Below, piece by piece: positions 1 to 26,545 of a stretch of 26,545 nt of DNA. This stretch comes from a virus (lineage: Duplodnaviria; Caudoviricetes). The stretch lies in IMG/VR virus record IMGVR_UViG_3300037657_000297, positions 1-26,545 of that record; one strand, given 5' to 3'. The position numbers were made by a program, and so were the translations under genes. The notes below the pieces were generated by a model. The model saw only the letters and a program-made list of their open reading frames with translations, was not told where the DNA came from and made no database searches. Numbering within the stretch: position 1 is the first letter of the stretch; each line of letters starts with the position of its first letter.

Positions 1-276
1 GGTATATACGACCCCGGCGGGCAGCGCGAGACATAGATTTTCGAACGTCGTCTCGAGACACGTGAATTCCGCCATACCCTTCACGCCCATGTGAATCTGG
101 TCAAGCGGCACTTCTCCGGTCTGGATCGATTTCTGTTCTCTCCATTGCGGCGTGGCGGTCAGTTTGGCTTTTTCTCTGATATAGCCTACATTTCTGTACC
201 CGTCGCCGTCGTCGACGAAAATTTTACAGGCCCCTTGAGTGATATTGTCCCTGTTTCCGAATTCATCTGCTGGCAT
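1..276 (-). CDS. Putative tail tube (major tail) protein, runs off the window edge
   Basis: Not in ORF track. ATG at 276 with AAGGAG SD; open to position 1: MPADEFGNRDNITQGACKIFVDDGDGYRNVGY...QTGEVPLDQIHMG...LETTFENLCLALP. Pattern resembles siphovirus tube proteins; follows the head-completion genes. Confidence 0.6.
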   Translation of the reverse strand, partial: MPADEFGNRDNITQGACKIFVDDGDGYRNVGYIREKAKLTATPQWREQKSIQTGEVPLDQIHMGVKGMAEFTCLETTFENLCLALPAGVVYT

Positions 277-296
277 TTTCTATTCTCCTTGACGGT

Positions 297-608
297 TTAT
301 CCGTCGATTTTGTATGACAACACTTTCTGCGCCGAGAGACGTTTCACCGCGAGTGTTTCGTCCGCGGTGAGTTCCGCCGTCCGGGGCTTTTCCTGCCATC
401 CGAGCATCCGGCCGTATTTCGCGTCCAGCCCGTTTGCCGCGAGATTCACGATGTAAGGACGTTTCGCCCGGATCGTTACCTTTTTGGTTTTCGCCCCGCC
501 CGCGCCGGGCTTGTTCCGGTCTACGAGCGGCTTGTCTGGAACGGAGCCGATGGAAGCCGAAGCATCCGCCGGGACGGGGGTTTTGTTCTTGTCTTTCATT
601 TCGAGCAT
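297..608 (-). CDS. Hypothetical protein (tail region)
   Basis: 103 aa ORF, GAGGAGG SD, co-oriented in the late operon. Confidence 0.6.
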   Translation of the reverse strand: MLEMKDKNKTPVPADASASIGSVPDKPLVDRNKPGAGGAKTKKVTIRAKRPYIVNLAANGLDAKYGRMLGWQEKPRTAELTADETLAVKRLSAQKVLSYKIDG

Positions 609-628
609 CTATTCCTCCTCTTTTTTTT

Positions 629-1138
629 CTACTCGGTAATTTTCGGTTCGAGAGCTTCCAGTTCCGCGCGGGTGAGATAGACCTTCCACACGCATGTCAC
701 CGTGATCTGCACCCCGTACACTTCACGCACCGTCGAATCGATCTCGCTGTACCGCGCCGCGCCCTGTTCGATCCATACCCTAGTTCCATCCGGACACCCG
801 CCGAGCCAGAGCGTGCGGGGAATCGCTTTTCGAAAAGCGTCTTCCCAGTCCCCGGCGGCATCTTCCGTTTCCGCAGCGAAAATAATCGAAAGCGGCAATC
901 GAATCCTGCACTTTTCGTAGAGTTCCTGAGGCCCTTGTCCGGCCGCCGAGGGCGGGGCATGCATATCCCGCTCCCATTTGTCCGTGATCTCCGCATCGGG
1001 CGCGAGAATCATCGCATACGGCGGCACCATCCCGCCGATCTCCTCGCGCAGGTCGAACACGAATTGCGATTCAGGTATACCTGAAATCGGCGCGAGAACG
1101 CTCCTAAAATACTCCTTCAATTTCAATTTTATTCCCAT
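629..1138 (-). CDS. Putative tail completion/terminator protein
   Basis: 169 aa, AGGAG SD; lies between the gpG-like gene and the tube gene. Function inferred from position. Confidence 0.5.
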   Translation of the reverse strand: MGIKLKLKEYFRSVLAPISGIPESQFVFDLREEIGGMVPPYAMILAPDAEITDKWERDMHAPPSAAGQGPQELYEKCRIRLPLSIIFAAETEDAAGDWEDAFRKAIPRTLWLGGCPDGTRVWIEQGAARYSEIDSTVREVYGVQITVTCVWKVYLTRAELEALEPKITE

Positions 1139-1154
1139 TTTATACTCCTAATTC

Positions 1155-1214
1155 CGGTTCGACAGGCTCACCGTGACAATAAAATTTTGTCACCCTGAGC
1201 TACGTCGAAGGGTG
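1155..1214. repeat. Inverted pair of REP-like tandem-GA palindromes (family G)
   Basis: CGGTTCGACAGGCTCACCGTGAC ... GTCACCCTGAGCTACGTCGAAGGGTG in inverted orientation; same arrangement at 2322-2373. Confidence 0.75.
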
Positions 1215-1718
1215 TTACGGCTTAAACGCCTCCCTTATCCACCTTTCCACTTCGCTCGCGATAATCTTCTCTTCCTCTTTCCCCACGCCGAGAAACTCGC
1301 GCGCCGGGATATTCCTGTCCGGCCATCCGAAATTTTGTACCGCCGCGTACGGTACCTCCGCCCCGCCCGCCGCTATCCATGCCGTCATCGCGTCCGCCCC
1401 ATGTTCGACCGAGTCGCGCAAACCGCCGCTCCAGATCAGCAAATTCTCCGTTCCCTTAGCGGCGAGCTTCCGGGTTTTATAGCCGGGAAAAATCACTTTC
1501 CCGTCTTTTTCGAACGGCTTATCGCTTAATCCCGGCCACTTCGACCCGTCCGGCGCGGTCTTGGTAAACGTGAACCGTTCCGCGACAGCTTCGTTCGCGA
1601 TACGCCCGGCGATTTTCTCCAAAACCACCTGCTGATCAGTGATGAGTTTTCGCCCGGTCTCGCTGATCCACGCTTTCAATTCGTCAAATCCCGTGATTTG
1701 AACCGCGACGTTCGTCAT
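1215..1718 (-). CDS. Phage virion morphogenesis protein (Mu gpG / tail S family)
   Basis: Motifs RF..TAPDGSKW, LIWSGGLRDS, PYAAVQNFG, NIPAREFLG. Confidence 0.88.
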   Translation of the reverse strand: MTNVAVQITGFDELKAWISETGRKLITDQQVVLEKIAGRIANEAVAERFTFTKTAPDGSKWPGLSDKPFEKDGKVIFPGYKTRKLAAKGTENLLIWSGGLRDSVEHGADAMTAWIAAGGAEVPYAAVQNFGWPDRNIPAREFLGVGKEEEKIIASEVERWIREAFKP

Positions 1719-1721
1719 CGT

Positions 1722-2162
1722 TTACCACCCGTTCCAGAAAGTATCGTCGAATATTTTTGCGGGCGCGGATACAGTTGCTCCCGTGGACGGCGTACTCACG
1801 CCTTCGTCGTTCGGTATCCCGATATCCGCCTTTCCGGCTTGTATATCCCGGAGATACCTGACCGCGTCTTCATATTTTACCCGCAGGTTTTCTTCCGGCG
1901 TTCCTTCGCGGATTCCCTTCCTCGACGCGAGAAAATAAAGCGCGAGATCAACCGCGAGCGACTTCACGATACCGGGGACGTTCGCCAGCGGTAACGCGTA
2001 TTTTCCGCGCAGGTATCCGTCGGTGACGTCGCACGCCTTGGTGATCGCCGCGTCAATCCGGGCGTCGATGATCAGTTCGGTATCGTCCGCCGCGTCTTTT
2101 GCGAACGCTGTCACAGCCCGATCAGAAAGCCCGTTAATTAAATCTTGTTTCTCGCAATACAA
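1722..2162 (-). CDS. Mu gp36-like head-tail connector (DUF1320)
   Basis: TTG start with GGAGG SD; MYC..DL, DGYLRGKYALPL, DLALYFL, YEDAVRYLRDIQAGK. Confidence 0.88.
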   Translation of the reverse strand: MYCEKQDLINGLSDRAVTAFAKDAADDTELIIDARIDAAITKACDVTDGYLRGKYALPLANVPGIVKSLAVDLALYFLASRKGIREGTPEENLRVKYEDAVRYLRDIQAGKADIGIPNDEGVSTPSTGATVSAPAKIFDDTFWNGW

Positions 2163-2171
2163 CTTTTACCT

Positions 2172-2228
2172 CCGACCCCCATGGATGGGGGGAGTCCCGA
2201 TCGACGACATGGATGTCGAAGTCGGCCG
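2172..2228 (+). repeat. Double ANGGA-hairpin repeat (family A), type copy
   Basis: CCGAC-CCCCA TGGA TGGGG...CGACA TGGA TGTCG-AAGTCGG. Related copies: 3345-3419, 6800-6826 (half), 7072-7126, 8330-8379, 11326-11382, 12354-12410 (-), 13428-13478, 16469-16522 (-), 16964-17018, 17898-17979, 23289-23344, ~25110-25183 (degenerate). Confidence 0.9.
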
Positions 2229-2321
2229 TCGGTCGCCGAGTTCCGCGATGCGGATTATCGAGGCGCCGTATTCGCCGCCGGGAGAGTCGAACACCCGATA
2301 TACACCGGTGCGGCTTATATT

Positions 2322-2373
2322 CGCTTCGACAAGCTCAGCGTGACTTTAAGTCATTCCGAGCCTGTCGAGGAAT
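2322..2373. repeat. Inverted pair of REP-like palindromes (family G) downstream of the major capsid gene
   Basis: CGCTTCGACAAGCTCAGCGTGAC-TTTAA-GTCATTCCGAGCCTGTCGAGGAAT. Confidence 0.75.
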
Positions 2374-2382
2374 ATTTTATTA

Positions 2383-3327
2383 CTAAGCTATCGCGTCGTA
2401 GACCAGATACCCGGCGATATTTCCCAACATCACGCTGCCGATACAGTCCGATACCTGGACGATTTCGGATACGGCGCGTTCGTCGCGGTAAACCTCCGCT
2501 TTCGGATACCCCGTTCTGCGGGCGGTAAGTCCGAACGACGCGTCGTTCAGGCTGATAGGGTTGTCCGGCACATAGGCGAGGATAGCGGTTTTTGTCCAGA
2601 CCGACGAAAAACTCCCGCTTTTTCCGGCGGCATAAACCGACTTCCCGATTACGATCTTGGGAATTTCCAGAATCTCCGCAAGGAGCGGAACCGTGAGGGT
2701 CTGCACCTTGGAGACCGGAACCTGCGCGAGAAGGTCGGGATGTCGTTTCAGTTTCATCCAAACGTCGTAGGCCAGATGGAGCGTATTCGGTTCCTGCCCG
2801 ATCAGGGCGCGGACAGCCGCTTTCGCCGTGTCGATATCCCCGATAGGATCGCCGTCAACATAATCGCTCCAGTACTTGTATCCCGCCGCTCCGGTGAGCT
2901 GTTTTTTACTGCCGCTAGGGTAGTTCGCCGCCGTCTGCGCGAGAGCCGCCTGCGCGATCTCGAATTCGAGACCGATCCGGCTCATCAGTTCGGCGGTGCG
3001 GGCGGATTGGAGCAGGGTTTTCTGCTTGATTGCCGCGGCGCTCTCCTCCCATTCGCTGTCGTCCACGGGATATTCCAGCGTCCGCTCGGTCAGTACCAGA
3101 TCGACGCTGTCCGAACCGCGGGTGACGCGCTGGGCGTTCGCTCCCGGAGCGCGTTCGCTGTTGCTCGGGATAAACGCCGATTTGTCGAACTTGACCACCT
3201 TTGTGGTGCGCGCGGGGGCCTCGACCACGGGGAATAGGCTGAATCCCGTATTTGACGGAAACTTATAGTCGAACGCGACCCCGGTCAATACAGGATCGGA
3301 GACTCTCATCTTGGATAAAATACCCAT
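2383..3327 (-). CDS. Major capsid protein
   Basis: Start moved to ATG 3327 (AAGGAGG SD), 314 aa: DPVLTGVA, LFPVV, RAPGA, WSDY..GDPIGDI, PNTL, LKRHP, FGLT. Follows protease and cement genes. Confidence 0.85.
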   Translation of the reverse strand: MGILSKMRVSDPVLTGVAFDYKFPSNTGFSLFPVVEAPARTTKVVKFDKSAFIPSNSERAPGANAQRVTRGSDSVDLVLTERTLEYPVDDSEWEESAAAIKQKTLLQSARTAELMSRIGLEFEIAQAALAQTAANYPSGSKKQLTGAAGYKYWSDYVDGDPIGDIDTAKAAVRALIGQEPNTLHLAYDVWMKLKRHPDLLAQVPVSKVQTLTVPLLAEILEIPKIVIGKSVYAAGKSGSFSSVWTKTAILAYVPDNPISLNDASFGLTARRTGYPKAEVYRDERAVSEIVQVSDCIGSVMLGNIAGYLVYDAIA

Positions 3328-3431
3328 ATTATCATCCTCCTTTTGACTCACAGGATGTGAGAAATCCCGCAACCCCGCGCTACAAAAATTATTCTTGAAA
3401 GCGCGGGAAAGAGCGGGACAAACGACATATT

Positions 3432-4058
3432 TTACGCGGTGGTGTCGAGCGACCACACGGTCAGGAATACCTTCTTACTTGCTAATGCGGCCCGCGCGTC
3501 GGTGTTCGTGTTCTTGGTGTAGACCGTGATCTTTCCGGCGTCGGGGATCACATCCGACAGTACGAGATTCGCCCCCGGATCTTCCGCGAGCGTTACCTGC
3601 ACATGCCCGTCAGCGGTCATTCCAGTGATCGCGATTTCTCCCGACGCATCGGTCGTCTCGATACTATACGAAACGATAGGGTGATACAGCGTATCGAGCA
3701 GCGCGGTCATGAGCGCCTGCGTCATCGGGCTTTTTCCCGCGCAGAATACGCGGATAATCGATCCGCCGGTTCCTGCCGATAACGCCATAAACGTCCCGAA
3801 CGTATTGTCCAATACGGCCTTCCCGTCCGCATCAGGCTTAACGAAATTCCCGGCGGCGATGGTTTCGCCCGACGCGACTTCAACCTCGGCTATACCCAAT
3901 ACGATCACCGGCATCGAAACACCGGCTTCGCCGCCGTCCTGCGTGATCCCGTAATCTTTCCCAACTCCCACAGTGCCGTCCACTCCCACAAAACGGTTCT
4001 CCGCTACGTCGCTGACGCCGCAGGCTACCGTGTCCGTTAAAATGTTATTGAAACTCAT
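3432..4058 (-). CDS. Capsid cement/decoration protein (DUF2190-like N-terminus) with C-terminal extension
   Basis: NRFVG, VIVLGIAEVE, IAAG.FVKPDADGKAV; between scaffold and capsid genes; GGAGG SD. Confidence 0.7.
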   Translation of the reverse strand: MSFNNILTDTVACGVSDVAENRFVGVDGTVGVGKDYGITQDGGEAGVSMPVIVLGIAEVEVASGETIAAGNFVKPDADGKAVLDNTFGTFMALSAGTGGSIIRVFCAGKSPMTQALMTALLDTLYHPIVSYSIETTDASGEIAITGMTADGHVQVTLAEDPGANLVLSDVIPDAGKITVYTKNTNTDARAALASKKVFLTVWSLDTTA

Positions 4059-4068
4059 TCTTTCCTCC

Positions 4069-4590
4069 TTACTTCAGAACGTTTGAAAGCGCGTCGGTAT
4101 ATGACATGCCGGGACGTGATTCCTGATACTGCTTCACCTTTTCATGGATATCTGCCTTGTCGGGATCGACGCCCTCGGAATATATCCCCGCGGCGTTCCC
4201 CTCCGGAGCGCGGTCTTTCCCGTACTTCGCCTTCCCGTCGGGCGCGACTCCGGGTTTCGCGGTTTCGGCGAACCCGAGAAAATAATCGAGCCCCGATTTC
4301 TTCCCTTCGCTGAACGCCAGTGTTTCCGACTCGTCAAGCGTCATCGCGAACGAGACAAATTTGTCTTTTTCTTTCGCGTCGAGCCGCCCGCCTACGATCA
4401 TCTTCTCGGCCGCCCCGGTAATCTTCGCGCGCTTCGCGTCCGCGATAGCTTTCTTCTCGGATTCTGCATACTCGGAAATCTTTTTATCCTTTTCCGCGTT
4501 TGCCGTTTGCGATTCGGCGTACTTAGCTTTTAGGTCGGCGTTTTCCTTGTCCGCCGCAGCCAGCTTTTCAGCCAGTTCTTTTTCGTTCAT
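4069..4590 (-). CDS. Probable internally initiated scaffold protein (Mu Z-like), in frame with the protease
   Basis: AAGGAGG SD upstream of in-frame ATG 4590 (MNEKELAEKL...); same arrangement as Mu I/Z. Confidence 0.65.
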   Translation of the reverse strand: MNEKELAEKLAAADKENADLKAKYAESQTANAEKDKKISEYAESEKKAIADAKRAKITGAAEKMIVGGRLDAKEKDKFVSFAMTLDESETLAFSEGKKSGLDYFLGFAETAKPGVAPDGKAKYGKDRAPEGNAAGIYSEGVDPDKADIHEKVKQYQESRPGMSYTDALSNVLK

Positions 4591-5235
4591 GGATGTATCC
4601 TCCTTTACTTTATCTTCCGAATAGGGGAGCGTCTTTTCAGGCTCCCTCATCAACTCCTCGATCTCCCAGTTCCCGATCATTTTATCCGCCGCTTCCACCC
4701 CCTCCTTTTCGATCAGGTAATCCTTGAGCGCGCGGAACAACCGTCCGGCCGTCCTGAACTTCCATCCCTCGTCGTCGGAAAACTCGAACGTCTGCGCGTC
4801 CTGTCCGGCGAACTCGGCGGAGAGCTTGCGTTCGCTGAATGCCGGATCGGCGAGACCTTTTACCGCGGGAGCCGCGCCTCCGAGAAATCCGATATGCTTG
4901 AGCGCGAATTTTCCTGGATGCGGGTTGACCGGGTTGTCAGGGCTATAAAGCGAGACGCTCCGTTTTTTATAACGACCTTTCTTGACCGCTTCGTCGAATG
5001 CGGGGGACACGTCTTTCAGTTTCGCCATCAGCACATCGCCGTCGCGCCTGAGTTCTTCCGCCCATCCCCACGCCGGGTCGTCCGTCTTCGGGTGCCCGAT
5101 CACGACCGGAGCCTCGTGCGTTTTTGCGTCGTAGGTCTCGACTATCTCGTCCAGTTCCTTCGTCGTGAATTCCTCGGTATGCCCGGACATGTCCGTCTGC
5201 TTACCCGCCCGGAATATCTCGATCCATCCTTTCAT
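4069..5235 (-). CDS. Mu-like prohead protease I with C-terminal scaffold
   Basis: WIEIFRAG, APVVIGHP, PAWGW, GRYKKRSVS, LKHIGFLGGAAPAVKGL, then a charged coiled-coil. Confidence 0.88.
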   Translation of the reverse strand: MKGWIEIFRAGKQTDMSGHTEEFTTKELDEIVETYDAKTHEAPVVIGHPKTDDPAWGWAEELRRDGDVLMAKLKDVSPAFDEAVKKGRYKKRSVSLYSPDNPVNPHPGKFALKHIGFLGGAAPAVKGLADPAFSERKLSAEFAGQDAQTFEFSDDEGWKFRTAGRLFRALKDYLIEKEGVEAADKMIGNWEIEELMREPEKTLPYSEDKVKEDTSMNEKELAEKLAAADKENADLKAKYAESQTANAEKDKKISEYAESEKKAIADAKRAKITGAAEKMIVGGRLDAKEKDKFVSFAMTLDESETLAFSEGKKSGLDYFLGFAETAKPGVAPDGKAKYGKDRAPEGNAAGIYSEGVDPDKADIHEKVKQYQESRPGMSYTDALSNVLK

Positions 5236-5310
5236 TTATAAAACCTCCCCGGACGTCGAGTTCCCGATGAGGGAATATCGAGGTGTCCTGTAATATTTTC
5301 TCCAAATCCC

Positions 5311-5339
5311 TTGACTTTCACGCCGTTTCATGCGATACT
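5311..5339 (+). promoter_or_regulatory. Sigma70-type promoter, antisense to the late operon
   Basis: TTGACT-N17-GATACT with TGn extended -10. Confidence 0.6.
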
Positions 5340-5345
5340 ATTATT

Positions 5346-5448
5346 GACAGAGGAAAACAATTACTTGTCTTCGTTTTCCCGCGATAGTCCCTCATGGCGA
5401 GGGGGACGGACCATAACGCCTTGCATTCCGCGAGGCGTTATTTTTTTT
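5346..5448 (+). ncRNA. Candidate ~100 nt small RNA convergent with the portal-MuF gene
   Basis: Bounded by the promoter above and an intrinsic terminator; possible pseudoknot plus hairpin; no credible ORF. Confidence 0.55.
5413..5448 (+). terminator. Rho-independent terminator
   Basis: ATAACGCCTTGC-ATTCC-GCGAGGCGTTAT followed by a T run; overlaps the stop codon of the minus-strand gene. Confidence 0.7.
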
Positions 5449-8314
5449 GCCTCACCATTATTCCGGGTGTTTCTTTAGCCCGGAAACTGAACGTCCATCC
5501 TGAATAACCCGGATACTCGCGCGTACTGTTTATCACAACGTTCCAGTATCCTCCTTCTTCGACTTTTAGGATGTAACCCTTTCCGAGTTTGACCATTCCG
5601 CTTTTTTTCTTTATTCCGGGAGCTTCCTGCAGGCTGATAACCACCGCGTCAGGGTTTTTCAACGCTTGCTCGAACAGATTGAGATATTTCAACCTCGCGA
5701 GGTTCTTCAGATACTGCGCGGGCTTATCGACCGGAATCACGTGGTCGATCAGCCGGTCGGTATCAATATAAATCGTGTTCCCGAACTTGTCCGTAATCTT
5801 ACCGTCCGGGATTATTTCTTTCAGGTATGCCTTCGCCTTCGCGGAAACATCCTCCGGTTTCCCTTTAACATCAAAACCCGCTTTTTTTTCAAGGACGTCT
5901 TTCAGTTCTGTTTTCAAATCGACTTTTTCGTCGATCAGGTTTTTCCATCCCGAGGTATCCTTATTCTGCTTGATCTCCAGCCATTTCCCGAAATCCTTCC
6001 CGGCGTTATTTTCGAACCCTTCCGGAGTCTTCAGAAGCAGTTTTCCCGAAGTATCGAAATTATTCAGCTTCGGCGCGACGAGTGTCTCGAAATCCGGGTT
6101 GTACGAATTATTAGCGACAACCTCCTTCATATCCGGCGCGCCCTGCGGAAGTTTTTCTGGGTCGATTCCTTTGTTCTTCAGGTATTCCGGTGAAAGACTC
6201 CGCACTGTGCACCGGCACCCGAACGCGTCCTTTGGGGTATGTTCGTCCCAGAACGGGTCGTCGTAACGGCGGATCATCCCATGCATCGCCGCGTGCTCCG
6301 GGCGCGTCCCTTTATCCATCGTAGCAATTCTCTGCCAATAGGGGGCGATATCGACGTCTTTTCGGAGCTGCGCCATTTTCCCGGCCATCTGCGCAGAACG
6401 CATATTTTCCCAGTAAACCTGCTTGAGCCGCGCTTCCGGCAAAACGCCTTTTTCCATCCATCCCGACACCCATTCTTTATAAGGGATATTCCCTTCTTTC
6501 GCGTCTATCAGGGATTTCAATAAATCCGCAATCGTCTCTTCCTTCAGGTCGCCGGTTACCGTAAACGCGAAGTTCCGGTACTTTTCGCCGAGCGCGAGAA
6601 AATCCGCTTTCGGCATCGGAACCTTCATCTTCAGGAAATCGACCGCCGTCTGAGGGGGTATTTTACCCTTCATATCCGCGAGCGAGACGACCTCTTGGCT
6701 GGCGTAGTTTTGCGCATCATTCCATCGCGCCTGCCCTGAGCGAAGCCGAAGGGCCCAAATCCGCCCTAAAATATCGCCTGCAAGTAGCGCGTTCCCGAAC
6801 GACACGGATGTCGAAGAGTCGGCCGGTTCTGCATCGACCGCAATATCGAGCGAATCCGCTATCCGTTGCATCGCCTCGTCATATTCCGAAGCGCCTTCAA
6901 GTGCGGCGTGAATTGCGTTTACAAACGGCTCGAATAGTTTGCCCTTCTTCGTTTCACCTTCAATCGCGGCATCGAACGCTTTGTCTTCCGCTTCAACAGT
7001 CGCGATTTCAATATCCGTTAGTACTATCACCTTGACATCATCCCGAACTAGTCGAGGGATGTTTTTTTTTTCGACCCCCACGGATGGGGGAAGTCCCGCG
7101 GGGGCATGGACGCCGGAGAGCGGGACATCCTTCTCTGCGAACGGAAGTTCCGGCGTAGTTTCTTCCTTGATGGCGAAATCGTCGCCTTCCTTCATCCGGT
7201 ACTTATCCGCAAGGTATTTCGGAGTAGGCCGCCATCCGATATTATAGAGGAGAGCGTCGCGCTGGGCGCGGTCGGCGGCTACATCCTCTTCCTCGAAATA
7301 CTTTAACGATGGAAATTTTTCGACGTTATAATTCAGGTTCACGAGGCTTCTTGCGAGACGATTGAATGTATTTGCAACCATCTTTTTATCACCCTCGACT
7401 ATTTCCCCGCGAACTTGGAAGTGTACCGTGCCCAGAGCCTGCGAGCCGACATTACCCTGCTCGGTCGTGAGCGTCTGTCCGAGTATCGCTTTCGAGACCT
7501 CGGCATTACTCCACCCGACCATTTGGCTGAACGCGAGAGAGGAACCCGCTTTATTCACATCCACCGTCATCAGCTGATCGCCGGGTTGCCCCTGAAACAC
7601 ACCGGTCGCATCCTCGACCATCCGGTCGAGCATATCGAGCATTTTATCGATCTTTTCCTGATTCTGCTCCTGTGTCATAATGTACATCAATGCGCCGCCG
7701 TACTTCTCGAGGAAGTTCATCCAGAATTTGACGCCGCCTTTCTTGAACGAGACCGGCCAAAACACGCGCGCGAGTTTCCGTTCGCCGTAAGGGTTCCTGT
7801 AGGTAGCCCGGTGACGGACGAGTTCGATCCTATCCATCTCGACCAATTCACCGTCAATGCCTTTTCCCTTCGAAAGAAACCGTAATTGATTCTGGTTGTC
7901 GAACACAAACCATTCGGGCGGTCGTCCTTCTATAGCAGAGTAATAAATCCGGTTGCCGTCGGTGGTGGTAACCTTTTCCAGAACGCTCAACCCGTAATAG
8001 ACGGCTTCGAGTATTTCGCGGGTCAGGGTTTCGGTATCGATATTCGCGAATACGTCCTTCACGAAATCGAGCGCGCGTTTGTCTTCTCGGCGCGAACTGT
8101 CAACCTGCCAATCCCATTCGCACGAAAGCACGCCCGCCTCGCGGCTGGTCATACAGCTATCGACATGCGCGTCGAACGTCAATTGACGGTAGATCGAAAC
8201 ATCATACCCCTTCGCCTGAAGAACGCTATCCGGGTCGGGCAGACGGGTCAAATATCCCGCCATTTCCTGCCATGACCGCTCGCGTGTGTAAATAGAACCC
8301 ATATTTTTTGCCAT
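5438..8314 (-). CDS. Portal (Mu gp29/DUF935) - MuF head morphogenesis - putative PBECR-type nuclease fusion
   Basis: N-terminal ~400 aa: DAHVDSC..R, YYGLSVLE, FLEKYG, ISK-like VSKAILGQTLTT..GSQALGTVH. Middle: AFTVTG, PYWQ..ATMD..TRPEH, DDPFW..FGCRCTV. C-terminal: H...RLKYL..LKNPD...GY...GWTF. Start ATG 8314 (8302 alternative). Confidence 0.85.
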   Translation of the reverse strand: MAKNMGSIYTRERSWQEMAGYLTRLPDPDSVLQAKGYDVSIYRQLTFDAHVDSCMTSREAGVLSCEWDWQVDSSRREDKRALDFVKDVFANIDTETLTREILEAVYYGLSVLEKVTTTDGNRIYYSAIEGRPPEWFVFDNQNQLRFLSKGKGIDGELVEMDRIELVRHRATYRNPYGERKLARVFWPVSFKKGGVKFWMNFLEKYGGALMYIMTQEQNQEKIDKMLDMLDRMVEDATGVFQGQPGDQLMTVDVNKAGSSLAFSQMVGWSNAEVSKAILGQTLTTEQGNVGSQALGTVHFQVRGEIVEGDKKMVANTFNRLARSLVNLNYNVEKFPSLKYFEEEDVAADRAQRDALLYNIGWRPTPKYLADKYRMKEGDDFAIKEETTPELPFAEKDVPLSGVHAPAGLPPSVGVEKKNIPRLVRDDVKVIVLTDIEIATVEAEDKAFDAAIEGETKKGKLFEPFVNAIHAALEGASEYDEAMQRIADSLDIAVDAEPADSSTSVSFGNALLAGDILGRIWALRLRSGQARWNDAQNYASQEVVSLADMKGKIPPQTAVDFLKMKVPMPKADFLALGEKYRNFAFTVTGDLKEETIADLLKSLIDAKEGNIPYKEWVSGWMEKGVLPEARLKQVYWENMRSAQMAGKMAQLRKDVDIAPYWQRIATMDKGTRPEHAAMHGMIRRYDDPFWDEHTPKDAFGCRCTVRSLSPEYLKNKGIDPEKLPQGAPDMKEVVANNSYNPDFETLVAPKLNNFDTSGKLLLKTPEGFENNAGKDFGKWLEIKQNKDTSGWKNLIDEKVDLKTELKDVLEKKAGFDVKGKPEDVSAKAKAYLKEIIPDGKITDKFGNTIYIDTDRLIDHVIPVDKPAQYLKNLARLKYLNLFEQALKNPDAVVISLQEAPGIKKKSGMVKLGKGYILKVEEGGYWNVVINSTREYPGYSGWTFSFRAKETPGIMVRQKK

Positions 8315-8544
8315 TTTTACCCCGTTTTTGACTCCCACAAGGGGAGAAATTCCGCGATTCCACGGATGGAAAGGAGCGGAACACCATATTTTTTAAGTTT
8401 TTCCTTCAATATCTTATATTTCTATATCCGGTAAACACTTGAAGCACTCTTTAATAGCCTATAACACCGTTTATTATTACAACCCCTGTATAGAGTTATA
8501 TTATCATGTTTTCCTAATATCATTCAACGTCGTTCGATTCGGAA

Positions 8545-9051
8545 TTACTTTTTCATTTTCGTACTTCTTGCCGTGTCGAGGTTCAGAAAATACATAATTT
8601 CGTCAACATTCTTCGTTAATTCTTTACTTGATATTACTTTATCAAGTCTATTATTTTCATTGTATAAAACAGTGCATATTTCTGTTCTTTTATTGCAGGA
8701 AACAAAACCTTTTTCTACACCCTTTAGATATCCAGCGGAATATGCAGTCCAGTAATTTAGTTGATTGATTGCGTTTCTTGTTCTTTTCACGAAAAGAAGA
8801 AATTCCTTTGCGAACTCCCTGTTTGAAAGCCCTATCAGTTTAATTAAACCAAACTCATTGATTGTAAGCCGTATTTTTTCCCCGTCATTTATTGTTTTTA
8901 AATCTCCCCTTGCTACCTGTGTATTCATAACATGGATTGGATTATCAAATCCAAGTAAATAGCACACTTTCCCTGTATCCCAATAGGCTTCATACCCGTC
9001 GGAAAAAAGATCGATACGGATGCTTTCGATTTCTATAACATATTTTTTCAT
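8545..9051 (-). CDS. BRO-N-like domain protein
   Basis: VCYLLGFDNP, INEFGLIKLI.LS.R..AKEF match BRO-N; visibly AT-rich; ATGA overlap with the terminase gene. Confidence 0.65.
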   Translation of the reverse strand: MKKYVIEIESIRIDLFSDGYEAYWDTGKVCYLLGFDNPIHVMNTQVARGDLKTINDGEKIRLTINEFGLIKLIGLSNREFAKEFLLFVKRTRNAINQLNYWTAYSAGYLKGVEKGFVSCNKRTEICTVLYNENNRLDKVISSKELTKNVDEIMYFLNLDTARSTKMKK

Positions 9052-10610
9052 AGTCCATTCCTTCCGATAAATCCCCGCGTGATCCGGTTGCTTTCCCGCT
9101 GTTTTCCGGGGGTATAACCGATCTTTCCGCTTCCCGCTTCCAATAAGCGAACCGCGTTCTCCAACGCATCCGGGCCATCGTCGTGAACCGATGAATTCCC
9201 GAAATAAAGGAGCTGCTCGACCAGTAAATTGGTGTCGTCATTCGTACCCATCGCCGAACCTGCGATCCAATCCTTACGGAACATCACCATGCCGCGTTCC
9301 ACAAGAGGCGACAACCGTTCTATCCGGTCTTCCTTATTCTGCGTGTTCGTCACCAATCGAAGCGGAAGGTAATACCCATATTCCTTGGCCAGCCGTTCGT
9401 AATCCCTCTGGAGTAACGCCTGAAACCCGTTTGCCTCGAGACCGACGACCTTGACTATTTCCCGGAACTCGTCGTATATTCTGAATGTCGCGTGAAGCAT
9501 TTCTTCGATGCTTCCCTTCCTGATCCACGCGCGAAGCACCGGGTAACGCATCTGTTCGCGGTCGAGGCCGACCACAACTATCGCCTTATAATCGTGACGC
9601 TTCTGCCCGCGCGCGCTCGGGTCGACGAACATGGCCGCCGTCAGGTTCCGCTCCGGAAACTCCATCGGGTGATAATACCGTATCCAGTCCTCGCGGAAGA
9701 GAGAGTCTTCGTCGTCGCGGGGATTGTTATTGTATTCCTTCTCGAACGCGATCAGCCCGACATTCTTCTTAATCTCGAGAAGATCGGCGACCGGGTAACG
9801 CGCTTCCCAAAGGGATATCGTTCCGCGTTTCGGGTCTTCGGTCAGCGCGCGATAAATCCGCCGGTTCCAGTTCGAGTACGGTTCTTCGCTTGAGAAGAGA
9901 ATCGTACCGACTACCGACCGTTTACGAATCACCGTCCCGACGATGAATAAATTTCCGCTTGGGGCGATGGACGGGTAAATCCCTTCCTTGATGATCTTGA
10001 TCGTTTTTTTCACTATTTCCGGCGAGTTTGCTTCGTCGTCCTTTTCGATATCGTCGAGGATAACGAGATCGGGACGGGCTTCCCGTTCACGCTTACCGCG
10101 CGTCATTGTCCGTACGCCCATGGCGCAAATACGGATGCCGTTCGCTCTAAAATCTCCGGCCTCGCCGCCGGTGGAGATTTCCCCGAAATCGCCCCTGATA
10201 CTGGTATTGCTTTCCAGTTCCAGTTTGGCGAATTCGACAAGGTCGGATGCGAGGTCGTCGTTCGCGCTGATGATCTCGATAAACCGTCGGCTCTTTCGGA
10301 CAATCGACCAGAGGACGTAACCGAAACTGATATGCGCGGATTTCGCGAATCCGCGCGGCGCGGCCACTACCATCGGGTTAACCACCCGGGGGCGCTCCTC
10401 GAGCATCCCGATCATCTCGCGGTGGAATTCAGCGAAATCGTTCTCCGCGTAATGCGGCAGATACGTCTTGAAGAAGTAGAAGTAATCCGACTTCGCGCGC
10501 CGGATGCGTTCCTGCTTCCCTTTCTCCGGGAGAGGCTTCGCCTTCTCGTGCATTTTCTCAAGTACTTCGTTCTTCCGCTGGCGGAAATCGCTCAATCTCA
10601 TTTTATTCAA
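9048..10610 (-). CDS. terL: Terminase large subunit
   Basis: Walker A APRGFAKS, Walker B PDLVILDDIE, coupling IVGT, nuclease motifs FVDPS..DY.A and HDDGPDA. Confidence 0.93.
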   Translation of the reverse strand: MNKMRLSDFRQRKNEVLEKMHEKAKPLPEKGKQERIRRAKSDYFYFFKTYLPHYAENDFAEFHREMIGMLEERPRVVNPMVVAAPRGFAKSAHISFGYVLWSIVRKSRRFIEIISANDDLASDLVEFAKLELESNTSIRGDFGEISTGGEAGDFRANGIRICAMGVRTMTRGKREREARPDLVILDDIEKDDEANSPEIVKKTIKIIKEGIYPSIAPSGNLFIVGTVIRKRSVVGTILFSSEEPYSNWNRRIYRALTEDPKRGTISLWEARYPVADLLEIKKNVGLIAFEKEYNNNPRDDEDSLFREDWIRYYHPMEFPERNLTAAMFVDPSARGQKRHDYKAIVVVGLDREQMRYPVLRAWIRKGSIEEMLHATFRIYDEFREIVKVVGLEANGFQALLQRDYERLAKEYGYYLPLRLVTNTQNKEDRIERLSPLVERGMVMFRKDWIAGSAMGTNDDTNLLVEQLLYFGNSSVHDDGPDALENAVRLLEAGSGKIGYTPGKQRESNRITRGFIGRNGL

Positions 10611-10613
10611 TGA

Positions 10614-11075
10614 TTACTTCCCTTTCTCGATAAATCTGAAAAAGCCCTTGATCGCGTTCTCGAGGGTCTCGCGTTTCTCGGCGGTTTCGTTATCTCCTAC
10701 AGGGTACTCGGTATTCATAAAGTCGACGAATCTATCCATCACACTCACGGTCATCGAGTAGATATCCCCGATCTTGCGGATTTTCTCTATGGAACTCGTG
10801 ATCTTCGCAAGTTTATCCGCATCGAGAAATTCCCATCCCTTTTCTCTAACGTCCGCGATAAAATTCCCCAGCATCTCTTCTAGGGTAATTACACTTCCCG
10901 CGCTGGTCGAAAAAAAGTGTTTCCGCTTGTCTTCCCACTCATACTCGGCTTTCCATTTTCCGAGAGTCTTATCCGATACCCCGGTACAGGCGGTAATTTC
11001 CGCGAGCGTTTTCCCGTGGATATAGAGTTGTTCGCACTGGAGGTAATAATGCTCGAACTTGTTCTTTTGTCCCAT
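10614..11075 (-). CDS. Putative terminase small subunit (HTH, DUF1804-like)
   Basis: LYIHGKTLAEIT...GVSDKTLGKWK...W; directly upstream of terL; TGATG coupling with the preceding gene. Confidence 0.7.
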   Translation of the reverse strand: MGQKNKFEHYYLQCEQLYIHGKTLAEITACTGVSDKTLGKWKAEYEWEDKRKHFFSTSAGSVITLEEMLGNFIADVREKGWEFLDADKLAKITSSIEKIRKIGDIYSMTVSVMDRFVDFMNTEYPVGDNETAEKRETLENAIKGFFRFIEKGK

Positions 11076-11317
11076 CAAAGTTCCTCTTTAAGCCGTTTGA
11101 TATCGGCCAGAAGTTCCTTACGTTTATTCCAAGCCTCAATCAATTCGTTCAGCGCGGAAAGCGCATACTCCGGTTGTATCTCGTCGACCGGCATCCATTC
11201 CTTCAGGTAACGGGTCACTTCTTTCCGGTCGCGGTCGATCTTGATATCGATAGCGTTCAATGATTCCTGTTTTTCAGCGATAGTGCCGAGAAGAAGCCGT
11301 TTATCTTCCTGGTTCAT
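11075..11317 (-). CDS. Hypothetical coiled-coil protein
   Basis: ATG 11317 with AGGAGG SD, 80 aa; upstream ORF extension is repeat DNA. Confidence 0.7.
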   Translation of the reverse strand: MNQEDKRLLLGTIAEKQESLNAIDIKIDRDRKEVTRYLKEWMPVDEIQPEYALSALNELIEAWNKRKELLADIKRLKEEL

Positions 11318-11382
11318 TTTTCCTCCTGACCCCCACGGACGGGGGAAATGTCGTGCGGCGACATGGATGTCCAAAGCCGGCC

Positions 11383-11760
11383 TTAGTGGATGAGCTTGAT
11401 CGCGGCAGTCGTGATCAGCGCGGTCAATAGCGCGGATACAATCCCGATAATCACCTGGGCCGCCGCGGACCGTTTTTCTATCTCGCCGATCCGATCCGCA
11501 TGTTTTTCCTGAGTTTCAGCGATGCGCTCAATTTCACGCTCGATATTCTGGCGGTGGTTATAGCACGTTTCTTTCCCGACCGCAAACCCGTCCTTCATCA
11601 TCGCCTCGATAGATTTTACGGATGCGCTGAGGGCGGTTAAGTTTTTCATAAATTCAAGCTGTATCTGTGTCACGGATTCTTTGATTTCCGCGACCTCTGT
11701 TTTAAGTTCGTTAAATTCATCAACCCGGATTTCCGGTTTTTTAGCGGGCGACATTCGCAC
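11383..11760 (-). CDS. Coiled-coil protein with C-terminal membrane anchor
   Basis: Heptad-rich; ends in VIIGIVSALLTALITTAAI; AAGGAG SD (start 11760 or 11754). Confidence 0.7.
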   Translation of the reverse strand: MRMSPAKKPEIRVDEFNELKTEVAEIKESVTQIQLEFMKNLTALSASVKSIEAMMKDGFAVGKETCYNHRQNIEREIERIAETQEKHADRIGEIEKRSAAAQVIIGIVSALLTALITTAAIKLIH

Positions 11761-11790
11761 TCCTTTCCCCTCGACAATCTCGGGGTGATG

Positions 11791-12324
11791 TTAATCTATC
11801 AATATGTTGATGCCTATTTGCACGCCTTTAAAATCGCTCCCCGCCCAAACGCCCCAGCGGTCGTAGAACCGGTATCCCGCGAATACCGCCGGGAATACCC
11901 CCGCGCCCTGAGCGGAGCCGAAGGGCAGGGATGCGCCGATCCCGATTGTCCACCTGGGGAAATTGAGCGGCAGGGTATAATGGTTCTTATATACGTCGAA
12001 AGTTACTGCATCCAATGTTTGCCCGGTCGCGGCCGGAGCTGCGGTGACGAAATTCGACAGCTCGCGGTAAACATACACGATCTGTGTCACGGCGGCCGCG
12101 TTGGTAACAAAGCGGATCACGTTTCCGAGCGTGCCCACCGTCCCGATGGTTCCCGCGTCCGGTACTACGCTGCCGATATTCGTATTCACCGTCACCCCGA
12201 GCGTAGTCGAGAGGGACGGTTTCGGAAAAGTCCCGAACGGGTTCCAGCCGAGCATCGCGCATGCCAGAAATCCGAGGACGAGTCCTATGAGAAAATACCA
12301 ACTCTTACCGAGTTCGTTCTTCAT
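11791..12324 (-). CDS. Membrane protein in the lysis cassette, spanin candidate
   Basis: ATG 12324 with AAGGAG SD; N-terminal TM, Thr/Val-rich linker, C-terminal amphipathic beta-strands. Confidence 0.6.
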   Translation of the reverse strand: MKNELGKSWYFLIGLVLGFLACAMLGWNPFGTFPKPSLSTTLGVTVNTNIGSVVPDAGTIGTVGTLGNVIRFVTNAAAVTQIVYVYRELSNFVTAAPAATGQTLDAVTFDVYKNHYTLPLNFPRWTIGIGASLPFGSAQGAGVFPAVFAGYRFYDRWGVWAGSDFKGVQIGINILID

Positions 12325-12617
12325 AGCGCGCTCCTTAACCTCGACCGTCGACCACCGCCTGTCTCGGCAATCCTGCCTCGACTCGGCGCTCCTCCCCTCC
12401 ATGGGAGTCGAAAAGGGCGGGATAACCCTAACACTAAGCGCCGCCATGCGCGAATCGCGTCTTTCCGGCCATGTCCGTATGCGAGTTTCCCGCACTCCGG
12501 ACAGCGCATACGGATCACTCCTTTAATACCGAGGCATGAGATTCCCTTCGCTATCTTCGATACGACCGGTTCTCCGCCGCATCTGCATCGCGGTATTTTT
12601 GGATATTTTCGTTTCAC
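12321..12617 (-). CDS. Small zinc-ribbon protein (Lar-like)
   Basis: PRCRCGG...RCPECG...AIRAW; 3' tail reads through a family A repeat. Confidence 0.55.
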   Translation of the reverse strand: MKRKYPKIPRCRCGGEPVVSKIAKGISCLGIKGVIRMRCPECGKLAYGHGRKDAIRAWRRLVLGLSRPFRLPWRGGAPSRGRIAETGGGRRSRLRSAL

Positions 12618-13127
12618 TTATCGCCTCTGGAATTTTTTCTTAGCAAACGCGAGGACATCTTCATACTCGGCCATCTTCGAACCGATCATCCCCCAACGCC
12701 CGCGGTATCCCCGCATATCGATATGATGCCCCGGATGATTCCAGCTGGGGTAGATTCCCCATCCTACCGAATCGAGAAGGTTCTCTTCTTTCAGAAAATC
12801 CTTGATTATTTCGATGCTTGAAAGAAAATCGATACCGGCGATATGGAAATCCGAAGCGATGGCGAGCCGGACGAGTTTTCCGGCCTTATCTTTTTTCAGA
12901 AAATGCTTCGAGCCGGGGACGTGAACATCCGACGGGTCGTACAGGCAATGGATCACGATTGCCGCGCACGGTTCGTAATGGGTCAGCCACTCCTGAAAAT
13001 CCGACAGGAAACGGACGATTTTTATATCGGTGAACTGTTTTACCGGCGGGGTCAGTAATTTCCCGCCCTTAAAGTCGACGCGGAATATATCCTGATGTTT
13101 GACGGTTGAAAATTCCTGATCAGTCAT
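12618..13127 (-). CDS. Endolysin, peptidase M15-like
   Basis: HVPGSKH...AIASDF and GWGIYPSW...HHIDMRG..RW; directly downstream of the holin-like gene. Confidence 0.75.
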   Translation of the reverse strand: MTDQEFSTVKHQDIFRVDFKGGKLLTPPVKQFTDIKIVRFLSDFQEWLTHYEPCAAIVIHCLYDPSDVHVPGSKHFLKKDKAGKLVRLAIASDFHIAGIDFLSSIEIIKDFLKEENLLDSVGWGIYPSWNHPGHHIDMRGYRGRWGMIGSKMAEYEDVLAFAKKKFQRR

Positions 13128-13419
13128 TTTGATGATCCCCCTTTGTCACCCCGAGCTTATCCCCGTCAGTGGGCAAAGTCGAGGGGGTGTTTTCAGGAGG
13201 GGTTTCTGTATCGGGTAATCCTTTGATGTTCCTGATGAGAAGGGAAGCGTCGACTGGAGCGGTCACGAACGCGATGAAGAGACCGAACCGGACAACCGCA
13301 TCGGATTCGGTTTGGGTGATCGTTCCCCGAACGAGAAAAAAATAAAAGGAACACGCGAGCACAAATATAATCGACAGAATCTTGGCGGCCAGCGTGACCG
13401 CTTTCCCTTTTAACTGCAA
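13120..13419 (-). CDS. Putative holin (2 TM)
   Basis: Two hydrophobic segments, TTG start with GGAGGGG SD; first gene of the late operon. Confidence 0.65.
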   Translation of the reverse strand: MQLKGKAVTLAAKILSIIFVLACSFYFFLVRGTITQTESDAVVRFGLFIAFVTAPVDASLLIRNIKGLPDTETPPENTPSTLPTDGDKLGVTKGDHQND

Positions 13420-13538
13420 AATCCCCTCCGATGCCCATGGATGGGCGAGTCCAGCGACGACATGGATGTGCAGGAGCGATACCGACTTTTCTGCTTCTTG
13501 GAACTCCCAATTCTAGAAAAACCGAAAATTGTAGACTT

Positions 13539-13576
13539 ATTCTATCATGCCGTTAAAAAGTATTGGTCATAATCAC
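13539..13576 (-). promoter_or_regulatory. Possible activator-dependent late promoter
   Basis: TGA-TAGAAT extended -10 at 13547-13539 with no consensus -35, between the Mor/C gene and lysis genes as in Mu. Confidence 0.35.
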
Positions 13577-13580
13577 GCCA

Positions 13581-13859
13581 TTATTTTTTAGAGGTGAATA
13601 AATCGTCTTCTTTCATCCGATTTATCCGTTCGATTATGCGGCGAACCCATCTATCGGACAATCCGTATTTCCGCGCCAGTTCCTTAAAAGGCATACCCGA
13701 CCGGTAATTCTTCTCGATCCCAGCATCCCGTTTGGTACGGTGCAGAGAGGAATTCTTCGGGACAGTCCAATGCTCACCGCTCATTAAAAAGATCAGGCCC
13801 AGAGTCTTTTTTTCGCCGATGAGCTTCTTTACGCGCTCGATCCGTTCGTATCGCTTCAT
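13581..13859 (-). CDS. Mor/C family transcription activator
   Basis: IG...L...SGEHWTVPK...RD..I...G..ELARKYGLSDRWVRRII. Confidence 0.88.
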   Translation of the reverse strand: MKRYERIERVKKLIGEKKTLGLIFLMSGEHWTVPKNSSLHRTKRDAGIEKNYRSGMPFKELARKYGLSDRWVRRIIERINRMKEDDLFTSKK

Positions 13860-14031
13860 CGCAAATCTCCCTGATCATCGCGCGGCGGGTTTCATCATCA
13901 ATACCCATCCGCTTAACGTAACTATCGAATACCGGAAAACGGAAATCTCCGCTACCGAGTTCAGCAAGTAACATTTCGATTTCCTCGTCGTTCAGTACTT
14001 TCCGTGTCTCGACGACAAACCCGCTACTCAC
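13774..14031 (-). CDS. Hypothetical protein with Mor-like N-terminal motif
   Basis: LLAELGSGDFRFP; overlaps both neighbours. Confidence 0.5.
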   Translation of the reverse strand: MSSGFVVETRKVLNDEEIEMLLAELGSGDFRFPVFDSYVKRMGIDDETRRAMIREICDEAIRTDRARKEAHRRKKDSGPDLFNER

Positions 14032-14323
14032 CGGATTCCTCCAACGGCAGGATGCCGGAGTTCCGCGAATCCACCTGTCTACCTTCGATAGAAGGCACGG
14101 CGGACGGATTAGAGCGGTACACTTTTACAGACTGCTTCACTTCGTTCGCAGTGACGATTGTGCTTAATCCGATTCCCACCGCTAAAAATATCCCCGCGAC
14201 CGCGTAATAGACGCAGAACACGACTCGAGTCATATCGTTCCATCCGGACGCCATGCACGCGAAGCCCATCCCGAACATCAGAATATTCTGTACGCGGCAG
14301 GCGGTTCTCCAATAATCTTTCAT
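14024..14323 (-). CDS. Small membrane protein
   Basis: 99 aa, two hydrophobic segments; ATGA coupling. Confidence 0.55.
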   Translation of the reverse strand: MKDYWRTACRVQNILMFGMGFACMASGWNDMTRVVFCVYYAVAGIFLAVGIGLSTIVTANEVKQSVKVYRSNPSAVPSIEGRQVDSRNSGILPLEESGE

Positions 14324-14499
14324 TTCGATTCCCTGATCGCTTCAATGCGGGAATAAAACACCCATACTTCAGAGAATTCGGCAATCACCAATATTGTGCT
14401 ATTCAGCCAGTTTACGCCTAAAACGGAACGCCAGATACCTATAATCAGCACTTCGGTTTTAATACTAAACTTGTATGCATCAAATTCTTTTTCTTTCAT
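14320..14499 (-). CDS. Hypothetical protein (59 aa, below ORF-track cutoff)
   Basis: GGGAGG SD, MKEKEFDAYKFSIKTEVLI...IEAIRESK; stop overlaps the next ATG. Confidence 0.65.
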   Translation of the reverse strand: MKEKEFDAYKFSIKTEVLIIGIWRSVLGVNWLNSTILVIAEFSEVWVFYSRIEAIRESK

Positions 14500-14547
14500 G
14501 CATCCTCCCTCATGTATTTCCGCCTTTCCGGCATCCGGTCGAGGTCA

Positions 14548-15045
14548 TTATTGCTCCAACTTCTTTTCCAGTCCCTGCTTTTCCCATTCGGCAAGCCGCT
14601 TTACCATCAGATCGTAGTCCTGAAAGTAATCGAACACTTCCCAACGCGTATTCAAAATCTTATTTGCCGGGACTTTGACAAACGCGTGCTGATGCGGAGA
14701 ATCGGATAACATCGCGACCACTACCCACTTTCCGAACTCCCGCGCCCAGGTCAATTCCGCGATACATCCCGCGCTCATCTTGTCCGCACCGGTGAGGTCG
14801 CAGAACAGGACGTCGCAGATCAGAACGTTATTCCGGCATTCGTCGTATATTCTCTCGTTATCCCCGCTCATATCAGCCGGGATCGGCCAATCGTCGCGGC
14901 GCTCCCCGGCGACTTTCGGCGCGATCACCTCGTACCCGAACTTATGGAGCGTACTCCGCAGGGTCAGGATATGCCGGTCGACATCGGATTTCATCCGCCC
15001 CGATATCGGGATGGAAATATATACTTTTATCTTTTCATTAGTCAT
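14548..15045 (-). CDS. Nucleoside 2-deoxyribosyltransferase-like protein
   Basis: KVYISIPISG, CDVLFCDL, SAGCIAELTWA..GKWV. Confidence 0.75.
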   Translation of the reverse strand: MTNEKIKVYISIPISGRMKSDVDRHILTLRSTLHKFGYEVIAPKVAGERRDDWPIPADMSGDNERIYDECRNNVLICDVLFCDLTGADKMSAGCIAELTWAREFGKWVVVAMLSDSPHQHAFVKVPANKILNTRWEVFDYFQDYDLMVKRLAEWEKQGLEKKLEQ

Positions 15046-15244
15046 TTGTCACATCCTTAAAACCGAATGGACATTCAGGATGGATCGTTTTTTCGTAGAT
15101 ATTCATCGTTACATCAATAAGGCGATCAATTTTCCGTTTCTCAGTTAGAATCGGGCATTTTGCCCATGGTAACGGACTCTTATCATCAAAGCCCCAGTGT
15201 GTACAATCCGCGCATGAATGAGTTTTTTCACTAATAACTGCCAT
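15038..15244 (-). CDS. Small Cys-rich protein
   Basis: SCADC..W, KCP, IHPECP; GGGGG SD; overlaps the next gene. Confidence 0.65.
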   Translation of the reverse strand: MAVISEKTHSCADCTHWGFDDKSPLPWAKCPILTEKRKIDRLIDVTMNIYEKTIHPECPFGFKDVTND

Positions 15245-15272
15245 ACTTACCCCCTGCGTAACGAATCTTCGA

Positions 15273-15542
15273 TTATTGCGAGCAAACTGTTTTGATGAAT
15301 TTCACAGCCATCGCGGCTATTTGGATCGCCTCGGTACGCATCCTTTCTACCGCGCCGGGTTCTTTGTCACTTTTGATCTCGTCCCAAAGTTCGTCCAACT
15401 CCTCAAGGATTACAGCATAGCCTTCATGCGCGGAAGCAAATCCGCCGAACTTCTTTTCAGCGCTATGAAGCTCATCGAGTATTTCAGAAAATATTCGATA
15501 GTTCATTTTTACATCAGTATCACAATCCTCAAAATGCTTCAT
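15273..15542 (-). CDS. MazG-like NTP pyrophosphohydrolase fold protein
   Basis: ATG 15542; SAHEGYAVILEELDELWDEIK...EAIQIAAMA. Confidence 0.7.
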   Translation of the reverse strand: MKHFEDCDTDVKMNYRIFSEILDELHSAEKKFGGFASAHEGYAVILEELDELWDEIKSDKEPGAVERMRTEAIQIAAMAVKFIKTVCSQ

Positions 15543-15937
15543 ACGTTTGCTCCTTCTTTTATCCCGGATAATTCTTTCATCCTCTCGATTACATCCGCAG
15601 GGATAACGCATTCATCCATCGCGCCGAGTTTCCGGGCGATATATCCGGCGATCAGCCGGAGTTCCGCGAGTTCCTTATTTTCCCTTCGGTTCCGGGAATG
15701 TTTCGCGCGGTCGAGGCGGAGATGGCACCGCTGACAGCAGACCAGTAGGTTGTCGTCCTCATTATTTTTCGTATCCCCGTCGATATGGTGCACCGTCAGT
15801 ACGACCATACTTTTCGTCAGCCAATGCGGCTTCCCGTGCTCGGCATGGCAGAGCTCGCATTTCCATTCAACCGCCGCTTTCCGGCGGTTCGATATCTCCC
15901 GCCAGTCCGGCGGATAATTTTTCCAATCTACAGGCAT
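15539..15937 (-). CDS. HNH endonuclease
   Basis: YPPDW, KCELC, VLTVHHIDGD..NN...NL...CQRCH. Confidence 0.88.
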   Translation of the reverse strand: MPVDWKNYPPDWREISNRRKAAVEWKCELCHAEHGKPHWLTKSMVVLTVHHIDGDTKNNEDDNLLVCCQRCHLRLDRAKHSRNRRENKELAELRLIAGYIARKLGAMDECVIPADVIERMKELSGIKEGANV

Positions 15938-16227
15938 TACTTATCCCGGACAACGTCTACCGTATAGGCTACCCATTTTATACCGGAATTGAAGAAAACC
16001 TTTTGAGAATATTCTTCGCCTTCCGGTTCTTCAATTCTTTCGAACAAAGTTCCTTTTTCACGGAGAAGAAAGTTCCAGTTTCCATCGTAAACAACCTTCA
16101 GTAAAGTTCCGTCAGAAACCGCGAGAAAATATTCTTTTTCGTCGTCATCAGGGTAAACATTCAATTCTTCCTCAAAATCTCCTTCGATCTCGATGAGGTC
16201 ATCACTGGCACCGAATATCTCTATCAT
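15937..16227 (-). CDS. Hypothetical phage protein
   Basis: ATG 16227 with AAGGAGG SD; IFGASDDLIEIEGD, SDGTLL. Confidence 0.75.
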   Translation of the reverse strand: MIEIFGASDDLIEIEGDFEEELNVYPDDDEKEYFLAVSDGTLLKVVYDGNWNFLLREKGTLFERIEEPEGEEYSQKVFFNSGIKWVAYTVDVVRDK

Positions 16228-16955
16228 ACGTCCTCCTTTACGGGAACTTCTTCTCGTTTTATGGCTTTGTCGCACGTATCCGCATGGCAGATTTTTTCCG
16301 CCTTCGGGTAATCGAGGCCGATGAGGAGACACCGCCATTGTTTGCCGAACGACTGCAAGTTCCAGCCGAGAATATCCCTGTACCGCGAATTTTCGCATTC
16401 TCCGCAGCGGATATCGCCCGGTTGAGCGGCGCGGTAGTTGTTCACTTTCTTTATCTCAAGCGGGGTCAGCCTCCCTTTCGGCGTCCCTGCCTCGGTCGGC
16501 ATTAGTCCATCCATGGACGTCATTGTTTTCCTCCGGTCGTCGGCATCCGTAGGACACTGAGCGACAGCCGAAGTGTCGTTTTTGTGATACCTTTTCAACG
16601 CCTCGATAACCTTCCGCGCTTCGTGCGCCTGAAGGTCGCCCGGGTTTTTCACCGTCCGGGACACGATCTTACTGCAAAATCCCGGCAGATTCTTAACCGT
16701 CCCTTTCGCGAGGTTGCGAATCTTCATCAACTGCGCGTCGGTGGCCATTCCAGCGGCGTTTAAGAGTTTCAAAAATATTGTTCGAAGGTCTCTATAATCA
16801 GCATAAGACAAATCCTTCGAACTCGGTACGCCGCTTGTCCCGAGCGAAGCCGAGGGAAACCCGGATAATAATGCCCGGTAGGATTCTTCGTCCATCCCGA
16901 GCCGGGACTTCCAGATATGAATCTTGGCTATTTCAGCCTTACCGATTGTTTTCAT
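16224..16955 (-). CDS. gemA: GemA/DUF1018-like protein fused to a C-terminal Cys-rich domain
   Basis: ATG 16955 with GGAGGT SD; IAKIHI...LGMDEESYRALL, SSKDLS, KVIEALK; internal SD+ATG at 16523. Confidence 0.75.
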   Translation of the reverse strand: MKTIGKAEIAKIHIWKSRLGMDEESYRALLSGFPSASLGTSGVPSSKDLSYADYRDLRTIFLKLLNAAGMATDAQLMKIRNLAKGTVKNLPGFCSKIVSRTVKNPGDLQAHEARKVIEALKRYHKNDTSAVAQCPTDADDRRKTMTSMDGLMPTEAGTPKGRLTPLEIKKVNNYRAAQPGDIRCGECENSRYRDILGWNLQSFGKQWRCLLIGLDYPKAEKICHADTCDKAIKREEVPVKEDV

Positions 16956-17021
16956 ACGTACCTCCGACCCCCACGGATGGGGGGAGTGCCGAGTTTCGAC
17001 AAGGATGTCGAAACCGGCGCT

Positions 17022-17107
17022 TGCCTGCGGCGGGATTCGAACCCGCGACGCGTCGCCGTTATCCCTATTAAGGGAGGCGACTGTTCTATCCGCTGAACTA
17101 CACAAGC
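17022..17107 (-). tRNA. tRNA-like gene with a 20 nt anticodon-loop region; anticodon unassignable
   Basis: GCTTGTG TA GTTC-AGCGGATA-GAAC A GTCGC-[CTCCCTTAATAGGGATAACG]-GCGAC GCGTC GCGGG-TTCGAAT-CCCGC CGCAGGC A; no encoded CCA. Confidence 0.8.
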
Positions 17108-17113
17108 TCCTAA

Positions 17114-17299
17114 CTATCTTAACAAACTCGCGTCCCCGGTCTCGACGGCTCGGATGAATTTCGAGAGCTTCAATTCGTACATCTCCATACGCCGCGCCCT
17201 GTCCCTCATCGTTTCGGCGGAATAACCGGCTCGTCCCGCCGGACTCCGGTGGTTCTTCTTCCACGCGGCGGTATTCCTGATCGCCCGCTTTTTACTCAT
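17114..17299 (-). CDS. Small basic hypothetical protein
   Basis: ATG 17299 with GGGGGAG SD overlapping the gam stop. Confidence 0.5.
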   Translation of the reverse strand: MSKKRAIRNTAAWKKNHRSPAGRAGYSAETMRDRARRMEMYELKLSKFIRAVETGDASLLR

Positions 17300-17888
17300 G
17301 CGCTCCCCCACGGTCACCGAGCCTGTCTTCCGCGTATGCGGGAGGCGAAGCCGAGGTGTCCGCTTCTTGCTCGATATCGTTATCGAGTTCTTTTTCCATC
17401 GCCGCGATAATCTTGTCTATCTCGCCGTCGGTCGCGCTGATCACCAGCTCGTCCACGTCCGCTTTGATCTCGACACCGATAGCCTTCAGGTCGGCGGCGG
17501 TCAGAGATTTCAACGCGTCCTTGATGACCGATTCCTTCGTCTGAATCATCAGCTTCGCTTGTTCCTTAGAAAACTTCTTCCTGATCAGCGCGATAGTCTG
17601 TTCTTGAGACAGGATGATCGTCTCGCCGGTCTTTTTCCGGTACCCGATTTTGATACCGTGCATGACCTGCGTCTTGGGTTTGTCGAAGAGTTCCTTGTTC
17701 GCCGCGATAACGCCCGCGAGTTCGGATTTCTTATCCGCCATTTTGGCGAAAAGACGCTTGATTTTCGGGACAAATCCGCGCTTCACCGCTTCGATTTCGC
17801 CGTTCATCGCCGCCAGTTCGAACGCGAGAGCCTCCCGCGCGTCGGCGTAATCCTTGACCGGCTTGTCGAATACTTCGATATGATTCAT
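17292..17888 (-). CDS. gam: Mu Gam-like host-nuclease inhibitor
   Basis: Helical N-terminus, NKELF.KPKT..HGIKIGYRK, I.TKESVIKDALK, L.AIGV.I; Mu early-region position. Confidence 0.8.
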   Translation of the reverse strand: MNHIEVFDKPVKDYADAREALAFELAAMNGEIEAVKRGFVPKIKRLFAKMADKKSELAGVIAANKELFDKPKTQVMHGIKIGYRKKTGETIILSQEQTIALIRKKFSKEQAKLMIQTKESVIKDALKSLTAADLKAIGVEIKADVDELVISATDGEIDKIIAAMEKELDNDIEQEADTSASPPAYAEDRLGDRGGAHE

Positions 17889-17981
17889 TCGTTCCTCCTG
17901 ACCCCCACGGATGGGGGGAATGCCGAGATTCGACAGCTTGCCTTCACGTGAAGCGTGGAGGGGATTTCGAAGCCGGCCGAT

Positions 17982-18058
17982 TTGCCTATCTCATCAGCGA
18001 GCGGAGGCTATCCCGCCCGGACGCCCGGACATCGAGTAGCCGTTAGGCGTACCGGGAT
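17982..18058 (-). ncRNA. Type II hammerhead-ribozyme-like element with variant core
   Basis: Stem III ACGCC/GGCGU, GUC triplet, stem I CGGGCGG/CCGCUCG, CUGAUGAG, loop I GCCU can pair with 3' AGGC; GAAA replaced by GGUA. Confidence 0.5.
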
Positions 18059-18073
18059 GCCTCTTTAGGAGTG

Positions 18074-18262
18074 TTACGTTGCTTCCAGTTCGCGGATCAC
18101 CTGTTCGAGATCGTGCTCGAACCCGGTGACCCAATTCTTCATATTCCGAAGAAATCTGATCTCAGAGAAGCGCGGGGGCTGCGCGAGCATTTCGAGGAGC
18201 ACCTTCGCGTCATGCCGGATCAGTTCGACTGTTTTTTCGGTATCTGTTATTGTCGTATTCAT
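18074..18262 (-). CDS. Hypothetical protein
   Basis: 62 aa, GGGAGG SD. Confidence 0.65.
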   Translation of the reverse strand: MNTTITDTEKTVELIRHDAKVLLEMLAQPPRFSEIRFLRNMKNWVTGFEHDLEQVIRELEAT

Positions 18263-18275
18263 TTCGTGCCTCCCG

Positions 18276-19214
18276 TCAGATTATCATGTGCTCGGCAGCT
18301 TTCTTAATCACCGCCGGATCGATTTCGCAATCGTTCCTGATCGCTGTTCTCTGCGCCAGCAGCATCAGCTTCGTCAGGTATCTCGCGTTGTGTTTGGACG
18401 CCGAGTGGAACGTCTCGATCACGGCGGGTTTCGCGTTCGGAATGACGGTTTCGACAATCGCCTGAGTATCGCCGATATGCAGCTCGTCTAATTCGATATA
18501 TTCCATGCGGCTCGTGAAATACTTGTGCTCGGTGCGCATCTTCATGATTTTTCCCTTCATATCGAGGGAACCGACGAGTACGACCGGAACCTTCGCGTGG
18601 TCGAAAATGCTTCGCAGAATATCGAGGCCCTTAACTTTGAGGTAGTCGGCTTCGTCCACGATGATCATACGATCCGTGCCGTGGAGAATTTCGATGATAC
18701 CCTTGAAAAGCATATCTTTCCTGGTATGCCCGTCCATCCCGATGGTTTTCGCGATATCGTAGAGGATGGTCGTTTCGCCGTACGTGACATTCAGCTCGAT
18801 CAGGATTGTCGCGGCGAATCTCCGTTTGAACTCCGTGAGAGTGATCGTTTTACCAGCTCCGTTGTCCCCGCCGATCACCAGCAGCCTACCGTCCACCTGC
18901 GCGAGCGCGAGGTTGTGATCGATTGTTTTCGAGACGCTTGTCTCGACATAGGTCGGTTTTTTCAGCATCGAACGGAATCGTTCCATTTCCTGTTCGATCA
19001 CCGCGAGAACCTTTTTCAGGTTCTCCTCGACATTTCCGGTATAATTACCCTTGAGGAGAGCGGATACTACCGCCGTACTGATACCGGTCTTCCGGCAGAG
19101 TTCCGCCTGACTCATCCCGGTATCGGCAAGGAATTTCTTGATGTCCCGTACCGCCGATTCGTTACGGTCTTCCGGCTGGTCAGGCTCATTCATCAGATCA
19201 TCGATTTCACTCAT
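18276..19214 (-). CDS. MuB-like transposition AAA+ ATPase with N-terminal HTH
   Basis: MSQAELCRKTGIS...LKGNYTG; Walker A GDNGAGKT; Walker B MIIVDEAD; PVVLVG; FTSR. Confidence 0.92.
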   Translation of the reverse strand: MSEIDDLMNEPDQPEDRNESAVRDIKKFLADTGMSQAELCRKTGISTAVVSALLKGNYTGNVEENLKKVLAVIEQEMERFRSMLKKPTYVETSVSKTIDHNLALAQVDGRLLVIGGDNGAGKTITLTEFKRRFAATILIELNVTYGETTILYDIAKTIGMDGHTRKDMLFKGIIEILHGTDRMIIVDEADYLKVKGLDILRSIFDHAKVPVVLVGSLDMKGKIMKMRTEHKYFTSRMEYIELDELHIGDTQAIVETVIPNAKPAVIETFHSASKHNARYLTKLMLLAQRTAIRNDCEIDPAVIKKAAEHMII

Positions 19215-19233
19215 CTGTATCCTCCTGTCAATT

Positions 19234-19324
19234 AGTTGAAAGTGAAAAGTGGAAAGTGCAAAACAAAAAATAAAAGACTTAATTCCTTTTTCTCTTTACA
19301 CTTGTCACTTTACACTTGTCACTT
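19234..19324. repeat. Opposed heptamer tandem repeats
   Basis: AAAGTGA/AAAGTGG/AAAGTGC facing TTACACT TGTCACT TTACACT TGTCACT. Confidence 0.7.
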
Positions 19325-21532
19325 CTAATCGATATCCAGCGGTCCTTTCAGTTTTTTCTGTACGTCCTGTTTCGCTTCCAATTCCTCGCGTACCGGTTCG
19401 GCGATGATGATGTTCCGTTTCGCCGAGCGTTTCCCTTCCAGTCCCATTACCTGCGATTTCAACTTCCTGATCTGCCGTTCCTCGCGTTGATTCGCTTTGT
19501 ACGCTTCTATCGTTTTTACATCCGGCTCGTCCGCGAACCGCGACCGCTCTTTCCGGTCGGCGCTAAATAGGAATTGCCCGTCCCGGTCGAATACGAGGAT
19601 TTTCGTGATGTCGTCAGCGTCTACCGCTATCTCGACCTTCTGTTTCTGGATCAGCGCGGTTTTCATCTCCGCGTCGCGGTAGTAATATCCGAGATATTGG
19701 ATACCATTGCGCCGGACCGTCTTGACATACCGCGGCATAAGCGCGATCCTGAGTTTCTCAGGTTCGATCACGCGAAAGTCTTCGGCCTCCTCCGCCCATC
19801 GTTCGTTCGGCGTCCGACCGTCCATCCCGTGGCCGGTATGCACCTTATCGTTATACCATGTCATAAATTCCTTTTTAAACCTATCCCGGACTTCGTCCAT
19901 CGTCGGCACGAGTTCGGGATGCGCTTTCGCTTTTTTCATCAGCTCCGTCAGAATTTCCGGCTTGTCGTCGATATTCCGTCCGCAATAGGTATCGAACATC
20001 TTAGAGAAGTACTCGTCGACCGTGCGCCAGAAACGCTCGATCTGTTTAGCTTTAGCGTTATAGGGGATAGCAAAATGCGGTTTGATACCGAGGCGCGAAT
20101 AATATCCCTCAAGCTCGTTCTCGAAATCTCCTCGCGACTGCTTGTTTTTGTACGCCTTTCCGTTGTCGATATGCACGTTCAGCGGCAGTATATACTCGTT
20201 GTCGGCTATCGAACGGTAAAGCGCTTTCGCGACCAGTTCCGAACTCTCGGTCTCGGCGACCTCGAATCCCATCAGTTTTCGGCAGGCCTTGTCCATAAAC
20301 GCGTCGAGCGTCGGCCGGACGAAATTCCCGTCGGCGTTCCGGCAGAACAGATTGAGGGTATGCCCGTCGGATGTGAACCAATCCCCGGCCAGCATCGCTT
20401 CGCTCGAATAATCTATTTCCATGTGCGGCATAACCTTATCATCGAACGGTTTTTCGCCTTCGCGGAACGCGACCTTCAGCATGTACGGAATCCGGGCGAT
20501 GAAACGGCAGATTGTCGGGTAGCTCGCTCCGCTCGCCTGCGCCTGAAGTCCGTTCGACATTAGGTATTCGATCATCAATTTATATACATGTTTGTTGTTC
20601 AGCCGGTTCTGGCCGGTCGATATGAGGCCGGCCTTTTTTCCTTCGTTATCCGCCGAACCGGTCAGATAGATATTTTTCACGGCTTTCTGCTCGATTTCCG
20701 TCAATTTCGTCTGTCCACGGCGTTTCCCGTAGAGAGGTATCAGCGCGGCCGTCTCGTCTTCGTGCCGCCGCCGGGCGTCGTACACCGTTTTCATCCAACG
20801 CTGAACCGAACGAAAATCACGTTTTCCGAGACGGGAAAGGAGTTCCTTGTCCACCTGCCCTTTATTGTACCGGGCTACATATTGCTCGATCAGTTTAGTC
20901 CGGTTTTTCCAGACGTCGCTCCATGCGGAGAGTGATTGCAGGTATTTTTCGATATAATCGATCAGTTTCATTCTATCGAGGGCTTTTTCACGGATTTTTT
21001 CAGGAAAAGAAACCCACCGGCGCGCGTCCGGGCTGGCCGGTAGAAAGGATTCGAGGATATTGCGCTTGTTGAACTCGGCGTCTTCCAATTCCGCTTCCCA
21101 CCGCAGAATCCGTCTGATCGACCTCTTTCCGAGGCGTCCGAGTATTTCCCCGTCAATCCCGCCGGAATTATAGGCGTTTTCGAATGACTCGAGAACGTCC
21201 GCCGAGTCCGCATGCTCCCGGCAATACCGTCGTTTTTTCTCGACGAGAGTCAGGATGTCTTCCGCGTGCCGGATCGACTCAGGCGGAAAGTATTTTCCGC
21301 TGATAATCCCTTCCTGCGTGGAAATACTCCGTGCGGTTTTTATCTTCGCCGCGATGTCCACCGGCATGGTTTCGAGCGGGTATACGCGGAAGTTTCCGCC
21401 GCGGCCCCGGCCTTTTACCGCGGCGGACGGAATTCCGAGCGCACCGGCGCGTTTGACCGCCCCGGGACGCGTGATTCCCCAGACCGCCGCGAGTTCAGCC
21501 GTGGATGCGAAGTTTTTCGTTTCTATCTTCAT
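19325..21532 (-). CDS. MuA-like DDE transposase
   Basis: Start moved to ATG 21532; N-terminal Mu-type HTH (GRGG...YPLE); SDGH, HIDNGKAY, AKAKQIERFW; YN..H...GRTP..W; RRNGI; adjacent to MuB. Confidence 0.93.
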   Translation of the reverse strand: MKIETKNFASTAELAAVWGITRPGAVKRAGALGIPSAAVKGRGRGGNFRVYPLETMPVDIAAKIKTARSISTQEGIISGKYFPPESIRHAEDILTLVEKKRRYCREHADSADVLESFENAYNSGGIDGEILGRLGKRSIRRILRWEAELEDAEFNKRNILESFLPASPDARRWVSFPEKIREKALDRMKLIDYIEKYLQSLSAWSDVWKNRTKLIEQYVARYNKGQVDKELLSRLGKRDFRSVQRWMKTVYDARRRHEDETAALIPLYGKRRGQTKLTEIEQKAVKNIYLTGSADNEGKKAGLISTGQNRLNNKHVYKLMIEYLMSNGLQAQASGASYPTICRFIARIPYMLKVAFREGEKPFDDKVMPHMEIDYSSEAMLAGDWFTSDGHTLNLFCRNADGNFVRPTLDAFMDKACRKLMGFEVAETESSELVAKALYRSIADNEYILPLNVHIDNGKAYKNKQSRGDFENELEGYYSRLGIKPHFAIPYNAKAKQIERFWRTVDEYFSKMFDTYCGRNIDDKPEILTELMKKAKAHPELVPTMDEVRDRFKKEFMTWYNDKVHTGHGMDGRTPNERWAEEAEDFRVIEPEKLRIALMPRYVKTVRRNGIQYLGYYYRDAEMKTALIQKQKVEIAVDADDITKILVFDRDGQFLFSADRKERSRFADEPDVKTIEAYKANQREERQIRKLKSQVMGLEGKRSAKRNIIIAEPVREELEAKQDVQKKLKGPLDID

Positions 21533-21631
21533 ATACCGTCCTAATATAAGCCGGGGACGGGGGACCAATCCCGCCCCCAACTACAGAAGATGATGATCGA
21601 TGACTCACGTGAGAATCATCGATCTGGTCAT

Positions 21632-21701
21632 TTACGGGGGCGGGATTCGAACCCGCACATACCGGATAAGTCCGGCAAGTCTACCGTTGCTTCACCCCGT
21701 G
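21632..21701 (-). tRNA. Initiator-tRNA-like gene with a 4 nt anticodon loop
   Basis: CACGGGG TG AAGC-AACGGTA-GACTT G CCGGA-CTTA-TCCGG TATGT GCGGG-TTCGAAT-CCCGC CCCCGTA A; C1:A72 mismatch; no CCA. Confidence 0.75.
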
Positions 21702-21709
21702 TATATTCG

Positions 21710-22036
21710 TTACGCCACCGGTTGCAGTTCCGGGTTCTCTACCGGGACGGTATCATCGTCGATATCCGCAATCGCGCCGATATGGATACCCATCAGCGAG
21801 TTCAGATCATCGATCTTCGCGCGAGCCACGGTTATCGATGAGATTTTTACCATGAAGCCCTTTTTATTGTGCGTGTTCATATACCGCACGTAATGTTCGA
21901 GGGCTAACCCCTTGGTCTCTCCGACCGCGTACCATGTCGATTTTTCATCCTTACACGTCTCGACGATCTCGTACAGGTTTCCGTCTTTCGCGAGCTCCGA
22001 CGCTTCCTGTCTGGTCAAATCAGCGAAATGCGTCAT
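21710..22036 (-). CDS. Hypothetical protein
   Basis: ATG 22036 with AGGAGG SD, ATGA overlap. Confidence 0.7.
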   Translation of the reverse strand: MTHFADLTRQEASELAKDGNLYEIVETCKDEKSTWYAVGETKGLALEHYVRYMNTHNKKGFMVKISSITVARAKIDDLNSLMGIHIGAIADIDDDTVPVENPELQPVA

Positions 22037-22728
22037 ATCGATCCTCCTGTTAAAAGGTTCAGGCATTCGACCATCCGGCGAATCACCTCGTCTTTTGTGT
22101 TCGACGTTACGTTTTTCATCCCGCCAACGGCAGGGACGTTCGTTGTGCCGAAATATGCCGTCACCTTTTTCAGTATCCGATCACATTCCGCCTGCGGTTT
22201 CCGCTGGTAGATCATATAAATAATCTTAACGGACGTATCGCGGTCGAAAACCGGAGATTTCCCCCGTATGAACTTGATACCGAGTTCGTCCGCGCGCCTG
22301 CGGATGGTGCGTTCGTCCACTTCGAGCAGTGCGGACAGGGTTTTCAGGTTCACGGCGTTCCCGCCGGGGCCTGTGAAAATCAATTTAGCTCCCGCGCCGT
22401 CTTGAATCCAATTCTCACGCGGATAATCGTCCGCCTCGTCTTTCGCTTCGATGTCGTCGAAAGAAAGTTTGGCGTTCTGTTCCAGCAGGTTCGCGAGAAG
22501 CTCGTTCCCTCCCGCGCGGATGATAGCCACCGTCTCGAGCAGGGTAAAATTCGCTGGGTACATCGGCGAACTATCTGACATTTTTCGCTTTATTACAGGA
22601 ATTATTCCTGCAACTAAAGGATTTTCTTCCGAAGCGGATGTAATCCACTTCCGAACCGTACTCTCGTCCTTCCCCGTCGTTTCCGCGATATCGCGGATGG
22701 TCATGGTCTTTTTCTCTTCCATGTTCAT
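22033..22728 (-). CDS. Antirepressor-like DNA-binding protein with two HTH-like segments
   Basis: MTIRDIAETTGKDESTVRKWI and LKTLSALLEVDERTIRRRA; AGGAGG SD; antirepressor role inferred from context. Confidence 0.6.
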   Translation of the reverse strand: MNMEEKKTMTIRDIAETTGKDESTVRKWITSASEENPLVAGIIPVIKRKMSDSSPMYPANFTLLETVAIIRAGGNELLANLLEQNAKLSFDDIEAKDEADDYPRENWIQDGAGAKLIFTGPGGNAVNLKTLSALLEVDERTIRRRADELGIKFIRGKSPVFDRDTSVKIIYMIYQRKPQAECDRILKKVTAYFGTTNVPAVGGMKNVTSNTKDEVIRRMVECLNLLTGGSI

Positions 22729-22771
22729 ATATTCCTCCTATTCAACAAATTTTTATAAACACCAAAATCGG

Positions 22772-22980
22772 AATGAATACACCCCGCGTCCGTTTGCAAA
22801 CAAACGCGGGGCTGGTGTTTATCCTATTGTTGAGTAGGAGCAAAATAATGCGGGACGGATAACACCATGATATTAATTTTGAAAAATGAGTACACCCCTC
22901 CCGCTAAGGAGGGGTTGGCGTTTCTGAACATCTCTGTTTGGAGGACAGATATGTTGAAGACGGGTTAGGTTCAGAACGCC
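22772..22980 (-). ncRNA. Two tandem ~95 nt structured RNA units in the leader
   Basis: Units 22885-22980 and 22772-22866 share GGYGTT...AACRCC AR CCCC...GGGG TGTAYTCATT. Confidence 0.7.
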
Positions 22981-22990
22981 GTGTTATTAA

Positions 22991-23035
22991 TTTACATTGT
23001 AAAGACATTGTAAATCTATAATCGGGTAATGTCAA
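22991..23035 (-). promoter_or_regulatory. Consensus sigma70 promoter with overlapping operator-like repeats
   Basis: TTGACA(23035-23030)-N17-TACAAT(23012-23007); ACATTGTAAA at 22994 and 23005; palindrome TTTACA-T-TGTAAA at 22991-23003. Confidence 0.8.
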
Positions 23036-23087
23036 TACAAATCTGAAATATTTTTAATTTTTTCGCCTTTTTCTCCGATGATACCGC

Positions 23088-23273
23088 ATGGATATAAGAG
23101 AAATCAAAGAATTACTGGCAAACAAAGATGTTCTCATAAATATGCGTATCAATTCAAGGTTACTTAACCTTTTTGACGATACCCTAAAATCAGATTTGAA
23201 ATTCAAATCCCGTTCGGATTTCGTCAATGATGCCATCCTTCGGTATCTCGAAGAAAAGGGCGTGTTCAAGTGA
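23088..23273 (+). CDS. Ribbon-helix-helix (CopG/Arc-like) regulator
   Basis: INMRINSRLL.LFD...SRSDFVNDAILRYLE; divergent from the promoter above. Confidence 0.8.
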   Translation: MDIREIKELLANKDVLINMRINSRLLNLFDDTLKSDLKFKSRSDFVNDAILRYLEEKGVFK

Positions 23274-23381
23274 TCCTTGGTACTATTACCGACCCCCATG
23301 GATGGGGGGAGTGCCGACAAGAGCCACGGATGGCGAGTCGGCCGCGTTATTCCCCGAACGATTCGATATCCGGGAGCGGGA

Positions 23382-23690
23382 CTATCGTTCCACGTTTATT
23401 TTTCCCGCTTTGATCTCATTGCTGTTTTCTTGAGGAAGCCCGGAGTTCCAAAGCCCAGTATATCCCCTTTTGTTCCGCCAAATCGGCGTTTTGTTCGGGC
23501 GATTCGCGCTCTGGATCATCCGGTACTGAACCTTTTCCGCGTTTATTACCGTCGTCACTTCGACCTCGATATTTTTCCGCGCGAGGCCGTTTGCGTAACG
23601 GTACCATTCTTTCATATTTTGAAACTCTATGGTTCCGGCGGAAAATATCCGGCCTTCTTTTTGCAGAATGACGTGCTTCGTTATCTTCAT
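23382..23690 (-). CDS. Hypothetical early protein (K.G.FSAG motif)
   Basis: 102 aa; starts 1 nt after the upstream stop. Confidence 0.7.
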   Translation of the reverse strand: MKITKHVILQKEGRIFSAGTIEFQNMKEWYRYANGLARKNIEVEVTTVINAEKVQYRMIQSANRPNKTPIWRNKRGYTGLWNSGLPQENSNEIKAGKINVER

Positions 23691-23691
23691 G

Positions 23692-24549
23692 TTACCGTCC
23701 CGGAGGACGCGCGCCTACCGGATAAACGACGTCCGCTTCGGGTACGCATTTCTCATCTACCGATTTTCCGCCCGAAATCGGGAATCCTAAAACCGGTATC
23801 CCGTCAATTTCATTCAGCTGAGCGCTGCTTTCCAGCCTGTTTTTAATCCGCGCCGCTTCGATATTGGATACTTCAAATACTGAAATTCCTTTCGATAAAC
23901 AATCCTTGATATATCCGTCGAGATCCATCCGATTCCTGAAACCGACTTTACCGGCAGAGAATATTTTCCCGTCCTTCCTGAGGAGCAGGTATCTCGAAAA
24001 AGGCTTATCGATGGGTGTATTCAATATGCTAGCTTTTTTCCATGTTTTTCCCGGTTCCGGTTCGATTGAATCGGGCGCTTTTTTCTTTATCTCAGGTTCC
24101 GGTTCGGTTTTCTCATCGAGGATATCGTTCAGCCGGTCGAGGAACGCCGCCAGCTTCAGGACGAGCGTCGTCCCTTCGGTGTAAAGCGATCTTAAATCGT
24201 TATTACAGAACTCTTTATGCGGCTTCAAAACCAATTCTTCCGTCTGAGTGACTGTCGTCTCTGTAACCGGTTCACCCGACTCCGGCGGATCGGAGAAATC
24301 CAGCGATGGCAGGGACGGTCCGGTGCGCCCGAACGCGAGAGCGAGTTTCGCTAGAAATCTGTTCTGCTTACCGGCGGATTTCCACCCGTTCAGGATCAGT
24401 TCGCGCGCGGCATCGTAATCGTAACTCCCATTTTTCCCCTTACACCCCGGCATATCGAAACCGGACGTCGATTTGACAAAGGAGAGCGCACCCTTTGTAA
24501 TCCCGAGAATTTCCGCTAGTTCCGTTTGATTTACCTTTTTATCGGTCAT
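23692..24549 (-). CDS. HTH protein with C-terminal K.G.FSAG domain
   Basis: VNQTELAEILGITKGALS; ATGA overlap. Confidence 0.7.
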   Translation of the reverse strand: MTDKKVNQTELAEILGITKGALSFVKSTSGFDMPGCKGKNGSYDYDAARELILNGWKSAGKQNRFLAKLALAFGRTGPSLPSLDFSDPPESGEPVTETTVTQTEELVLKPHKEFCNNDLRSLYTEGTTLVLKLAAFLDRLNDILDEKTEPEPEIKKKAPDSIEPEPGKTWKKASILNTPIDKPFSRYLLLRKDGKIFSAGKVGFRNRMDLDGYIKDCLSKGISVFEVSNIEAARIKNRLESSAQLNEIDGIPVLGFPISGGKSVDEKCVPEADVVYPVGARPPGR

Positions 24550-25049
24550 AACCCTGCCTCCGGCCGTACCCGCCGCACGACAACCGCATTATTCGATGCC
24601 TGCATGATCACGAACCCGCGCAGGGGATAGACACGGCTTTCCGGGCGTTCCGAATCCCATTTCGGATCGGCGCTTTTGCGGTAATCGTCGGAGTTTCCAT
24701 GGTCGAGATAGGTCTCGATTGGGTAGACGCGCGGGTGTTTCGGGTGTTCCGCGCAGTATTCAGATACGATCCGCACCCGGAGCGGCGTGGAACGGTGGAG
24801 CGTCATGGGCGCGTGAATCGTCTGCTCGAGCATAGCATAGTCTGCCGGACTGACCTCTCCGGCGGAGAAAAATAAGCCGTTCTTCTGGATTACGACCGGC
24901 ACGATGCCGGGAGTGCCACTATTGCCATGGACGGCGTTTCGGCGGCAGACCGGGATAGTCGCAGAGTGGTCACCGAGCGTCCGTCTTCCACCTTCGGCAG
25001 AAGGTGGACAGGTAGTCGAGGTGTTATCTTTCATATTTCCCTTCTGCAT
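24546..25049 (-). CDS. Hypothetical first early protein (K.G.FSAG motif)
   Basis: ATG 25049 with AGGAGGT SD. Confidence 0.6.
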   Translation of the reverse strand: MQKGNMKDNTSTTCPPSAEGGRRTLGDHSATIPVCRRNAVHGNSGTPGIVPVVIQKNGLFFSAGEVSPADYAMLEQTIHAPMTLHRSTPLRVRIVSEYCAEHPKHPRVYPIETYLDHGNSDDYRKSADPKWDSERPESRVYPLRGFVIMQASNNAVVVRRVRPEAGL

Positions 25050-25069
25050 AAAAAACCTCCTGTTTCCTT

Positions 25070-25230
25070 GTGATTCCGCGAAGGAATCCTTAAAATGATC
25101 CCCGAAGACGGTCATCCGTCGAGGGGGAAATCCCGCGACGCCACCTCCCGCTTCGCGTAAGGCAAGCGGATGCGCTGGAGCGGTATAAGTGCACTCCCTC
25201 TCCCGAAGGAGAGGGGTGTCGCGGAATCAC
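25070..25230. repeat. Composite palindromic leader element
   Basis: GTGATTCCGCGA...TCGCGGAATCAC inverted repeats enclose a degenerate family A copy and a CCCTCTCC-CGAA-GGAGAGGG hairpin. Confidence 0.6.
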
Positions 25231-25370
25231 CTTGATTAGGAGGTGAAAAAAACGATTGGGTAATCCCGCGTGAGTATTAAGTTATTGCTATGTTCCCCCC
25301 GATATAGTGCTAACAGGAATATCGGATGGGGGATTTTTTCTAACGTTATTTACGTTGCTTATCTTATATA

Positions 25371-25404
25371 TCGTTATTTTATAACGAAAATATAAATATG
25401 TCAA
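25371..25404 (-). promoter_or_regulatory. Early promoter with palindromic operator candidate
   Basis: TTGACA(25404-25399)-N17-TAAAAT(25381-25376); TCGTTAT-TTT-ATAACGA covers the -10. Confidence 0.75.
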
Positions 25405-25449
25405 TGGGGTTAGTGGTATTTTCGATAAATATTTTTTAATAGAGGGCTT

Positions 25450-26028
25450 ATGAAGAGTATTTGTGATCGATTTAAGGAGATAAGAACCGAATTGAATCTA
25501 ACTCAATCGGAAATAGGCGCTTTTTTAGGATTATCTCAAACTCAAATCGCGTCGATAGAAACGGGGAAATCCAACCCCACGGTCGAGACATTGAAAAAAC
25601 TCTCCGAGGTGGGAATTAACGAGGCGTGGCTGATCCGCGAGGCGGGATTGAAGTACGACATGTCCTATGAAGAATGGAAAACGTACAACGAGGAGTTCAT
25701 GCGCGGGGAAAACCCGCATACTGAAACAGCCGAAGCTAAGCAATGGGCTCGGCAGGAAATCTTGTGCGCCATCGGGAAAAACCCGCCGATACTATTGAAG
25801 GAACGTATACTTTTACGGAAAATGTTTCCGCCGAGCACGATTCAGCGCGCTATCGATGAGATCGACGGGCATTACCTCACGGTACTCCGCAGCTGGAAGA
25901 ATAATCCTGGCGTTCGCGCATTGTTCGATAAACTGCTGGAAACGCAGGACGATGAGGAGTTTCAAATGATGGCGTCGAACGTCTTATTGCTGATAAAAGG
26001 GGAAAGGATTAGAGAAGCGAAGAAATAG
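25450..26028 (+). CDS. XRE-family HTH phage repressor
   Basis: RFKEIR..LNLTQSEIG..LGLSQ..IASIETG..NPT, INEAWL; divergent from the early operon. Confidence 0.88.
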   Translation: MKSICDRFKEIRTELNLTQSEIGAFLGLSQTQIASIETGKSNPTVETLKKLSEVGINEAWLIREAGLKYDMSYEEWKTYNEEFMRGENPHTETAEAKQWARQEILCAIGKNPPILLKERILLRKMFPPSTIQRAIDEIDGHYLTVLRSWKNNPGVRALFDKLLETQDDEEFQMMASNVLLLIKGERIREAKK

Positions 26029-26038
26029 GAGGAAAGGG

Positions 26039-26545
26039 ATGAAAAAGGCGGTGTGGATCGGGATGTTCATGGTGATGTGGTCAGTGGCGTTTGGAGTATG
26101 TTTTTGGGGTTATGAAAAACGTGTCGATCCGATAGATGATTCCGTACTGCATTGCTTCGATGTTATTTCCGATTCTAGCGAAGGAACCTATGCGCTTTAC
26201 ATTTATTTTGAAGAAAATACCCCTTCGATTTATATTTACTGGCCGCAGTATATTGGAAAGAGTCCGATGGATGTTATTTGCCGTTTTGGTACGAATAAAG
26301 GACTTATGGAAACATGGAAACCGTCGAAAAACGGTCATAATACGATTTGTCCATTGCCGGAAGAATACATCTTAATGATCTTAGATAATGATAAGTTAAT
26401 AATAAGAGTCTTGGACACAATCGATGATAAAAATCATACTGTAGATTTCGATATAATCGGCCTCGCTGATATTTTTATGGAGCATATTGAGGATGTTCCC
26501 GGAGTAAAGGATATGTTACTAAAATGGAATGATAAAAGTAAGTAA
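26039..26545 (+). CDS. Exported protein (moron), weak resemblance to VasI-like family
   Basis: Signal peptide; D.IDD, IYIYW..YI, RF, W..S, FDIIGL pattern; AT-rich; AGGAGG SD overlaps the repressor stop. Confidence 0.55.
   Translation: MKKAVWIGMFMVMWSVAFGVCFWGYEKRVDPIDDSVLHCFDVISDSSEGTYALYIYFEENTPSIYIYWPQYIGKSPMDVICRFGTNKGLMETWKPSKNGHNTICPLPEEYILMILDNDKLIIRVLDTIDDKNHTVDFDIIGLADIFMEHIEDVPGVKDMLLKWNDKSK

Follow-up and report, generated by a model that had tools for sequence, protein, structure and literature searches.

Introduction

MuF polymorphic toxins, as presented in the portion of Jamet et al. (2017; PMC5576092) drawn on here, combine a MuF domain with a C-terminal nuclease tip, are encoded in the head module of temperate phages and are paired with a protein immunity factor. 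The PBECR and MuF-C domains found at such tips were described by Iyer et al. (2017; PMC5512222), who assigned to PBECR an active site of His and Ser/Thr and reported the portal-MuF-PBECR architecture; the part of that paper considered here names neither a partner RNA nor an immunity factor. In ToxIN, CptIN and TenpIN an RNase is held by a pseudoknot-type RNA, and these loci are bicistronic, with the RNA encoded upstream in tandem repeats and a terminator between RNA and toxin (PMC5086642, in the part considered). RNAs associated with AbiF and DUF3800 proteins show diverse, unrelated folds tied to one nuclease family, and the AbiF RNA neutralizes its toxin via direct binding (10.1101/2025.04.15.648962; PMC5737381; both in the parts considered). 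The tRNases colicin D, colicin E5 and those of CDI systems have proteins as inhibitors, and in type I toxin–antitoxin systems an antisense RNA blocks translation of the toxin mRNA.

Here we analysed a 26,545 nt stretch of viral DNA (the window), in which a portal-MuF-PBECR2 fusion gene is followed by a predicted small RNA gene on the opposite strand. The fusion has the MuF-plus-nuclease layout of the MuF toxins and the domain family and architecture described by Iyer et al., but a convergent RNA stands where MuF toxins have a protein immunity gene. An initial annotation had likened this RNA to the type III (ToxI) antitoxins. The defining features of that kinship are missed: in contrast to the ToxIN-type loci, the window RNA lies downstream, is convergent and is present as a single copy without repeats, and the BECR-fold toxin is fused to virion proteins. 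Because it is neither repetitive nor bicistronic, the unit is not a member of the ToxIN/CptIN/TenpIN group; the likeness is a proposed one, by analogy, in that the window RNA would act in the manner of type III antitoxins. In the parts of the sources considered, the closest parallel for diverse RNAs tied to a single nuclease family is offered by the AbiF and DUF3800 RNAs, although the proteins differ from ours (Abi_2/AbiF, DUF3800) and these RNAs are without a tRNA-derived form; their Rfam models had no match in the window or in 10 related loci. The colicin D/E5 and CDI tRNases bear a weak fold likeness to the window domain. As to the type I systems, antisense overlap of the window RNA amounts to ∼11 nt of the fusion ORF end, plus intergenic mRNA.

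Searches of the open literature listed no paper that describes a PBECR- or MuF-linked RNA. The RNA is likewise not described in the parts considered of two EHEC sRNA papers (PMC13502914, PMC13192938) and of a survey of structured phage RNAs (PMC10690425), whose supplements might list it, and the part considered of 10.64898/2026.08.28.747851 contains no RNA partner. As judged from sequence comparison, the pairing of a predicted RNA with the nuclease is real, widespread and apparently undescribed, and an immunity function is plausible.

Results

The fusion protein ends in a predicted RNase domain

Profile searches placed Portal_Mu (aa 48-381) and Phage_Mu_F (630-712) ahead of the PBECR2 domain in the fusion ORF. 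The PBECR2 profile (PF18810) matched with 28.7 and 32.8 bits against a curated cut-off of 27.1, confirming that the MuF fusion ends in a PBECR-like domain. His866 (5741-5743) and Thr949 (5492-5494), i.e. H60 and T143 of the last 160 residues, were invariant in all 10 aligned homologues, in agreement with a PBECR-type tip; the predicted model (pLDDT 87.4) places the His on the N-terminal helix and the Thr on the last strand. Structure prediction, which had been suggested as a check on the tip, thus yielded a confident model, and its best structural matches were BECR tRNase-type toxins, but these matches were weak, with no Z-score of 5 or above: 3ao9, which we take to be colicin E5, gave the highest (Z 4.4, rmsd 3.4 over 87), followed by 6cp9 (Z 3.6) and colicin D (5znm, Z 3.5). 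A sequence search of the PDB gave no match. Since many PBECR2 domains have Lys or Arg instead of His, 'active' is used for these domains as a conservation-based term only. The window domain is a predicted RNase with the PBECR-type His/Thr pair.

A gap of 202 bp separates the fusion gene from the gene that follows it in the late operon. On the − strand this gap contains only ORFs of 21-34 codons, none of which starts at the fusion stop; the reported lack of an immunity ORF thus stands, and the window has the MuF protein with a C-terminal toxin domain in a packaging module, but not the small downstream immunity ORF of MuF polymorphic toxins. Two further ORFs were rejected as products, namely a + strand ORF of 55 codons (5311-5478), which starts inside the −35 box, and an ORF of 37 codons (5394-5507), which reads through the terminator. 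The window also encodes a Mu transposase, a terminase, head proteins and a Mor-family activator (13581-13859). Spirochaetota is the source label carried by the fusion protein's closest relatives.

Table 1. Features of the fusion gene and the convergent RNA unit (positions in the window).
Feature	Position	Strand	Remarks
Mu-type head maturation protease gene, next in late operon	4069..5235	-	phrog_976, E 2e-92
Convergent sigma70-type promoter TTGACT-17-GATACT, extended TG	5311..5339	+	near-identical hexamers at same position in L246, L291, L292
Predicted small RNA, ~100 nt	5345..5448	+	start inferred from -10 box; family comparison
Stem a/a', 5346-50 with 5365-69	5346..5369	+	competes with kiss 5364-69 : 5396-5401
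Hairpin H1, 7-bp stem b/b', 14-nt loop	5352..5379	+	corresponds to first hairpin of L291/L292/L246 (by eye)
Hairpin H2	5387..5407	+	loop is candidate kissing partner of H1 loop
Intrinsic terminator, 12-pair stem 5413-5441 plus T-run	5413..5448	+	overlaps fusion stop codon 5438-5440
Portal-MuF-PBECR2 fusion gene	5438..8338	-	966 aa from GTG; 954 aa as database-called
PBECR2 predicted RNase domain, aa 847-951	5486..5800	-	profile match; model pLDDT 87.4

A convergent unit with an exchangeable RNA body

The promoter TTGACT-N17-GATACT, the terminator over the toxin stop codon and the GUCCCUC/GGGGGAC hairpin named in the initial annotation were all recovered at their expected places (Table 1). Counts of such elements in the region are near chance, with four promoter-like sites against 1.6 in shuffles and four terminator-like sites against 3.5. 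The fold of 5345-5450 reached a z-score of −4.05 but only −1.07 with the terminator left out, so that the strong folding is owed to the terminator. As the window elements by themselves are not far beyond chance, the case rests on family comparison. An Rfam search of the gap gave no match, neither Rfam nor ARAGORN called a tRNA in the unit, and the window RNA is not tRNA-like; 5345-5448 contains no array of tandem RNA repeats. Relaxed ARAGORN (-ps75) was discarded as a tRNA detector, as it gave many matches in controls too.

A related contig (2/3 runs) matches the window only at 5290-5341 and 5434-5454: the promoter and the stop-codon end are kept, while 96 other letters replace the 92-nt RNA body, which indicates that the RNA body can be swapped while the promoter stays the same. 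A 22-nt inverted repeat (5262-5283 with 5379-5400) was considered as a regulatory target and set aside, because L291 and L292 have no room for it and the related contig retains the leader but has a different RNA.

Loop-loop pairing competes with the proposed pseudoknot

An H-type pseudoknot had been proposed for the 5′ part of the RNA, and the four segments of its a-b-a′-b′ order are indeed in place (5346-50, 5352-58, 5365-69, 5373-79). The crossing stems were matched by 26 of 2000 shuffles (P ∼0.013, for a 41-nt piece picked after the fact); with a 68-nt piece a different crossing pair was best, and 283/2000 shuffles reached it. In the three nearest RNA relatives, L291, L292 (identical to L002) and L246, whose promoters align with that of the window almost letter by letter, the leading GACAG forms the base of the first hairpin rather than a pseudoknot strand; stem a/a′ is therefore not conserved. 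Stem b/b′ corresponds, by eye, to the first hairpin of these relatives, with a similar loop. In all four RNAs the first loop contains CUU and the second RAG, and by eye the loops can kiss over 8 bp in L291, 7 bp in L246 and only ∼3 in L292. In the same register the window RNA could form 6 bp, including two G-U pairs, between 5364-69 and 5396-5401. This duplex is more stable than a/a′ (−4.7 vs −3.1 kcal/mol) but requires two pairs of the second hairpin to open; the two contacts use shared bases. The automated kiss test found only 3 bp in the window RNA, and its nested minimum-energy fold is a third option, a long hairpin.

The segments of the proposed pseudoknot are thus present, but its a/a′ stem is absent from the three closest relatives, shows no covariation and competes with loop-loop kisses of the kind these relatives show. 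A tertiary contact in the window RNA, either the a/a′ pseudoknot or the kiss, is likely, and a loop-loop kiss fits the RNA family better. Close relatives that could reveal covariation in the window RNA were sought in three ways: single-protein scans found none, the 30 loci from a gapped motif scan all lacked a PBECR-like frame, and a motif taken from the related contig gave 0 loci.

The convergent promoter recurs behind PBECR-type tips

We fetched 241 MuF loci, the best 80 per large scan, as a sample and not a total. With the window included, 227 of 242 had a stop codon and 260 nt beyond it, and 191 remained after removal of near-duplicates. Tips were classed by Pfam (E ≤ 0.01; 150 of 151 extended proteins), some of the labels being below the curated cut-off. 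Promoters were scored with a sigma70 weight matrix of approximate frequencies, the −10 box being required to lie 60-140 nt beyond the stop. The surveyed loci are mutually related, so the counts below are not independent events, and the permutations ignore kinship.

Among the matches listed, a convergent promoter was found behind 58 of 83 PBECR2, PBECR3 or MuF_C tips, compared with 4 of 74 short or other-toxin MuF proteins, which upholds the expectation of a conserved convergent promoter behind homologous domains. Broken down by tip, again among the matches listed, the promoter was present at 33/48 PBECR2 (including the window), 16/22 PBECR3, 9/13 MuF_C, 9/34 unclassified, 1/9 other-toxin and 3/65 short MuF loci. 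The signal was strand-specific among the matches listed: scores of at least 11 occurred on the convergent strand in 28/135 and on the same strand in 2/135; a T-loop motif was found 14 times on the convergent and never on the gene strand; the convergent strand folded better in 66/95; and the RNA 3′ end lay over the stop codon in most loci. The unit also occurs behind a PBECR2 domain outside head modules (L249). In four of five large polyvalent genes, a small number, a strong antisense promoter lay inside the ORF, at a distance of 73-196 nt from the domain on its downstream side.

RNA fold tracks nuclease clade

The RNAs behind MuF_C domains are tRNA-like without a normal anticodon loop. Against the Rfam tRNA model L037 scored 35.5 bits, over the cut-off, and the MuF_C relatives match that model only in its acceptor, D and T portions; the middle hairpin of the tRNA-like members is variable. 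An Escherichia coli O157 homologue, annotated 'tRNA-OTHER' in RefSeq, is encoded on the strand opposite to the MuF gene, 2 nt past the stop codon of that gene, and was matched in 163 of 5426 E. coli genomes.

PBECR3 RNAs keep the cloverleaf outline, with double-sided changes in 14 of 16 consensus pairs. In a set of 27 hand-picked RNAs, which includes L118 and L130 from a neighbouring clade and leaves out L043, L084, L153, L054 and the clade's two RNA-less loci, the D-like and T-like loops form at least 5 Watson-Crick bp in 23/27, in several sequence variants; loops of swapped partners pair in 27%, and 0/100,000 permutations reached the observed value (kinship not corrected). The PBECR2 RNAs share no sequence but often have two hairpins with complementary loops: among 39 RNAs with a promoter score of at least 7.5, one of them without two hairpins, the loops are complementary in 16/38, compared with 9.1% for swapped partners (0/100,000 permutations; kinship not corrected). 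The RNA fold thus tracks the nuclease clade, and a tRNA mimic would seem the better model for the family than an a/a′ pseudoknot antitoxin.

RNA and conserved domain residues are lost together

Domains were eroded at loci that lack the RNA and whose stop codon is abutted by the following gene. In the MuF_C clade, a helix His together with a last-strand basic motif was found in 12/12 RNA-bearing but in 0/9 RNA-less domains, by patterns drawn up with the alignment already in view. Loci without the RNA occupy three regions of the tree and include Shewanella phage MuM16-1 and phage Mu gp30, where the RNA is absent and the next gene overlaps the stop. Iyer et al. called the Mu gp30 domain inactive (PMC5512222, in the part considered). 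An eroded domain without RNA was also seen in L166 and L079 (PBECR3) and in L067 (PBECR2). A blind count gave a weaker signal: conserved basic columns were below half in 8/13 vs 10/93 (P 1e-4), three abutting calls being wrong. There were exceptions: L002 and L291 keep the RNA though the helix His is lost, L151 leaves no space for an RNA though the domain is largely kept, and L111 and L245 retain an RNA of only about one hairpin. A convergent promoter was absent from three solo PBECR2-like genes, each of which abuts a gene for a DUF2283 protein partner. As far as these alignments indicate, the RNA was mostly lost where domains lost conserved His or basic residues. The RNA recurs with the nuclease and vanishes when the nuclease looks broken, and it therefore likely binds and restrains it; co-loss would be equally expected for a cis silencer or a cofactor RNA.

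Discussion

We favour, with a probability of roughly 0.55, the reading that the RNA is the immunity factor of the PBECR2 nuclease, probably a tRNA-derived, non-productive substrate mimic. Its observed basis is gene arrangement, recurrence, covariation in relatives and co-loss. Transcription, timing, binding, inhibition, nuclease activity and virion delivery are steps that we infer, and they might be connected as follows. Late genes of Mu require the C/Mor activator. From its host-type sigma70 promoter the RNA would be made in the lysogen and early, while the fusion would be a late gene. The RNA would consist of two hairpins held together, in place of the tRNA elbow, by a contact of the loop-loop or the pseudoknot type, and by binding the nuclease it would spare the RNA of the producer cell from cutting; it may also shield lysogens from the same nuclease brought by a virion, for which the domain, being fused to the portal, would need to be released. 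Each nuclease clade would have its own RNA fold, as in cognate toxin–immunity pairs.

The strongest rival is a type I-like cis silencer, in which convergent transcription or antisense pairing damps leaky nuclease expression or splits the operon before the protease gene. The strict tail-to-tail geometry, with the RNA 3′ end over the stop codon in most loci, the loss of the RNA upon domain decay and the antisense position inside large polyvalent ORFs would all suit such a silencer; however, the ORF overlap in the window is short, an antisense RNA has no need of tRNA D/T-loop motifs or of a covarying intramolecular kiss, and the RNA fold follows the nuclease clade, which makes this reading unlikely in our view. 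Rather unlikely, too, is a role of the RNA as cofactor, guide or dedicated substrate, whether in a packaged ribonucleoprotein or in one aimed at host defence RNAs. Co-occurrence and co-loss fit this equally, the variable middle hairpin of the tRNA-like members could set specificity, and mRNA or CRISPR-RNA targets were proposed for PBECR (Iyer et al., PMC5512222, in the part considered). On the other hand, a host-type promoter apart from the late operon would suit protection over co-assembly, DUF2283 protein partners occupy the place of the RNA where it is absent, and a guide-like variable single strand was not seen among these RNAs.

Two further readings concern the surroundings of the unit. 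There might be no separate RNA, the sequence being instead part of the downstream gene's promoter region or a structured stretch within the late mRNA. Mu has a late promoter before its protease gene; the window gap also precedes a protease gene and holds the 22-nt inverted repeat. Against this, promoter, T-loop motif and folding favour the convergent strand, and the unit follows the nuclease domain regardless of the next gene, so that we regard such an element as improbable. It is more improbable still that the RNA acts in packaging or head assembly with the portal or MuF part, like the pRNA of phi29, by intermolecular loop pairing. Kissing loops are able to build rings, and the RNA adjoins a portal fusion; but it is absent in phage Mu and, by the promoter test among the matches listed, in 62/65 short-MuF loci, and it follows the nuclease tip and not the portal, also outside head modules.

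If the RNA is indeed an immunity factor, it would supply the missing immunity factor of a very common phage nuclease family; PBECR domains occur in up to 26% of polyvalent proteins (PMC5512222, in the part considered). More tentatively, at chances somewhat short of even, the PBECR nucleases found in Mu-like phages and in polyvalent proteins could make up a large, undescribed class of toxin systems in which an RNA captured from tRNA serves as the immunity gene; this RNA would be an anticodon-less mimic in which the D-loop/T-loop contact became a Watson-Crick kiss and diversified by clade, pair-specific against a virion-borne tRNase. The immunity reading, if true, would also explain phage Mu gp30, with its dead domain and no RNA, would give new meaning to the recurring 'tRNA-OTHER' annotation in Mu-like prophages, and would offer a traceable route from a tRNA to a protein-inhibiting RNA. 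The long-open function of the MuF extensions becomes directly testable with a two-part assay.

Predicted RNAs at solo and polyvalent PBECR2-like genes

Four of the comparison loci (L248, L252, L253 and L257) carry strong antisense promoters within large polyvalent ORFs. These promoters lie 73-196 nt past the match to the PBECR2 profile PF18810, directly behind the PBECR2-like domain, and the structured RNAs predicted there are overprinted on the linker. At the solo PBECR2-like gene of L249, located outside a head module, a convergent promoter is accompanied by a predicted RNA of ∼75 nt. The solo genes of L250, L256 and L258 are partnered by an overlapping DUF2283 gene in place of an RNA. The PBECR2 gene of L152 continues in another frame across the region of its own RNA.

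Other features of the window

A look-alike of the second hairpin of the window RNA is present in the protease mRNA leader, as a 22-nt inverted repeat (82%). F[AS][ED] motifs are repeated in the protease and also occur in the portal-MuF linker of the fusion gene, where they are conserved among homologues (alignment A4); we speculate that they may be maturation cleavage sites. The early region of this Mu-like phage contains an intact tRNA gene. Upstream of the transposase gene lies a tRNA-like element with a shortened anticodon loop, which scored 42.9 bits on the Rfam tRNA model and at which ARAGORN called no tRNA.

Positions of features in the window and in two comparison loci
Feature	Position	Strand	Remark
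Protease gene	4069-5235	-	
Inverted repeat, arms	5262-5283, 5379-5400		
Fusion gene	5438-8338	-	
Bro-N-like gene	8545-9051	-	Pfam match below cut-off; inserted between terminase and portal genes
tRNA-Leu(TAA)	17022-17107	-	
tRNA-like element	21632-21701	-	
Promoter and predicted RNA	L249:1746-1830		
'tRNA-OTHER'	L295:1043-1122		In a Mu-like prophage of E. coli O157

RefSeq annotation of a family member

The RefSeq 'tRNA-OTHER' of L295 is an RNA of the PBECR/MuF_C-linked family, and such annotations may mark further members.

What the first reader, a model, noticed from the sequence alone, without database searches (positions are those of the whole stretch)
17022..17107. tRNA-like gene whose anticodon loop is replaced by an extra hairpin
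Seen: acceptor, D, anticodon and T stems all pair, but the 7 nt loop is 20 nt and folds as UCCCU-UAAU-AGGGA with a UAAC bulge. It is 13 nt too long and does not fit a canonical bulge-helix-bulge register. It ends 3 nt from a family A repeat. Inference: a non-decoding tRNA mimic (decoy for anticodon nucleases or tRNA-targeting toxins, or an RNase P/Z processing signal in the early mRNA), or a tiny intron.
Basis: partly seen in the sequence, partly recalled or inferred. Interest (0 to 1): 0.7.

Follow-up and report, generated by a model that had tools for sequence, protein, structure and literature searches.

The report
Phage tRNA mimic at gene junction
A Mu-like phage carries, between two early genes, an RNA gene shaped like a tRNA but with a hairpin where the anticodon loop should be; a related phage keeps the shape and position with different letters, so it likely serves as a cutting mark for the host's tRNA-trimming enzymes rather than for reading codons.

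Summary
Confirmed. 17022-17107 (minus strand) is a tRNA-shaped gene (Rfam tRNA 50.8 bits) whose 20-nt loop folds into an extra hairpin. It lies in the gam-gemA interval of a Mu-like phage, 6 nt behind a stop codon.

The one reachable relative, a Brevinematales prophage, has a diverged copy at the same spot: same 6-nt leader, same UUAAU apex, compensatory stem changes. Both phages carry a second odd-anticodon mimic before MuA. No 13-nt excision restores a normal loop.

Long-armed tRNA shapes are about 2% of matching viral stretches, against 0 of 401 host-phylum genomes. They have relaxed U33, discriminator and CCA. Two other Mu-like phages hold hammerheads in the same interval.

Best reading: a non-decoding RNase P processing mark, like a t-element (0.55). 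Rivals: released decoy RNA (0.22), decaying tRNA (0.13), intron (0.04). No RNA data.

Against: the precursor prefers a shifted acceptor register, and 0 of 40 class loci have a ribozyme nearby. The scan noted similar mimics earlier on other DNA.

The parts
17022..17107 (-). tRNA mimic 1: Arg-type body (G1-C72, A20, A73), canonical 7+5 bp acceptor-T stack, no encoded CCA
17052..17081 (-). Extended anticodon arm: 6-bp lower stem, 4-nt 3' bulge (17058-17061), 5-bp apical hairpin (17062-17075)
17108..17113 (-). 6-nt leader between the upstream stop codon and G1; same length in the relative
17114..17299 (-). 61-aa basic ORF of no known family, 149 of 186 nt identical in the relative
17292..17888 (-). 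Mu Gam-like gene
   Evidence: PF07352 E 1.3e-9
16959..17018 (-). Family A hairpin repeat, starting 3 nt after A73 and running into the ribosome-binding site of gemA; not kept at this spot in the relative
16224..16955 (-). GemA-like gene
   Evidence: PF06252; alignment
21632..21701 (-). tRNA mimic 2: 6-nt anticodon loop, resembles host tRNA-Leu, 8 nt behind a stop codon, just before MuA; the relative has a mimic without U33 here
   Evidence: Rfam 42.9 bits
17980..18053 (-). Hammerhead-like remnant (20.1 bits, below the cut-off of 37, GAAA core strand missing) upstream of gam, where the relative has an intact type II hammerhead (55.4 bits)
18276..21580 (-). MuB (18276-19214) and MuA (19325-21580), which place the element in a Mu-like early operon

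Best explanation
The element is a tRNA-shaped gene with a hairpin-extended anticodon arm that sits 6 nt behind a stop codon in a Mu-like phage early region, and it likely works as a non-decoding processing mark that host RNase P would cut. Shown: cloverleaf complementarity, an intact elbow and 12-bp acceptor-T stack, no canonical anticodon loop, and a kept position and fold in one relative. Inferred: it is co-transcribed in the early message; RNase P cuts at G1; a 3' cut follows, so the operon is split into a gam/small-ORF piece and a gemA piece protected by the 5' hairpin repeat. Also inferred: the enlarged arm keeps the released RNA out of decoding and may bind a factor through its kept UUAAU apex.
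For: (1) The relative L002/L288 has the same slot, 6-nt leader, A73-AGC end and UUAAU apex. Its pairs are kept through changes on both sides: 3 acceptor, 1 T-stem, 2 apical-hairpin. (2) Both phages carry a second mimic with a non-canonical loop before MuA. (3) The allele in run X1 has 3 substitutions in 77 nt of the element against 10 in 73 nt upstream (Fisher p 0.04); 8 of those 10 are at third codon positions. (4) Class level: 53 of 71 non-canonical long forms close the anticodon stem round a 12-32 nt loop (shuffle mean 11.6). Against 116 canonical controls they have U33 in 18 of 53 vs 114, a purine discriminator in 30 of 53 vs 108, and CCA in 12 of 53 vs 64. Decoding and charging features are relaxed while the acceptor helix is kept. 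(5) RNase P reads the elbow and the 12-bp acceptor-T distance, and cuts model substrates made of acceptor stem and T arm alone (PMC11143913, passages); the relative's host has an RNase P RNA. (6) Type II hammerheads pass the cut-off in 3 of 44 Mu-like records scanned: two lie in the gam-gemA interval, one just before gam. Ribozyme enrichment near Mu-like genes is published (PMC10085705, passages). (7) The relative's trailer fits a relaxed HDV/theta-like topology starting 4 nt after A73 (motif tailored after the fact).
Against: There are no RNA data. Only one independent relative was found (L001, L002 and L288 are the same phage, 99.99% identical). Naked-RNA folding of the precursor disfavours the canonical acceptor (P 0.00-0.22), whereas 102 of 121 canonical controls with flanks keep it; an upstream hairpin also competes. 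In the relative the lower anticodon stem is weak and the first D pair is U.U. 0 of 40 class loci have a ribozyme at Rfam's cut-off within about 1.2 kb, and 14 of 40 hold other tRNA matches. Only 12 of 39 class members lie within 30 nt of an upstream stop, so the class is mixed. No RNase Z over the cut-off was found in the host MAG. A kept apex is not needed for a mere cut.
Confidence: 0.55

Rival explanations
1. The released, CCA-added RNA is the product. It would act in trans as a decoy for host factors that bind the tRNA acceptor end or elbow (tail-cutting or end-modifying defence enzymes), without disturbing translation.
For: There are two mimics per phage, all four with A73. The apex is kept. 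A possible second cutter at the relative's 3' end would release the RNA. A nucleotidyltransferase of the CCA-adding/poly(A) family is in the host MAG. The long form is enriched in viral contigs. It shares the first steps with the best explanation.
Against: No promoter-like site lies at the element. Published rescue by phage tRNA needed an intact anticodon and stems (PMC11555353). The acceptor letters differ widely between the two phages and across the class, and the discriminator is relaxed.
Confidence: 0.22
2. It is a captured tRNA-Arg-like gene that took an insertion and is decaying without function.
For: The body is Arg-type and nearest to host Arg tRNAs. It has two U.G acceptor pairs and a competing register. 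The allele carries an A.C mismatch in the lower stem. The neighbouring hammerhead has decayed in this lineage.
Against: Compensatory changes include two in the apical hairpin; leader length and slot are kept. 4 of 4 tRNA-shaped genes seen in the two phages lack a canonical loop. The substitution density is lower than in the flanking gene.
Confidence: 0.13
3. It is a tRNA with a 13-nt intron that is spliced to a decoding tRNA.
For: tRNA introns of unknown mechanism are reported in Lak phages (PMC6784885, passages). 11 of 53 class members fit the Y32-U33-R37 register.
Against: 0 of 8 registers give a purine at 37 here. The excess length differs in the relative (86 vs 79 nt). No PF01974 endonuclease was found in the host MAG, while 4 of 4 archaeal controls ring. 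No splicing enzyme was annotated among 40 window proteins.
Confidence: 0.04
4. It decodes (or recodes) through the UAA triplet at the apex, or acts as an antisense RNA.
For: ARAGORN reads UAA at the apex in both phages. UUA is a rare Leu codon here: 18 of 363 Leu codons in 14 genes. Phage antisense RNAs matured by RNase P exist (PMC5499578, passage).
Against: The arm is about 6 bp too long for ribosomal geometry (inference from tRNA structure), and position 37 would be U. The best antisense match in the window is 10 nt, reached by 92 of 300 shuffles.
Confidence: 0.06

Closest known systems
t-elements of plant mitochondria (Forner et al. 2007, PMC1920247; abstract and outline seen)
   Same: tRNA-like structures beside coding regions, proposed as cis signals for RNase P/Z cuts that make mRNA ends.
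   Different: Here a bacterial virus; a full elbow and an enlarged, structured anticodon arm are kept; RNA ends are not mapped.
Hammerhead ribozymes flanking prophage genes and enriched near Mu-like genes (PMC3088659, passages; PMC10085705, passages)
   Same: Same phage type and the same gam-gemA interval; proposed to cut long transcripts into gene-length pieces.
   Different: The mimic is not a ribozyme and would rely on host enzymes.
Canonical class I tRNA (Rfam RF00005), Arg-type
   Same: Acceptor, D and T arms, elbow motifs, A20, score over the cut-off.
   Different: 20-nt loop in place of 7 nt, no displayed anticodon with purine 37.
Theta ribozyme-tRNA pairs of gut phages (PMC10879173; abstract, sections 7, 9, 13 and part 1 of 70 of supplement 8 seen)
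   Same: The relative has an HDV-like topology starting within 5 nt of the mimic's 3' end.
   Different: It fails the stricter helix lengths taken from published examples; the window has no such trailer; the tRNA is non-decoding.
Intron-bearing tRNAs of Lak megaphages (PMC6784885, passages)
   Same: Phage tRNA genes longer than expected.
   Different: There the introns are typically identical between genomes; here no register restores a loop and the excess length varies.
Bacillus cereus tRNA-Other (PMC3399842, abstract)
   Same: Non-translating tRNA-like element inside a longer RNA, linked to a mobile island.
   Different: It flanks a chromosomal island and is tied to regulation; it is not a gene-junction element of a phage operon.

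Membership tests
Decoding class I tRNA | Cloverleaf with acceptor, D and T arms | tested here: met
   (trimmed form)
Decoding class I tRNA | 5-bp stem with 7-nt loop, U33 and purine 37 | tested here: not met
   20-nt loop with hairpin
Decoding class I tRNA | Aminoacylation and ribosome use | not testable with these tools
   no RNA holder listed
Intron-containing tRNA (BHB/canonical) | Excision restores a canonical loop | tested here: not met
   0 of 8 registers give R37
Intron-containing tRNA (BHB/canonical) | Splicing endonuclease available | tested here: not met
   PF01974 not found in MAG G081, which may be incomplete
t-element-like RNase P/Z processing signal | tRNA top half (12-bp acceptor-T stack, elbow) at a gene boundary | tested here: met
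t-element-like RNase P/Z processing signal | Fold forms in the precursor | tested here: inconclusive
   a shifted register is preferred in the window, the canonical one in the relative (P 0.84-0.97)
t-element-like RNase P/Z processing signal | Host RNase P and RNase Z present | tested here: inconclusive
   RNase P RNA found; RNase Z hits below the cut-off; host inferred from the relative
t-element-like RNase P/Z processing signal | Mapped RNA ends at the element | not testable with these tools
   only DNA contigs were laid
Theta ribozyme-associated tRNA | Minimal HDV-like ribozyme at the 3' end | tested here: not met
   no relaxed hit in the window's trailer; the relative fits only the relaxed motif
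Anti-defence phage tRNA (T5 tRNA-Tyr type) | Functional anticodon that replaces the cleaved host tRNA | tested here: not met

The most novel reading that the evidence does not exclude
Phages widely carry a class of anticodon-disabled tRNA mimics (about 2% of matching viral tRNA-shaped stretches). They are matured by host enzymes and serve either as interchangeable stand-ins for ribozymes at operon junctions or as decoys against tRNA-end-targeting immunity, and the extra hairpin is a docking site for a protein.
Probability: 0.35. Interest if true: 0.8.

Novelty: new variant of a known kind. Interest (0 to 1): 0.57.

Why it matters
The reason for ribozyme enrichment in Mu-like phage operons is stated as unknown (PMC10085705). 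A tRNA mimic in the same interval suggests that what matters is the cut and makes this testable with purified RNase P. It also means some phage 'tRNAs' are mis-typed by annotation tools (ARAGORN calls this one Leu-TAA), which affects counts of phage tRNA repertoires. If the released RNA is a decoy, it would be a new RNA-based counter-defence.

Tried and rejected
Close homologues by DNA: an exact-body pattern gave 0 in viral contigs; blastn against GenBank phages gave no match. An apex-plus-T-loop pattern gave 4 loci: the known relative, two coding-like chance matches, and one unclear fold that ARAGORN does not call.

More clade members: MuB found none in viral contigs; GemA found only the known relative plus 3 weak partial hits; Gam matched 1 of 43 genomes of the host class. 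80 metagenome Gam loci gave one canonical tRNA and no mimic by my script. Of 80 viral Gam records, 6 had a tRNA match: the relative, four canonical, and one odd-armed gene below the cut-off. That search missed the relative's second mimic, so it is not fully sensitive.

The protein homologue search for MuB could not be made.

Relaxed ARAGORN with introns was noise. The hairpin as a DNA operator: only two-mismatch copies elsewhere, 17 against 10.3 expected, with no pattern. Antisense target: not above shuffles. A link to the portal-MuF-PBECR2 nuclease gene: no tRNA-like element behind it. The 61-aa ORF: no family, Atlas hits under 0.8. No RNA holder listed. Runs X2 and X3 do not cover the loop.

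Full report
1. Observation. The window is a 26.5-kb virus record of a Mu-like phage: MuA, MuB, Gam, GemA, Mor, terminase, portal and head genes lie on the minus strand, with a divergent repressor. ARAGORN and Rfam (50.8 bits) both call 17022-17107 on the minus strand. The acceptor pairs 7 of 7, the D stem 4 of 4 and the T stem 5 of 5. The 20-nt loop forms a 5-bp hairpin with a 4-nt 3' bulge (z -5.1; 8 of 2000 loop shuffles). The family A repeat starts 3 nt after A73. Run X1, possibly the source sample, holds two alleles with no indel. Their three differences turn an acceptor U.G into C-G, make an A.C mismatch in the lower stem, and change one bulge base. That is 3 of 77 against 10 of 73 upstream (p 0.04). 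The trimmed RNA folds as a cloverleaf, but precursors prefer a register shifted by 4 nt, while 102 of 121 canonical controls with flanks keep theirs. Tertiary contacts are not in that model.

2. Surroundings. The element starts 6 nt after the stop of a 61-aa ORF that follows gam, and is followed by the repeat and gemA. No promoter-like site lies at it; the two best (11 of 12) lie far upstream, so co-transcription is inferred. Rfam finds a second tRNA-shaped gene at 21632-21701 before MuA, with a 6-nt loop, which ARAGORN misses. A hammerhead-like remnant lies before gam (20.1 bits).

3. The relative. Gam found one close phage (80% identity), which is the same sequence as a contig of a Brevinematales MAG; the host is inferred from that. 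It has a 79-nt tRNA-shaped gene at the same place (43.7 bits), also 6 nt behind the orthologous stop, also ending A73-AGC, also with a 5-bp apical hairpin, 3' bulge and UUAAU apex. Three acceptor pairs, one T pair and two hairpin pairs are kept by changes on both sides. Both have U11-A24, seen in 8 of 116 controls, which favours common descent. Its lower stem and first D pair are weak. It also has a mimic before MuA, an intact hammerhead before gam (55.4 bits), and a trailer that fits a relaxed HDV-like topology (0 of 400 shuffles, but the motif was fitted after seeing it; it fails the stricter form). In the 43 host tRNAs that ARAGORN listed I saw no encoded CCA end, so its absence here says little; the window body is nearest to host Arg tRNAs. 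The MAG has RNase P RNA and a CCA/poly(A)-family enzyme. No splicing endonuclease was found, and no RNase Z passes the cut-off.

4. The wider class. One pattern (class I D arm, 30-50 nt, T loop) returned 120 viral loci, estimated at about 210 in all, against about 9200 for canonical spacing (a rough estimate from 1 of 64 parts). In 401 genomes of the host phylum a near-identical long pattern matched 0, and the canonical one matched 377 genomes with 1284 places; about 29 long forms were expected at the viral rate. This is one phylum only. Of 96 distinct long forms, 82 pair at least 6 of 7 acceptor positions (permutation mean 7.7). Eleven have a normal arm plus a long variable arm, 14 with poor acceptor pairing were set aside, and 53 of the remaining 71 close the anticodon stem round 12-32 nt; 35 of those 53 hold a hairpin. 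Against 116 controls: U33 18 of 53 vs 114, purine discriminator 30 of 53 vs 108, CCA 12 of 53 vs 64. D- and T-loop conservation is built into the pattern and is no evidence. Contexts vary: early, head, lysis and tRNA-cluster regions. 12 of 39 lie within 30 nt of an upstream stop, and 0 of 40 loci hold a ribozyme at the cut-off. The class probably has more than one role.

5. Mechanism. What is kept (elbow, 12-bp stack, G1-C72, position behind a stop) is what RNase P reads (PMC11143913, passages). What is lost is what decoding needs. Of 44 of the 80 Gam-related records scanned, 3 have a type II hammerhead over the cut-off. Two lie between gam and gemA, one of them 11 nt behind a stop. Hammerheads flanking prophage genes were proposed to cut transcripts into gene-length pieces (PMC3088659, passages). 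I therefore commit to a processing mark (0.55). The decoy reading (0.22) shares its first steps and is helped by the kept apex. Decay (0.13) is opposed by the compensatory changes. An intron (0.04) fails because 0 of 8 registers give purine 37. Decoding or antisense action (0.06) has no support beyond the apical UAA. All steps after transcription are inferred.

6. Comparison and novelty. It works like a t-element (PMC1920247, abstract) placed where Mu-like phages place ribozymes (PMC10085705, passages). It is not a member of decoding tRNAs, intron tRNAs or theta pairs by the tests listed. Nine literature searches listed no paper describing phage tRNA mimics with hairpin-enlarged anticodon arms. 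The library lacks most subscription papers, and the 'undetermined' tRNAs in the theta supplements, which I did not search, may include such forms. Earlier AI notes of this scan describe similar mimics and ribozyme/mimic swaps on other DNA. They are unchecked leads and gave me the t-element, Lak and hammerhead papers; none concerns this sequence or genome.

7. Verdict. Real, kept in the one relative found, non-decoding, and most likely a host-enzyme cutting mark. New variant of a known kind; interest 0.57.

Noticed in passing
window 21632-21701 (-); L002 3954-4026: Second tRNA mimic before MuA in both phages; both begin with a C1.A72 mismatch as in initiator tRNA (recalled feature) and lack a canonical anticodon loop.
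   Followed up: partly
window 17980-18053 (-); L001 5921-5991: Hammerhead remnant in the window where the relative has an intact type II hammerhead just before gam.
   Followed up: partly
L002 8836-8887: HDV/theta-like pseudoknot topology 4 nt after the relative's mimic; short helices, not in Rfam, cleavage untested.
   Followed up: partly
window 5438-8338 (-): Portal, MuF and PBECR2 nuclease domains fused in one 966-aa ORF.
   Followed up: no
window 2166-23343, seven copies: Family A hairpin repeat lies between genes, several copies running into a ribosome-binding site; in the relative's MAG 2 of 4 matches are on the prophage contig.
   Followed up: partly
L167 195-278 (-): Another Mu-like record has a tRNA-shaped gene with an extended hairpin arm (27.7 bits), antisense to late genes.
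   Followed up: partly
L189, L195, L210, L213, L217, L219 and identical copies: Recurrent subfamily of long-loop mimics with a kept 12-nt loop and covarying acceptor stems; 22 loci.
   Followed up: no
L203 1195-1293: A long-loop mimic lies directly before an RNA ligase gene; worth testing as a splicing or repair pair.
   Followed up: no
window 22769-23035 (-): Strong promoter-like site (11 of 12) followed about 200 nt later by a 14-bp terminator-like hairpin; possible attenuator.
   Followed up: no
window 16224-16955 (-) vs L002 9359-10037: GemA is fused to a small Cys-rich domain that is a separate ORF in the relative.
   Followed up: no
window 17101-17134 (-): The last codons of the 61-aa ORF can pair with the 5' acceptor strand in naked RNA; not kept in the relative.
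   Followed up: partly

Follow-up and report, generated by a model that had tools for sequence, protein, structure and literature searches.

A tRNA-like body without a 7-nt anticodon loop ahead of the transposase gene of a Mu-like phage: a putative cut site for host RNase P

Directly ahead of the transposase gene of a Mu-like phage lies a tRNA-like body (element 2) in which the acceptor stem and T arm of a tRNA are kept and the place of the anticodon is taken by a loop of 4 nt. Such a body is a real, selected feature, and its function can be inferred from the parts that are retained: by analogy with the t-elements of plant mitochondria, it would be a cut site for host RNase P, a putative role towards which the balance of the evidence leans slightly.

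Element 2 and the early operon of the phage

The DNA analysed here (the window) is a whole virus record of 26.5 kb. The phage is of the Mu-like type, with the repressor on the plus strand and the early genes, A, B, gam, gemA, mor, terminase, portal and head genes on the minus strand, and its sequence is present in three groundwater runs of 2020 (X1, X2 and X3), which are possibly from one campaign and of which X1 may have supplied the record. The nearest named homologue of its transposase is that of Thermospira aquatica (35%) and the closest prophage (L089) sits in a Brevinematales MAG, which together make a spirochaete the likely host. One ORF of 966 aa (window 5438-8338) fuses a portal protein, a Mu F minor head domain and a PBECR2 nuclease-like domain. 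The following features are needed for the argument:

23007..23035, minus strand: sigma-70-like promoter match, 11 of 12 (a consensus match only)
21710..22036, minus strand: 108-aa gene of unassigned family, with its stop codon 8 nt ahead of element 2 and a 44% identical orthologue in L089
21632..21701, minus strand: element 2, tRNA-like body (from sequence, Rfam, folds and a same-slot body in L089)
21701-21695 with 21639-21633, minus strand: acceptor of element 2, 6 pairs plus C1·A72
21692-21677, minus strand: D arm of element 2, with GG in the D loop; U8 is present
21675-21662, minus strand: anticodon arm of element 2, CCGGA-CUUA-UCCGG, with the 4-nt loop at 21670-21667
21656-21640, minus strand: T arm of element 2, 5-bp T stem and consensus loop
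21632, minus strand: discriminator A73 of element 2; CCA is not encoded
19325..21532, minus strand: Mu-like transposase A (PHROG 310, E 4e-86; Pfam Mu-transpos_C and DDE_2)
18276..19214, minus strand: Mu B-like transposition ATPase (PHROG 296, E 4e-60)
17292..17888, minus strand: Gam-like end-protection protein (profile matches)
17022..17107, minus strand: element 1, Arg-like tRNA body (Rfam, ARAGORN and fold; orthologue in L089)

A preliminary description of this DNA had ascribed to element 2 the C1·A72 mismatch, the arm CCGGA-CUUA-UCCGG and a T arm shared with the element at 17022 (element 1), all of which are indeed present. The identity of the two T arms holds and its length does not, as the shared stretch is 18 nt instead of 17 nt; it is also of a common type, its first 10 nt being found in 3 of 20 host tRNA regions. 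The derivation of the loop as CUCAUAA minus 3 nt has to be dropped: one 3-nt deletion cannot give CUUA, for which two deletions, or a deletion and a substitution, are required.

Against the Rfam tRNA family (RF00005) element 2 scores 42.9 bits (cut-off 29; E 3.8e-6), and in a model built from 30 ordinary tRNAs 36.7 bits; an ARAGORN run on the window did not call it. The acceptor, D, anticodon and T arms of the cloverleaf can all be drawn, with a D stem that is weak in the energy model (it is absent when the body is folded as isolated RNA, at a z of -2.29). A decoding tRNA would have a 7-nt loop, U33 and a purine at 37, and element 2 fails on this point, its loop being the 4-nt CUUA. The body begins 8 nt past the stop codon of the 108-aa gene, and from its end to the likely ATG of A there are 99 nt. 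In the X2 contig, which is from another study, window positions 21402-21741 are reproduced with 0 differences, so that element 2 is not an assembly slip (run X3 has no coverage of it).

Initiator tRNA-fMet is marked by an unpaired C1·A72 and a purine11-pyrimidine24 pair. Element 2 has both, the 11-24 pair depending on the D-stem register chosen, and shares C1·A72, A73, G9, A11-U24 and a G-rich acceptor with the host fMet and with near-intact fMet-like tRNAs in two Mu-like contigs (L234 and L262), where these lie 0.6-1.0 kb before A and have a similar D arm. It differs from the initiator in its 4-nt loop, in the lack of CAU (it has no anticodon) and in having two of the three consecutive basal G-C pairs of the anticodon stem (the pairs are G-C, G-C and A-U). 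Compared with 31 of the 45 tRNAs of Brevinematales genome G001, its best score is with fMet (62), followed by Leu(TAA) (59). Because fMet-like tRNAs occupy a similar slot in L234 and L262, it is probable, judging from the sequences, that element 2 descends from a captured tRNA-fMet. The fMet-like tRNAs lie within L234 5936-6107 and L262 6041-6113 (one has C33, one an anticodon-stem mismatch), and in L234 a Leu-like body with an abnormal arm immediately precedes the fMet-like tRNA.

tRNA top halves in related Mu-like loci

A survey of Mu-like loci for anticodon-less tRNAs, as proposed in the preliminary description, was made on Mu-type transposase loci from spirochaete genomes, which were scanned by a script and a covariance model for bodies with an acceptor and a T arm. 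The main set comprised 53 loci, the window and 52 spirochaete-genome loci (812 kb in all), and yielded 21 bodies. One is an ordinary tRNA-Leu in antisense orientation; the other 20, in 17 loci, lack a 7-nt anticodon loop. An earlier count of 17 bodies in 15 loci had used a loose 'canonical loop' rule; L137, L143 and element 1 were recounted, as they fold without a 7-nt loop, and L214 and L216 are the same element. The tRNAs of L039, L059, L067 and L104 were taken as ordinary and left out because of their normal anticodons, L079 and one match in L109 were judged to be chance, and L145, the only locus returned by a Gam query, was rejected as an independent relative, being 99.99% identical to L089.

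All 20 abnormal bodies lie on the transposase strand, 11 of them 0.17-2.5 kb before A and 9 of them 3.4-4.8 kb after the start of A. They share the acceptor, a 5-bp T stem and a 7-nt T loop (an apparent conservation that is inflated, since the scanner requires paired acceptor and T stems), with a middle part of 8-71 nt in which the loop at the anticodon position measures 3-17 nt, where an arm is present at all; the 4-nt caps stressed earlier are thus no family trait. Nor is the initiator identity that had been read from the 5' end: C1·A72 is confined to element 2, 12/20 bodies start with G1 and the discriminator varies. U8 is present in 9/20 and an encoded CCA in 0/20. Minihelices of 40-47 nt are found among the bodies in L141, L105 and, twice, L171. 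Minihelices of 40-43 nt, consisting only of acceptor and T arm, are at L141 5853-5892, L302 619-658 and L171 5976-6018 and 7740-7782, the L171 pair being identical-stem copies in a multi-copy prophage of G433.

Element 1, element 2, the element-1 orthologue of L089 and the body of L108 start 6-8 nt past a stop codon, and the bodies of L135 and L137 follow gam. Two copies in one phage occur in the window, L089, L171 and L299. The two bodies were originally described as bracketing the A-B-gam block, which is true in the window, yet only 2 of the 17 loci in all show it; eight loci have a body only before A and seven only after B (some loci are incomplete). In 36 of the 53 loci there is no body, and no abnormal body was found in 79 viral loci that were scanned, from which it follows that the body is dispensable. 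Among 85 further dereplicated loci, mostly of unknown host, such bodies are found on the sense strand in L234, L302 and L309, and an fMet half in antisense orientation in L090.

In 20 host stretches (400 kb), 6 ordinary tRNAs and 0 mimics were found, where ~10 mimics would be expected at the prophage density, and shuffled sequence gave 0-1 matches per 0.65-1.5 Mb. Other routes to relatives brought little: a T-arm pattern search added L167, in an unrelated context; a transposase-only query brought up no related locus among the viral and the genome contigs; the exact 24-nt element-2 pattern had no match in viral contigs; the repeat pattern had 0 matches in metagenome contigs and occurred in two viral records without tRNA-like bodies (with an isolated T-arm hairpin only); and BLASTN against phages and plasmids returned just ordinary tRNAs or short T-arm matches.

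The closest comparison is that with L089. Its body in the element-2 slot (5623-5694), 112 nt past the 44% identical orthologue of the upstream gene, is a 72-nt cloverleaf with a 7-bp acceptor and a 5-nt loop at the anticodon position; it is below Rfam detection and scores 24.2 bits (E 9e-5) in the model from ordinary tRNAs. By eye, its T stem shows two changes from that of the window, one of them two-sided and the other one-sided. L089 also has, in the interval that separates this body from the upstream gene, a very stable 113-nt branched RNA fold (5510-5622, z -8.8) that is absent from the window. In the window, 6 nt separate element 1 from the stop of a 61-aa gene, and the orthologue of the element in L089 (10421-10499) lies downstream of the same gene; 4 of their 12 top-half pairs show two-sided changes and 1 a one-sided change, with 0 broken. 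ARAGORN labels element 1 Leu(TAA). The statement that both bodies of the window are capped by 4-nt loops needs refining for element 1, which has an extended arm with an internal bulge and a UAAU cap and thus more than a shortened loop. The identical T arms of the window do not recur in L089, whose two bodies differ from each other there and neither of which has C1·A72. Capture of different tRNAs could also yield the L089 differences, in which case both slots would have lost the normal loop twice. A second element-1 allele in run X1 (window 17031-17180) has 13 differences. Three fall within element 1, where one turns U·G into C-G and another breaks an anticodon-arm pair; the other 10 are in or beside the 61-aa gene.

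Over 9 homologous body pairs, 92 base pairs of the top half are unchanged, 6 have two-sided and 7 one-sided changes and 3 are broken, i.e. 13/16 changed pairs still pair; as MAFFT gave no structural alignment of the bodies, these changes were counted informally, and the scanner, by requiring paired stems, biases the tally. All 20 bodies are on the coding strand, the 400 kb of host sequence contain none and L089 shows compensatory changes, by which the earlier suggestion of selection for shape, and not for decoding, is supported.

The same observations bear on the possibility that the bodies are decaying pseudo-tRNAs, i.e. captured tRNA genes that erode and of which the top half is left by chance or by ascertainment. 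The near-intact fMet-like tRNAs of L234 and L262 do show capture at the slot before A, presence is patchy, the X1 allele of element 1 breaks an anticodon-arm pair and 3/16 changed pairs are broken. However, erosion does not readily account for the strand bias, the clean minihelices, the two-sided changes and the lack of enrichment in host DNA, nor for the fact that L089 keeps both slots with abnormal arms. The opposite remnants (D and anticodon arms without a T arm) gave one poor antisense match in 138 loci, in a search that detects 12/31 real tRNAs. Decay is thus distinctly improbable. That the bodies are attachment-site remnants of a tRNA-targeting integrative element is highly improbable: such remnants retain the T arm and the acceptor 3' strand, and the antisense fMet 3' half of L090 is possibly one, but in the bodies the 5' acceptor strand is retained as well and co-varies. 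The bodies also lie mid-operon and not at ends, and neither a tyrosine nor a serine integrase was found among the 38 ORFs scanned in the window (the contig is partial).

Processing by host RNase P and known systems

In plant mitochondria, t-elements are tRNA-like folds with a conserved T arm at whose ends RNase P or RNase Z cuts to give the ends of mRNAs, as described by Forner et al. 2007 (PMC1920247). What characterises a t-element is also found in element 2, namely an acceptor stacked on the T stem, a consensus T loop and the same strand as the flanking genes, and like the plant elements described there it is a tRNA-like fold with a T arm within what would be a longer transcript; it differs in lying in a phage early operon, in facing a bacterial, RNA-based RNase P and in being known from its sequence alone. 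According to PMC11143913, a hairpin that consists of the acceptor stem, T stem and T loop is cut by E. coli RNase P RNA at the usual position, and mRNAs, phage RNAs and tRNA-like structures are named among RNase P substrates (PMC4919922). The part kept in the bodies is therefore the part that RNase P reads, which favours a cut signal.

Element 2 would be carried on the early-operon transcript, for which the promoter match at 23007..23035 is the likely source (transcription through the element being suggested by that match); a second sigma-70-like match is at 25404-25376. Host RNase P would then read the acceptor stem and T arm and cut the 5' end near 21701, after which the tRNA 3'-processing nuclease may trim near 21632, and the early message would be split directly ahead of the transposase gene. 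Upstream, the promoter-like sites at 25404 and 23035 are separated by an AT-rich insertion (window 23054-23320) that contains a plus-strand ORF; similar hairpins (repeat I20) occur in the leaders downstream of both sites.

All 5 genomes tested from hosts of related prophages encode type A RNase P RNA, and RNase Z is over the cut-off in 2/5 of these hosts and below it in G001. The missing CCA is normal for G001, since 0/32 scanned tRNA 3' ends encode it (one of the 32 being a spurious match). With C1·A72 and without a 3' CCA, element 2 may be a weak RNase P substrate. The preliminary description had proposed signals that excise the transposition mRNA. Of this, the processing signal is retained as the best-fitting, putative function, and the excision claims too much, with 2/17 loci flanked on both sides.

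Its second proposal, anti-defence decoys, is a poor fit for anticodon nucleases, as the anticodon arm is the part that is not kept. In a broader form, the product of importance would be the excised, perhaps CCA-tailed body, which could bind and distract tRNA-targeting defence enzymes or toxins of the host by way of the acceptor end or elbow that these recognise. Early expression beside gam, up to two copies per phage and the commonness of tRNA-cutting defences described in PMC12445682 would agree with this, and excision by RNase P could be its first step. On the other hand, the anticodon arm, the target of anticodon nucleases and P2-OLD in the same source, is least conserved and sometimes missing, the first pair and discriminator vary freely, so that no aminoacylation identity is kept, and the bodies of the window have no promoter match of their own. 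With both anticodon arm and acceptor identity dropped, a released decoy is rather unlikely.

Other systems resemble the proposed cut site in part. The mascRNA and menRNA of MALAT1 and MEN-beta are described as tRNA-like bodies cut by RNase P and RNase Z, which gives a defined end and a small RNA (PMC4919922); these are at the 3' end of mammalian non-coding RNAs, whereas element 2 lies between phage protein genes. The C4 antisense RNA of phages P1 and P7 is listed as an RNase P substrate in the same paper. Element 2 has no match to the C4 or CI families in Rfam. The CI RNA of P4 is likewise a phage RNA that is freed from an operon transcript by host RNase P; C4 and CI differ from element 2 in acting by antisense pairing in immunity control and in not being tRNA-derived. 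YrlA Y RNA, a tRNA mimic without a decoding anticodon that also occurs in phages, is circularly permuted and has a Ro60-binding stem. The arm order of element 2 is canonical, without such a stem, its comparison with RF02553 (YrlA) gave no match at E<=1, and no TROVE family member is among the 38 ORFs of the window. Some tRNAs carry an HDV-like (theta) ribozyme as a trailer directly 3'; a theta-ribozyme trailer was rejected for element 2, as no ribozyme family was found at E<=1 and the trailer consists of two simple hairpins.

Closest in setting are the hammerhead and twister ribozymes of Mu-like phages, which likewise occupy intergenic sites in Mu-like early operons and are proposed transcript cutters (PMC3088659, PMC10085705); they are self-cleaving, whereas element 2 would borrow a host enzyme. 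Tandem hammerheads flanking prophage genes cleave in vitro and, as put forward by Perreault et al. (PMC3088659), may cut long transcripts into shorter mRNAs, and the strongest ribozyme associations given in PMC10085705 (2023) are with Mu-like phage genes, for a reason described there as unknown. In the related operons, type II hammerheads score over the Rfam cut-off after B in four loci, one of which (L089) also carries both tRNA-like bodies:

L089 9589-9659: hammerhead (Rfam), ending about 10 nt before the start of the gam orthologue
L091 8188-8268: hammerhead (Rfam)
L093 2852-2921: hammerhead (Rfam)
L102 12681-12749: hammerhead (Rfam)

A further hammerhead in L085 (14271-14344) is below the cut-off (29.4 vs 37), and L132, L225 and L303, found only by our own pattern, were left uncounted because that pattern is weak (0-3 matches per shuffle). 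The window itself has no ribozyme family at E<=1 in Rfam, hammerhead included. Its structured spacer before gam (17890-18070) contains hammerhead-like words with no valid fold and is possibly a decayed ribozyme at the slot of the L089 hammerhead; a hammerhead-like reading of 18000-17930 was unsupported by folding and Rfam.

In the open literature covered (PMC5737381 in its main text), no report of such elements in Mu-like phage operons was found; motif tables in the supplements of PMC5737381 could hold a similar motif. The working principle is already known from organelles and mammalian non-coding RNAs. If tRNA top halves cut by RNase P are indeed present here, they would be a second, chemically unrelated module, which would imply that the selected trait is the cutting of the early transcript. 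For annotation, ARAGORN misses element 2 and mislabels element 1 as tRNA-Leu, and the Rfam gathering cut-off missed bodies of relatives; phage tRNA counts therefore both include and omit such mimics.

The spacer to the transposase gene and a separate hairpin motif

Between element 2 and A, the following features bear on what a cut, or an uncut fold, would do:

21595..21624, minus strand: 12-bp hairpin in the spacer (the fold of 21632-21530 has a z of -5.15)
21550..21581, minus strand: G/C-rich hairpin H3, followed by a short U-rich run
21532..21543, minus strand: Shine-Dalgarno-like site and likely ATG of A (no other in-frame ATG occurs in 21580-21401, and a purine-rich site precedes it, which makes it the presumed start)

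The 5' strand of H3 (21578-21567) is a perfect 12-nt complement of the T-loop/T-stem/acceptor strand of element 2 (21647-21636), by which the element-2 fold and H3 are mutually exclusive. This complement lies 54 nt downstream of the body and was found by searching with the 3' 20 nt of the body within 200 nt on either side; 0/200 shuffles reach 12 nt. The tRNA fold and the 12-bp alternative are within about 1.3 kcal/mol of each other in an energy model that leaves out tertiary contacts. In transcript context the acceptor and T stems of element 2 have a predicted probability of 0.01-0.23, the alternative being favoured owing to the 12-nt competitor, and as H3 is synthesised the predicted T-stem probability goes from 0.87 to 0 and back to 0.8. 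If the tRNA fold rarely forms, as this model would have it, the competitor counts against a cut signal.

The competitor would also suit an uncut cis-acting fold (an attenuator, a translation switch or a nuclease roadblock), in which the tRNA fold would free H3, as a weak terminator or as a control of the ribosome-binding site, and the 12-bp alternative would block it. The perfect complement, the near-equal energies and the swings in T-stem probability all agree with this, as does the U-rich run after H3. But the 12 other bodies tested have a complement of at most 8 nt (6 nt for the L089 orthologue), H3 is not listed by the terminator scan, and the 3' strand of H3 resembles the 3' strand of the body, so that a local duplication could give the match without selection. 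An uncut fold is therefore quite unlikely. L089 has a hairpin of different sequence at a place similar to that of H3.

For the putative RNase P cut, the spacer suggests a consequence. Nine nt within the 108-aa gene (21753-21745) are complementary to the ribosome-binding region of the transposase gene (an anti-SD), and the predicted unpaired fraction of the SD rises from 0.18-0.32 with upstream sequence to 0.37-0.68 for a transcript from 21701 and 0.67-0.73 for one from 21631. A cut at element 2 would here remove the upstream sequence that pairs with the ribosome-binding site and so tie translation to processing, as predicted by these folds. By eye, the anti-SD pairing is not matched at the start region of L089, and with no competitor at the 12 other bodies this translation coupling is a post hoc, single-locus lead from modelling; ribosomes that translate the upstream gene would open the anti-SD as well. 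In its widest form, the proposal is that spirochaete Mu-like phages use tRNA top-half mimics and hammerheads as interchangeable cutters that divide up the early operon, and that in this phage the mimic doubles as a switch, its fold being in competition with the 12-bp helix, so that a cut by RNase P frees the ribosome-binding site and the tRNA-processing activity of the host thereby gates transposition, which would be a speculative and, as a whole, unlikely combination.

Apart from these bodies, the window contains eleven hairpins that have a 4-bp stem and one common loop of 6 nt, of the AUCCRU type when read on the coding strand; shuffles would lead one to expect 0.15. Their plus-strand starts are at 2177, 2205, 6800, 7076, 8358, 11331, 13433, 16969, 16997, 17903 and 23294. 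One of them follows element 1 in the window, and in L089 another follows element 2. L089/L109 and L002/L003 have 7-8 such hairpins each, all on one strand and with many different stems. The hairpins would seem to form a motif of their own, in RNA or ssDNA, that is so far undescribed. The loop is similar to a CsrA site when it is read on the non-coding strand, and several of the hairpins immediately precede ribosome-binding sites.
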